Source of the DNA: Microcystis aeruginosa NIES-2549
Lineage (GTDB): Bacteria; Cyanobacteriota; Cyanobacteriia; Cyanobacteriales; Microcystaceae
Assembly: GCF_000981785.2 (NCBI RefSeq)
Contig: NZ_CP011304.1
Coordinates: forward strand, 1,530,001 to 1,562,000
DNA: 32,000 nucleotides
Reading direction: 5' to 3'
The notes beneath the pieces were generated by a model. That model searched no databases, was not told where the DNA came from, and was given only the letters and a program-made list of their open reading frames with translations. This document shows positions 1 through 32,000 of this stretch, one piece after another (positions within the stretch are counted from its first letter, which is position 1; every line of letters begins with the position of its first letter). The position numbers and the translations under genes are program-made.

Positions 1-2
1 TC

Positions 3-227
3 GATCGCTTACTGATTCTTTATCCCCTTGACTACCGTTACAGTTTACAATGGCGACAGGCGGCCGAAACAAAAGGAGGTATGACCCCATCAGAAATCGA
101 GGAATTTGTCAAGTATTTTTGGAAAAGTTTACATCCGCAATTATTTCTGCCACCCCTGCTCAAACAAGCAGATCTAGTGGTAGAAATTAATCGGGATCAT
201 AGTCTAGGAAAAATCAGTTATCAGTGA
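3..227 (+). CDS. 3' end of a P-loop D-glycerate 3-kinase-like gene (partial, runs off the window start)
   Basis: Frame 3 is open from the window edge to TGA at 225-227. The tail YSLQWRQAAETKGGMTPSEIEEFVKYFWKSLHPQLFLPPLLKQADLVVEINRDHSLGKISYQ resembles the C-terminus of plant/cyanobacterial GLYK-type glycerate kinases (recalled similarity, not searched). Confidence 0.45.
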   Translation, partial: DRLLILYPLDYRYSLQWRQAAETKGGMTPSEIEEFVKYFWKSLHPQLFLPPLLKQADLVVEINRDHSLGKISYQ

Positions 228-233
228 GCAGTA

Positions 234-254
234 GGCAAGAGGCAAGAGGCAAAA
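234..254. repeat. STRR-type heptamer tandem repeat (GGCAAGA/GGCAAAA) x3
   Basis: Direct reading: ggcaaga ggcaaga ggcaaaa. The same family recurs at 25508-25535. Confidence 0.9.
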
Positions 255-301
255 GAAAGCCCCAAACTTGTTACTTAACACTATTGACTGAAAACTCCCA
301 T

Positions 302-329
302 CTGATAACTGATAACTGATAACTGATAA
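302..329. repeat. STRR-type heptamer tandem repeat (CTGATAA) x4, ending 5 nt before the ABC ATPase start codon
   Basis: Direct reading: ctgataa x4 at 302-329, then agctt, then ATG at 335. Confidence 0.95.
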
Positions 330-334
330 AGCTT

Positions 335-1276
335 ATGATTGAAGTCGAACATCTGAGTAAAATTTATGGTTCTACCGCGGCAATCAGTGACGTGGATTTT
401 ACCGTAGAAAAAGGAGAAATTCTCGGTTTTTTGGGACCAAATGGAGCGGGAAAAACCACGACTATGAGGATTTTATCTGGTTATATTCCTGCCACAACGG
501 GAACAGCAAGGATAGCAGGATACGATGTGCATCAACAATCCTTAGAAGTGCGTCGTCGCATTGGTTATCTTCCCGAAAATCCCCCCTTGTATCCAGAGAT
601 GACCGTGGAAGGTTTTCTTGATTTTGTGGCGCGGATTAAAGGCATCTCATCGGGGGATAGAAAAGCGCGGGTAGATTTAGTTTTAAGCAAGTGTCAGTTA
701 CTAGAAAAAAGAAAAGTTATTATCCGCAAGTTATCCAAAGGTTATAAACAGCGTGTGGGAATTGCCCAAGCGATCATACACGATCCACCAGTAATTATTT
801 TAGATGAACCGACAGTAGGATTGGATCCGAAACAGATTATCGAGGTGAGAAATCTGATTAAAAGTTTAGCGGGAGAACATACAATTATTCTCTCCACTCA
901 TATTTTGCCAGAAGTGAGTATTACCTGCGATCGAGCGACAATTATTAATCGGGGTCGCATCGTGGCCAATAATATTACTACCGCCCCCCCTGCCAGTTCC
1001 AGTTATGAAATTGAGATCGAGGGTGATAGGGATTCCCTGCTAGAAATCCTGCAACAACTGCCGCAAGTCGAACAAGCAGCAAAAGTCGGCGATAACCTGC
1101 TCAAAATTGTTGGTCAAGTGGGAACAAACTTAGGGGCAGAAATTGCTAGAATAGTTGTCAACAATGGTTATAACTTATTAGAAATGCGTCGCACCCGCAA
1201 AACCCTAGAAGATATCTTTCTGGAAGTAATCGGCAGCGGGGAAAGTAACCAGCAAGAGGAGAGGCATGATCAATAA
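335..1276 (+). CDS. ABC-2 type transporter ATP-binding protein (GldA-like)
   Basis: 313-aa ORF with Walker A GPNGAGKTT, ABC signature LSKGYKQRV and Walker B VIILDEPT. It overlaps the downstream permease by 11 nt. Confidence 0.9.
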   Translation: MIEVEHLSKIYGSTAAISDVDFTVEKGEILGFLGPNGAGKTTTMRILSGYIPATTGTARIAGYDVHQQSLEVRRRIGYLPENPPLYPEMTVEGFLDFVARIKGISSGDRKARVDLVLSKCQLLEKRKVIIRKLSKGYKQRVGIAQAIIHDPPVIILDEPTVGLDPKQIIEVRNLIKSLAGEHTIILSTHILPEVSITCDRATIINRGRIVANNITTAPPASSSYEIEIEGDRDSLLEILQQLPQVEQAAKVGDNLLKIVGQVGTNLGAEIARIVVNNGYNLLEMRRTRKTLEDIFLEVIGSGESNQQEERHDQ

Positions 1277-2096
1277 TATCTGGGCGATTTTTCGCAAGGA
1301 ATTTCAAAGCTATTTTACCGCCGCCAATGCCTATATCATTATGGGGATATTTTGGTTAGTAGCAGGATTTTTCTTTAACTCCCTTCTCTACGGCATTATT
1401 CTCGATATTAGTATCCAGGAACAATCGGGATTTCTGGTAGCCAGAGATACGGTATCTGAATTTATGACCACTTTCATCGGCATTATTTTATCCTCTTTAT
1501 TGTTGGTAATTTTGCCAGCCCTGTCTATGGGATTATACGCAGAGGAAAAAAAACAGGGAACCCTAGAACTTTTAGCCACTTCCCCCCTGACCAATTGGAG
1601 TATAGCCATCGGTAAATTATTGGGAGTGCTGGCCTTTTTTACCGTGATGATTACCCCCCTCTGGATTTACGAAATAGTAGTTTTTAGTAGCGCAGTTCCC
1701 CCGGTAAATATAGCCAGTATTTTAATGGCTCATCTAGGATTAATTTTACTGGCAGCGGCCATCCTAGCCATCGGGATGTTTATTTCTTCCCTCACCAATA
1801 GTTCTATCCTGGCTTACATCATCACCTTTATCACCATCTTATTTATCTGGATACTGGATGTAATTGCTAACAATGCCGAAACCTTCTTTCGAGATCGCAT
1901 CGGAGGAGAAGTGGGAGAACAGATCGGATTTTTCCTAAAAGAATTGCTCTCCCATCTATCTTGGTATCAACCCTTTAACAATTTCGTGCGGGGAATTTTT
2001 GACAGTAGTAGTTTAGTCATCCTCCTCAGTTATATTCTGCTGGGAATCTTCCTAACTACTCAATCGATCGAAGCGGACCGTTATCAAAGAAACTAA
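1266..2096 (+). CDS. ABC-2 family permease (GldF-like)
   Basis: 276-aa ORF with about 6 hydrophobic segments. It is translationally coupled between the ATPase and the GldG-like gene. Confidence 0.8.
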   Translation: MINNIWAIFRKEFQSYFTAANAYIIMGIFWLVAGFFFNSLLYGIILDISIQEQSGFLVARDTVSEFMTTFIGIILSSLLLVILPALSMGLYAEEKKQGTLELLATSPLTNWSIAIGKLLGVLAFFTVMITPLWIYEIVVFSSAVPPVNIASILMAHLGLILLAAAILAIGMFISSLTNSSILAYIITFITILFIWILDVIANNAETFFRDRIGGEVGEQIGFFLKELLSHLSWYQPFNNFVRGIFDSSSLVILLSYILLGIFLTTQSIEADRYQRN

Positions 2097-2098
2097 CT

Positions 2099-3625
2099 AT
2101 GATATCCTGGCAAAAATACAGTAAATTTCTCTATATACCCGCCCTATTTCTGGCTAGTGCCGGCCTAACCGTGGGGTTAATTTCTGGTCAATGGTCATCC
2201 CTCTCTCTGGGGTTATTAATTGCTGGGGCTATTCTGTTTCTAGGGTGGCTGTTGTTATTAGTAATCACTGCCAAAGACTTTTGGCAAAAAAGAAGTACCC
2301 GCACTGGTACTCAAACCCTCATAACTACTATTATTGTCCTCGGTGTTATCGGTTTAATTAACTTTCTCGCCCTCCGTTATCCCTATCGAGTTGATTTAAC
2401 CGAAAACCAAATCTTTAGTTTATCCCCCCAAACCGAAAGACTATTAACCAATCTGTCAAAACCAGTCAAAGTCTGGATTTTTTCAACCCAGGGAATCAGT
2501 GGCAACGAAGAGGAACTTTTAGCCAATTATCAACGCAAAAACCCCCAATTTCAGTACGAAATAGTTAACCCAGAGAAAAAACCCAATATCGCTCAGGAAT
2601 TTAAAAAACTAGCCAATGATAATCTAGCCAGAGTCTATCTACAGTATGGTGAAAAAAAACAACCCCTGAAAACTATTAGTGAAGAGGAAAGTCTCACCGA
2701 AGCGAAATTGAGTAACGCCATCGAAACCGCTAAAACCGATCGCACTCTAACCGCTTACTTTCTGCAAGGTCATGGAGAAAATGCCATCAAAGAACCTCAA
2801 GGGGGTTTAGGACAAGCAGTCAATAGTTTAGAAGCAAAAGGTTATCAAGTAGAACCACTTAATCTAGTGGAACGTTCCACCATTCCCAATAATGCCGATG
2901 TCATTATTATTGCCAGTCCCAAAAGAAAAATATTTCCCCAAGAAGTTACCGCTTTAAAAAACTATCTTGAGCAAGGGGGCAAAATTTTATTACTGATTGA
3001 CCCCCAAACCGAAACCGGATTAGAACCCTTATTAACCTCTTGGGGTGTGAAACTAGATAATCGGATTATTATTGATGCTTCCGGTGCCGGGGAAATCATC
3101 GGTTTAGGTCCGGCTAGTCCCATTATTACCAATTACGGTAATCATCCCATTACTCGCGATTTTGCTAACGGTATTTCTATCTTTCCCTTTGCTCGTCCCA
3201 TCGCTACCGTCCCCGTGGAAGGAATTGAAGCCGTATCTTTAATGATTACTAATGATAAAATGTGGGCTGAGAGTGATTTAAATGATCAGAATCTCCAGTT
3301 TAACCCTGAAAAAGATTTAGCTGGTCCCTTTGATTTAGGAGTTGCCCTGACGGGAAAAAAAGGTAAATTAATCGTGATTGGTAATGCCAGCTTTGCCAGC
3401 GATGGACTGTTTGAACAACAGTTAAATGGAGATATATTTTTAAATTCTGTGCAGTGGTTAGCCAGTGGTGAAACAGCCACCTTATCTATCCGGGCCAAGG
3501 AACCAGAAAATAGAAGAATCAATTTAAATCCCCTGCAAGCTAACGCTATTTTTTGGATAGCGATGGTGGTGATGCCTTTAGGGGGATTTACCCTAGCTGG
3601 ATTGACTTGGTGGCAACGTCGTTAA
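2099..3625 (+). CDS. GldG-like ABC transporter auxiliary component
   Basis: 508-aa ORF with N- and C-terminal TM anchors flanking a large soluble domain. It starts 3 nt after the permease stop, matching the usual third position of GldA/F/G-type operons. Confidence 0.7.
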   Translation: MISWQKYSKFLYIPALFLASAGLTVGLISGQWSSLSLGLLIAGAILFLGWLLLLVITAKDFWQKRSTRTGTQTLITTIIVLGVIGLINFLALRYPYRVDLTENQIFSLSPQTERLLTNLSKPVKVWIFSTQGISGNEEELLANYQRKNPQFQYEIVNPEKKPNIAQEFKKLANDNLARVYLQYGEKKQPLKTISEEESLTEAKLSNAIETAKTDRTLTAYFLQGHGENAIKEPQGGLGQAVNSLEAKGYQVEPLNLVERSTIPNNADVIIIASPKRKIFPQEVTALKNYLEQGGKILLLIDPQTETGLEPLLTSWGVKLDNRIIIDASGAGEIIGLGPASPIITNYGNHPITRDFANGISIFPFARPIATVPVEGIEAVSLMITNDKMWAESDLNDQNLQFNPEKDLAGPFDLGVALTGKKGKLIVIGNASFASDGLFEQQLNGDIFLNSVQWLASGETATLSIRAKEPENRRINLNPLQANAIFWIAMVVMPLGGFTLAGLTWWQRR

Positions 3626-3672
3626 TCGAGTTAGAATCTAGAAAAATCATCTCTCTTATTCCTCTAACTGCC

Positions 3673-4293
3673 ATGACCACAACCCAAACTATCCCCCAAT
3701 TGTTGACTTTTGATGACTATATCAATCAATATCCCGATGATGGACAACAATACGAATTAATCGCAGGAAAATTATCGGCCATGATGCGACCGATCGGAAA
3801 ACACGAAGAAATTGGCGGATTTGTTTCTGGAACCCTATTCTTAGAGATAAATCGGCAGCAATTGCCCTATTTTATCCCTAATACTGCGGCAGTAAAACCC
3901 CTTCGACCCCATACAGGTTATCTACCCGATATTATTGTCCTAGACAGAGAAAATCTAGTTAATGATCCCTATTGGGAAACCGCTTCCTCAATTTCTCTGG
4001 CAACATCAGCTAAATTAATTATTGAAATTGTCAGTTCCAATTGGCGAGATGATTATCTGAAAAAATTCGACGACTACGAACAATTAGGAATTGCCGAATA
4101 TTGGATTATCGATTATTTAGCCAAAGGTTCGGCCCGATATATCGGCAGCCCCAAAGAACCCACCATTTCTATCTATCAATTAATCGATGGAGAATATCAA
4201 GGTAATTTATTTAAACAGGATCAACGTCTTATTTCAGGGGTTTTTCCAGAGTTAAACCTCACTGCTAATCAAATTTTTCGTGCTAGAGCTTAA
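3673..4293 (+). CDS. Uma2 (DUF820) family PD-(D/E)xK endonuclease-like protein
   Basis: Start chosen at ATG 3673 (MTTTQTIPQLLTFDDY...). Motifs PDIIVLD, EIVSSN and AEYWIIDY are typical of Uma2. The track ORF start at 3553 overlaps the GldG-like gene and is probably a false extension. Confidence 0.75.
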   Translation: MTTTQTIPQLLTFDDYINQYPDDGQQYELIAGKLSAMMRPIGKHEEIGGFVSGTLFLEINRQQLPYFIPNTAAVKPLRPHTGYLPDIIVLDRENLVNDPYWETASSISLATSAKLIIEIVSSNWRDDYLKKFDDYEQLGIAEYWIIDYLAKGSARYIGSPKEPTISIYQLIDGEYQGNLFKQDQRLISGVFPELNLTANQIFRARA

Positions 4294-4314
4294 AGAAAAA
4301 CCCGCATTTTTAGA

Positions 4315-5799
4315 TTAATTACTATTTTCCACCGTGGGAAGAGGAGAAGGTGATAAAACAGGAGGAGCGATCGGTTCAATTTTATCCTCATTAACCGGGG
4401 GATTAATCACCTCTGGAACAGGAGAAGGGGAAGGGGAAGGAGAAGGGGAAGGGGAAGGAGAAGGAGAAGGAGAAGGGGAAGGAAGGGGAGAAACTTGAGG
4501 ACTCGGCTCCGTTTCAGGAAGGGGAACAGGAATAGGAATTACTTCTTCTGGGGTGGGACTAGGAGTTAATTCTGGAGTCGCTTCTGGACTAGGAATCACC
4601 TCTGGGGTGGGAGTAGGGGATGGAGTGGGAGTCGGGGAATAAATGGGAGTCCGTTGACGAGAAGGTCGTCGGATAGGGGGAAAATCTTGGGAGGGAGGAG
4701 GAATGATTTCAGGAATAGGAGAAGGTTCGGGGGTTGGTGATGGTTTAATTTGCTCATTTTTGGGAAAAATAGCCATAAATCCCCGATATCCTAGGGCAAA
4801 AGCCCCAATTGTCACCGCAAAAATCAGCAAAATCCACAGCCAAGGATTCTTTTTTTCCCCAGAATTGGGTTTAATAACCACAGTGGGGGAGACGGTTGGT
4901 TTTGGGGGTGTAGAGGACTTTAATCGGGGACTATGGGGAGAAACCGCGATAGTTGGTTGGGTGGACAAATCGGGGGATATTTCTGCCAAAGCTGCTAACA
5001 TTTCCCTCGCAGTAGCAAACCGATCCCGGGGATGAAAACGGATCGCTCGATCGATTACCATAGCTAAATTAGGATTAACATTTTCTGCCTCCTGTCGCCA
5101 GAGAATTTCCCCCGTGCGCGAGTCAGTTTCTAGATATTGCGGCGTTTTTCCCGTTAATAAAAAAATCGCCGTTAAGCCTAGGCTGTAAAGGTCACTAGAA
5201 AAAACCGGTCTCCCGGCAGCCTGTTCTGAAGCCATATAACCGGGGGTGCCAAGGGCGATCGAATAGGCACTTTTTCCCGTAGGATCGAGTAAGGTGGCCA
5301 CTGCTTCTTTCATTACCCCAAAATCGATCAAAATGGGCAAATTATCACTATTTCTTAAGATAATATTATCGGGTTTCACATCCCGGTGAATAATGCGGCG
5401 ACTGTGAATAAAATCAATAACAGGCAGTAAATTCTCTAAAATCGTCCGCACTACCGAGGAAGATAAATTTCCCTGTCGTTGCTGTTTTTGGGTTAGTGTC
5501 TCCCCTTCAATCCATTCCTGCACCAGATAGAAATGATTATCTTGGGCAAAATAACCGTATAAACGGGGTATTTGGCGATTTTGCTCTCCCAATTCCTCTA
5601 AAACGCTTGCTTCTTTCTGAAAACGTTCTTTTAACCATTCTGGCATCTCCTCACTTTGAATAGCCGGCTGCAATTTTTTAATCACACAGCGCCGTTGAGA
5701 AGGCATATTCGTATCGATAGCGATATAAGTTTCCCCAAATCCCCCCCTAGCAAGGGTGCTAACAATTTGGTAGCGATTGTTTAAAAGCACTAGATTCAT
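4315..5799 (-). CDS. Ser/Thr protein kinase with one TM segment and a Pro/Ser-rich C-terminal tail
   Basis: Hanks kinase motifs GGFGETY, HRDVKPDNIIL, DFG and GTPGYMASE. TM segment WLWILLIFAVTIGAFALGY. The tail is dominated by PSP/TPTP and a (SP)n run. Confidence 0.9.
   Translation of the reverse strand: MNLVLLNNRYQIVSTLARGGFGETYIAIDTNMPSQRRCVIKKLQPAIQSEEMPEWLKERFQKEASVLEELGEQNRQIPRLYGYFAQDNHFYLVQEWIEGETLTQKQQRQGNLSSSVVRTILENLLPVIDFIHSRRIIHRDVKPDNIILRNSDNLPILIDFGVMKEAVATLLDPTGKSAYSIALGTPGYMASEQAAGRPVFSSDLYSLGLTAIFLLTGKTPQYLETDSRTGEILWRQEAENVNPNLAMVIDRAIRFHPRDRFATAREMLAALAEISPDLSTQPTIAVSPHSPRLKSSTPPKPTVSPTVVIKPNSGEKKNPWLWILLIFAVTIGAFALGYRGFMAIFPKNEQIKPSPTPEPSPIPEIIPPPSQDFPPIRRPSRQRTPIYSPTPTPSPTPTPEVIPSPEATPELTPSPTPEEVIPIPVPLPETEPSPQVSPLPSPSPSPSPSPSPSPSPSPSPVPEVINPPVNEDKIEPIAPPVLSPSPLPTVENSN
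4421..4490 (-). repeat. Coding hexanucleotide repeat (GGAGAA/GGGGAA)n encoding (SP)n in the kinase tail
   Basis: Direct reading: ggagaaggggaaggggaaggagaagg... on the + strand, translating to SPSPSPSPSPSPSPSPSPSPSP on the - strand. Confidence 0.9.
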
Positions 5800-5889
5800 T
5801 ACCCTGAGAGTGCAAGCGTGGTCATAAATTGTTCCTAGACTAACATTCTTTTGTTAAGGAAAAAGTCAAGGGAAAAACTAGAGTCAAGT

Positions 5890-6795
5890 CTAAGGAATCC
5901 AGCGACGGATTTTCGTCCACAAAGGTGCATTATCTTGACTACTCATCTCCTGAAAACTTTGATAACAATCGTAGGCGCGATTAAGATGGGCCGTGATTTC
6001 TGTCGCATTGGGATGGGAATTGCGATCGGGATGCCAATAACACAAGAGAGTTTTATAATTGTTCTCAATCCGGCTAGTCGTGCTAAAAGGAGTAATCCCC
6101 AAAACTCGCCACCAAACGGGATTAGCGGACTCTATAATCATCACGGCCAAGGAACGGGGCGAAGGATAGAGAATTTGGGCGATTAATAACCAATCTGACC
6201 CATAACACACCCGATAAACCGCTTTAACCCGCTCTTTTCCCAACTGTTGACAAGCTTGTAAATGCCATTGACGAAAATCCCTCCGCATCTGCTGATGAGT
6301 TCGCAAATCTCGCCTGGCAAATCTGCCCTCAGCCAGTTTATTAGTGCCAATAGTGTTAAAGTTACCATTAGCGATCGCTTTTAGATCCCAGTAAAGATGA
6401 TAAAAAGGATCTTGACCCAAGGCTAGACTTTCCAGAATTTCCTTAGCGTAACCTCTAGCCGGATTTAATTGCAATAATTCCTCTAATTCCCGACAAAACT
6501 GCTCATTTTCGGGCATACCGCGCCATTGCCAATAATTAACATCCGGTTTTGCCAGAGACTGCCTATATACACTGCGCCACACCTGGGGAACAGTACAGGC
6601 GATCGGGGTAGCCAAGGGAGTAGCCAGGGGATAAGATTGACCCTTTAAAGAGCTTTCAGGAGCATCTTCTAGTAAACAAGCAAGATGATAGGCGGGATGA
6701 CTACGGGGCTTTTTTTGGGGGCTAATAAACCAAAAAGCCGTTAAAATGAGAATTAAGTACAAGAGTAGAGAAAGAATTTGCTCCGCCATCGCCAC
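5890..6795 (-). CDS. Membrane-anchored J-domain (DnaJ-like) protein
   Basis: 301-aa ORF with an N-terminal hydrophobic segment. The C-terminal region LGITPFSTTSRIENNYKTLLCYWHPDRNSHPNATEITAHLNRAYDCY contains the HPD tripeptide of J domains. Confidence 0.65.
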   Translation of the reverse strand: MAMAEQILSLLLYLILILTAFWFISPQKKPRSHPAYHLACLLEDAPESSLKGQSYPLATPLATPIACTVPQVWRSVYRQSLAKPDVNYWQWRGMPENEQFCRELEELLQLNPARGYAKEILESLALGQDPFYHLYWDLKAIANGNFNTIGTNKLAEGRFARRDLRTHQQMRRDFRQWHLQACQQLGKERVKAVYRVCYGSDWLLIAQILYPSPRSLAVMIIESANPVWWRVLGITPFSTTSRIENNYKTLLCYWHPDRNSHPNATEITAHLNRAYDCYQSFQEMSSQDNAPLWTKIRRWIP

Positions 6796-6836
6796 TTTTA
6801 GTTAGTCTGCTCAGTTACCTCAAGAATTATAATTGG

Positions 6837-7694
6837 TGCTATGGTCGCTGAAAAGTTCTTTGTATCTCGGCTGATTGTCAGTAATCCACAAAACGGGGTG
6901 ATATGCCGAAAGTTTCCCCATATCCTTACTCTGGTTATTCGGAAAGTTTTTGTATAATTAATGGTTAGCTGGCCTCGTAATACCACGATGTATCTGATTA
7001 GGAGCGATGTTATGGGACTTAGTGAAAATTTTTTACAGCCAGCATTGTCAGATGATTTTTACTGGCTCAACGAGCCGACGCATTATCGTTTGGGTAATGG
7101 CTTGGAAATTTCTACAGATGAAAAAACTGATTTTTGGCAAAACACGCACTATGGTTTTCAAAGAGATGATGGGCATTGCTTATTGATGCGACAAGTTGGG
7201 GATTTTTCCCTAATGACCCAAGTAGAATTTCAGCCTCGGGAAAAATATGATCAATGTGGCCTAATGGTGCGGATTGACAGTCAGAATTGGATAAAAGTTT
7301 CCACGGAATATGAAAGCGAACAAGCTAGTCGGCTTGGTTCTGTGGTGACCAATTTGGGATATTCTGATTGGGCAACGCAAGACATTTCTTCACGATACCG
7401 CGAAATGTGGTATCGCATCAGTAAACGGGGGAGCGATTTTCTGCTAGAGAATTCTTATGATGGGCAGGCTTGGCTGCAAATGCGGATCACACACTTACAC
7501 AAGATAGCCGACGATTGCCAAATCGGAGTGTATGCCTGCAGCCCGATAGGCAAAGCGTTTCGCTGTTGTTTCAAAACCTTGGAAATCTCAGACAATCAGT
7601 GGCTGGTAATACCAGAAGCCAGCTAATAACTGTATGCACCCGACTGGCACTTATGCGCCTTAACGCCTGGCTTGTTGTGGTTCACGGCTTGTCT
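6837..7694 (+). repeat. 858-bp direct repeat, copy A (leader plus DUF1349-like gene plus 68 bp of 3' flank)
   Basis: Aligns base-for-base, without indels, to 10451-11308 at a constant offset of 3614. I count about 12 mismatches, clustered in the 5' leader and at the 3' end. Confidence 0.95.
7012..7626 (+). CDS. DUF1349-like (concanavalin-like fold) protein, copy A
   Basis: ATG 7012 is preceded by aggag at 7000-7004. The sequence YWLNEPTHYRLGNGLEISTDEKTDFWQNTHYGFQRDDGH... resembles the DUF1349 family (recalled). Near-identical paralog at 10626-11240. Confidence 0.7.
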   Translation: MGLSENFLQPALSDDFYWLNEPTHYRLGNGLEISTDEKTDFWQNTHYGFQRDDGHCLLMRQVGDFSLMTQVEFQPREKYDQCGLMVRIDSQNWIKVSTEYESEQASRLGSVVTNLGYSDWATQDISSRYREMWYRISKRGSDFLLENSYDGQAWLQMRITHLHKIADDCQIGVYACSPIGKAFRCCFKTLEISDNQWLVIPEAS

Positions 7695-7785
7695 CAAGAT
7701 CTGAGTTGCCGATTCTTTGTACACCCTATAAACTGGTTGGAGAACTTAAAGATTCACCTAATAAATCCGTCTAATAATAGATGTT

Positions 7786-8754
7786 ATGCTGACCAGTATT
7801 TTGCTGTGGTTGATCGCACTTAGCCTGTTGCTAATCAGCTTCACCCCTGGAGAATGGTACAAGCTGTGGCTCTTTGAGATTTTGGGGGCAGGCTATCTTT
7901 GGTTTGCGGCCTCGACTTTGATATTGCTGTTGGCTCTGTTTTTACCCAGGTTCCGCCCTTCCCGCCGGAAATTGATGATCACCTTAGCTGTAGGGCTGGG
8001 GTTTTATGTCAGCACAATTGCTACCTGGTATGTTCCGAGGTTCCGAGATGCTAGAACTGGTGGTCTCCCATTGACCGTAATGACCTACAACGTCAACTAC
8101 CAACTATGGGAGACCAGTGCCGTGACTAACCTAGTTCGGGCAAATCCCGTAGATATATTCGGGTTAGTTGAACCCCTCAAGGAGCAAGCCGCAGAGCTAC
8201 TAGACAAGGTGCAGGATCTTTATCCTTACTATTACCGCGCAACGGGAGGCGGACTGAGTTTATTTAGCCGCTATCCCATTACAGAGGCAACGACTGATAA
8301 CTTGGGAACCCGCCACCATAGCCTATTCGCAAGCGTTAATGTGACAGGACACCCCATTCGGGTTGTTGTTGCCCATCCCCTTGCCCCTATATCCATACCT
8401 AACTTTATCAATCGTAACCAGGCGATGGTAGCCCTGGCAGCCTATGCAGCACAGCAGTCAATCACCACCGTGATGATGGGTGACTTTAACCTCACCTCCT
8501 GGTCGATTTATTTTCGCAACTTTATCATTAACTCAGGATTACGCAGTGTCAATCTAGGGCATGGACTAAATCCAACCTGGTTTTACGCTGACGGAGCGCG
8601 ATCGCTATCCCATCTCGATCATTGGAAACAAGCTCTAAAAATTCCCATTGACCACATTTTCGTCAGTCAAAATGTCAGGGTTGATCAGGTCATCACACTG
8701 CCTTCAGGTGTATCTGATCATCGTCCAGTGATTGCAAAACTACGAGTGACGTAG
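7786..8754 (+). CDS. Endonuclease/exonuclease/phosphatase (EEP) family protein with an N-terminal membrane region
   Basis: 322-aa ORF with 3-4 N-terminal hydrophobic helices. The catalytic-type C-terminus has GDFN and SDHRPV motifs. It looks visibly more GC-rich than its neighbours. Confidence 0.75.
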   Translation: MLTSILLWLIALSLLLISFTPGEWYKLWLFEILGAGYLWFAASTLILLLALFLPRFRPSRRKLMITLAVGLGFYVSTIATWYVPRFRDARTGGLPLTVMTYNVNYQLWETSAVTNLVRANPVDIFGLVEPLKEQAAELLDKVQDLYPYYYRATGGGLSLFSRYPITEATTDNLGTRHHSLFASVNVTGHPIRVVVAHPLAPISIPNFINRNQAMVALAAYAAQQSITTVMMGDFNLTSWSIYFRNFIINSGLRSVNLGHGLNPTWFYADGARSLSHLDHWKQALKIPIDHIFVSQNVRVDQVITLPSGVSDHRPVIAKLRVT

Positions 8755-8793
8755 CTTGTTTTAGCCCCTCATAACGGAGGTAACAAAACCTTA

Positions 8794-9018
8794 ATGGAAA
8801 GTCGTATCCATATCAATCCAGATATTTGTAATGGAAGACCTGTTATAGCTGGAACCCGAATTCCGGTGCAAACAGTTATGGAATTTTTAGGAGCAGGGGA
8901 TTCTATTGAAGAAGTAATTGAATAATATCCTTCTCTGAATCGAGAAGATATTTATGCCTGTAGGCAATTTGCAGCAAGATTGATGGCGAATCACTATGAA
9001 GTCAGAAAAATTGCATGA
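8794..9018 (+). pseudogene. DUF433-like antitoxin-type gene with an in-frame TAA
   Basis: Translation is MESRIHINPDICNGRPVIAGTRIPVQTVMEFLGAGDSIEEVIE*YPSLNREDIYACRQFAARL... The TAA at 8923-8925 interrupts an otherwise continuous DUF433-like frame. It has an ATGA overlap with the next gene. Confidence 0.7.
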
Positions 9019-9345
9019 ATGGTTTTTTCTTTGATGAAAATTTACCAGCTAAAATCCTGTTTACTCCATCTTTACCGATCATTTTTAGGGAGAAGTCCAA
9101 GGGATACGGAAATTTAGCAATATGCAAAGGATAAAAAACTGGTTATTGTTACGAAAGATACAGACTTTTCCGATCAACTAATGCTTAATTTTTTTGCACC
9201 CAAAGTAGTACATCTCCGTTTTGGCAATATACGAAAACGAGAATTTCATCAGTTTTTAGCTCGTATTTGGCCAGAGTTTGAAGCTTTGGTTATTGAACAT
9301 AAATTAGTTAATGTCTATTTAGATAGAATTGAAGCATTTAGATAA
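9015..9345 (+). pseudogene. DUF5615-like (PIN-like, DUF433 partner) gene with a frameshift and an in-frame TAG
   Basis: The N-terminus MNGFFFDENLPAKI... loses frame near 9085-9095. The downstream frame reads DTEI*QYAKDKKLVIVTKDTDFSDQL... with TAG at 9115-9117 where this family usually has Trp. Total length is 331 nt, not a multiple of 3. Confidence 0.65.
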
Positions 9346-9373
9346 TTTTTCCTAACATTCATTGCGATATCGC

Positions 9374-9396
9374 TAAGGTGGGTAATGCCTGCCTTA
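9374..9396. repeat. Diverged copy of the GGTGGGCAATGCTCACC-type palindromic hairpin element
   Basis: Sequence taaggtgggtaatgcctgcctta is an imperfect palindrome related to the copies at 10183-10207 and 16927-16953. Confidence 0.5.
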
Positions 9397-9696
9397 CTCT
9401 AGGGAAAGTCCAGTAATAATATCTTCTGGGGGAATCCCAGCTTGAATTAAATTGGTTGTTAATCCTTCTTCAAGATTATCATCTTCAATGACAATTTTAT
9501 TTTTCAATAAACGAGCGTGAAATAAAATTGTATTAATCCACGCTTCTTTTTCCCAACCAGTCATAATTATTAAAAAGTTGCCTGATTCTGGATCACAAAC
9601 TGGGGTAATTTTAAGGGTTTGTAATCGAGGTTGCATCGCCGACTCTTTTCTGATAACTTGAGTCAGAATATCGGCATAATTTACTGTGTTATCCAT
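9394..9696 (-). CDS. xisI: XisI family protein
   Basis: MDNTVNYADILTQVIRKESAMQPRLQTLKITPVCDPESGNFLIIMTGWEKEAWINTILFHARL... is typical of XisI. Start taken at ATG 9696; the track start at 9702 is a TTG. The gene overlaps the end of the xisH frame. Confidence 0.8.
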   Translation of the reverse strand: MDNTVNYADILTQVIRKESAMQPRLQTLKITPVCDPESGNFLIIMTGWEKEAWINTILFHARLLKNKIVIEDDNLEEGLTTNLIQAGIPPEDIITGLSLE

Positions 9697-10100
9697 TCGC
9701 AAATTATCTCCTTTTGAGGATTATAAATAATTAAATTGATTCTATTACGTTTAATAACCAGTTGGAAAATAGCTTTTTTGAAGTGTTTTAAATAAACTGC
9801 TTGACTAATGCCCAAAAAAAGTTTTCTTTCAGGTTCTTGTGAATCTAAAGCCCATTGGTATAATTGAAGTTGTCCTATTGTTTTTTCTAATTCACTGATA
9901 ACTGAAGGCGTATCAAAGTCTTTGATTTCTACGGCAATTTTACGTTCTTATTTTTCCGCAGCAAAAAACTTTTCTGCTCCTAAATCAGCTTTAAGCAAGG
10001 TTTTTTCTAAGGTTAGAATTAAAGGATCATCAGTGATTTTCCAACCCTCTTTTTCTAAAGTATGACGTAATGATAAATGTAGATCGTCTCGTCTGGACAT
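9681..10100 (-). pseudogene. xisH: XisH family gene with an in-frame TAA
   Basis: The 420-nt frame from ATG 10100 reads MSRRDDLHLSLRHTLEKEGWKITDDPLILTLEKTLLKADLGAEKFFAAEK*ERKIAVEIKDFDTPSVISELEKTIGQLQLY... The stop is codon 51, at 9948-9950 on the + strand. It has the usual xisH-xisI overlap. Confidence 0.75.
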
Positions 10101-10182
10101 CCTTATAAACCCTGCTTAAGAGGTTCGATTTCTATTCTACTACAGTTCGCCCTAATTCGGATTTATTATGACCGCAAAAGCG

Positions 10183-10207
10183 GTAAGGTGGGCAATGCTC
10201 ACCCTAC
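10183..10207. repeat. Palindromic hairpin element (GTAAGGTGGGCAATGCTCACCCTAC)
   Basis: Imperfect inverted repeat. The same core occurs at 16927-16953. Confidence 0.7.
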
Positions 10208-10212
10208 TATTT

Positions 10213-10300
10213 CTATTTTCGCTTGGTCAGGCTAGAGACTAACCCTAATCCTCCTAATCCTAACAAGGCAACAACGGAACTCAGTGCAGATCTGGTAGGG
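10213..10300 (-). pseudogene. Remnant of a PEP-CTERM protein C-terminus
   Basis: The minus frame reads ...SALSSVVALLGLGGLGLVSSLTKRK*, a Gly-rich TM helix plus a basic tail as in PEP-CTERM anchors. The PEP motif region is lost where the MITE-like sequence begins at about 10291. Confidence 0.35.
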
Positions 10301-10337
10301 TGTGTTCCCTCATGCAAGTCCTACCGCTGCAGCGATA
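10291..10337 (+). repeat. Partial, diverged copy of the MITE-like element found at 12173 and 13222
   Basis: Sequence tctggtagggtgtgttccctcatgcaagtcctaccgctgcagcgatag aligns with the first ~45 nt of the other two copies (GGTAGGGTG.GTT...ATGCAAGTCCT). Confidence 0.55.
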
Positions 10338-10450
10338 GATTTGAATGATTATAAGCTAAAAACGTCTAGGCACAGCGACGGACGGGAGTGCGAGTGCCGT
10401 CGAATAATTGTAAATTTTTGTTACGAAGTGCAGTCAGATTGAAGAATTAG

Positions 10451-11308
10451 TGCTATGGTCGCTGAAAAGTTCTTTGTATCTCGGCTGATTGTCAGGAATC
10501 TACAAAACGGGGTGATATGCCGAAAGTTTCCCCATATCCTTACTCTGGTTATTCGGAAAGTTTCTGTATAATCAATGGTTAGCTGGCCTCGTAATACCAC
10601 GATGTATCTGATTAGGAGCGATATTATGCGACTTAGTGAAAATTTTTTACAGCCAGCATTGTCAGATGATTTTTACTGGCTCAACGAGCCGACGCATTAT
10701 CGTTTGGGTAATGGCTTGGAAATTTCTACAGATGAAAAAACTGATTTTTGGCAAAACACACACTATGGTTTTCAAAGAGATGATGGGCATTGCTTATTGA
10801 TGCGACAAGTTGGGGATTTTTCCCTAATGACCCAAGTAGAATTTCAGCCTCGGGAAAAATATGATCAATGTGGCCTAATGGTGCGGATTGACAGTCAGAA
10901 TTGGATAAAAGTTTCCACGGAATATGAAAGCGAACAAGCTAGTCGGCTTGGTTCTGTGGTGACCAATTTGGGATATTCTGATTGGGCAACGCAAGACATT
11001 TCTTCACGATACCGCGAAATGTGGTATCGCATCAGTAAACGGGGGAGCGATTTTCTGCTAGAGAATTCTTATGATGGGCAGGCTTGGCTGCAAATGCGGA
11101 TCACACACTTACACAAGATAGCCGACGATTGCCAAATCGGAGTGTATGCCTGCAGCCCGATAGGCAAAGCGTTTCGCTGTTGTTTCAAAACCTTGGAAAT
11201 CTCAGACAATCAGTGGCTGGCAATACCGGAAGCCAGCTAACAACCGTATGCACCTGACTGGCACTTATGCGCCTTAACGCCTGGCTTGTTGTGGTTCACG
11301 GCTTGTCT
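10451..11308 (+). repeat. 858-bp direct repeat, copy B
   Basis: See copy A (6837-7694). Identical length with no indels. Confidence 0.95.
10626..11240 (+). CDS. DUF1349-like protein, copy B
   Basis: Paralog of 7012-7626. Taken from the two annotated start codons, the proteins differ at only two residues: G2R near the N-terminus and V to A near the C-terminus. Confidence 0.7.
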   Translation: MRLSENFLQPALSDDFYWLNEPTHYRLGNGLEISTDEKTDFWQNTHYGFQRDDGHCLLMRQVGDFSLMTQVEFQPREKYDQCGLMVRIDSQNWIKVSTEYESEQASRLGSVVTNLGYSDWATQDISSRYREMWYRISKRGSDFLLENSYDGQAWLQMRITHLHKIADDCQIGVYACSPIGKAFRCCFKTLEISDNQWLAIPEAS

Positions 11309-11358
11309 GTCTTATGCTAGAGTTTCATAATTACCCGAAGCTAATGAGGCCAAAAATA

Positions 11359-11754
11359 ATGGACAAAAATAAGCCAGAAGAAGTTCAAGAAGCAATGATT
11401 TCAGTGGGAGTGGGTACAGCGATTGGAGCTAGTGCATCGGCAGTAGTTGGCGGTATGGGACTTGCTGTAGGAGGAACTGCTCTAGGAGTCGGTATGGCTC
11501 CAGTAGCAGCGGCAGGAGCAGTTGTCGGCACAGCAGTTTACGGAACCAAAAAAGCAATAGAAGAACAAGACGCAACGGCAATTGGAGCAGCGGCAATTGG
11601 TGCGGGTGCTGGAGCCGGTATATCAGCATTAGTTGGAGGTATGGGATTAGCAGTAGGGGGGACGGCAGTTGCAGTGACGATGGCTCCCGTTGCGGCAGTA
11701 GGAGCAGTAATTGGTTTGGCTGGATATGGTATCTCTAAATTATTCACTGAATAA
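11359..11754 (+). CDS. Small Gly/Ala-rich (glycine-zipper) membrane protein with an internal tandem duplication
   Basis: The ORF is open from ATG 11314. ATG 11359 is preferred because gagg lies about 10 nt upstream. There are two ~45-aa repeats, each containing VGGMGLAVGGTA(L/V)..MAPVAA.GAV.G..(V/G)YG. The two repeat copies differ mainly at synonymous codon positions, which argues for real coding sequence. Confidence 0.65.
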   Translation: MDKNKPEEVQEAMISVGVGTAIGASASAVVGGMGLAVGGTALGVGMAPVAAAGAVVGTAVYGTKKAIEEQDATAIGAAAIGAGAGAGISALVGGMGLAVGGTAVAVTMAPVAAVGAVIGLAGYGISKLFTE

Positions 11755-11757
11755 GTA

Positions 11758-12165
11758 ATGGCTAAACGGAAAAGACAGTCCCCCAATGCTGCTCAAAAAT
11801 TAGTAAGAGGAGCAATTCGGGACTTTATTAATCAGGTTAATGGCATAGTTATTGAGCCGGAGATAAATACTCCTGTAAAGGGGACAGAGGCTTGGTATCG
11901 GGACGAACTTGCTAGAGAATTAGGAGGAAAAACCGAGGTTTACATTGATAAGGTAGGTAGAATAGATGTCTTAACTAATACTGAAATAATTGAAGTTAAA
12001 AATACAAAAGGCTGGAAATCAGCGATCGGGCAAATAAAGAGTTATGGACAGTATTATCCTAAGCATAAAATGAGAGTTCACCTATTTGGGAAATTGACTG
12101 AGAGTAAACTAGAAACTATTCAAAGAGTATGTAACCTAGAAGGTATAACTCTAACTTGGGAATAG
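11758..12165 (+). CDS. Small PD-(D/E)xK-like (YraN-like minimal nuclease fold) protein with a basic N-terminus
   Basis: ATG lies 3 nt after the upstream stop. The core is GRIDVLTNTEIIEVKNTKGWKSAIGQIKSY (D...E.K...Q). The N-terminus MAKRKRQSPNAAQKLVRG is strongly basic. The family assignment is inferred from the motif only. Confidence 0.5.
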   Translation: MAKRKRQSPNAAQKLVRGAIRDFINQVNGIVIEPEINTPVKGTEAWYRDELARELGGKTEVYIDKVGRIDVLTNTEIIEVKNTKGWKSAIGQIKSYGQYYPKHKMRVHLFGKLTESKLETIQRVCNLEGITLTWE

Positions 12166-12172
12166 TATGATT

Positions 12173-12291
12173 GCCGCTCTGGTAGGGTGCGTTCGCTAAT
12201 GCAAGTCCTGCTACAAAGCGATCGCTTTTGGGGAACGCACCATGCACATTGATGGCAGCTGTCAGTCTAAGTGCGATGCCGAAGAACGTAG
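12173..12291 (+). repeat. MITE-like repeat, copy 2 (~119 bp)
   Basis: Sequence gccgctctggtagggtgcgttcgctaatgcaagtcctgctacaaagcgatcgcttttggggaacgcaccatgcacattgatggcagctgtcag... is near-identical to 13222-13334, apart from a 6-nt indel. It has an internal inverted repeat GGTGCGTTC/GAACGCACC. Confidence 0.85.
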
Positions 12292-12370
12292 AAGCATGAA
12301 ATCCAAGGACTGATCATGTTACGCTACCGCTAACCCGTCCTACAAATAATTTTGTCTCCCTCGCTATTTT

Positions 12371-12514
12371 CTAGACATCTTTCTCCTTGTCCTTTTTCCC
12401 TTTTTTAAGAAAAGGTATAGCACCTAAAACCACTCCTGTACCCAGGATAGTTAAGGATGGTTCAGGCACTGGTTGATACAAGTGATCGCCGTTAATCTTC
12501 CAGTTCGATCGCAT
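12371..12514 (-). other. 47-codon ORF consisting essentially of a PEP-CTERM sorting signal (likely a gene remnant)
   Basis: Translation is MRSNWKINGDHLYQPVPEPSLTILGTGVVLGAIPFLKKGKKDKEKDV*: a VPEPS motif, then a hydrophobic helix, then a basic tail. It overlaps the doc 3' end in another frame. Confidence 0.35.
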
Positions 12515-12901
12515 ATTGTTCGATCCAATCGGTCAATCTGGCCAAACCCTCCTTATATGTTTCGAGACCACCGGCAAGACCAAGAAAGAAAGTGACCGTT
12601 TCTGCTTCGCTGGCGTTCAAGCGATAGCCGTTCTTTCGCAAAAAAGTTGAAACGGTGGCCAGAGCTATACGTTTATTACCATCGCAAAAGCAATGATTTT
12701 TGACAAAACCGTAGTCATAAGCCGCCGCTAACTTAAAAATCGATGATTCGGGTTCGTACTGAAAAAAGAATTTTGGCTTATTGACAGTGGACTCTAACAG
12801 GGTTGGGTTTAAAACTCCTTGAGTCCCCCGGTTCGAGCGATTAAAATTTCCTGAATCACCCTAATCGCATCGCTCGATAACCATTTCGGTTCCTCGATCA
12901 T
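12492..12901 (-). pseudogene. doc: Doc/Fic-family toxin gene with a -1 frameshift in a G run
   Basis: The first frame MIEEPKWLSSDAIRVIQEILIARTGG ends in a stop. The downstream frame TQGVLNPTLLESTVNKP...VKNHCFCDGNKRIALATV... carries an intact Fic motif HxFxDGNKR. Length is 410 nt. The frame breaks at C5 12825-12829 (G5 on the coding strand), and one extra G would restore it. ATGA overlap with the antitoxin stop. Confidence 0.8.
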
Positions 12902-13125
12902 TATTTGGCGAGTTCCTTGAAGGCGTTGCGGTACTGAGAATAAGTATCTTCAAAAGCTTTCATGGTTTCTTCAAAATCGGGATCAAAGCCAGAAATTCTG
13001 TATCCATCTGGCGATTCCGTGATATAAATCTGATCTCCTTCCTCTACGTTTAGTCGGGATAAAACCTCTTTCGGTAAGATCACACCTATGGAATTGCCGA
13101 TTTTTCGGAGCGTTAGACTTGTCAT
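12901..13125 (-). CDS. AbrB/MazE/SpoVT-type antitoxin (Doc partner)
   Basis: The 74-aa sequence MTSLTLRKIGNSIGVILPKEVLSRLNVEEGDQIYI... shows the looped-hinge-helix signature. It lies immediately upstream of, and overlapping, doc. Confidence 0.8.
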   Translation of the reverse strand: MTSLTLRKIGNSIGVILPKEVLSRLNVEEGDQIYITESPDGYRISGFDPDFEETMKAFEDTYSQYRNAFKELAK

Positions 13126-13143
13126 AACCTATGACCTTCCGTA

Positions 13144-13172
13144 ATTATGTTATGACAAATGTTATAACATAA
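13144..13172 (-). promoter_or_regulatory. Putative operator upstream of the AbrB-type antitoxin
   Basis: A perfect 12-bp palindrome ATGTTATAACAT at 13159-13170 plus a direct ATGTTAT repeat at 13147-13153, 20-45 nt upstream of the antitoxin start. This position is typical of TA autoregulation sites. Confidence 0.45.
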
Positions 13173-13221
13173 CTAACTGCCCAAAGAATTATTTTAAAGA
13201 AAAAGACTTCCGATCGTGAAA

Positions 13222-13334
13222 GCCGCTCTTGTAGGGTGCGTTTCCTAATGCAAGTCCTGCTACAAAGCGATCGCTTTTGGGGAACGCACCATGCACATTG
13301 ATGGCAGCTGTCAGTGCGATGCCGAAGAAGGTAG
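13222..13334 (+). repeat. MITE-like repeat, copy 3 (~113 bp)
   Basis: See 12173-12291; same orientation. It accounts for most of the track ORF 13189..13416. Confidence 0.85.
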
Positions 13335-13335
13335 T

Positions 13336-13373
13336 GCGATCGCTGTCATCTTCTTGATTAAACTTTAAAACTG
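13336..13373 (+). repeat. 38-bp direct repeat, left copy (gcgatcgctgtcatcttcttgattaaactttaaaactg)
   Basis: 34/38 identical to 13986-14023. The pair brackets the YefM-like/YoeB cassette. Confidence 0.8.
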
Positions 13374-13482
13374 GGATCTCTTTGAGTGTCATTAGTGCGA
13401 TCGCTTTTCTTGTCAACAGTTCTAACTCATGCTGATTTTGATATAATAGCCATAATTGTTTGACATCTTAAGAGAAAAAATC

Positions 13483-13737
13483 ATGATTAGAGCGATTAAA
13501 CAGAAAGGAATTGTTGGCAGAGAAGGAAAAATAGAGCTTTATTCTACGGAACTAGAAGAAGGAACAGATGTGGATATTATTATTTTAGTATCTGATCCTG
13601 AACCCGATACAACCGAATATCTTCTTTCAACAGAAGCCAATCAGCGTGAATTATCCGAAGCTATTGACAGAATAGAAAATAAAGAAAACTTAGTGACAAT
13701 TGCCGTAAAAGAATGGCGTGAAAAATATAGTATTTGA
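13483..13737 (+). CDS. Antitoxin with a YefM/Phd-like C-terminal toxin-binding region
   Basis: ATG 13483 (MIRAIKQKG...). The C-terminal TEYLLSTEANQRELSEAIDRIENKENLVTI resembles the YefM C-terminus, but the N-terminal half does not look like canonical YefM. It overlaps the yoeB-like frame. Confidence 0.55.
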   Translation: MIRAIKQKGIVGREGKIELYSTELEEGTDVDIIILVSDPEPDTTEYLLSTEANQRELSEAIDRIENKENLVTIAVKEWREKYSI

Positions 13738-13978
13738 TCCGAAAGCTTTTAAACAATTCAATGAATGGGCGATAGAAGACAAAAAACTCTATTAAAAAAT
13801 CGTTGATTTAATTGACGACATATTGCGCCATCCCTTCTCTGGAATCGGTAAACCCGAACCCTTAAAACATCAACTCAAGGGTTATTGGTCAAGACGCATT
13901 AATGATGAACATCGCTTAGTTTATAAAATTACAGAAACAGAAATTATTATTATCAGTTGTAAATTTCATTATGACTAG
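13718..13978 (+). pseudogene. yoeB: Txe/YoeB-family toxin gene with an in-frame TAA
   Basis: The 261-nt frame from GTG 13718 reads VKNIVFDPKAFKQFNEWAIEDKKLY*KIVDLIDDILRHPFSGIGKPEPLKHQLKGYWSRRINDEHRLVYKITETEIIIISCKFHYD*. The TAA is at 13793-13795. Confidence 0.8.
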
Positions 13979-13985
13979 GCTCAAT

Positions 13986-14023
13986 GCGATCGCTGTTATT
14001 TTGTTGATTAAACTTTAAAATTG
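13986..14023 (+). repeat. 38-bp direct repeat, right copy
   Basis: Sequence gcgatcgctgttattttgttgattaaactttaaaattg; see 13336-13373. Confidence 0.8.
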
Positions 14024-14348
14024 CCATTGCTTGGGATAGGAACGCCAAGGTCGATCGCTTTTTGGGGCAAGAGAAGGAACGATCGCATCTCTCCTAGGGT
14101 AGAACGCTGATGGCAATAGTCAACAACTTACCCGAAAAAGCTAGATTTTGTAACAAAAATTAGTATTACTTAGGGCTGTGTATAGAGAAGTTGCGAATTG
14201 TTAACCTTAGCTTTGCTAGGAAAATAAAATGTGATACTGTGACCCCAAGGCCGTGAAAAACGGCCAGGTTTTCAGTTTTTTTAAACATCAGGTCGCCACA
14301 TTCTACAGCTATTTTCGCTCAAAAAAAAACGATTTTCTAGGCATTTCC

Positions 14349-16919
14349 ATGACTTATCTTGTTGAACATCCTTCTACAACCTTTTATTCCTATACCGATA
14401 CGGGGGTCGATCCCCTGAAAACCGCTCACGGAGTTTATATCACGGTTCACGGACATTTTTACCAACCACCGCGAGAAAATCCCTATCTAGACAGAATTGA
14501 ACGGCAACCGAGCGCCCATCCCTTCCATAATTGGAATGAACGCATCCATCACGAGTGTTATCGTGCCAATGCTTTTGCACGCATTTACAATGACCGGGGG
14601 GAAGTAATCAAAATAGTCAATAACTACGAATATCTCAGCTTTAACATCGGGGCCACCCTAATGTCATGGATGCAATACCATGATCCCGAAGTTTACCAAC
14701 GCATCCTGACAGCGGATCAAAAAAGTTGTCAACGCTTAAACGGTCATGGTAACGCCATCGCCCAGGTCTATAATCATATCATTCTGCCCCTAGCCAACAA
14801 ACAGGACAAATACACCCAAATTCGCTGGGGAAAAGCCGATTTTCAGCATCGTTTCGGCCGTGATCCCGAAGGAATGTGGTTAGCGGAAACAGCCATTGAT
14901 TTAGCCACAGTGACAGCTTTAATCGATGAGGGGATTAAATTCACCATTTTAGCCCCTTCCCAGGCCCTGCGCTGTCGTCCTTTCCCTAGCGACCATGATC
15001 CCCATCCCCAATGGCACGCGGTGGCCGGAGGTCAAATCGATCCCACCCGTCCCTATCGCTGTTACATCCCCGATGGTCGTTATCTGGATATTTTCTTCTA
15101 CGATGGTCCAATTTCTCGGGATATGGGCTTTAATGATGTCCTAGCCAGCAGTGATTTTCTCGTCGGTCGTCTGGGACAGGCAATTAAAGGGGATCATCGT
15201 CCCTCCCAGTTAATCAGCGTCGCTACCGATGGGGAAACCTTCGGCCACCACAAACAGGGGACAGAGAAGTGTCTTAGCTATGCTTTTACGGAATCTTTCC
15301 CTAAAAACGGCTGGACAGTCACCAATTTTGCCCATTATCTCAGTATTTGCCCCCCCACTTGGGAAGTGGAATTAAAACCCGTGACCGCATGGAGTTGCTT
15401 CCATGGCGTAAATCGTTGGCAGGATGACTGTGGTTGTGGGGGAGGGGGAAATTACCAGCAAAAATGGCGTAAACCCCTGCGGGAGTCCCTAAATTGGCTC
15501 AGAGATGAGTTAATTAAGGTTTATGAGATTCAGGGACGGGAATTTTTCCGGGATCCTTGGCAGACAAGGGATGACTACATTGCAGTTATTTTAGATCGAT
15601 CCCCAGACGCGATCGAACATTTCCTCGCTTTGCATCAAAGTCGCAACCTGAGTAAAAGCGAGAAAATCGATGCTTTGCGTTTATTAGAAATGCAAAGACA
15701 GGCTTTATTGATGTTTACCAGTTGTGGCTGGTTTTTTGAGGAAATTTCTCGACCTGAAGGCACGCAAATTTTGAGATATGCTGGCCGGGCCCTGGAATTA
15801 GCCGGAGAAGTGGCCGGAATTCAATTAGAAATGAATTTCCTCAGTCGTCTAGCTTTCGCTTCCAGTAACGTTAAGTTATATCAAGATGGGGCTGATGTCT
15901 ATCGACAATTGGTCACTTCTGCGCGGGTGGATTTGGAACAGGTGGCGGCCCATTACGCTATTAGTTCTCTATTTACCAATTATCCCAGTCATCATCGGAT
16001 TTATTGTTACAATACCCGTCAATTAGATTATCAAAAACAAGCGATCGGGTCTTTAACTTTAGCGGTGGGACAGGTGGAATTAACCTCGGAAATTACCCAA
16101 GAAAGTGAACATTTTGTCTTTGCTGTTCTACATTTAGGAGGTTGGGATTTTTACTGCTGTATTCAACCTTTTAACGGTCGGTTAATCTATACCAATCTTA
16201 AGGACCATCTCTTTGAATCTTTACAACAGGCCAGTGTCTCAACCATGATCGTAGAAATGGGGCGCGGATTGGGAGAAAACTTTTTTGCTTTACCCCATCT
16301 TTTTGCCGACGAAAGACACCGGATCATGCAGAAGGTGACAGCCGAAACTAAAAAACGTCTCGATCAATTATACACCCAAGTTTATCGGGATAATTACGGC
16401 ATTTTAGCGGCTTTCCAACGGGATGAGCTGCCCGTACCTCAAGAGTTACAGGTAGCGGCCGATATTGCCATTTCTCACCGTTGTTTACAGGTGATTAATA
16501 CCCTAGAAAAAGATTTTGAGCAGCGGCAAGCGACGGAAAATAATCTCGATCAATTATTGGCTATTGCTAAGGAAGCCAATCATTTACGCTGTCAATTAAA
16601 TATTCCCGAAGCGCGTCAAACCTTAGAAAGTCTGCTCTGGCAATCTCTTTGGAAATTATTACACGATGGCGATCCTTTAACGGCGGAGGAGGATACTCGC
16701 TTAATCACCCGTTTAATTGAAGTTAGCCAACAATTAAACCTAGGATTATCCCTCGATCGCTCTCAGGAATTATACTATAATTATTTCCACGAGCGTCTAG
16801 TTCCTAATTGTTTGCGGTCTAATTCAATAGATGCTTCCTGTCCCTGGCCGATGACTCAATTAAAATGGTTATTACTATTAGGACAGGTGTTAAAAGTTGA
16901 TGTGAGTATTTGGCTGTAA
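14349..16919 (+). CDS. Glycoside hydrolase family 57 protein with a DUF3536-type C-terminal region
   Basis: GH57 motifs HGHFYQPPRENP, GMWLAETA and TDGETFGHH. ATG 14349 (MTYLVEHPST) is preferred; the track start at 14253 is a GTG. Confidence 0.85.
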   Translation: MTYLVEHPSTTFYSYTDTGVDPLKTAHGVYITVHGHFYQPPRENPYLDRIERQPSAHPFHNWNERIHHECYRANAFARIYNDRGEVIKIVNNYEYLSFNIGATLMSWMQYHDPEVYQRILTADQKSCQRLNGHGNAIAQVYNHIILPLANKQDKYTQIRWGKADFQHRFGRDPEGMWLAETAIDLATVTALIDEGIKFTILAPSQALRCRPFPSDHDPHPQWHAVAGGQIDPTRPYRCYIPDGRYLDIFFYDGPISRDMGFNDVLASSDFLVGRLGQAIKGDHRPSQLISVATDGETFGHHKQGTEKCLSYAFTESFPKNGWTVTNFAHYLSICPPTWEVELKPVTAWSCFHGVNRWQDDCGCGGGGNYQQKWRKPLRESLNWLRDELIKVYEIQGREFFRDPWQTRDDYIAVILDRSPDAIEHFLALHQSRNLSKSEKIDALRLLEMQRQALLMFTSCGWFFEEISRPEGTQILRYAGRALELAGEVAGIQLEMNFLSRLAFASSNVKLYQDGADVYRQLVTSARVDLEQVAAHYAISSLFTNYPSHHRIYCYNTRQLDYQKQAIGSLTLAVGQVELTSEITQESEHFVFAVLHLGGWDFYCCIQPFNGRLIYTNLKDHLFESLQQASVSTMIVEMGRGLGENFFALPHLFADERHRIMQKVTAETKKRLDQLYTQVYRDNYGILAAFQRDELPVPQELQVAADIAISHRCLQVINTLEKDFEQRQATENNLDQLLAIAKEANHLRCQLNIPEARQTLESLLWQSLWKLLHDGDPLTAEEDTRLITRLIEVSQQLNLGLSLDRSQELYYNYFHERLVPNCLRSNSIDASCPWPMTQLKWLLLLGQVLKVDVSIWL

Positions 16920-16926
16920 AATCAGT

Positions 16927-16953
16927 CAAAGGGTGGGCAATGCTCACCCTTTG
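16927..16953 (+). terminator. Palindromic hairpin element immediately after the GH57 stop (CAAAGGGTGGGCAATGCTCACCCTTTG)
   Basis: A stem of about 10 bp (with one G-T pair) and a 3-nt loop, 8 nt after the TAA. There is no strong T tract, so it may be a REP-like element rather than a classic terminator. Confidence 0.5.
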
Positions 16954-17056
16954 ATGATTAAGTAGGTTAGGCGATGATTGCCCTGAAACTCAGGTTAACC
17001 CAGAGACTAAACCCTTAGATTTATAATAGATCACAAGTCTCTCATCGAAGGTTTAC

Positions 17057-18304
17057 ATGACTATCACGCCGATTTATACCGCCTCAGCCAGCACAGTAAC
17101 CCAGTATCCCGATGCTTTTGGGCGTTTTGGACGCTACGGGGGCAAATACGTCCCAGAAACCCTGATGCCAGCCTTAAGTGAACTAGAAACGGCCTATAAT
17201 CAGTATAAGGACGACCCCGATTTTCAAGACGAATTAAATCAACTGCTCAAGGATTACGTCGGTAGACCTAGTCCCTTATATTTTGCCGAACGTCTCACCG
17301 CCCATTATGCCAAAGCTGACGGCACTGGGGCGCAAATTTACCTAAAACGGGAAGATTTAAACCATACCGGGGCCCACAAGATTAATAACGCCCTTGGTCA
17401 GGTTTTATTAGCCAAACGCATGGGTAAAAAGCGAATTATCGCCGAAACTGGAGCAGGACAGCACGGCGTGGCCACCGCTACGGTTTGCGCTCGTTTTGGT
17501 CTAGAATGCGTGATTTATATGGGAATTCACGACATGGAACGCCAAGAACTCAATGTTTTCCGCATGAGACTGCTTGGCGCGACGGTGCAACCCGTGGCCG
17601 CCGGGACGGGAACCCTGAAAGATGCCACCTCGGAAGCGATTCGCGACTGGGTAACTAATGTGGAAACCACTCACTACATCCTCGGTTCTGTGGCCGGTCC
17701 CCATCCCTATCCGATGATGGTACGCGATTTTCATGCGGTTATCGGTCAAGAAACTCGTCAGCAAAGTCTGGAAAAATGGGGCGGTTTACCGGATATTCTC
17801 CTCGCTTGTGTGGGTGGTGGTTCTAATGCTATGGGTTTATTTCATGAGTTTGTTAAAGAAGCTGCCGTGCGTTTAATTGGTGTTGAGGCCGCCGGGGAAA
17901 GTATCGCTTCTGGAAAACACGCCGCCACCCTTACCCAAGGTCAACCGGGGGTTCTACATGGGGCCATGAGTTATTTATTACAAGATAACGAAGGTCAAGT
18001 TATCGAGGCCCACTCCATTAGTGCCGGTTTAGACTATCCCGGAGTCGGGCCAGAACATAGCTTTTTAAAAGATAGTGGTCGCGCTGAATATTACAGTGTG
18101 ACGGACAAGGAAGCATTAGAAGCTTTTCAACGAGTTTCCCGTTTAGAAGGGATTATTCCGGCCCTAGAAACTGCCCACGCTTTAGCCTATTTAGAAACTC
18201 TTTGCCCACAAGTGACCGGTAGTCCTCGCATTGTTATTAATTTCTCTGGACGGGGTGATAAAGATGTGCAATCGGTGGCTAAATATTTATCGATGAATGG
18301 TTAA
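17057..18304 (+). CDS. trpB: Tryptophan synthase beta chain
   Basis: 415 aa with the PLP-lysine motif [17 protein letters not shown], and typical TrpB sequence throughout. Confidence 0.95.
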
Positions 18305-18339
18305 CAGTGAGCAGTTATCAGTTATCAGTTATCAGTGAG
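18305..18339. repeat. STRR-type heptamer array (CAGTGAG, CAGTTAT x3, CAGTGAG)
   Basis: Direct reading; the array starts right after the trpB stop. Confidence 0.9.
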
Positions 18340-18409
18340 AGGGATAAGCTATTGTGCATCTAAATTTGATATTCGTTTTGACCTGTTCCTCGTTCCAGAC
18401 TAGCTTAAT

Positions 18410-19399
18410 ATGAAAAGTTCTTTTAAGAAGGGTTATCAGTTAGGAATTTTGATGCTTGTATCGACAAGTTTAATGGCCTGTAGTGCCTTAAACTATAACT
18501 CTTTTACGGAACTCGTACCATCTTTCTCTCCCTCTCCCTCTCCTTCTCCTGTGGATGCGGCAACTTTACTTGTTTTAGAGAATAAAATCTATCAACAGGT
18601 CAATCGCTATCGTCAATCTCGCAATTTATCTCCCCTACTGTTAAATCCGGCAATTTCGCAACAAGCAAGATTACATAGCCAACGTATGGCCGCGGGTTTA
18701 GTTCCTTTTAGTCATCAAGATTTTGACAAAAGAGCGCAAACTATTGGTGTTTCAGTTCCCTATCAAGCAGTAGGGGAAAATCTGGCAGTTAATCAAGGTT
18801 ATGAGGACCCGGTAATGATTGCTGTGGATGGTTGGATTAAAAGTCAAGGTCATCGAGAAAATATCGAGGGAGATTTTGATAGTACTGGGATTGGAGTAGC
18901 GACGGATAATCAAGGAAAATTGTACTTTACTCAAATATTTTTAAAACGTCAATCCGCTCCCGTTTCTACTAATCCCCTTAGCTATGATCCTATCGGGAAT
19001 CAATCTTTTTTTATTACCCTCGAAGAAAACACTAATTATCAAGTTAATCGCTACCGAATTTCTCAAAATTTACCACCCCTACGTCTCGATGCTCGCATTA
19101 GTCACGAAGCTCGCTTATTTAGTCAAAAAATGGCCAATAAACAGGCTCCTTTTAGTCATGATGGTTTTGAGGGAAGAGTCAAGGCAGTACAAAGGAAGAT
19201 TCCTTTAGAAAAAATGGGCGAAAATTTGGCTTTTATGAAGGGATATCCTGACCCCGTGAGTGTTGCCGTCAAGGGTTGGATTAATAGTCCTGGTCATCAA
19301 AAAAATATGGTTGGTGATTATAATTTCACCGGTATCGGTATCGCTAAAAATAATGCTGGTGAATATTATTTTACACAACTTTTTGTTAAAAAGCATTGA
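18410..19399 (+). CDS. Lipoprotein with two tandem CAP/SCP (PR-1-like) domains
   Basis: Lipobox-like signal LMACS. Two repeats of N.YR.S.NL.PL....IS..ARL.S..MA....PFSH.....R...GENLA...GY.DPV..AV.GWI.S.GH..N... are present. Confidence 0.8.
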   Translation: MKSSFKKGYQLGILMLVSTSLMACSALNYNSFTELVPSFSPSPSPSPVDAATLLVLENKIYQQVNRYRQSRNLSPLLLNPAISQQARLHSQRMAAGLVPFSHQDFDKRAQTIGVSVPYQAVGENLAVNQGYEDPVMIAVDGWIKSQGHRENIEGDFDSTGIGVATDNQGKLYFTQIFLKRQSAPVSTNPLSYDPIGNQSFFITLEENTNYQVNRYRISQNLPPLRLDARISHEARLFSQKMANKQAPFSHDGFEGRVKAVQRKIPLEKMGENLAFMKGYPDPVSVAVKGWINSPGHQKNMVGDYNFTGIGIAKNNAGEYYFTQLFVKKH

Positions 19400-19456
19400 C
19401 AAAATCCCCCCGATGATATTTAAATTTAATTAGCAGTTTTTAACTATCAGCCTTTT

Positions 19457-19473
19457 CAGTTATCAGTTATCAG
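19457..19473. repeat. STRR-type heptamer (CAGTTAT) x2 plus a partial unit
   Basis: Direct reading. Confidence 0.8.
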
Positions 19474-19519
19474 GGAAATAAAGGCAGTCGTGCGATAGGC
19501 AAAAGCATTACAAATTTCC

Positions 19520-19568
19520 CTCCTGTCTCCTATCTCCTGTCTCCTATCTCCTGTCTCCTGTCTCCTAA
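19520..19568. repeat. STRR-type heptamer array (CTCCTGT/CTCCTAT) x7, ending 4 nt before the rnd-like start codon
   Basis: Direct reading of seven units at 19520-19568; ATG at 19573. Confidence 0.95.
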
Positions 19569-19572
19569 ATAT

Positions 19573-20202
19573 ATGAACTTAGACAATTTTCAAGTGTGCG
19601 ATCAAGATTTAAGCGATGACCTATTATCGCGTTATCTAGGGGTTAATTCGATCGCTGTAGATACAGAAACTATGGGATTAGTACCGGGGCGCGATCGACT
19701 GTGTTTAATTCAACTCTGTGACCCCAGTGGTTTTGTCACCGCTATTCGCATTTTTAGGGGGCAAACAGAGGCTCCTAATCTCAAAAAGGTCATGGAAGAT
19801 GAGCGGATAGAAAAAGTCTTTCATTTTGCCCGTTTTGATGTGGCTCAATTGTCCCATACTTTTGGCATTGCCACGCAACCGATTTTCTGCACCAAAATCG
19901 CCAGTAAACTGGCTCGGACTTATACTAGCAGTCACGGGTTAAAAAGTCTCGTGCAGGAATTGGAAGGCATAGAATTAGACAAAACCGCTCAAAGTTCTGA
20001 TTGGGGAAATGCCGCTAATCTTACCCCACAACAACTGAGTTATGCTGCTAACGATGTGCGCTATTTACTGTCAGTGCGGGATAAATTAATTGTGATGCTG
20101 CAAAGGGAAGAAAGATGGGAATTAGCCCAAAAATGCTTTAGTTGTATCCCCATCTTCACCGCTTTAGATTTACAGCAATACAAAGATATATTTGAGCATT
20201 AG
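19573..20202 (+). CDS. DEDDy 3'-5' exonuclease (RNase D-like)
   Basis: Exo motifs DTETMGL, HFARFDV and YAANDVRYL. Confidence 0.85.
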   Translation: MNLDNFQVCDQDLSDDLLSRYLGVNSIAVDTETMGLVPGRDRLCLIQLCDPSGFVTAIRIFRGQTEAPNLKKVMEDERIEKVFHFARFDVAQLSHTFGIATQPIFCTKIASKLARTYTSSHGLKSLVQELEGIELDKTAQSSDWGNAANLTPQQLSYAANDVRYLLSVRDKLIVMLQREERWELAQKCFSCIPIFTALDLQQYKDIFEH

Positions 20203-20360
20203 TCGGCAAAAGTTACGGTCTATTTAATAAGTAAATAGAAGATAGATTTTGTCGTTGATATCCCCTTAATAAGGGGGGTATCTGACAATTTTTAACACCC
20301 ACCCACTCAGTCCGATTGACTGCCAATCGAACTTTAAAAACCCAGTTATGGATTGTTTCT

Positions 20361-20388
20361 CCCCACTTCCCACTCCCCACTTCCCACA
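20361..20388. repeat. 14-mer tandem repeat (CCCCACTTCCCACT) x2
   Basis: Direct reading. Confidence 0.85.
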
Positions 20389-20505
20389 CCGATTACTGAT
20401 CACTGAAAATACTCCCTAGGGCTAAAAGCTGCCAAGATCACAAAAAAGACCGCTATGATCGAAAATAGAAATCATCGTCATTGGTAGAGAATAGGTAAAA
20501 AATCT

Positions 20506-21156
20506 ATGACATCTTATGCGGCCTCCTCTGCAAGAGCCGAAATGAGCGAACTTCGGCGCCTAAAAACCCTACTACCGCCAGAATTACAAAGTTGGGTAAC
20601 GGTAGAAGGTTCCACAGAGGTTAACCCCCCCCTGATCCGTTGTGAAGAAATTGGCAGAGACGAGGTAGAAATTCAGATAGATTTAGCCAAATGGGAAAAT
20701 TTAGCCATAGATCAGCGTAATTTGCTCTTTTGGCATGAAGTGGCCAGGATTCAAAATGATAGTATTCCGCGGGAAGGCTGGGAAATGGCCGCCCTCGCTA
20801 TTGGCTTAGGTGGTGCGGTGGGGGAATTATGGGTACAGGACGGGTTATTATTACTTTTGGCCATGGGACTATGTGGGATTTCCGGTTATCGTCTCTGGCG
20901 CAAAAATAATGGTGATAAAATTCTCAAAGAAGCGATCGAAGCCGATGAAAAAGCGATCGCTCTGGCCACCCGTTTCGGTTATTCTCTCCCCAACGCCTAC
21001 AAGAGCCTAGGCAGTGCCTTTAAAACCCTAATCGAACAAACACCCAACCGTCGTCTGCGTAAGCGTTATGAGACCCGTTTAGATGCCCTGAGAAAGAGTG
21101 CCGCCAAAGCGAAGGCCCAAACCCAAGGCCGTCCGCCCCTAGGGGAGATTCGTTAG
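20506..21156 (+). CDS. Conserved cyanobacterial hypothetical protein with central TM helices (DUF3318-like)
   Basis: 216-aa ORF with the hydrophobic pair AALAIGLGGAVGELW / LLLLLAMGLCGISGY. The family name comes from memory only. Confidence 0.5.
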   Translation: MTSYAASSARAEMSELRRLKTLLPPELQSWVTVEGSTEVNPPLIRCEEIGRDEVEIQIDLAKWENLAIDQRNLLFWHEVARIQNDSIPREGWEMAALAIGLGGAVGELWVQDGLLLLLAMGLCGISGYRLWRKNNGDKILKEAIEADEKAIALATRFGYSLPNAYKSLGSAFKTLIEQTPNRRLRKRYETRLDALRKSAAKAKAQTQGRPPLGEIR

Positions 21157-21270
21157 CCGATGATCACAGGTAATCTCTGACATTACCCATTGGTATTTGG
21201 GGAAAAGTGTAGTAAACATTTAAGTAGGTCATCAGGCCTTGCTCATCTATCAAACCACCTCGTTGTGTCG

Positions 21271-22266
21271 ATGACTTCCCCAATCCCTGAAACACGTTTT
21301 CTGATCATTCCGATGGAGTATCCAGTTTTGCGGATGCCGGAACGCTTGACTGTCTTGGAAGCAGTACAGTTCAAGGATCTGTTTCACCATCTCATCGCCC
21401 AAACACCCACTCCCGAAAAAGTCATTCTTGATCTAAATGCCACTCAATTTATGGACAGTAGTGGTGTGGGTGCTTTGGTGCATAATCTCAAAGCGGCCAG
21501 GGCAGAAAATATCGAGTTAGTGCTGGCTAACGTCCATCCCCCAGTGATGGGGGTTTTATCGATTACGGGACTAGATCAATTATTGACTTTCCAAACCCCC
21601 CCCCTAGCACCCCAAGAAAACGGCCTTACTGCCCCTGAAAACCATCTACCCGAAACCCATCCCTCAATTCGCAGTTGGTTAAAGCGCGGTCTTGACATTG
21701 TTGGTGGGACCGTGGGTTTATTAATCACGGGGGTTATTTTTGTCCCCATTGCCCTCGCTATTAAGTTAGACAGTCCAGGTCCAATTTTTTTCAGTCAAAC
21801 CCGCTGCGGTTGGTTGGGAAAGGAATTTAAAATTCTCAAGTTTCGTTCCATGTGTGTGGATGCCGAAGCACTCAAGGATAAAATCCCCAATCAAGCGGAG
21901 GGAGCTTTTTTTAAGAATAAAAATGATCCCCGGATTACCCGGGTAGGAAAATTTTTACGTCGTACCAGTTTAGACGAATTCCCCCAGTTTTGGAATGTGA
22001 TCACCGGTGAAATGAGTCTTGTCGGCACTCGTCCCCCCACACCCGATGAGGTGGAACGCTACGATGTTCCCCAATGGCAGCGTTTAGACGTAAAACCCGG
22101 TATGACGGGGGAATGGCAGGTGAATGGTCGCTCTCGGGTGAGTAATTTTGAAGAGGTAATTCAACTAGATTTGCGCTATCAAGAAAATTGGAGTTTAGGC
22201 TACGATCTACAACTGATTTTTAAAACAATTTTGATTCTCTTTCAAAAAAACAGTGGTGCCTTCTGA
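21271..22266 (+). CDS. STAS domain fused to a polyprenyl glycosylphosphotransferase (Bac_transf)
   Basis: The N-terminal STAS domain has the SpoIIAA-like DSSG motif (ATQFMDSSGVGALV). The C-terminal part has one TM helix plus KFRSM, DPRITRVGKFLRRTSLDEFPQ, SLVGTRP and KPGMTGEWQV motifs. ATG 21271 is preferred over the TTG at 21190. Confidence 0.85.
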   Translation: MTSPIPETRFLIIPMEYPVLRMPERLTVLEAVQFKDLFHHLIAQTPTPEKVILDLNATQFMDSSGVGALVHNLKAARAENIELVLANVHPPVMGVLSITGLDQLLTFQTPPLAPQENGLTAPENHLPETHPSIRSWLKRGLDIVGGTVGLLITGVIFVPIALAIKLDSPGPIFFSQTRCGWLGKEFKILKFRSMCVDAEALKDKIPNQAEGAFFKNKNDPRITRVGKFLRRTSLDEFPQFWNVITGEMSLVGTRPPTPDEVERYDVPQWQRLDVKPGMTGEWQVNGRSRVSNFEEVIQLDLRYQENWSLGYDLQLIFKTILILFQKNSGAF

Positions 22267-22705
22267 AGTCTTAAATTCCCCTTCTTCCCCCCTCCAATTC
22301 CATCTACAAGTCCGGACGGAATTGGCAGCTTTAATCCCAGTCCTACAATGGTTTGAATCTCACGGCCGTTCTTTTCTACCCGACTCGGCGCTTTGGCAGT
22401 GTAAGGTGGCTTTAGCGGAAGGATTTACTAATGCTGTCCGTTACGCTCACCAACATTTACCACCGACTACACTGATCGATCTAGAATTAACTTTACAGTC
22501 CCATTCTCTAGAAATAAGAATATGGGATCACGGTCAACCTTTTGATCTGCAAGCAAAACTTGATTCTCTACAACAACATCCCCTCGCACCTTTGGAAATG
22601 GAAAGCACTCGCGGATTACTTTTCATGCGTTCTTTTACTGATACTTTACAATATATCCGCACTGCCGAAGGGAGAAATTGTTTAATTCTCCAGAAAAGTT
22701 TTTAA
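22253..22705 (+). CDS. RsbW/SpoIIAB-like anti-sigma-type Ser kinase (HATPase_c)
   Basis: GTG start overlapping the upstream stop by 14 nt. N-box-like ALAEGFTNAVRYAH and G-box-like TRGLLFMRSFTD. Confidence 0.7.
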   Translation: MVPSEVLNSPSSPLQFHLQVRTELAALIPVLQWFESHGRSFLPDSALWQCKVALAEGFTNAVRYAHQHLPPTTLIDLELTLQSHSLEIRIWDHGQPFDLQAKLDSLQQHPLAPLEMESTRGLLFMRSFTDTLQYIRTAEGRNCLILQKSF

Positions 22706-22711
22706 GTCAAT

Positions 22712-24157
22712 TTATCCCCTGTTAGAAACTACGTCAATGGCACAGGTTTCCAGACGAGAAAAAAGAATTATGCCACCACCCACACCCCAGACAAGGGTGG
22801 GAAGATGTCCCCAGGGTGCTTTGAGAGAGAAAGTAATTTGATCGTAGTATAACCACGTGTTATTAACTCGCCAACCTACTTTTGACCCAAAATCGTTCCA
22901 TTTTTGTTGATCATAATTGCCGCTTCCTCCCAAACTTTCATAGATTCTTTTCTGAACAGATATACCTAATTTTCCCTGACTATATTTTAACCAGAGTTGA
23001 TTGATAGTGGCTAAATCTTCACAGGGAAAGTTATCTATGTTTTCTATCTTAAGATATTTTTCTTTAGTTCGATCGGCAACTTTTAAAAATAGATTAGCTG
23101 TTTCTTGATCTGCCTCTTGCCATTTTTCTTGCGCTAAGAAATCGCGTAGGTTAGTGTAATCAATAGCCCTAGCACTTTTGAGGTTAATTTCCTCCCTGGT
23201 GGCGGCTGGAAAAACTGGCAAAACCGTTTCTTGAATTGTGGCCTGTGATCGGGGTTTTGGCGGAATCACTGCGGCTAATTTTACTGCTAACTCTTGCAGG
23301 ACTTCCCCGGCTGATTGATAACGTTTTTTGGTGCCAAATTCAATTAATTTATCTAAAATTTCACCTAATTCAACACTAACAGGATTATTAATCAGGTGCT
23401 GTCTCCATACCCATTCATGTTCACTCACATCGAATAATTCAAAGGGAGATACTCCCGTCAATAAATAGATACAAGTGACTCCCAAACTATATAAATCACT
23501 GCTATTAATCGCTTTGCCATTGCCTTGTTCTGGGGCGATATATCCCGCCGAACCGATCACTGTTCCTGTCAGGGAAAGATTAGGAATGTTCATAAATTTA
23601 GAGGCACCAAAATCAACTAAAATTATTTTATTATCGCTGCTTCTTCTAATTATATTAGCTGGTTTAATATCCCGATGAATGACTCTTTTAGTATGGATAA
23701 AATCAAGAATTGGCAAAATTTCTAATAAAAGATATTTGATCTTTTCTTCATTGAAAACTCCTTCGCTTTGTAATTCTTGTTCTAGGTTTTGTCCCTCAAT
23801 ATATTCTTGCACAAGATATTGCCGCCCATCATTGCCGGTAAAATAGGCATAGAGGGAGGGAATTTGTGGGTGTTGACCGAGATTATCTAAACTAATCGCT
23901 TCTTCTTTAAATAATTCCGCCGCTTTCTTGAGAGCATTACTGCCTTGAGCGCTAGGAAAAAATTGTTTAATCACACAATAAGGTTTAGAAGGTTTATCCT
24001 CATCAATTGCTTGAAAAGTTTTACCAAAACCTCCTTGACCAATTAATTTTATAGCACGATAACGATCTTTGAGTAATAATTGAAAGCGACATTTTTGACA
24101 GAATTTATCTGTAGGATCATTGTTATGAAGACAATCAGGATTAAGACATAAACTCAT
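22712..24157 (-). CDS. Ser/Thr protein kinase with an N-terminal zinc ribbon and a C-terminal GUN4-like domain
   Basis: CLNPDC...CQKC ribbon. Kinase motifs GQGGFGKTF, HRDIKPANII, DFG and GSAGYIAPE. The C-terminal DYTNLRDFLAQEKWQEADQET...NFPCEDLATINQLWLKYSQGKLGISVQKRIY resembles GUN4. Confidence 0.85.
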   Translation of the reverse strand: MSLCLNPDCLHNNDPTDKFCQKCRFQLLLKDRYRAIKLIGQGGFGKTFQAIDEDKPSKPYCVIKQFFPSAQGSNALKKAAELFKEEAISLDNLGQHPQIPSLYAYFTGNDGRQYLVQEYIEGQNLEQELQSEGVFNEEKIKYLLLEILPILDFIHTKRVIHRDIKPANIIRRSSDNKIILVDFGASKFMNIPNLSLTGTVIGSAGYIAPEQGNGKAINSSDLYSLGVTCIYLLTGVSPFELFDVSEHEWVWRQHLINNPVSVELGEILDKLIEFGTKKRYQSAGEVLQELAVKLAAVIPPKPRSQATIQETVLPVFPAATREEINLKSARAIDYTNLRDFLAQEKWQEADQETANLFLKVADRTKEKYLKIENIDNFPCEDLATINQLWLKYSQGKLGISVQKRIYESLGGSGNYDQQKWNDFGSKVGWRVNNTWLYYDQITFSLKAPWGHLPTLVWGVGGGIILFSRLETCAIDVVSNRG

Positions 24158-24189
24158 AGCTGGTTTAAACAGGGATAGGGAAGATGTTT

Positions 24190-24245
24190 CAGTTATCAGT
24201 TCACTGTTTACTGATAACTGATAACTGATAACTGATAACTGATAG
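24190..24245. repeat. Inverted STRR block: CAGTTAT-type units followed by (CTGATAA) x4
   Basis: Sequence cagttatcagttcactgtttactgataactgataactgataactgataactgatag. The two halves are reverse complements in a shifted register and could form a hairpin. Confidence 0.9.
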
Positions 24246-24260
24246 CTAAATCGAGGTTTC

Positions 24261-25499
24261 TTACTCCGGCCAAATTTCTGGCTGTTGATTTAATAAAAGC
24301 TGGGCTGCCTCTAACATATCATCGACAATATCGCGTAAATCTGTCTTATTATCGATATAAGCTTTTAACGCTTCCATCGGATCTAATTGATTACCCACCC
24401 CTAATTCTGGTAAACGGGGACGGGTTAATTGACTAATTAACTCAGCCCGAATACTATAACTATGGGCAGGTTTTAACGCCTCATCAAGCTGATTGGTGTT
24501 GATTAGTTCTAATTGTTCACTGCGAATTTTATAAACTAAGCGGATAACTGCTTCCTGAATATCGTATTTTTTCAGAGCTTTCAGCAATTCTTTTTGGGGG
24601 TTTGCTGCCTCGGAAACATCCACTTCGATGGAACGGAAAGGACGCACGGGTAAAGGGCAAAATTCCCATTTAACCTCTCCTTTAGCCACTTCTATTAAAA
24701 CATAGCCTTTATCTTCTTTTTCCTCGCTAAAATCCACTCGATCGATGCTCCCCGGATAGACAATAGGCGGATCATTGCTAGGATTAAGATTTTGATGTTT
24801 GTGAACATGGCCTAGGGCAACATACTCGAATTGTGGACGATTTAGCAGGGATAAAGGCACTGTAAAACCTTTACCAACCGCTAAAAATCTTTCTGCTCCT
24901 AAACTAGCTCGATCGGCCATTAAATGGGCTAATAAAACTGTTGGTACACTTGTATCTAATTGGCGGATTTCTCCTTCTAAAACTGGTTCCAAACGGTTAA
25001 TTAATAATTCATTTACCCCACTCAAGGATAAACCCTCGGTTTCGGGACGGGTTAAGAGAGTGGCGCGGGTTAACCAAGGTAAAGTAATTACTTGGATATC
25101 GCCGTTGCGGGTGGTGATGCGATGGGTGGTCAAGCGATCGCCAACAATAAACCCCGGCACCGCTAGGGTACGATAGATGGAGAGACTGACACCGCCATTA
25201 CCCTGAGAATGTTGATCGTGATTACCCACTAATAACACCGTCGGGATTTTAGCATCGGCAAGACGACGGAATTGACTGGCAAAAGCTTCGTGAACAAAAG
25301 GAGGAGGAGTGGCATCGGGAAAAGCATCTCCCCCAAAAAGCACTAGATCCACAGGGGAGGCAATAGCCCGATCGATACAGAGGCTTAAACTGCCCATAAA
25401 ATCCTCTAAACGCGTGTTTAATCCCGTTTTTGGATTTAAACGTCCATGGGAAAAACCGCTCCCCATGTGAATATCCGATAAGTGCAGTATTTTAATCAT
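24261..25499 (-). CDS. sbcD: Exonuclease SbcD (Mre11-type metallophosphoesterase)
   Basis: MIKILHLSDIHMG, GDAFPD, GNHD and GHVH motifs. ATG 25499 is preferred because the track start at 25526 lies inside a heptamer repeat. Confidence 0.85.
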   Translation of the reverse strand: MIKILHLSDIHMGSGFSHGRLNPKTGLNTRLEDFMGSLSLCIDRAIASPVDLVLFGGDAFPDATPPPFVHEAFASQFRRLADAKIPTVLLVGNHDQHSQGNGGVSLSIYRTLAVPGFIVGDRLTTHRITTRNGDIQVITLPWLTRATLLTRPETEGLSLSGVNELLINRLEPVLEGEIRQLDTSVPTVLLAHLMADRASLGAERFLAVGKGFTVPLSLLNRPQFEYVALGHVHKHQNLNPSNDPPIVYPGSIDRVDFSEEKEDKGYVLIEVAKGEVKWEFCPLPVRPFRSIEVDVSEAANPQKELLKALKKYDIQEAVIRLVYKIRSEQLELINTNQLDEALKPAHSYSIRAELISQLTRPRLPELGVGNQLDPMEALKAYIDNKTDLRDIVDDMLEAAQLLLNQQPEIWPE

Positions 25500-25507
25500 A
25501 AGTAGTA

Positions 25508-25535
25508 GGCAAAAGGCAAGAGGCAAAAGGCAAGA
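25508..25535. repeat. STRR-type heptamer array (GGCAAAA/GGCAAGA) x4
   Basis: Direct reading. Same family and same strand as 234-254. Confidence 0.9.
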
Positions 25536-25776
25536 GGTGGTGAGATATGTCTAATTAATTGCGTCTAGCTACTTAAGACCTCCTGAAAAAGTAAGTTCTC
25601 AAACCGCTATCTAGTCAAAATATCTAAAAACTCAGATAAATCTGACATAATCTTAGGTTTTGTGGATATCATAGTTGTTTCTTGTCTTTTTTATCCTCCT
25701 GTCTCTGATTATCCTATCGACCGTCTCCTCACCTAACGGAAGATTTTTGATTTTTGCAGGAAATCTATAGTAAAGG

Positions 25777-25805
25777 AAAAACAGGCGTAATTAAGTACAC
25801 CTGTT
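25777..25805 (-). terminator. Rho-independent terminator after the petN-small ORF pair
   Basis: The minus strand reads AACAGGtgtacttaattacgCCTGTTTTT: a 6-bp stem followed by a T5 run, 6 nt past the stop of the 47-codon ORF. Confidence 0.55.
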
Positions 25806-25810
25806 CGGGA

Positions 25811-25954
25811 TTATTTTCCTAATTTTTTATCGCCATCTTGACGACGGCGATCGCGCCATTCTGTAGTCGTCAGGTAGAGAATGCCACCACTGACGATAAC
25901 GAGGAGAATTAAGGCGACTAGAAAGAGAGTGTTCAGAATCAAGGATGTTTCCAT
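25811..25954 (-). CDS. Small single-TM protein (47 aa) downstream of petN
   Basis: Translation is METSLILNTLFLVALILLVIVSGGILYLTTTEWRDRRRQDGDKKLGK*. It starts 17 nt after the petN stop and is followed by a terminator. It is too short to appear in the ORF track. Identity unknown. Confidence 0.4.
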   Translation of the reverse strand: METSLILNTLFLVALILLVIVSGGILYLTTTEWRDRRRQDGDKKLGK

Positions 25955-25970
25955 GGTATCTATAGATTAC

Positions 25971-26060
25971 CTAGAAACCGTTACGACCCCAAACCACCAT
26001 GGCGATCGACCAAGTGAACAGGGCGAGAATGCTAACCCAACCAAGTGTCAAAATATCCAT
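25971..26060 (-). CDS. petN: Cytochrome b6-f complex subunit 8 (PetN), 29 aa
   Basis: [29 protein letters not shown] matches the conserved PetN pattern (..GW......[12 protein letters not shown].). It is too short to appear in the ORF track. Confidence 0.85.
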
Positions 26061-26088
26061 AATTGCCTTTGTTAAACGAATTACTTGC

Positions 26089-26423
26089 GAGTTGACACTC
26101 TCCGCCCTAAAAGCGCGGAGATTCTTGGGCTGAATCTTGCCGCTACTAGCAAAGCTAATTTTGGTCTTACAGTTTCATGTCTAGTCCGACTACACCTACA
26201 AGGTAAGCACTCTTAAAGACTACTCCCCAAGCGTAAATTTCTGTGTGTCCCACAGTATTTAATTGTTTTTCGCTCTTACCATGTGGACTTACGATGAAAG
26301 CTTTTGTACCAGTGATGGTTAGAGATTTAGGGATTACGGAGTGTCGCTTGTTTCCTGCGTTCCCAAAGTCAACGACTCAATTTAATGCTAACATAAAGTC
26401 GCCCTAAAGGGCGAGGTTTTCAA
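26089..26423 (-). mobile_element. IS200/IS605-family-derived miniature element: subterminal hairpins plus a tnpB 3'-end / omega-RNA-like remnant
   Basis: A ~335-bp stretch with no ORF in the track. Similar hairpins lie near both ends: tcgccctaaagggcga at 26399-26414 and ctccgccctaaaagcgcggag at 26098-26118. Minus-strand fragments translate to TVGHTEIYAWG and AQESPRF*GGECQ, which resemble the decayed C-terminal/read-through region of cyanobacterial TnpB genes (recalled similarity). Confidence 0.45.
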
Positions 26424-26474
26424 CCCAAATTTTCGATAATACTTCATCAGTGACTCCGTTTTAGAGAGGCGATC

Positions 26475-26870
26475 GTGCAAATTACGCTCAAGGAAAGAAT
26501 CGAATCCATACAGGTGGGGAGTATCTCGGCGCTGGCTTTCCTGGTTCCCTATCTGCTATTTTTAATTGTTGATCGACTATTTTTAGGGGAATCGCTCACA
26601 GTAATTGGCGCTTTTGTCAAGATATCCGGGGCGATAATTAGCGGATTTCTCTTCGGTGTCACCTATCGTTATGTCGTCCGTAACGATGATAATCCCCATC
26701 TCAAAGATGGTACAGTGGCAGCTTTTGCCCTAGTCCGCGGCCTAGTTCCCCTACAATTATCCACAGACTTGATCGCTGACGCTTGGCAATTAAGTCTCTT
26801 TCTGGGAGAGAGCTTTATCTGTTTTTTATCCTGTCGTCTGCTCTTAGAGTTGACTAAGCTGCGCCAATAA
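26475..26870 (+). CDS. Hypothetical membrane protein (131 aa, GTG start)
   Basis: Open frame with 3-4 hydrophobic segments. No recognisable family. Confidence 0.45.
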   Translation: MQITLKERIESIQVGSISALAFLVPYLLFLIVDRLFLGESLTVIGAFVKISGAIISGFLFGVTYRYVVRNDDNPHLKDGTVAAFALVRGLVPLQLSTDLIADAWQLSLFLGESFICFLSCRLLLELTKLRQ

Positions 26871-26876
26871 CCGACT

Positions 26877-26918
26877 CAGTTATCAGTTATCAGTTATCAG
26901 TTATCAGTTATCAGTCAT
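26877..26918. repeat. STRR-type heptamer array (CAGTTAT) x5 plus CAGTCAT
   Basis: Direct reading. Confidence 0.95.
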
Positions 26919-27004
26919 CAGATTTAAGTTTTCAGTGAATAGTATTAAGCGACAAACTCGGAGCTGCTTTTTTACTGTTTACTGATCACTGTTTACTGAA
27001 ACAT

Positions 27005-27058
27005 CACCCCACACCCCACACCCCACACCCCACACCCCACACCCCACACCCCACACCC
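27005..27058. repeat. STRR-type heptamer array (CCCCACA) x7 plus partial units, ending 1 nt before the aroB ATG
   Basis: Seven complete units at 27007-27055, then ccc, t, and ATG at 27060. Confidence 0.95.
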
Positions 27059-27059
27059 T

Positions 27060-28160
27060 ATGGCTATTTGTATTCCCGTTAATTTACCCGATCGCTCCTA
27101 TAATATTCTGATCGAGAAGGGCAGTTTAGCTAATCTCGGTGGAGAAATGAGCCAGTTAAGCTTAGGTAAAAAGGTTTTATTGGTTTCTAATCCCGAAATT
27201 TTTGACTATTACGGGCAGATAGCCGTTAATTCCCTAGAAAAAGCGGGCTTTGTCGTTTTTACTCATCTGATCCCCGCTGGCGAAAATTATAAAACCCTCG
27301 ATGCGATCGCCCAAGTTTATGATAGCGCCCTCGCTCACCGGCTGGAACGTTCCTCGACTATGGTTGCCCTCGGTGGTGGTGTAATCGGTGATATGACGGG
27401 ATTTGCGGCAGCCACATGGTTACGGGGCGTTAATTTTGTCCAGGTTCCCACCACTCTGTTAGCCATGGTGGACGCTTCCATCGGGGGTAAAACCGGTGTT
27501 AATCATCCCCAGGGCAAAAATCTGATCGGGGCGTTTTATCAACCGAAATTAGTTCTGATTGATCCTAGCGTGCTTAAAAGCCTACCCGTGCGAGAATTTC
27601 GCGCTGGAATGGCAGAAGTGATTAAATACGGTGTAATTTGGGATGCTGAGTTATTTCAACAGTTAGAAGACTCGGACAATTTAGCCAGTTTTTCTCAGAT
27701 CGATGGCGAGCTATTGCAAACAATTATTACAAAGTCTTGCCAAGCTAAAGCAGATGTGGTATGCACAGACGAAAAAGAAGCGGGTTTGCGGGCGATCTTA
27801 AACTATGGTCACACGATCGCCCACGGCATTGAAAGTTTAACGGGATATACTAGCGTTAACCACGGGGAAGCGGTGGCCATGGGGATGGTGGCGGCAGGAG
27901 CGATCGCTGTTAAACTGGGAATGTGGACCGCCGGGGAAAATCAACGTCAAACCGATTTAATCGAAAAAGCCGCCTTAGAAACCCGTATGCCGCCTTTAAA
28001 TGCCGATGAGATGGTAAATGCTCTCACTGCCGATAAAAAGGTTAAAGATGGCCAAGTTAGATTTATTTTACCAACGGCAATCGGCCAAGTCACCATTAGC
28101 GATCGAGTCACCCCCACCCTGGTGCGGGAGGTGTTATCACCAACCGAATCCGGGCAGTAA
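27060..28160 (+). CDS. aroB: 3-dehydroquinate synthase
   Basis: 366 aa with [25 protein letters not shown] and LNYGHTIAH motifs. Confidence 0.95.
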
Positions 28161-29273
28161 AAGCTTTTTCAATTGTTGCATCGCTTGTTCCGTAACATCC
28201 CGGTATTTTAAATCTCCCACGAGAATACGTCCCATCAGTTGACCGGCGATCGGCCGTTTAACGGCGACATTGTAGGCGATTTGGGTAAATTGATAGAATA
28301 AACTGGCTAATTTGGCCGCTAAAGCCATATCTTCCCCCCATTCTTCCCGAATTATCCGACTATAGCTCGCCAAAGCCCGATTATCCCCGGCTAAAGCTCG
28401 ATCGATCGCCTCGGCTGCCTTAACTCCCGTTAAAATTGCCGGACGGATACCCTCACCGATGAGAGGATCGAGAATACCCGCCGCTTCTCCTGTAATTAGG
28501 GCATTTTGGGCGTGTAGCGGTTGATTTCCGTTCCAAAGGGCTAAAGCATACTCACTATAGCGATAATTCTCTAAATTCCAGCCTTTTTGATGGGCATAAT
28601 TTAACAGTTGTTTTTTTAGCTCCTCGGATTTGATGCTGCCCTTAAAACAAGCACCGCTAATTGTGTAACCATTAGACTTGGGAAAAGCCCAGATATAACC
28701 ATTTTTTAGGGAACCAAAGTCAAAAAAAGCTTTTTTGGTGGGAATAGTCCCTTCTGCGTTAGTAATTTCCAGAGTAGCCCCGATCGCTTGGTTTTTCGCT
28801 GGTAATCCCAACCAGCGACTGGTATTGCCCCTAACACCATCGGCAGCAATCAGATATTTACCTGAAAATGTTCCTTGGGATGTGGTAACTTGCCAGTGAT
28901 CTTGGACGAATTTGATCTGGGTAACTTCGCTGTTATCTTGGATAGTTGCCCCGACTGCGATCGCCTGTTGACCTAAAAAATCATCGAAACGATCCCTTTG
29001 TACCATCCACATTGGTTCTAGCATATTTAACTTAGTGGTGGCGGCATCCCCCTGTTTCCAAGTAAACTCCACTTGGGTGACGGTATTCTCGATCACGGGG
29101 GTAAAGTCAAAATCAAACCACTGCTTAATTGCCGGGGATACCCCACCACCACAGGGTTTATAACGGGGTAATTTCGCTTTATCGAGGATCAGGACAGATC
29201 GCCCCTTTTTAGCTAGATGATAACCCGCCGTCGTTCCTGCTGGTCCCGCACCGATGATAATACAGTCAAACAT
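28137..29273 (-). CDS. Geranylgeranyl reductase family FAD-dependent oxidoreductase
   Basis: N-terminal FAD fold [24 protein letters not shown], and [15 protein letters not shown] near the C-terminus. There is a convergent 24-nt overlap with aroB. Confidence 0.8.
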
Positions 29274-29511
29274 TTGTACTAATTTAAGTCGTTGAACAAA
29301 TTTATAGACAATTTACGCTATTTTGGGCAACTTGTCTTGAGTCTGGTTTCTTGTCCCTTCCTCAGTCGGTTGAGCTTGCCTCTCTAGTTTCTAGTTGATT
29401 TATCCCCCAATGTCCAAGAGAGTCTAATCTCTGGCTTTTTTGGCTAATTGATCAATTATCTTCACCTGATCAATCGTATAATCAAAAAAACTATAACGGC
29501 TCGATTATATC

Positions 29512-30696
29512 ATGAAAATTGTTTCTATTAAAATAAAAAACTATCGTATGTTTAAAAACATACACATAAGAGATATTCCCCCTTTTTGTGTGATTATTGG
29601 AGCTAACGGCACGGGAAAATCTACTCTATTTGATATTTTTGGGTTTCTGCGAGATGCCCTCAAAAACAACATTCGCCAAGCCTTACAAATTCGCGGCGGT
29701 TATAGAGAAATTATCACTAGAGGCCAAGAACAGGAAGATATTGAAATCGAGCTGCAATTTCGCATGAAAATCTTAGATACAGAACGTCTGGTTACTTATA
29801 TACTTATAATTGGACAAAACAATAATCGCCCCATTATCAAACGCGAAATACTTCGCTATAAAAGGGGTGAACACGGTAAACCTTTTCATTTTTTAGATTT
29901 TCAACTTGGTCAAGGATATGCTATCACCAACGAAGAAGATTTTAGTAAACCAGATAAAGAACTCGATCGAGAAGAACAACAGCTAGAATCTAACGACATA
30001 CTAGCGATCAAGGGATTAGGACAATTTCAACGTTTTAAAGCCGCTACAGCCTTTCGTTCTCTGATTGAAAATTGGCACGTTTCTGACTTTCATATTAGCG
30101 AAGCTAGAGGAAGTAAAGAAATATCTTACGCTGAACACTTATCCCCCACTGGCGACAATATAGCTACAGTTGCTCAATATATTTATCAACAATATCCCGA
30201 AATTTTTCAGCAAATTCTCGAAAAAATGAAACAACGAGTTCCGGGTATTTCCTCTGTGGAAGCCAAAGAAACCGAAGACGGTCGCTTGATTTTACGTTTT
30301 CAAGATCAGGCCTTTAAAGACCCTTTTATTGATCGCTATGTTTCTGACGGGACTATGAAAATGTTCGCCTATTTAATATTACTATTCGATCCCAATCCTC
30401 ATCCCCTACTCTGTGTCGAAGAACCAGAAAACCAACTTTATCCTACTTTATTAAAAGAACTAGCCGAAGAATTCGCCCACTATAGCTATCGGGGGGGTCA
30501 GGTATTTGTTTCTAGCCACTCCCCCGATTTTCTCAATGCGGTTCCACTAGCTAGTATTTTCTGGCTAATTAAATCCCAAGGTATCACCCAAATCCATAGG
30601 GCTACCGATAGCGAAATCATCAAAAACTTAGTAGCGGAAGGCGATTTACCCGGCTATCTTTGGAATCAAGGCTGGTTTGAAGGAGTAGCACCATAA
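29512..30696 (+). CDS. ABC/SMC-type (AAA_15/AAA_21-like) ATPase
   Basis: Walker A GANGTGKST, signature-like VSDGTMKMFAYL, Walker B LLCVEEPENQLYP, and H-loop VFVSSHSPDF. The stop overlaps the start of the next gene (ATAATG). Confidence 0.85.
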   Translation: MKIVSIKIKNYRMFKNIHIRDIPPFCVIIGANGTGKSTLFDIFGFLRDALKNNIRQALQIRGGYREIITRGQEQEDIEIELQFRMKILDTERLVTYILIIGQNNNRPIIKREILRYKRGEHGKPFHFLDFQLGQGYAITNEEDFSKPDKELDREEQQLESNDILAIKGLGQFQRFKAATAFRSLIENWHVSDFHISEARGSKEISYAEHLSPTGDNIATVAQYIYQQYPEIFQQILEKMKQRVPGISSVEAKETEDGRLILRFQDQAFKDPFIDRYVSDGTMKMFAYLILLFDPNPHPLLCVEEPENQLYPTLLKELAEEFAHYSYRGGQVFVSSHSPDFLNAVPLASIFWLIKSQGITQIHRATDSEIIKNLVAEGDLPGYLWNQGWFEGVAP

Positions 30697-31286
30697 TGAA
30701 CTATGATATCGTATTTTTGCTAGAAGAGTCATCTATAGAAAATGTGTTAAACGAACTTTTGCCTAAACTTATTCCCCCAGAAATAAGGTATAAATGTATT
30801 AGTCATCAAGGCAAACAAGACCTAGCCAAATCTATTCCTATAAAACTCAAAGCTTTCAAGAAATCTAGTCCCAATACCAAATTTATTATTGTTCACGATC
30901 AGGATTCCCACGACTGTCAAAAACTCAAAAAAGACCTAGGGCAAATTTGTCAAAATTCCAGTGATGCTCAAGTCTTAATTAGGATTATTTGCCATGAATT
31001 AGAATCTTGATTTCTGGGAGATTTAGCAGCGGTGGCCAAGGCCTATAATTTAAATAGTCTCGGTCAAAAACAAAATAAAAGTAAATACAGAGAACCAGAC
31101 CGGCTTAACTCGGCCAAACAAGAATTAAAAAAGCTAGTGAAAGAGTATTATGCAGGAACCCACTCTAAACAGATTGCCCCTCATCTTTCCCTAACTGAAA
31201 ATAAATCGCGTAGTTTTCAAACTTTCATCCAAGGTATCAAAAATGTTGTGGAAATGATACAACGGCCCAATCCGAACCCGAACTAA
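30696..31286 (+). pseudogene. DUF4276-like (Toprim-like) gene interrupted by a single in-frame TGA
   Basis: The 591-nt frame reads MNYDIVFLLEESSIENV...FIIVHDQDSHDC...LIRIICHELES*FLGDLAAVAKAY...SFQTFIQGIK. The TGA at 31008-31010 sits where the family motif E(L/A)E(A/S)WFL has Trp, consistent with TGG to TGA. The track ORFs 30696..31010 and 31032..31286 are in the same frame. Confidence 0.7.
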
Positions 31287-31420
31287 AATAGACCTCGACC
31301 TAATATAATTAAAAGCCTATAAACTCCTAACCAGGGGGATAATTTCTCTGGGTGTCATTTTTAGTCCCAAAAATATTCCCCCCGGCAGAGGGGAGGGGAA
31401 AGTGGGGAAAAACCGCTAGA

Positions 31421-31813
31421 TTAGCAGTTTAAGGCTAAATCTTGAGATTCTTTTTTCAAGAGATTAACGAGGGTTTCATCACCATTGTCTTGAGCGATTT
31501 GTAAACGACGTTCCAGACGACGACGAATATTGTTCAGATGGATGCTAGAAAGGGTTTCCTCTTGGACGACAATAGGGGGTTTGACAACCGGCAACGGACA
31601 AGTGTTCGGGATGACTTGCCCGGCAAGATGAGGACGGGTGCTGTAGGCAACTCCACGATACTGACGATGCAGTTTCGATTCTAATTGAAGCATATGGCGA
31701 GGATAATGGTGATTCCAGTCTTGACCTCGGTATTTACCCCCGATATCTGCGGTCTTCATCTCCAAGGGGAGAGAATCCCTTTCGTACTTAACTCCTCGAT
31801 AGGCTAACATCAT
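31421..31813 (-). CDS. DUF4278 domain protein
   Basis: MMLAYRGVKYE... with a second YRGVAY motif. ATG 31813 is preferred over the upstream TTG at 31831. Confidence 0.7.
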   Translation of the reverse strand: MMLAYRGVKYERDSLPLEMKTADIGGKYRGQDWNHHYPRHMLQLESKLHRQYRGVAYSTRPHLAGQVIPNTCPLPVVKPPIVVQEETLSSIHLNNIRRRLERRLQIAQDNGDETLVNLLKKESQDLALNC

Positions 31814-32000
31814 ATCACTGACTCCCTGCAATGCTTTAAAGTGACTTTAATCCCCCCTGTCGTCTCTATTTAGGGACAACAAGTGAAAAGATTTTATTTC
31901 TTATTCTGTATCTATTTTTACATTTTGCCCAGGAAATTGAAAAAACTTTATAAAAATTTAATATTTTCTAGCTGGCTATAGTATCCTTTTCCGGCTGGAT

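Follow-up and report, generated by a model that had tools for sequence, protein, structure and literature searches.

A conserved cyanobacterial two-gene operon encoding a glycine-rich predicted membrane protein and a minimal predicted PD-(D/E)xK nuclease

What function might join a small glycine-rich membrane protein to the small nuclease encoded immediately behind it in Microcystis aeruginosa NIES-2549? In the window, that is the whole stretch of 32,000 nucleotides that was analysed, two open reading frames on the forward strand, 11314..11754 (146 aa) and 11758..12165 (135 aa), leave a gap of 3 nt between them, as a first-pass annotation of the sequence had described. The locus is an intact conserved two-gene operon, in which a gene for a glycine-rich membrane protein (GZ) precedes that of a small nuclease (NUC). 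A repeat with copies at 6831-7694 and 10445-11308 (98.5% identity) lies upstream; its end 6 nt before 11314 had been correctly placed, but its length is 864 bp and not the 858 bp given previously. Directly 3' of the cassette the MITE-like element already reported was found as a 99-nt repeat at 12168-12266 (no strand assigned), which marks the boundary and is outside the module; a second copy is located at 13217-13315 (95%) and a partial one at 10285-10322. The surroundings had been considered a decayed toxin-antitoxin island. Both XisH and YoeB nearby are indeed truncated: the former covers 50 of the 134 positions of its profile, and the latter has 51 aa that correspond to profile positions 32-80. 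MazE is present in the neighbourhood; such a setting is however confined to Microcystis.

The start of the GZ gene (11359..11754, + strand) is probably the ATG at 11359, giving a protein of 131 aa (MDKNK...), rather than 11314, from which the longest possible ORF begins. This assignment is based on a GAGG ribosome-binding-like motif (11346..11349, +), read from the sequence 9 nt 5' of the ATG, and on the 132-aa product called in five of six other Microcystis assemblies. It is also favoured by a promoter-like site (TTGTCT-17 nt-CATAAT; 11303..11331, +), located by a consensus scan upstream of the probable start and inside the longer ORF, which as a single match, no more than shuffles yield, is weak evidence. 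The composition of GZ is dominated by Ala (24%) and Gly (21%), and the protein contains two repeats, each predicted to form a helical hairpin, at 11392..11547 (+, residues 12-63 of the 131-aa protein) and 11572..11736 (+, residues 72-126). Their 36-aa cores, AVVGGMGLAVGGTALGVGMAPVAAAGAVVGTAVYGT and ALVGGMGLAVGGTAVAVTMAPVAAVGAVIGLAGYGI, are identical at 27 of 36 residues and at 69% of nucleotides, with the differences distributed 6/6/22 over the three codon positions (dN 0.19, dS 1.6). The third-position bias points to an old duplication and to a peptide under selection, in agreement with the initial description of two Gly/Ala-rich repeats. The two-repeat architecture is common to several cyanobacterial orders, and the conserved unit, GGMGLAVxGTAVGxxMAPVAAxGAVxGxAxYG, is found in one or two copies per protein; three single-hairpin genes occur among the GZ loci, two of them (L078 and L084) with YGxKKAxEE after the hairpin. 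Between the repeats there is a charged loop, KKAIEEQD (11548..11571, +), whose K65 and D71 are invariant in the GZ alignment. Charged residues are absent from two stretches of the protein, 52 and 55 residues long, whose Kyte-Doolittle values are 1.3-1.8, a hydrophobicity that is borderline for transmembrane helices, and AlphaFold models four helices with low confidence (pLDDT 51). From these features we infer that GZ is a small integral membrane protein of two Gly/Ala-rich helical hairpins.

Glycine-zipper membrane proteins form several families, among them the Gly-zipper and Rick_17kDa_Anti types of Pfam. GZ resembles them in its Gly/Ala-rich hydrophobic segments with small-xxx-small (GxxxG-type) motifs, but it possesses its own distinctive repeat unit, and none of the Pfam glycine-zipper models matched the 27 aligned GZ proteins. 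Searches of Pfam, NCBIfam, PADLOC and PHROG with GZ gave no family match, and the TcdA/TcdB pore domain was matched weakly and below threshold (E 0.18 and 0.005). Across cyanobacteria the identity of GZ is 53-82%.

The NUC gene (11758..12165, +) encodes 135 aa, comprising a basic N-terminal helix module and a minimal PD-(D/E)xK core (11878..12162, +; residues 41-135). The D-x(n)-E-x-K-x(n)-Q core noticed in the first-pass annotation corresponds to the motif GRIDVLTNTEIIEVK...IGQIKSY, and the catalytic set, E44, D70, E79-x-K81 and Q92xxxY96, is intact; none of E44, D70, E79, K81, Q92 and Y96 varies among 30 homologues. The homologues found for NUC number 72. AlphaFold models the core with a pLDDT of 94-98 and the topology alpha-beta-beta-beta-alpha-beta-alpha-beta (helices 44-55 and 83-97; strands 58-63, 67-72, 76-82 and 104-110), which includes the alpha-beta-beta-beta-alpha-beta core of restriction-endonuclease-like folds. 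Both the modelled fold and the D/E/K set agree with the earlier view of a PD-(D/E)xK-like protein, and the model gives no sign of a non-nuclease fold. Sequence and model together make NUC a minimal PD-(D/E)xK nuclease with all catalytic residues in place and with predicted activity. The top-probability Foldseek matches in the PDB are PD-(D/E)xK domains (Avs4, XPF-ERCC1, FAAP24 and MUS81-EME1), none with E < 1e-3, the floppy N-terminus depressing the scores; a sequence-profile search of the PDB with the NUC alignment found nothing at E <= 10. Among viral models, which are predicted structures, Foldseek matched the C-terminal domains of giant-virus KilA-N proteins (E 8e-11 to 6.5e-07), followed by phage restriction and RecB-type nucleases. 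PHROG gave no family match for NUC, and none of the curated Pfam and NCBIfam models matched it above threshold; below threshold were NucS (15.6 bits, cut-off 216), PDDEXK_9 (best E 0.011) and Cas4b (E 7.6e-4), with HSDR_N and Tox-REase-7 as other weak profile matches.

The family-specific feature of NUC is its N-terminal amphipathic helix module (11782..11844, +; P9-G29, PNAAQKLVRGAIRDFINQVNG), in which AlphaFold places a helix at residues 11-27 with a hydrophobic moment of 0.57. Within this module of about 30 aa, Q13, R17 and N28 are invariant; the invariant positions are polar (Q, R, R, N), which would fit a DNA-recognition helix as well. A word-indexed search with the helix profile gave short fragments only, and the usable result is that of an exhaustive representative search, in which 1.84 billion proteins yielded 31 matches. 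Two of these, longer repetitive proteins of 765 and 474 aa, are apparently spurious, and the remaining 29 are of 43-139 aa, with the helix N-terminal in 28. As judged from the profile, the module is found in the GZ-linked nuclease family alone. In filamentous cyanobacteria this helix precedes an HNH nuclease (HNH domain, Pfam 1e-14 to 1e-16) in one polypeptide encoded directly downstream of GZ, and such a fusion is also found at one locus where GZ resembles that of Candidatus Parabeggiatoa. The PD-(D/E)xK and HNH versions have in common the helix consensus PNPLQKLVRGxIRDxINQxN; the linker is Lys-rich in the HNH versions and not basic in the PD-(D/E)xK version. This amounts to the displacement of one catalytic domain by a non-homologous one while the adaptor helix in front of it stays constant, and the helix would couple either of two unrelated nuclease folds to GZ. 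Such a swap, behind a constant adaptor and beside a constant membrane partner, argues for a real functional coupling. At one locus, L009, the helix motif is degenerate, the nuclease core is intact and the upstream gene is not GZ. A derivation of the module from helix alpha0 of PspA was considered and rejected: the two helices are alike by eye, with moments of 0.57 and 0.58, but the similarity is not significant (hhalign P 0.22).

The association of both genes extends well beyond this genome. Of 41 loci with a full-length NUC orthologue (51-99% identity), 39 have GZ as the gene immediately before it, and the pairing suggested by the first-pass annotation is conserved across cyanobacteria; at one more locus the contig ends too early, and L009 represents the sole NUC without GZ. 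When loci were retrieved by GZ alone, an N-helix nuclease gene adjoined it in 23 of the 29 that had enough downstream sequence (9 PD-(D/E)xK, 13 HNH and 1 truncated), counting as nuclease-bearing L074, L087, L089 and L091, each with a second GZ paralogue downstream. No case of a helix-bearing nuclease lacking a neighbouring GZ gene came to light among the loci examined. The genes flanking the pair are unrelated between Microcystis, Snowella, Merismopediaceae, Synechocystis and uncultured MAGs, and the pair relocates as a unit between genomic contexts. It is single-copy and largely vertically inherited, and a genome scan located it in only about 25 species-level genomes, many cyanobacteria being devoid of it. 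The spacing of 3 nt observed here is an overlapping ATGA in L143 and L144.

In Microcystis the pair is preceded by toxin-antitoxin genes and followed by DndB or HNH/ScoMcrA-like plus PAPS-reductase genes. In L010-L012, Abi_2 is located at about 4 kb from the pair. Housekeeping neighbours surround it in L007, L057, L143 and L144, and in filamentous cyanobacteria GZ occupies a conserved, apparently vertically inherited site adjoining a FrhB/FdhB-family gene. Such a setting outside Microcystis, apparently not that of defence islands, is atypical for defence or toxin-antitoxin genes. Purifying selection acts on both genes in Microcystis (dN/dS 0.02-0.15 for GZ and 0.06-0.15 for NUC), and no nuclease-free allele was found among about 20 Microcystis loci. 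The nuclease is frameshifted, truncated or interrupted by stops beside an intact GZ in L143, L144-146, L074, L075 and L092, and many fragments of 43-72 aa of the nuclease gene are present in the databases. A GZ copy disrupted by an insertion sequence (P0073) was considered as a test of GZ essentiality and is uninformative, the same genome having an intact pair.

None of the PADLOC-DB v2 models matched GZ, and NUC gave only the weak Cas4b match (E 7.6e-4), in line with the original remark that the pair was not recognised as any named system; likewise, no description of it was found in the literature searched on glycine zippers with PspA or cyanobacteria and on HNH with a glycine-rich membrane protein. 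Relatives of GZ were absent from 2.9 million viral contigs and from PHROG. The pair therefore does not represent a structural or lysis module of a prophage, which the first-pass annotation had named as a case against its own reading. Relatives of the NUC domain occur in 46 viral contigs, without GZ and without the N-helix.

A further indication of the biology of GZ comes from its fusions. The GZ domain is joined to PspA/IM30 at either end, or inserted after the first helix (alpha0) of the latter, and in other cyanobacteria GZ genes also adjoin PspA genes; fusion or adjacency to PspA_IM30 was found in P0100, P0102, P0119, P0122, L059, L060 and L075. WD40 fusions of the domain occur as well, with a J-domain-like segment at the C-terminus; this segment was read from the sequence and not from Pfam. 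In some clusters a PspA fusion, GZ and N-helix-HNH stand together with two proteins, of 154 aa and 107-121 aa, and with a GZ-WD40 protein that has the J-domain-like C-terminus. The PspA fusions tie GZ to membrane-stress biology and, because PspA is a cytoplasmic protein, they place both GZ termini in the cytoplasm. The KKAIEEQD loop may also be cytoplasmic, and would then be a candidate docking site for the NUC N-helix. This link to PspA/IM30 paralogues, including the insertion after alpha0, offers a handle on the anchoring of cyanobacterial ESCRT-III-like proteins. The 32,000-nt window contains no PspA gene; a DnaJ-domain protein (5890-6795, minus strand), considered as kin of the GZ-WD40/J-domain-like protein, is without a GZ domain.

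The asymmetry between the two genes suggests how the roles are divided. The nuclease domain is interchangeable and repeatedly decaying, and thus behaves like an effector or toxin; GZ is strongly conserved, and is fused to or adjoins PspA/IM30 or is fused to WD40, and thus behaves like an anchor or sensor. On the likeliest reading, NUC would be the effector, and a membrane protein linked to membrane stress would dock or control it. As to the purpose of this arrangement, we tentatively propose a module of toxin-like, defence or suicide type, in which a membrane-anchored GZ serves as anchor, sensor or regulator of a latent nuclease effector. GZ would reside in the membrane, its charged loop and its two termini on the cytoplasmic side, and the family-specific basic amphipathic helix would dock NUC to GZ, so holding the nuclease latent at the membrane. 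A perturbation of the membrane or of GZ, caused for instance by envelope stress or by a phage as it enters or lyses the cell, would release or activate the nuclease, and the freed enzyme would cut DNA. In this way an abortive-infection, defence or toxin-antitoxin function may be envisaged for the pair; if membrane damage triggers the nuclease, this bloom-forming cyanobacterium would possess in the pair a compact new case of membrane-sensing immunity or programmed death. A more elaborate and rather unlikely version takes GZ as a hitherto unrecognised cyanobacterial membrane-integrity sensor domain common to PspA/ESCRT-III-type repair proteins and a small licensed nuclease, where mild damage recruits repair and irreparable damage, as in collapse of the envelope or lysis by a phage, frees the nuclease docked by its N-helix, with destruction of the DNA. 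If true, the pair would stand for a new class of suicide or defence modules triggered at the membrane, and it might bear on programmed cell death and the collapse of Microcystis blooms.

Other explanations were weighed against the same data. The first-pass annotation had assigned the opposite roles, with GZ as a membrane-perturbing effector and the nuclease fold as a sensor. In its RexAB-like form, NUC would bind DNA and open a GZ pore, which finds some support in the GxxxG-type motifs, as in pore-forming glycine-zipper proteins, in the sub-threshold TcdA/TcdB match and in the two-gene operon layout. We do not favour this assignment and regard it as very unlikely, the evidence pointing to the reverse: the invariance of all the NUC catalytic residues shows that catalysis, and not mere binding, is selected, and the domain is swapped for an unrelated HNH nuclease with intact catalytic motifs, while sensors are not usually exchanged for another catalytic fold. 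Moreover, GZ persists beside decayed nucleases, and PspA and WD40 proteins encoded at conserved positions of the chromosome contain the domain as a module, a behaviour unlike that of a dedicated suicide pore. A plain addiction pair, in which GZ neutralises a NUC toxin by membrane sequestration and there is no dedicated defence role, seems improbable to us, even though some features recall type II toxin-antitoxin systems with nuclease toxins: the genes are small, co-directional and tightly coupled (3 nt apart, or overlapping in L143 and L144), the downstream toxin-like gene is often lost with the upstream one retained, the Microcystis pair lies in a toxin-antitoxin-rich region, and it moves as a unit. 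The upstream partner is, however, a membrane protein far more conserved than typical antitoxins and without a DNA-binding domain for autoregulation, it exists solo and in PspA fusions, and the pair is single-copy and largely vertical.

The constant adjacency of both genes could also be accounted for by a selfish, free-standing homing-endonuclease-like gene parasitising the GZ locus, if the N-helix and a basic linker served for DNA recognition of the conserved GZ region. Mobile endonucleases classically use HNH and PD-(D/E)xK for catalysis, phages, giant viruses and mobile regions have the NUC core fused to DNA-binding domains of KilA-N, HTH or zinc-finger type, the nuclease repeatedly degenerates in situ next to an intact neighbour, the invariant helix residues are polar or basic, and the HNH linker is Lys-rich. 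We nevertheless give little credence to this explanation, given that the gene seems to have been retained vertically over a long time, under strong purifying selection in Microcystis species and in related genera, and that the nuclease is present in all of the about 20 Microcystis loci; in addition, one short helix is kept across two nuclease folds and the PD-(D/E)xK linker is not basic. No chromosomal free-standing homing system of such kind is known from cyanobacteria. Finally, the pair might be a housekeeping accessory of PspA/IM30-linked membrane maintenance, devoted to routine nucleic-acid processing at the membrane and not to conflict; clearing nucleic acid from membrane repair sites and processing incoming DNA are examples of such jobs. 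The conserved position of GZ beside the FrhB/FdhB-family gene, its very strong conservation and the clusters with a PspA fusion, GZ, N-helix-HNH, small proteins and GZ-WD40 would be consistent with it. Against this, the nuclease is frequently a pseudogene and hence dispensable, swapped catalytic domains are typical of conflict systems, and the pair is missing from many cyanobacteria, only about 25 species-level genomes having it, so that we consider such a role doubtful.

The latent-effector module that we tentatively prefer is comparable to known systems in parts only. In the defence systems Kiwa (KwaA/KwaB, PMC11785009) and Zorya (ZorAB with ZorC/D, PMC11946911), a component embedded in the membrane works with a DNA-targeting effector of the cytoplasm that responds to envelope changes. 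The likeness concerns the proposed logic only: no sequence relationship exists, PADLOC is negative, and GZ/NUC is much smaller and without a motor or supercomplex domain. PspB/PspC and LiaI are small membrane partners of PspA-family proteins (PMC11237479). Like these known anchors, the GZ domain is linked to PspA by fusion or adjacency, but it is unrelated to them in sequence and its partner here is a nuclease; the PspA-family survey (PMC11237479) contains no mention of glycine or nuclease.

With respect to its catalytic domain, NUC is like the RecB/Cas4-like branch of PD-(D/E)xK enzymes in core fold, in the helix-1 E, in D70 and E79-x-K81 and in the QxxxY motif, and differs from it by the unique N-terminal helix. 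It has QxxxY in common with Cas4, but its single Cys (C124) means that it is without the four-cysteine Fe-S cluster, and unlike NucS it is without the NucS N-terminal domain. Three elements, namely the GZ membrane domain, the PD-(D/E)xK subfamily and the 30-residue adaptor helix, are unmodelled in the libraries searched. The nearest true homologues of the NUC core are the C-terminal nuclease domains that giant viruses, phages and mobile regions of bacteria encode in KilA-N, HTH or zinc-finger proteins; of these, P0065-P0072 and L031-L056 are 31-53% identical to it. These proteins differ in having a DNA-binding domain in the same polypeptide and no GZ neighbour. The unmodelled subfamily is thus common to NUC and giant-virus KilA-N proteins, with the short N-helix of NUC standing in place of the DNA-binding domain.

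GZ, a Gly/Ala-rich predicted membrane protein, and NUC, a minimal PD-(D/E)xK nuclease, form a two-gene module that is intact and conserved and had not been described before; it is made up of a putative membrane partner and a putative nuclease effector. The two adjacent ORFs reported in the first-pass annotation were confirmed: they are co-directional on the plus strand and 3 nt apart, the longest ORF for GZ spanning 11314..11754 (146 aa) and that for NUC 11758..12165 (135 aa). The host, to judge by close homologues, is a Microcystis. The most likely start of GZ is the ATG at 11359 (MDKNK..., 131 aa), because a GAGG lies 9 nt 5' of it, the sole promoter-like site (11303-11331) falls within the longer ORF and a 132-aa product is called in five of six other Microcystis assemblies. 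The pair had not been recognised as any named system; PADLOC and the PHROGs likewise give nothing, and no account of it was found in the literature searched.

Full-length NUC orthologues (51-99% identity) occur at 41 loci, and at 39 of these GZ is located immediately upstream; the exceptions are L028, which is cut by the contig end, and L009, which has a different upstream gene. The flanking genes are completely different between lineages. In Microcystis the order is DUF1349, the pair and a variable island; in one MAG the pair follows DUF433, with phosphoglucomutase encoded at a greater distance upstream and a solute-binding protein downstream; another lineage has CCB1, the pair and then MutS; and in Synechocystis strains the pair sits among housekeeping neighbours. 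Thus, the pair travels as a unit. Within Microcystis both genes are under purifying selection (dN/dS of 0.02-0.15 for GZ and 0.06-0.15 for NUC). The co-occurrence in other genomes, whose absence would have counted against the first reading, is borne out.

By fold and motifs, the second protein, first read as PD-(D/E)xK-like from its D-ExK-Q core, is a predicted nuclease. E44, D70, E79, K81, Q92 and Y96 are invariant among 30 homologues; we take E44 to be the helix-1 Glu, and D70...E79-x-K81 and QxxxY to be the triad and motif of RecB/Cas4-type PD-(D/E)xK enzymes. The AlphaFold core (residues 41-135, pLDDT 94-98) is arranged as alpha-beta-beta-beta-alpha-beta-alpha-beta, and the N-terminal helix (residues 11-27) is modelled with lower confidence. 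Foldseek gave no PDB match to this model at E < 1e-3; those of highest probability were the PD-(D/E)xK domains of Avs4, XPF-ERCC1, FAAP24 and MUS81-EME1. Among predicted viral structures, KilA-N proteins of giant viruses gave the best matches, through their C-terminal domains (E 8e-11 to 6.5e-07, 22-40% identity), ahead of phage restriction-endonuclease and RecB-family proteins. Curated libraries returned sub-threshold matches only, all of them PD-(D/E)xK (Cas4b, NucS, PDDEXK_9, HSDR_N, Tox-REase-7), and the single cysteine of NUC means that it is not Cas4. NUC has the fold and motifs of the PD-(D/E)xK superfamily but is a member of no curated family within it.

On its own the core domain is a widespread module: cyanobacteria, Burkholderia, Desulfonema, phages and giant viruses have it joined to a KilA-N, winged-HTH, DUF5674 or zinc-finger domain. 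NUC is most closely related to the C-terminal domains of KilA-N proteins from viruses. Many such KilA-N proteins are encoded by phaeoviruses, mimiviruses, moumouviruses and giant-virus metagenome-assembled genomes (BFVD models Q6XM53, A0A2P0VMM5, A0A6G6ADR0 and A0A2L2DKL7; loci L110, L114, L122, L124, L137 and L139), and no Pfam model covers their NUC-type core. The 46 viral relatives of NUC have the core domain only, with neither helix nor GZ. A prophage structural or lysis module, the origin against which the pair was to be checked, is not indicated: 2.9 million viral contigs contain no GZ relative and no PHROG matches.

At loci found via GZ alone, the next gene often encodes a 105-139-aa protein whose first ~30 residues match the N-terminus of NUC (MTRQSLNPVQKLVRGVIRDLIHQANSEK in an HNH-type protein and MAKRKRQSPNAAQKLVRGAIRDFINQVNG in the NUC of the window), and whose C-terminus is an HNH endonuclease (Pfam HNH scores 1.5e-14 and 1.2e-16), not the PD-(D/E)xK core. 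Among 29 GZ loci with room downstream, the following gene encodes PD-(D/E)xK in nine, HNH in 13, a truncated protein in one and none of these in six. The helix-HNH fusion occurs in Nostocales (Calothrix parasitica) and at a single further locus, where GZ is very similar to the one from Candidatus Parabeggiatoa. An exhaustive search of 1.84 billion representative proteins with a profile of the helix (E <= 1e-3) matched 31 proteins, of which 29 are 43-139 aa long with the helix N-terminal in 28; the other two, repetitive proteins of 765 and 474 aa matched just over short stretches, look spurious. The sequences retrieved were HNH, PD-(D/E)xK or truncated. No helix-bearing nuclease that lacks an adjacent GZ was found. 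The only NUC without GZ, that of L009, has a degenerate helix motif and an intact nuclease core. The best evidence for a coupling of the nuclease to GZ by the helix is that two unrelated catalytic folds follow one constant short helix, always beside GZ; this also indicates that the nuclease is probably the exchangeable effector.

The L009 locus (5522-6407) lies near a serine recombinase. Over 77 aligned residues, the 157-aa product of its upstream gene shares 36% identity with a 154-aa protein encoded just after the helix-HNH gene in L074 and L089. This resemblance suggests a possible third recurrent component.

The nuclease gene has been repeatedly inactivated with GZ intact, the HNH form independently at several loci. 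In Calothrix parasitica (L143, 8001-8350) the HNH gene carries in-frame stops; a 1-nt insertion allele (L144, 7779-8150; also L145 and L146) is seen on 12 contigs, and in L144 the HNH frame past the frameshift remains open and keeps its catalytic motifs; frameshifts or truncations affect L074 (3405-3897), L075 and L092 (1489-1826), and databases contain many nuclease fragments of 43-72 aa. Together with the lack of helix-bearing nucleases away from GZ among the loci found, this pattern is consistent with an effector that is costly or toxic, dispensable under some conditions and reliant on GZ.

GZ is 24% Ala and 21% Gly, KKAIEEQD separates two segments (52 and 55 residues) that lack charged residues, and no model in Pfam, NCBIfam, PADLOC or PHROG matches it, glycine-zipper models included. 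The repeat cores (36 aa each) share 27 of 36 residues at only 69% nucleotide identity, and their differences fall 6/6/22 by codon position, so that the third-position bias noticed at first sight holds. The duplication is ancient; the two-repeat architecture is common to homologues 53-82% identical across cyanobacteria. Single-hairpin versions of 61-85 aa also exist, and one locus with two tandem single-hairpin genes looks like an intermediate. AlphaFold predicts four helices with low confidence (pLDDT 51) and the hydrophobicity is borderline for transmembrane helices, for which reasons GZ is treated as a putative membrane protein.

Membrane insertion is made more likely by fusions in which PspA/IM30 coiled coils are joined to a GZ domain at the N-terminus or C-terminus, or in which GZ separates the PspA N-terminal helix (MGQLFxRxxxxVRANLN) from the beginning of helix 1. 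Since PspA is cytoplasmic, the two ends of GZ would be expected on the cytoplasmic side. Such paralogues were seen in filamentous cyanobacteria (L059 4640-5788, L075 2866-3933, L060 4001-4738), and the literature searched has no description of this membrane-anchored architecture. In filamentous cyanobacteria GZ adjoins an FrhB/FdhB-family gene, and it can belong to a cluster comprising a PspA gene (with or without the GZ insertion), GZ, the helix-HNH gene, the 154-aa relative of the L009 upstream product, a 107-121-aa protein and a GZ-WD40 protein of 580-586 aa (L087 2959-4719; L089 2821-4560). The latter combines an N-terminal GZ, a PspA-C-terminal-like segment, WD40 repeats confirmed by Pfam and a C-terminus that appears J-domain-like by eye. 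The window contains no PspA gene. In its genomic behaviour GZ recalls the small partner proteins of PspA, which it does not resemble in sequence.

We tentatively favour a mechanism in which GZ would act as membrane anchor, sensor or regulator and the nuclease as an effector docked to it via the N-terminal helix, with the conserved acidic segment that follows the hairpin (YGxKKAxEExD) as a candidate docking site; disturbance of either GZ or the membrane would then release or activate the nuclease. This reverses the roles given in the first-pass annotation, which is partly supported: its gene pair with a nuclease fold stands, and its roles, a membrane-perturbing (pore) GZ effector and a nuclease-fold sensor, now appear quite improbable, the nuclease being the exchangeable part. 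The proposed arrangement is like Kiwa (PMC11785009) and Zorya (PMC11946911) in its logic of membrane sensor and DNA effector, but the pair is a member of neither.

A selfish, free-standing homing-endonuclease-like gene targeting the GZ locus would also account for the relatives among mobile nucleases and for the decay; long-term purifying selection and the absence of empty sites among the Microcystis loci retrieved do not fit it, and we regard it as unlikely. A plain toxin-antitoxin addiction pair has a similarly small chance of being correct, and so has an accessory with a housekeeping task in PspA-type maintenance of membranes. Gene structure, fold and motifs, adjacency, selection, the exchange of nuclease domains, the one-sided decay and the PspA linkage rest on direct observation, whereas topology, docking, trigger, substrate and biological role are inferred.

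Upstream of the pair, the direct repeat first given as 858 bp measures 864 bp (6831-7694 and 10445-11308, 98.5% identical), and its second copy does stop 6 nt before 11314. Each copy holds a complete DUF1349 gene (6961-7626 and 10575-11240); other Microcystis strains have a single copy immediately before the pair. The 2.75 kb between the copies contain an Exo_endo_phos gene (7786-8754), XisI (9394-9702, minus) and a truncated XisH (9948-10100, minus). The MITE-like element reported after the cassette is a 99-nt repeat (12168-12266); another copy occupies 13217-13315 (95% identity) and a 38-nt partial one 10285-10322, a family dispersed across the toxin-antitoxin remnants of the window. As first described, the neighbourhood is decayed: XisH and YoeB are truncated, and a MazE-type antitoxin lies nearby. 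Decayed pairs lie at 12809-13125 (minus), where the MazE/AbrB-type antitoxin (12901-13125, minus) is followed by just a 30-aa ORF resembling, by eye, a Doc-type toxin N-terminus, and at 13456-13978 (plus), where a 93-aa ORF without significant Pfam match (13456-13737, plus) precedes a YoeB fragment covering only profile positions 32-80 (13823-13978, plus). A GH57 gene (14253-16919) lies beyond them. In other Microcystis (L001-L006) a variable two-gene cassette, absent from the window, is found ~0.5-4 kb downstream of the pair; it encodes DndB or an HNH_2/ScoMcrA-SBD-like protein, each with a PAPS-reductase-domain protein, and these look like DNA-phosphorothioation-related defence genes. In Microcystis CP086723.1 (L147, 4001-4744) a second, partial GZ is fused in frame to an IS605 OrfB fragment; an intact GZ-NUC pair lies ~1.3 kb upstream of it.

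Follow-up and report, generated by a model that had tools for sequence, protein, structure and literature searches.

Near the end of the window (the whole stretch of 32,000 nucleotides of Microcystis aeruginosa NIES-2549 that was analysed here), a gene for an ABC-type ATPase is followed by a second frame that is broken by a TGA triplet at the position of a tryptophan. The original prediction had described this pair as OLD/PARIS-like, as an uncharacterised member of that architectural class, and as either freshly inactivated or expressed at a low level by read-through of the TGA. What this gene pair is, and what the TGA does to it, are the questions that the locus raises. Our analysis indicates that it is very probably a vertically inherited chromosomal copy of the candidate system HEC-01, whose effector was recently killed by a nonsense mutation at Trp105, as one among many knock-outs of this cassette in Microcystis.

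Identity of the gene pair

The features of the locus are listed in Table 1. Walker A, Walker B, H-loop and signature-like motifs were located in the sequence of the 394-aa ATPase (ORF1). The TAA of this gene (30694-30696) shares one base with the ATG of the second gene (ORF2, 30696-30698), giving the overlap TAATG, and an AAGGAG motif is present at 30680-30685, 10 nt 5' of the ORF2 start; the translational coupling that had been read from this junction was thus verified, as was the interruption of the ORF2 frame by a single TGA.

Table 1. Positions in the window of the features of the HEC-01 locus
Feature	Position	Strand	Remarks
HEC-01 ABC-type ATPase gene (ORF1)	29512..30696	+	394 aa, uninterrupted; protein exactly WP_046661611.1
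Walker A GANGTGKS, ATPase residues 30-37	29599..29622	+	
Signature-like SDGT, ATPase residues 278-281	30343..30354	+	putative ABC signature, called from its placement ahead of Walker B
Walker B / D-loop region LLCVEEPE, ATPase residues 299-306	30406..30429	+	
H-loop SSHSP, ATPase residues 334-338	30511..30525	+	
Translational-coupling junction, AAGGAG Shine-Dalgarno-like motif and TAATG	30680..30698	+	read from sequence
DUF4276 frame (ORF2)	30696-31286	+	197 codons counting the stop; single internal stop
DUF4276 gene, 5' part, codons 1-104	30696..31007	+	in RefSeq the 104-aa WP_235614818.1
Premature TGA, codon 105 (TGG>TGA; G>A at 31010)	31008..31010	+	context ELES*FLGD
DUF4276 gene, 3' part, codons 106-196 and TAA	31011..31286	+	now untranslated
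Terminator-like hairpin and T-rich tail	31331..31351	+	consensus scan only; 45 nt past the ORF2 stop

ORF1 matched the PADLOC HEC-01 profile PDLC04144 over its whole length (4.9e-204, 676 bits; residues 1-394 on profile positions 1-394 of 395) and the HEC-01 profile PDLC04182 with 419 bits, besides Pfam AAA_21 (1e-28) and AAA_15 (1e-22). When ORF2 was searched as a joined protein, with a tryptophan restored at the stop as the original prediction had proposed, it matched Pfam DUF4276 end to end (E = 2e-16, reaching residue 181) and the PADLOC HEC-01 profile PDLC04143 (5.4e-66, 220 bits; residues 4-187 on positions 3-186 of 190). As both proteins gave full-length matches to PADLOC HEC-01 profiles, also a search that had been suggested, the pair falls within a candidate defence family that is already in the catalogue; what Microcystis carries here is a copy of HEC-01, a two-gene candidate anti-phage system, rather than a novel one. 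The description as an uncharacterised member could not be maintained, since matches of 676 and 220 bits place the pair in a family that has already been described and tested experimentally.

HEC-01, for Hma-embedded candidate 01, is contained in PADLOC-DB v2 (Payne et al., bioRxiv 10.1101/2024.01.29.577857), where it was described as an ABC ATPase plus a TOPRIM protein with a conserved metal-binding site; a representative assayed in the same work showed no detectable phage protection. With a cold-seep representative, on the other hand, E. coli B was protected from one or more of the phages T4, T5 and T7. The anti-phage activity of HEC-01 is thus weakly documented, the published results being mixed. 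Like the described system, the locus under study is a two-gene cassette of an ABC-type AAA_21 ATPase and a DUF4276/TOPRIM-like protein, encoded on the same strand and overlapping at 30694-30698. In other species, the ATPase gene is located directly 5' of the DUF4276 gene in 78 of 80 loci, and a TAATG or TGATG overlap is kept in most of the 80. The copy in the window differs from HEC-01 in that the pair is not intact, the effector gene carrying the premature in-frame stop at codon 105, and in that it is found alone amid housekeeping genes, outside any Hma or restriction-modification (R-M) system.

Relationship with other ATPase-Toprim systems

The likeness to OLD and PARIS held in part: an ABC-type ATPase is coupled to a DUF4276 protein with an E...DxD layout, but the resemblance is one of analogy, as there is no AriB match, no GajB and no fusion of ATPase and Toprim. 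PARIS also combines a separate ABC ATPase (AAA_15/21) with a small partner of the Toprim superfamily; however, this partner, AriB, is a DUF4435 protein of ~35 kDa, whereas ORF2 encodes a DUF4276 protein of ~196 aa without any AriB or DUF4435 match in PADLOC or Pfam at E <= 0.1, so that membership in PARIS was ruled out. The AriA profiles matched ORF1 with 7e-29 and 3e-24, far below the HEC-01 match, reflecting generic AAA_15/21 similarity. P2 Old, the other class 1 OLD proteins and Gabija GajA likewise join an ABC ATPase with Toprim chemistry, and ORF1 gave weak matches to GajA and ATPase-Toprim profiles in PADLOC. These systems, however, use a single fused polypeptide, and Gabija needs in addition the GajB helicase; membership was discarded because ATPase and partner are encoded by two separate ORFs and there is no UvrD-like gene among the neighbours of the pair (aroB, a FAD oxidoreductase gene, DUF4278 and FHA). 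MADS contains an AAA_21-type ATPase (Mad3) and a DUF4276 homologue (Mad4), and both matched the pair weakly, with NCBIfam scores far under the cut-off (MAD3, 124 vs 420 bits; MAD4, 19 vs 160 bits); these scores, together with the lack of a methyltransferase or other mad genes among the neighbours, ruled out this assignment too. PrrC and RloAB-type modules are found within type I R-M operons, PrrC being embedded in EcoprrI (background in 10.1101/2024.01.29.577857), as are relatives of our cassette between hsdS and hsdR in several cyanobacteria; nevertheless, their effectors are the PrrC anticodon-nuclease domain or RloB instead of DUF4276, and the copy in the window has no adjoining R-M genes.

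By analogy with PARIS, in which the ATPase acts as a scaffold and sensor that releases the nuclease, and with other systems of ABC ATPase and Toprim protein, a plausible common logic can be proposed for the window pair. The ATPase would probably hold and control the DUF4276 nuclease, and a phage trigger sensed by the ATPase would lead to the release or activation of the nuclease.

That ORF2 is Toprim-like was sustained at the level of conserved residues, though the fold was not recovered by Foldseek or hhalign. The acidic residues are located in LLEES at residues 8-12 (E10/E11, 30723-30728) and HDQDS at residues 67-71 (D68-Q-D70, 30897-30905), 57-58 residues apart, close to the 55 that had been estimated, and E10/E11, D68 and D70 are invariant in homologues. 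In an AF2 model of the full-length protein (pLDDT 77, pTM 0.76), strand 1 comprises residues 5-9 and strand 3 residues 62-69, which puts acidic residues at the strand ends, after strand 1 and after strand 3, as in the Toprim layout. A Foldseek search of this model against PDB and BFVD gave nothing at E <= 0.001, with generic three-layer alpha/beta matches, all at E > 0.03; its ten best BFVD matches include a RloB-like protein (E = 0.099) and the DnaG TOPRIM domain (E = 0.14). A model of the 104-aa fragment (pLDDT 65) retrieved from PDB generic matches of the same kind only (E > 0.03). The comparison of the DUF4276 profile with P2 Old by hhalign, made with a shallow profile (Neff 1.7) and a single-sequence template, yielded a probability of 0.6% and no Toprim alignment. 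Nothing was added by searching PDB sequences with a profile made from the DUF4276 alignment, which gave no relevant match, or by scanning 30 homologues against Pfam at E <= 10, which revealed no weak Toprim, RloB or DUF4435 matches. In the literature DUF4276 is placed in the Toprim superfamily and is a homologue of Mad4. Two papers and the conserved E...DxD layout are thus the basis of the putative Toprim assignment of the protein.

The nonsense mutation at Trp105

Trp105 is part of the motif HELESWFLGDL and is invariant across 25-40 homologues, in agreement with the conserved tryptophan that had been postulated at the TGA. The 20 loci L001-L020 all have TGG at codon 105, and ORF2 is open to ~196 aa in nine of the ten full-length Microcystis loci L021-L030, that of L030 departing only past residue 187. 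Alignment of orthologues, the means proposed to decide whether TGG is ancestral, revealed TGG in all 26 other distinct Microcystis haplotypes, the TGA allele being present in one of 27. The nearest allele, L001/L003, shows 7 differences in 1775 nt and encodes an identical ATPase protein; the stop aside, ORF2 has a dN of 0 with respect to L001, and its 3' part carries no non-synonymous change. Since all other haplotypes have TGG and the nearest relative shows no other amino-acid change, we infer that the stop is a private and very recent TGG>TGA nonsense mutation, and the gene an ordinary fresh pseudogene. The option of fresh inactivation is thereby favored, and that of low-level read-through is left unsupported, as only a single assembly has the TGA and this triplet serves as an ordinary stop in the window, where it terminates three other ORFs, including the conserved FAD-oxidoreductase gene. 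An alternative genetic code or selenocysteine was ruled out, because TGA ends conserved neighbour genes and every relative has TGG (Trp). The G>A transition cuts the effector to 104 of its 196 residues, and since the conserved C-terminal half of the DUF4276 protein is thereby lost, the system is most likely dead.

A leaky stop would lead to a different outcome: tRNA-Trp would sometimes decode the UGA and restore the ancestral residue, so that a little wild-type DUF4276 protein would be made and the system kept in a low-level or attenuated form. That tRNA-Trp can decode UGA as a near-cognate codon is established for bacteria, the 3' half of the DUF4276 gene is undamaged, and neither the ATPase gene nor the coupling junction carries a lesion. 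However, a mutation as recent as this one would leave the gene just as free of further decay, basal read-through is normally well below a few percent, and in conserved neighbour genes TGA is a true stop. As the TGA is private to one genome, there is no sign of a recoding site that is selected or programmed; moreover, the insertions, frameshifts and start-codon loss of other strains cannot be read through, implying that plain loss of the cassette is tolerated. We therefore consider a leaky stop quite unlikely. Similarly improbable, in our opinion, is the proposal that cost or autotoxicity underlies the recurrent, preferential knock-out of the effector and that UGA at a Trp codon represents a reversible, attenuated "standby" of a defence system, in which tRNA-Trp, by rare read-through, would yield a protein identical to the wild type and the gene would be repaired by one A>G transition.

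Two further readings concern the allele itself and its product. No contig on record was found to encode the exact 104-aa product, so the TGA allele rests on a single assembly, and the metagenome contigs encoding an identical ATPase protein all have TGG, as would be expected if the genome really had TGG, the system were intact and the TGA were a sequencing or assembly error. Such an error is nonetheless very unlikely: the change is a substitution rather than a homopolymer indel, the chromosome that contains it (4.29 Mb) is finished, the truncated protein of 104 aa is annotated in RefSeq, and independent nonsense and other lesions are common in the Microcystis cassette, which makes a genuine lesion unremarkable. 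As for the product, the catalytic-type acidic residues are all encoded 5' of the stop, and an 84-aa ORF with a GTG start at 31032 spans most of the 3' part, so that the 104-aa N-terminal part (strands 1-4) could be active alone or as a split protein together with the 84-aa product. We find this scarcely credible, given that the truncation removes the invariant residues W105, F106, L107, G108, R132, P134, D135, K141, E143, Y151, Y152, H156, S171, S173 and F174, that the AF2 model of the fragment is poor with respect to that of the full-length protein (pLDDT 65 vs 77, pTM 0.53 vs 0.76, strand 4 unformed), and that no homologue is naturally split at the position of codon 105.

Recurrent loss in Microcystis and context in other species

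The order aroB, FAD-oxidoreductase gene, pair, DUF4278 is conserved across Microcystis, and the neighbours are of the housekeeping type that the original prediction had recognized. At least 11 of the 27 distinct haplotypes carry independent, different lesions in the pair, although part of these come from MAGs or long-read assemblies and may be assembly errors, for example the 1-bp deletion in L021. The lesions comprise nonsense mutations (W105*, Q83* and Q86*, and E230* in the ATPase), loss of the ORF2 start codon, insertions of a MITE and of an IS630-like element, frameshifts and a deletion. The genes that flank the pair are intact throughout the Microcystis loci, that of the FAD oxidoreductase being broken in none of 19 haplotypes (Fisher p = 0.001). 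Eight lesions affect the DUF4276 gene and four the ATPase gene, even though the latter is twice as long; the idea of an effector-only decay was nevertheless softened, since the ATPase is also broken in 4-5 haplotypes. The TGA allele is one of many independent knock-outs of the cassette across Microcystis. At the same time, the dN/dS values of 0.20 for the ATPase and 0.25 for the DUF4276 protein indicate that the intact copies are under purifying selection (dN/dS about 0.2). Such recurrent loss is typically seen where a defence module is dispensable or costly and selection on it fluctuates.

Outside Microcystis, the order hsdM-hsdS-(Uma2)-pair-hsdR of a type I R-M operon was found in 7-8 cyanobacterial loci, matching the logic of "guilt by embedding" by which HEC-01 was discovered. 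Enrichment in defence islands, on which the original prediction had made its inference depend, was thus seen only in part: type I R-M or Uma2 genes directly adjoin about one fifth of the non-Microcystis loci but not most of them, and housekeeping genes rather than defence islands surround the pair in Microcystis and in most of the other species. This context could also suggest that the pair is not primarily anti-phage, but a toxin-like, selfish addiction module or a housekeeping factor for nucleic acids, whose loss is unrelated to immunity. In support of this idea, the ATPase shows unusually high conservation, with 78-83% amino-acid identity between cyanobacterial orders, the pair has a fixed chromosomal site amid housekeeping genes in Microcystis, it lies between prfB and lysS in seven Methylococcales genomes, and the representative assayed by Payne et al. 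gave no detectable phage protection. However, the location between hsdS and hsdR, the homology of the pair to MADS Mad3/Mad4 and to Menshen modules, and the protection conferred by the other HEC-01 representative all speak for defence, and an essential housekeeping role is hard to reconcile with a cassette that was lost independently so often (11 of 27 haplotypes). A primary function other than defence is therefore unlikely.

In summary, the discovery value of this locus is limited, as the cassette family was already catalogued and the stop is an ordinary recent pseudogenising mutation. Annotation pipelines should label it as a HEC-01 pseudogene and not as two hypothetical ORFs. Of modest value, too, the repeated embedding of relatives between hsdS and hsdR in other cyanobacteria provides independent support, by "guilt by embedding", for the defence role of the poorly validated HEC-01. 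Furthermore, the intact alleles and the independent knock-outs found at a single syntenic site in Microcystis form a natural series, which could be used for tests of cyanophage protection and of fitness cost.

The window gene pair and its family

The original prediction described an ATPase with a complete set of ABC motifs, coupled to a 197-codon frame broken once by TGA, and we recovered all of these features. The four ATPase motifs were found in ORF1, whose TAA overlaps the ATG of ORF2 as TAATG, with an AAGGAG 10 nt upstream of that ATG; the only interruption of the second frame is the TGA at 31008-31010 (codon 105, context ELES*FLGD). ORF1 matched Pfam AAA_21 (1e-28) and AAA_15, while ORF2, joined with W at the stop, covered the whole DUF4276 model (2e-16).

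Positions of the gene pair, its motifs and related features (L numbers denote related loci in other genomes)
Feature	Gene	Position	Strand	Basis
ABC-type ATPase, 394 aa, intact	ORF1	29512-30696	+	ORF listing
DUF4276 frame, 197 codons to TAA at 31284-31286	ORF2	start 30696	+	reading-frame scan
Walker A GANGTGKS	ORF1	residues 30-37		motif inspection
Signature-like SDGT	ORF1	residues 278-281		motif inspection
Walker B LLCVEEPE	ORF1	residues 299-306		motif inspection
H-loop SSHSP	ORF1	residues 334-338		motif inspection
Acidic residues LLEES and HDQDS	ORF2	E10/E11 and D68-Q-D70		motif inspection
Terminator-like hairpin	3' of ORF2	31331-31351		sequence scan
Q86* (CAA>TAA)	ORF2	L012
Q83* (CAA>TAA)	ORF2	L020
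Start codon ATG>AGG	ORF2	L026
96-bp element with terminal inverted repeats ATAGCGGT...ACCGCTAT, near codon 95	ORF2	L014:1745-1840
MITE of ~134 bp, near codon 171	ORF2	L011:3159-3294
C-terminus altered after residue 187 (candidate lesion)	ORF2	L030
ORF2 deletion/frameshift and ATPase frameshift	both	L017
ATPase and 5' part of ORF2 replaced	both	L076
1-bp deletion	ATPase	L021
IS630-like insertion, 1.08 kb, 357-aa transposase, codon ~12	ATPase	L022:7767-8847
E230* (GAA>TAA)	ATPase	L029
Pair between prfB and lysS (Methylococcales)	both	L083-L085, L092, L093, L096, L099

Against PADLOC-DB, both proteins aligned end to end with profiles of HEC-01, a two-gene candidate anti-phage system: the ATPase with PDLC04144 (676 bits) and the DUF4276 protein with PDLC04143 (220 bits). 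Other systems in that database scored far lower (AriA 100 bits, mad3 85, AbiLi 80, GajA 55), ORF2 had no AriB match there, and the NCBIfam models MAD3 (124 bits, cut-off 420) and MAD4 (19 bits, cut-off 160) stayed below threshold. In the description by Payne et al., HEC-01 pairs an ABC ATPase with a TOPRIM protein; it was discovered embedded in Hma systems, and its metal-binding site is reported as conserved relative to BpOLD. It did not protect against the phages assayed there, and in a later study one representative was reported to shield E. coli B from at least one of the phages T4, T5 and T7. Because of these profile matches and published descriptions, the window pair is, judged by its sequence, a member of a catalogued and partly tested candidate family, and not the uncharacterised one first proposed. 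The PADLOC names of the two matching profiles look swapped: PDLC04144 is labelled 'HEC-01B' and PDLC04143 'HEC-01A', whereas every other HEC-01A profile matches the ATPase and every other HEC-01B profile the DUF4276 protein.

A separate paper places DUF4276 (a Mad4 homologue) and RloB in the Toprim superfamily, with E and DxD conserved, and the E...DxD layout predicted for ORF2 is indeed present. The AF2 model was built on P0001, the closest full-length homologue (93% identical), and reached pLDDT 77 and pTM 0.76. It opens with four strands alternating with helices (beta-alpha, four times), ahead of a helical C-terminal half; E10/E11 close strand 1 (residues 5-9), while strand 3 (residues 62-69) ends with the DxD, a modelled layout that is compatible with Toprim. 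Foldseek searches of PDB and BFVD with this model gave no match at E <= 0.001, the ten best BFVD hits including an RloB-like protein (E = 0.099) and a DnaG TOPRIM domain (E = 0.14). The model of the 104-aa fragment was poorer (pLDDT 65) and its Foldseek search equally uninformative, a DUF4276 profile search of PDB sequences returned nothing relevant, and hhalign against P2 Old gave a probability of 0.6% with a shallow DUF4276 profile (Neff 1.7). The Toprim fold is supported by the motif layout and the literature, our own structure and profile comparisons adding no confirmation.

By analogy with PARIS, the ATPase would act as a sensor or scaffold controlling the DUF4276 Toprim nuclease. The AriA hexamer of PARIS holds AriB and frees it on sensing a trigger, after which AriB cleaves tRNA-Lys; this logic of an ATPase holding a nuclease is that of AriA/AriB, carried over to HEC-01. 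The PARIS paper assigns MADS3-4, AbiL and DUF4276-bearing systems to the same AAA15/21 ATPase radiation.

Genomic settings of the cassette

The genes around the window pair are of housekeeping type, as originally described. Microcystis loci keep the order aroB, FAD-dependent oxidoreductase (-), ATPase, DUF4276, DUF4278 (-) and FHA, and the window also carries nearby genes for a GH57/DUF3536 protein, a PLP-dependent enzyme, a CAP-domain protein, a 3'-5' exonuclease, a sugar transferase, a metallophosphoesterase and a protein kinase fused to GUN4. The last of these, at 22712-24157 (-), encodes 481 aa with a Ser/Thr protein-kinase domain and a C-terminal GUN4-like (porphyrin-binding) domain. The genes aroB (+, ends 28160) and FAD-dependent oxidoreductase (-, ends 28137) converge with a 24-bp overlap of their 3' ends (28137-28160), kept in other Microcystis loci. 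In the Microcystis loci L009, L010, L015, L020, L023 and L029 only the last ~41 aroB codons (residues 326-366), the part overlapping the 3' end of the oxidoreductase gene, adjoin the latter, with the complete aroB elsewhere or off the contig; these remnants show that rearrangements have repeatedly broken the chromosome immediately upstream of the locus.

A one-genome-per-species scan gave 80 loci, 78 of them with the ATPase directly upstream of DUF4276, mostly overlapping as TAATG or TGATG. Across cyanobacterial orders the ATPase is 78-83% identical and the DUF4276 protein 62-72% (one disrupted copy 59%); remoter copies (50-67%) occur in Methylococcales, Oceanobacter, Endozoicomonas and Paenibacillus. 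The ATPase range spans Nostocales, Oscillatoriales, Leptolyngbya and Pseudanabaena against Microcystis (L031-L080), unusually high for a defence gene, and this points either to strong constraint on the cassette or to its recent spread by horizontal transfer.

The expectation of enrichment in defence islands held in part. In 7-8 loci hsdR lies directly downstream, with hsdM and hsdS (often with a Uma2-family protein) upstream, giving the type I R-M order hsdM - hsdS - (Uma2) - ATPase - DUF4276 - hsdR (L031, L032, L033, L040, L042, L056, L088, L094), mostly with 12-77 nt between DUF4276 and hsdR; this 'guilt by embedding' lends the cassette some support for a defence role. General enrichment was not found: neighbours outside Microcystis are heterogeneous and, beyond the R-M, Uma2 and prfB/lysS settings, unrelated housekeeping genes. 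In 9-11 loci the next gene upstream, on the same strand, encodes the Uma2-family protein (~198 aa, PADLOC candidate PDC-S03). Seven Methylococcales genomes carry the pair between prfB (349-aa PCRF/RF-1 protein) and lysS (499-aa class II lysyl-tRNA synthetase), with all four genes in the same orientation, at positions ~7.7-12.1 kb in each locus; this conserved non-defence context is curious since the analogous PARIS effector cleaves tRNA-Lys. A Methylobacter contig carries a second AAA_21-type ATPase (L084:13651-14733, -), 23% identical to the window ATPase and ~3 kb downstream of the pair, and two neighbour proteins in the locus set match PADLOC mad3; different ABC-ATPase modules may thus cluster together.

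Origin and effect of the TGA codon

W105 was predicted to be a conserved Trp, and alignments of 25, 30 and 40 homologues, drawn from many orders of cyanobacteria, show it to be invariant (motif HELESWFLGDL). The window ATPase is exactly WP_046661611.1, encoded on an M. aeruginosa chromosome of 4.29 Mb, and the truncated 104-aa ORF2 product is WP_235614818.1. The identical ATPase protein is also encoded on three metagenome contigs, where the DUF4276 gene after it is intact (196 aa); the nearest, L001/L003, differ from the window at 7/1775 nt, including A/G at 31010, and ORF2 has dN = 0 against L001 apart from the stop. A pattern scan open to either allele found TGG in all 14 further Microcystis contigs. 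In the species-representative Microcystis genomes L021-L029 codon 105 is read through to a normal stop at 196 aa, and L030 likewise has no stop there, its C-terminus being replaced after residue 187. After removal of duplicates TGA occupies codon 105 in 1/27 distinct haplotypes, the window only, in line with an ancestral TGG. TGA also terminates three other window ORFs; one of them is the FAD-oxidoreductase gene, and every locus conserves its 378-aa product. Together, these sequence comparisons indicate that the standard genetic code applies and that the window TGA is a nonsense mutation (TGG>TGA), derived, private and very recent, which bears out the proposed fresh inactivation.

The truncated protein is probably inactive, because it loses ~90 residues with many invariant positions and its N-terminal fragment models poorly. 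Conservation of the lost half also makes it unlikely that a truncated or split DUF4276 protein is functional. The originally suggested alternative of TGA read-through, in which leaky UGA decoding by tRNA-Trp would regenerate the wild-type protein, is improbable. As a selected state it finds no support: the allele is private to the window, and in other strains some lesions are of kinds that no read-through could repair. An error in base calling is likewise unlikely, the change being a substitution in a finished genome. That the cassette has a non-defence role is a minority possibility, favoured by the thin experimental support for HEC-01 and set against the R-M embedding.

Recurrent decay in Microcystis

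The cassette is clearly disrupted in 11/27 haplotypes, the window counted, although several of these lesions were read in MAGs or long-read assemblies, and errors may be among them. The FAD-oxidoreductase gene is disrupted in 0/19 haplotypes (Fisher p = 0.001 vs the cassette), and with DUF4278 added the control gives 0/~40. The shorter effector gene has 8 lesions and the ATPase gene 4 (binomial p = 0.02); despite this excess the ATPase is not spared. Copies of the ~134-bp MITE, 94-95% identical, lie at other positions (L021:10907-11040, L022:4975-5107). Across copies, dN/dS is 0.20 (ATPase) and 0.25 (DUF4276), which implies purifying selection. The picture is of a cassette that is functional but dispensable or costly in Microcystis and repeatedly lost, the window allele being one more case.

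In summary, the locus carries a system of a known kind, HEC-01, which a nonsense mutation at an invariant Trp has recently turned into a pseudogene. This is ordinary in itself, and mild interest attaches only to the way in which the syntenic cassette has decayed repeatedly and independently across Microcystis.
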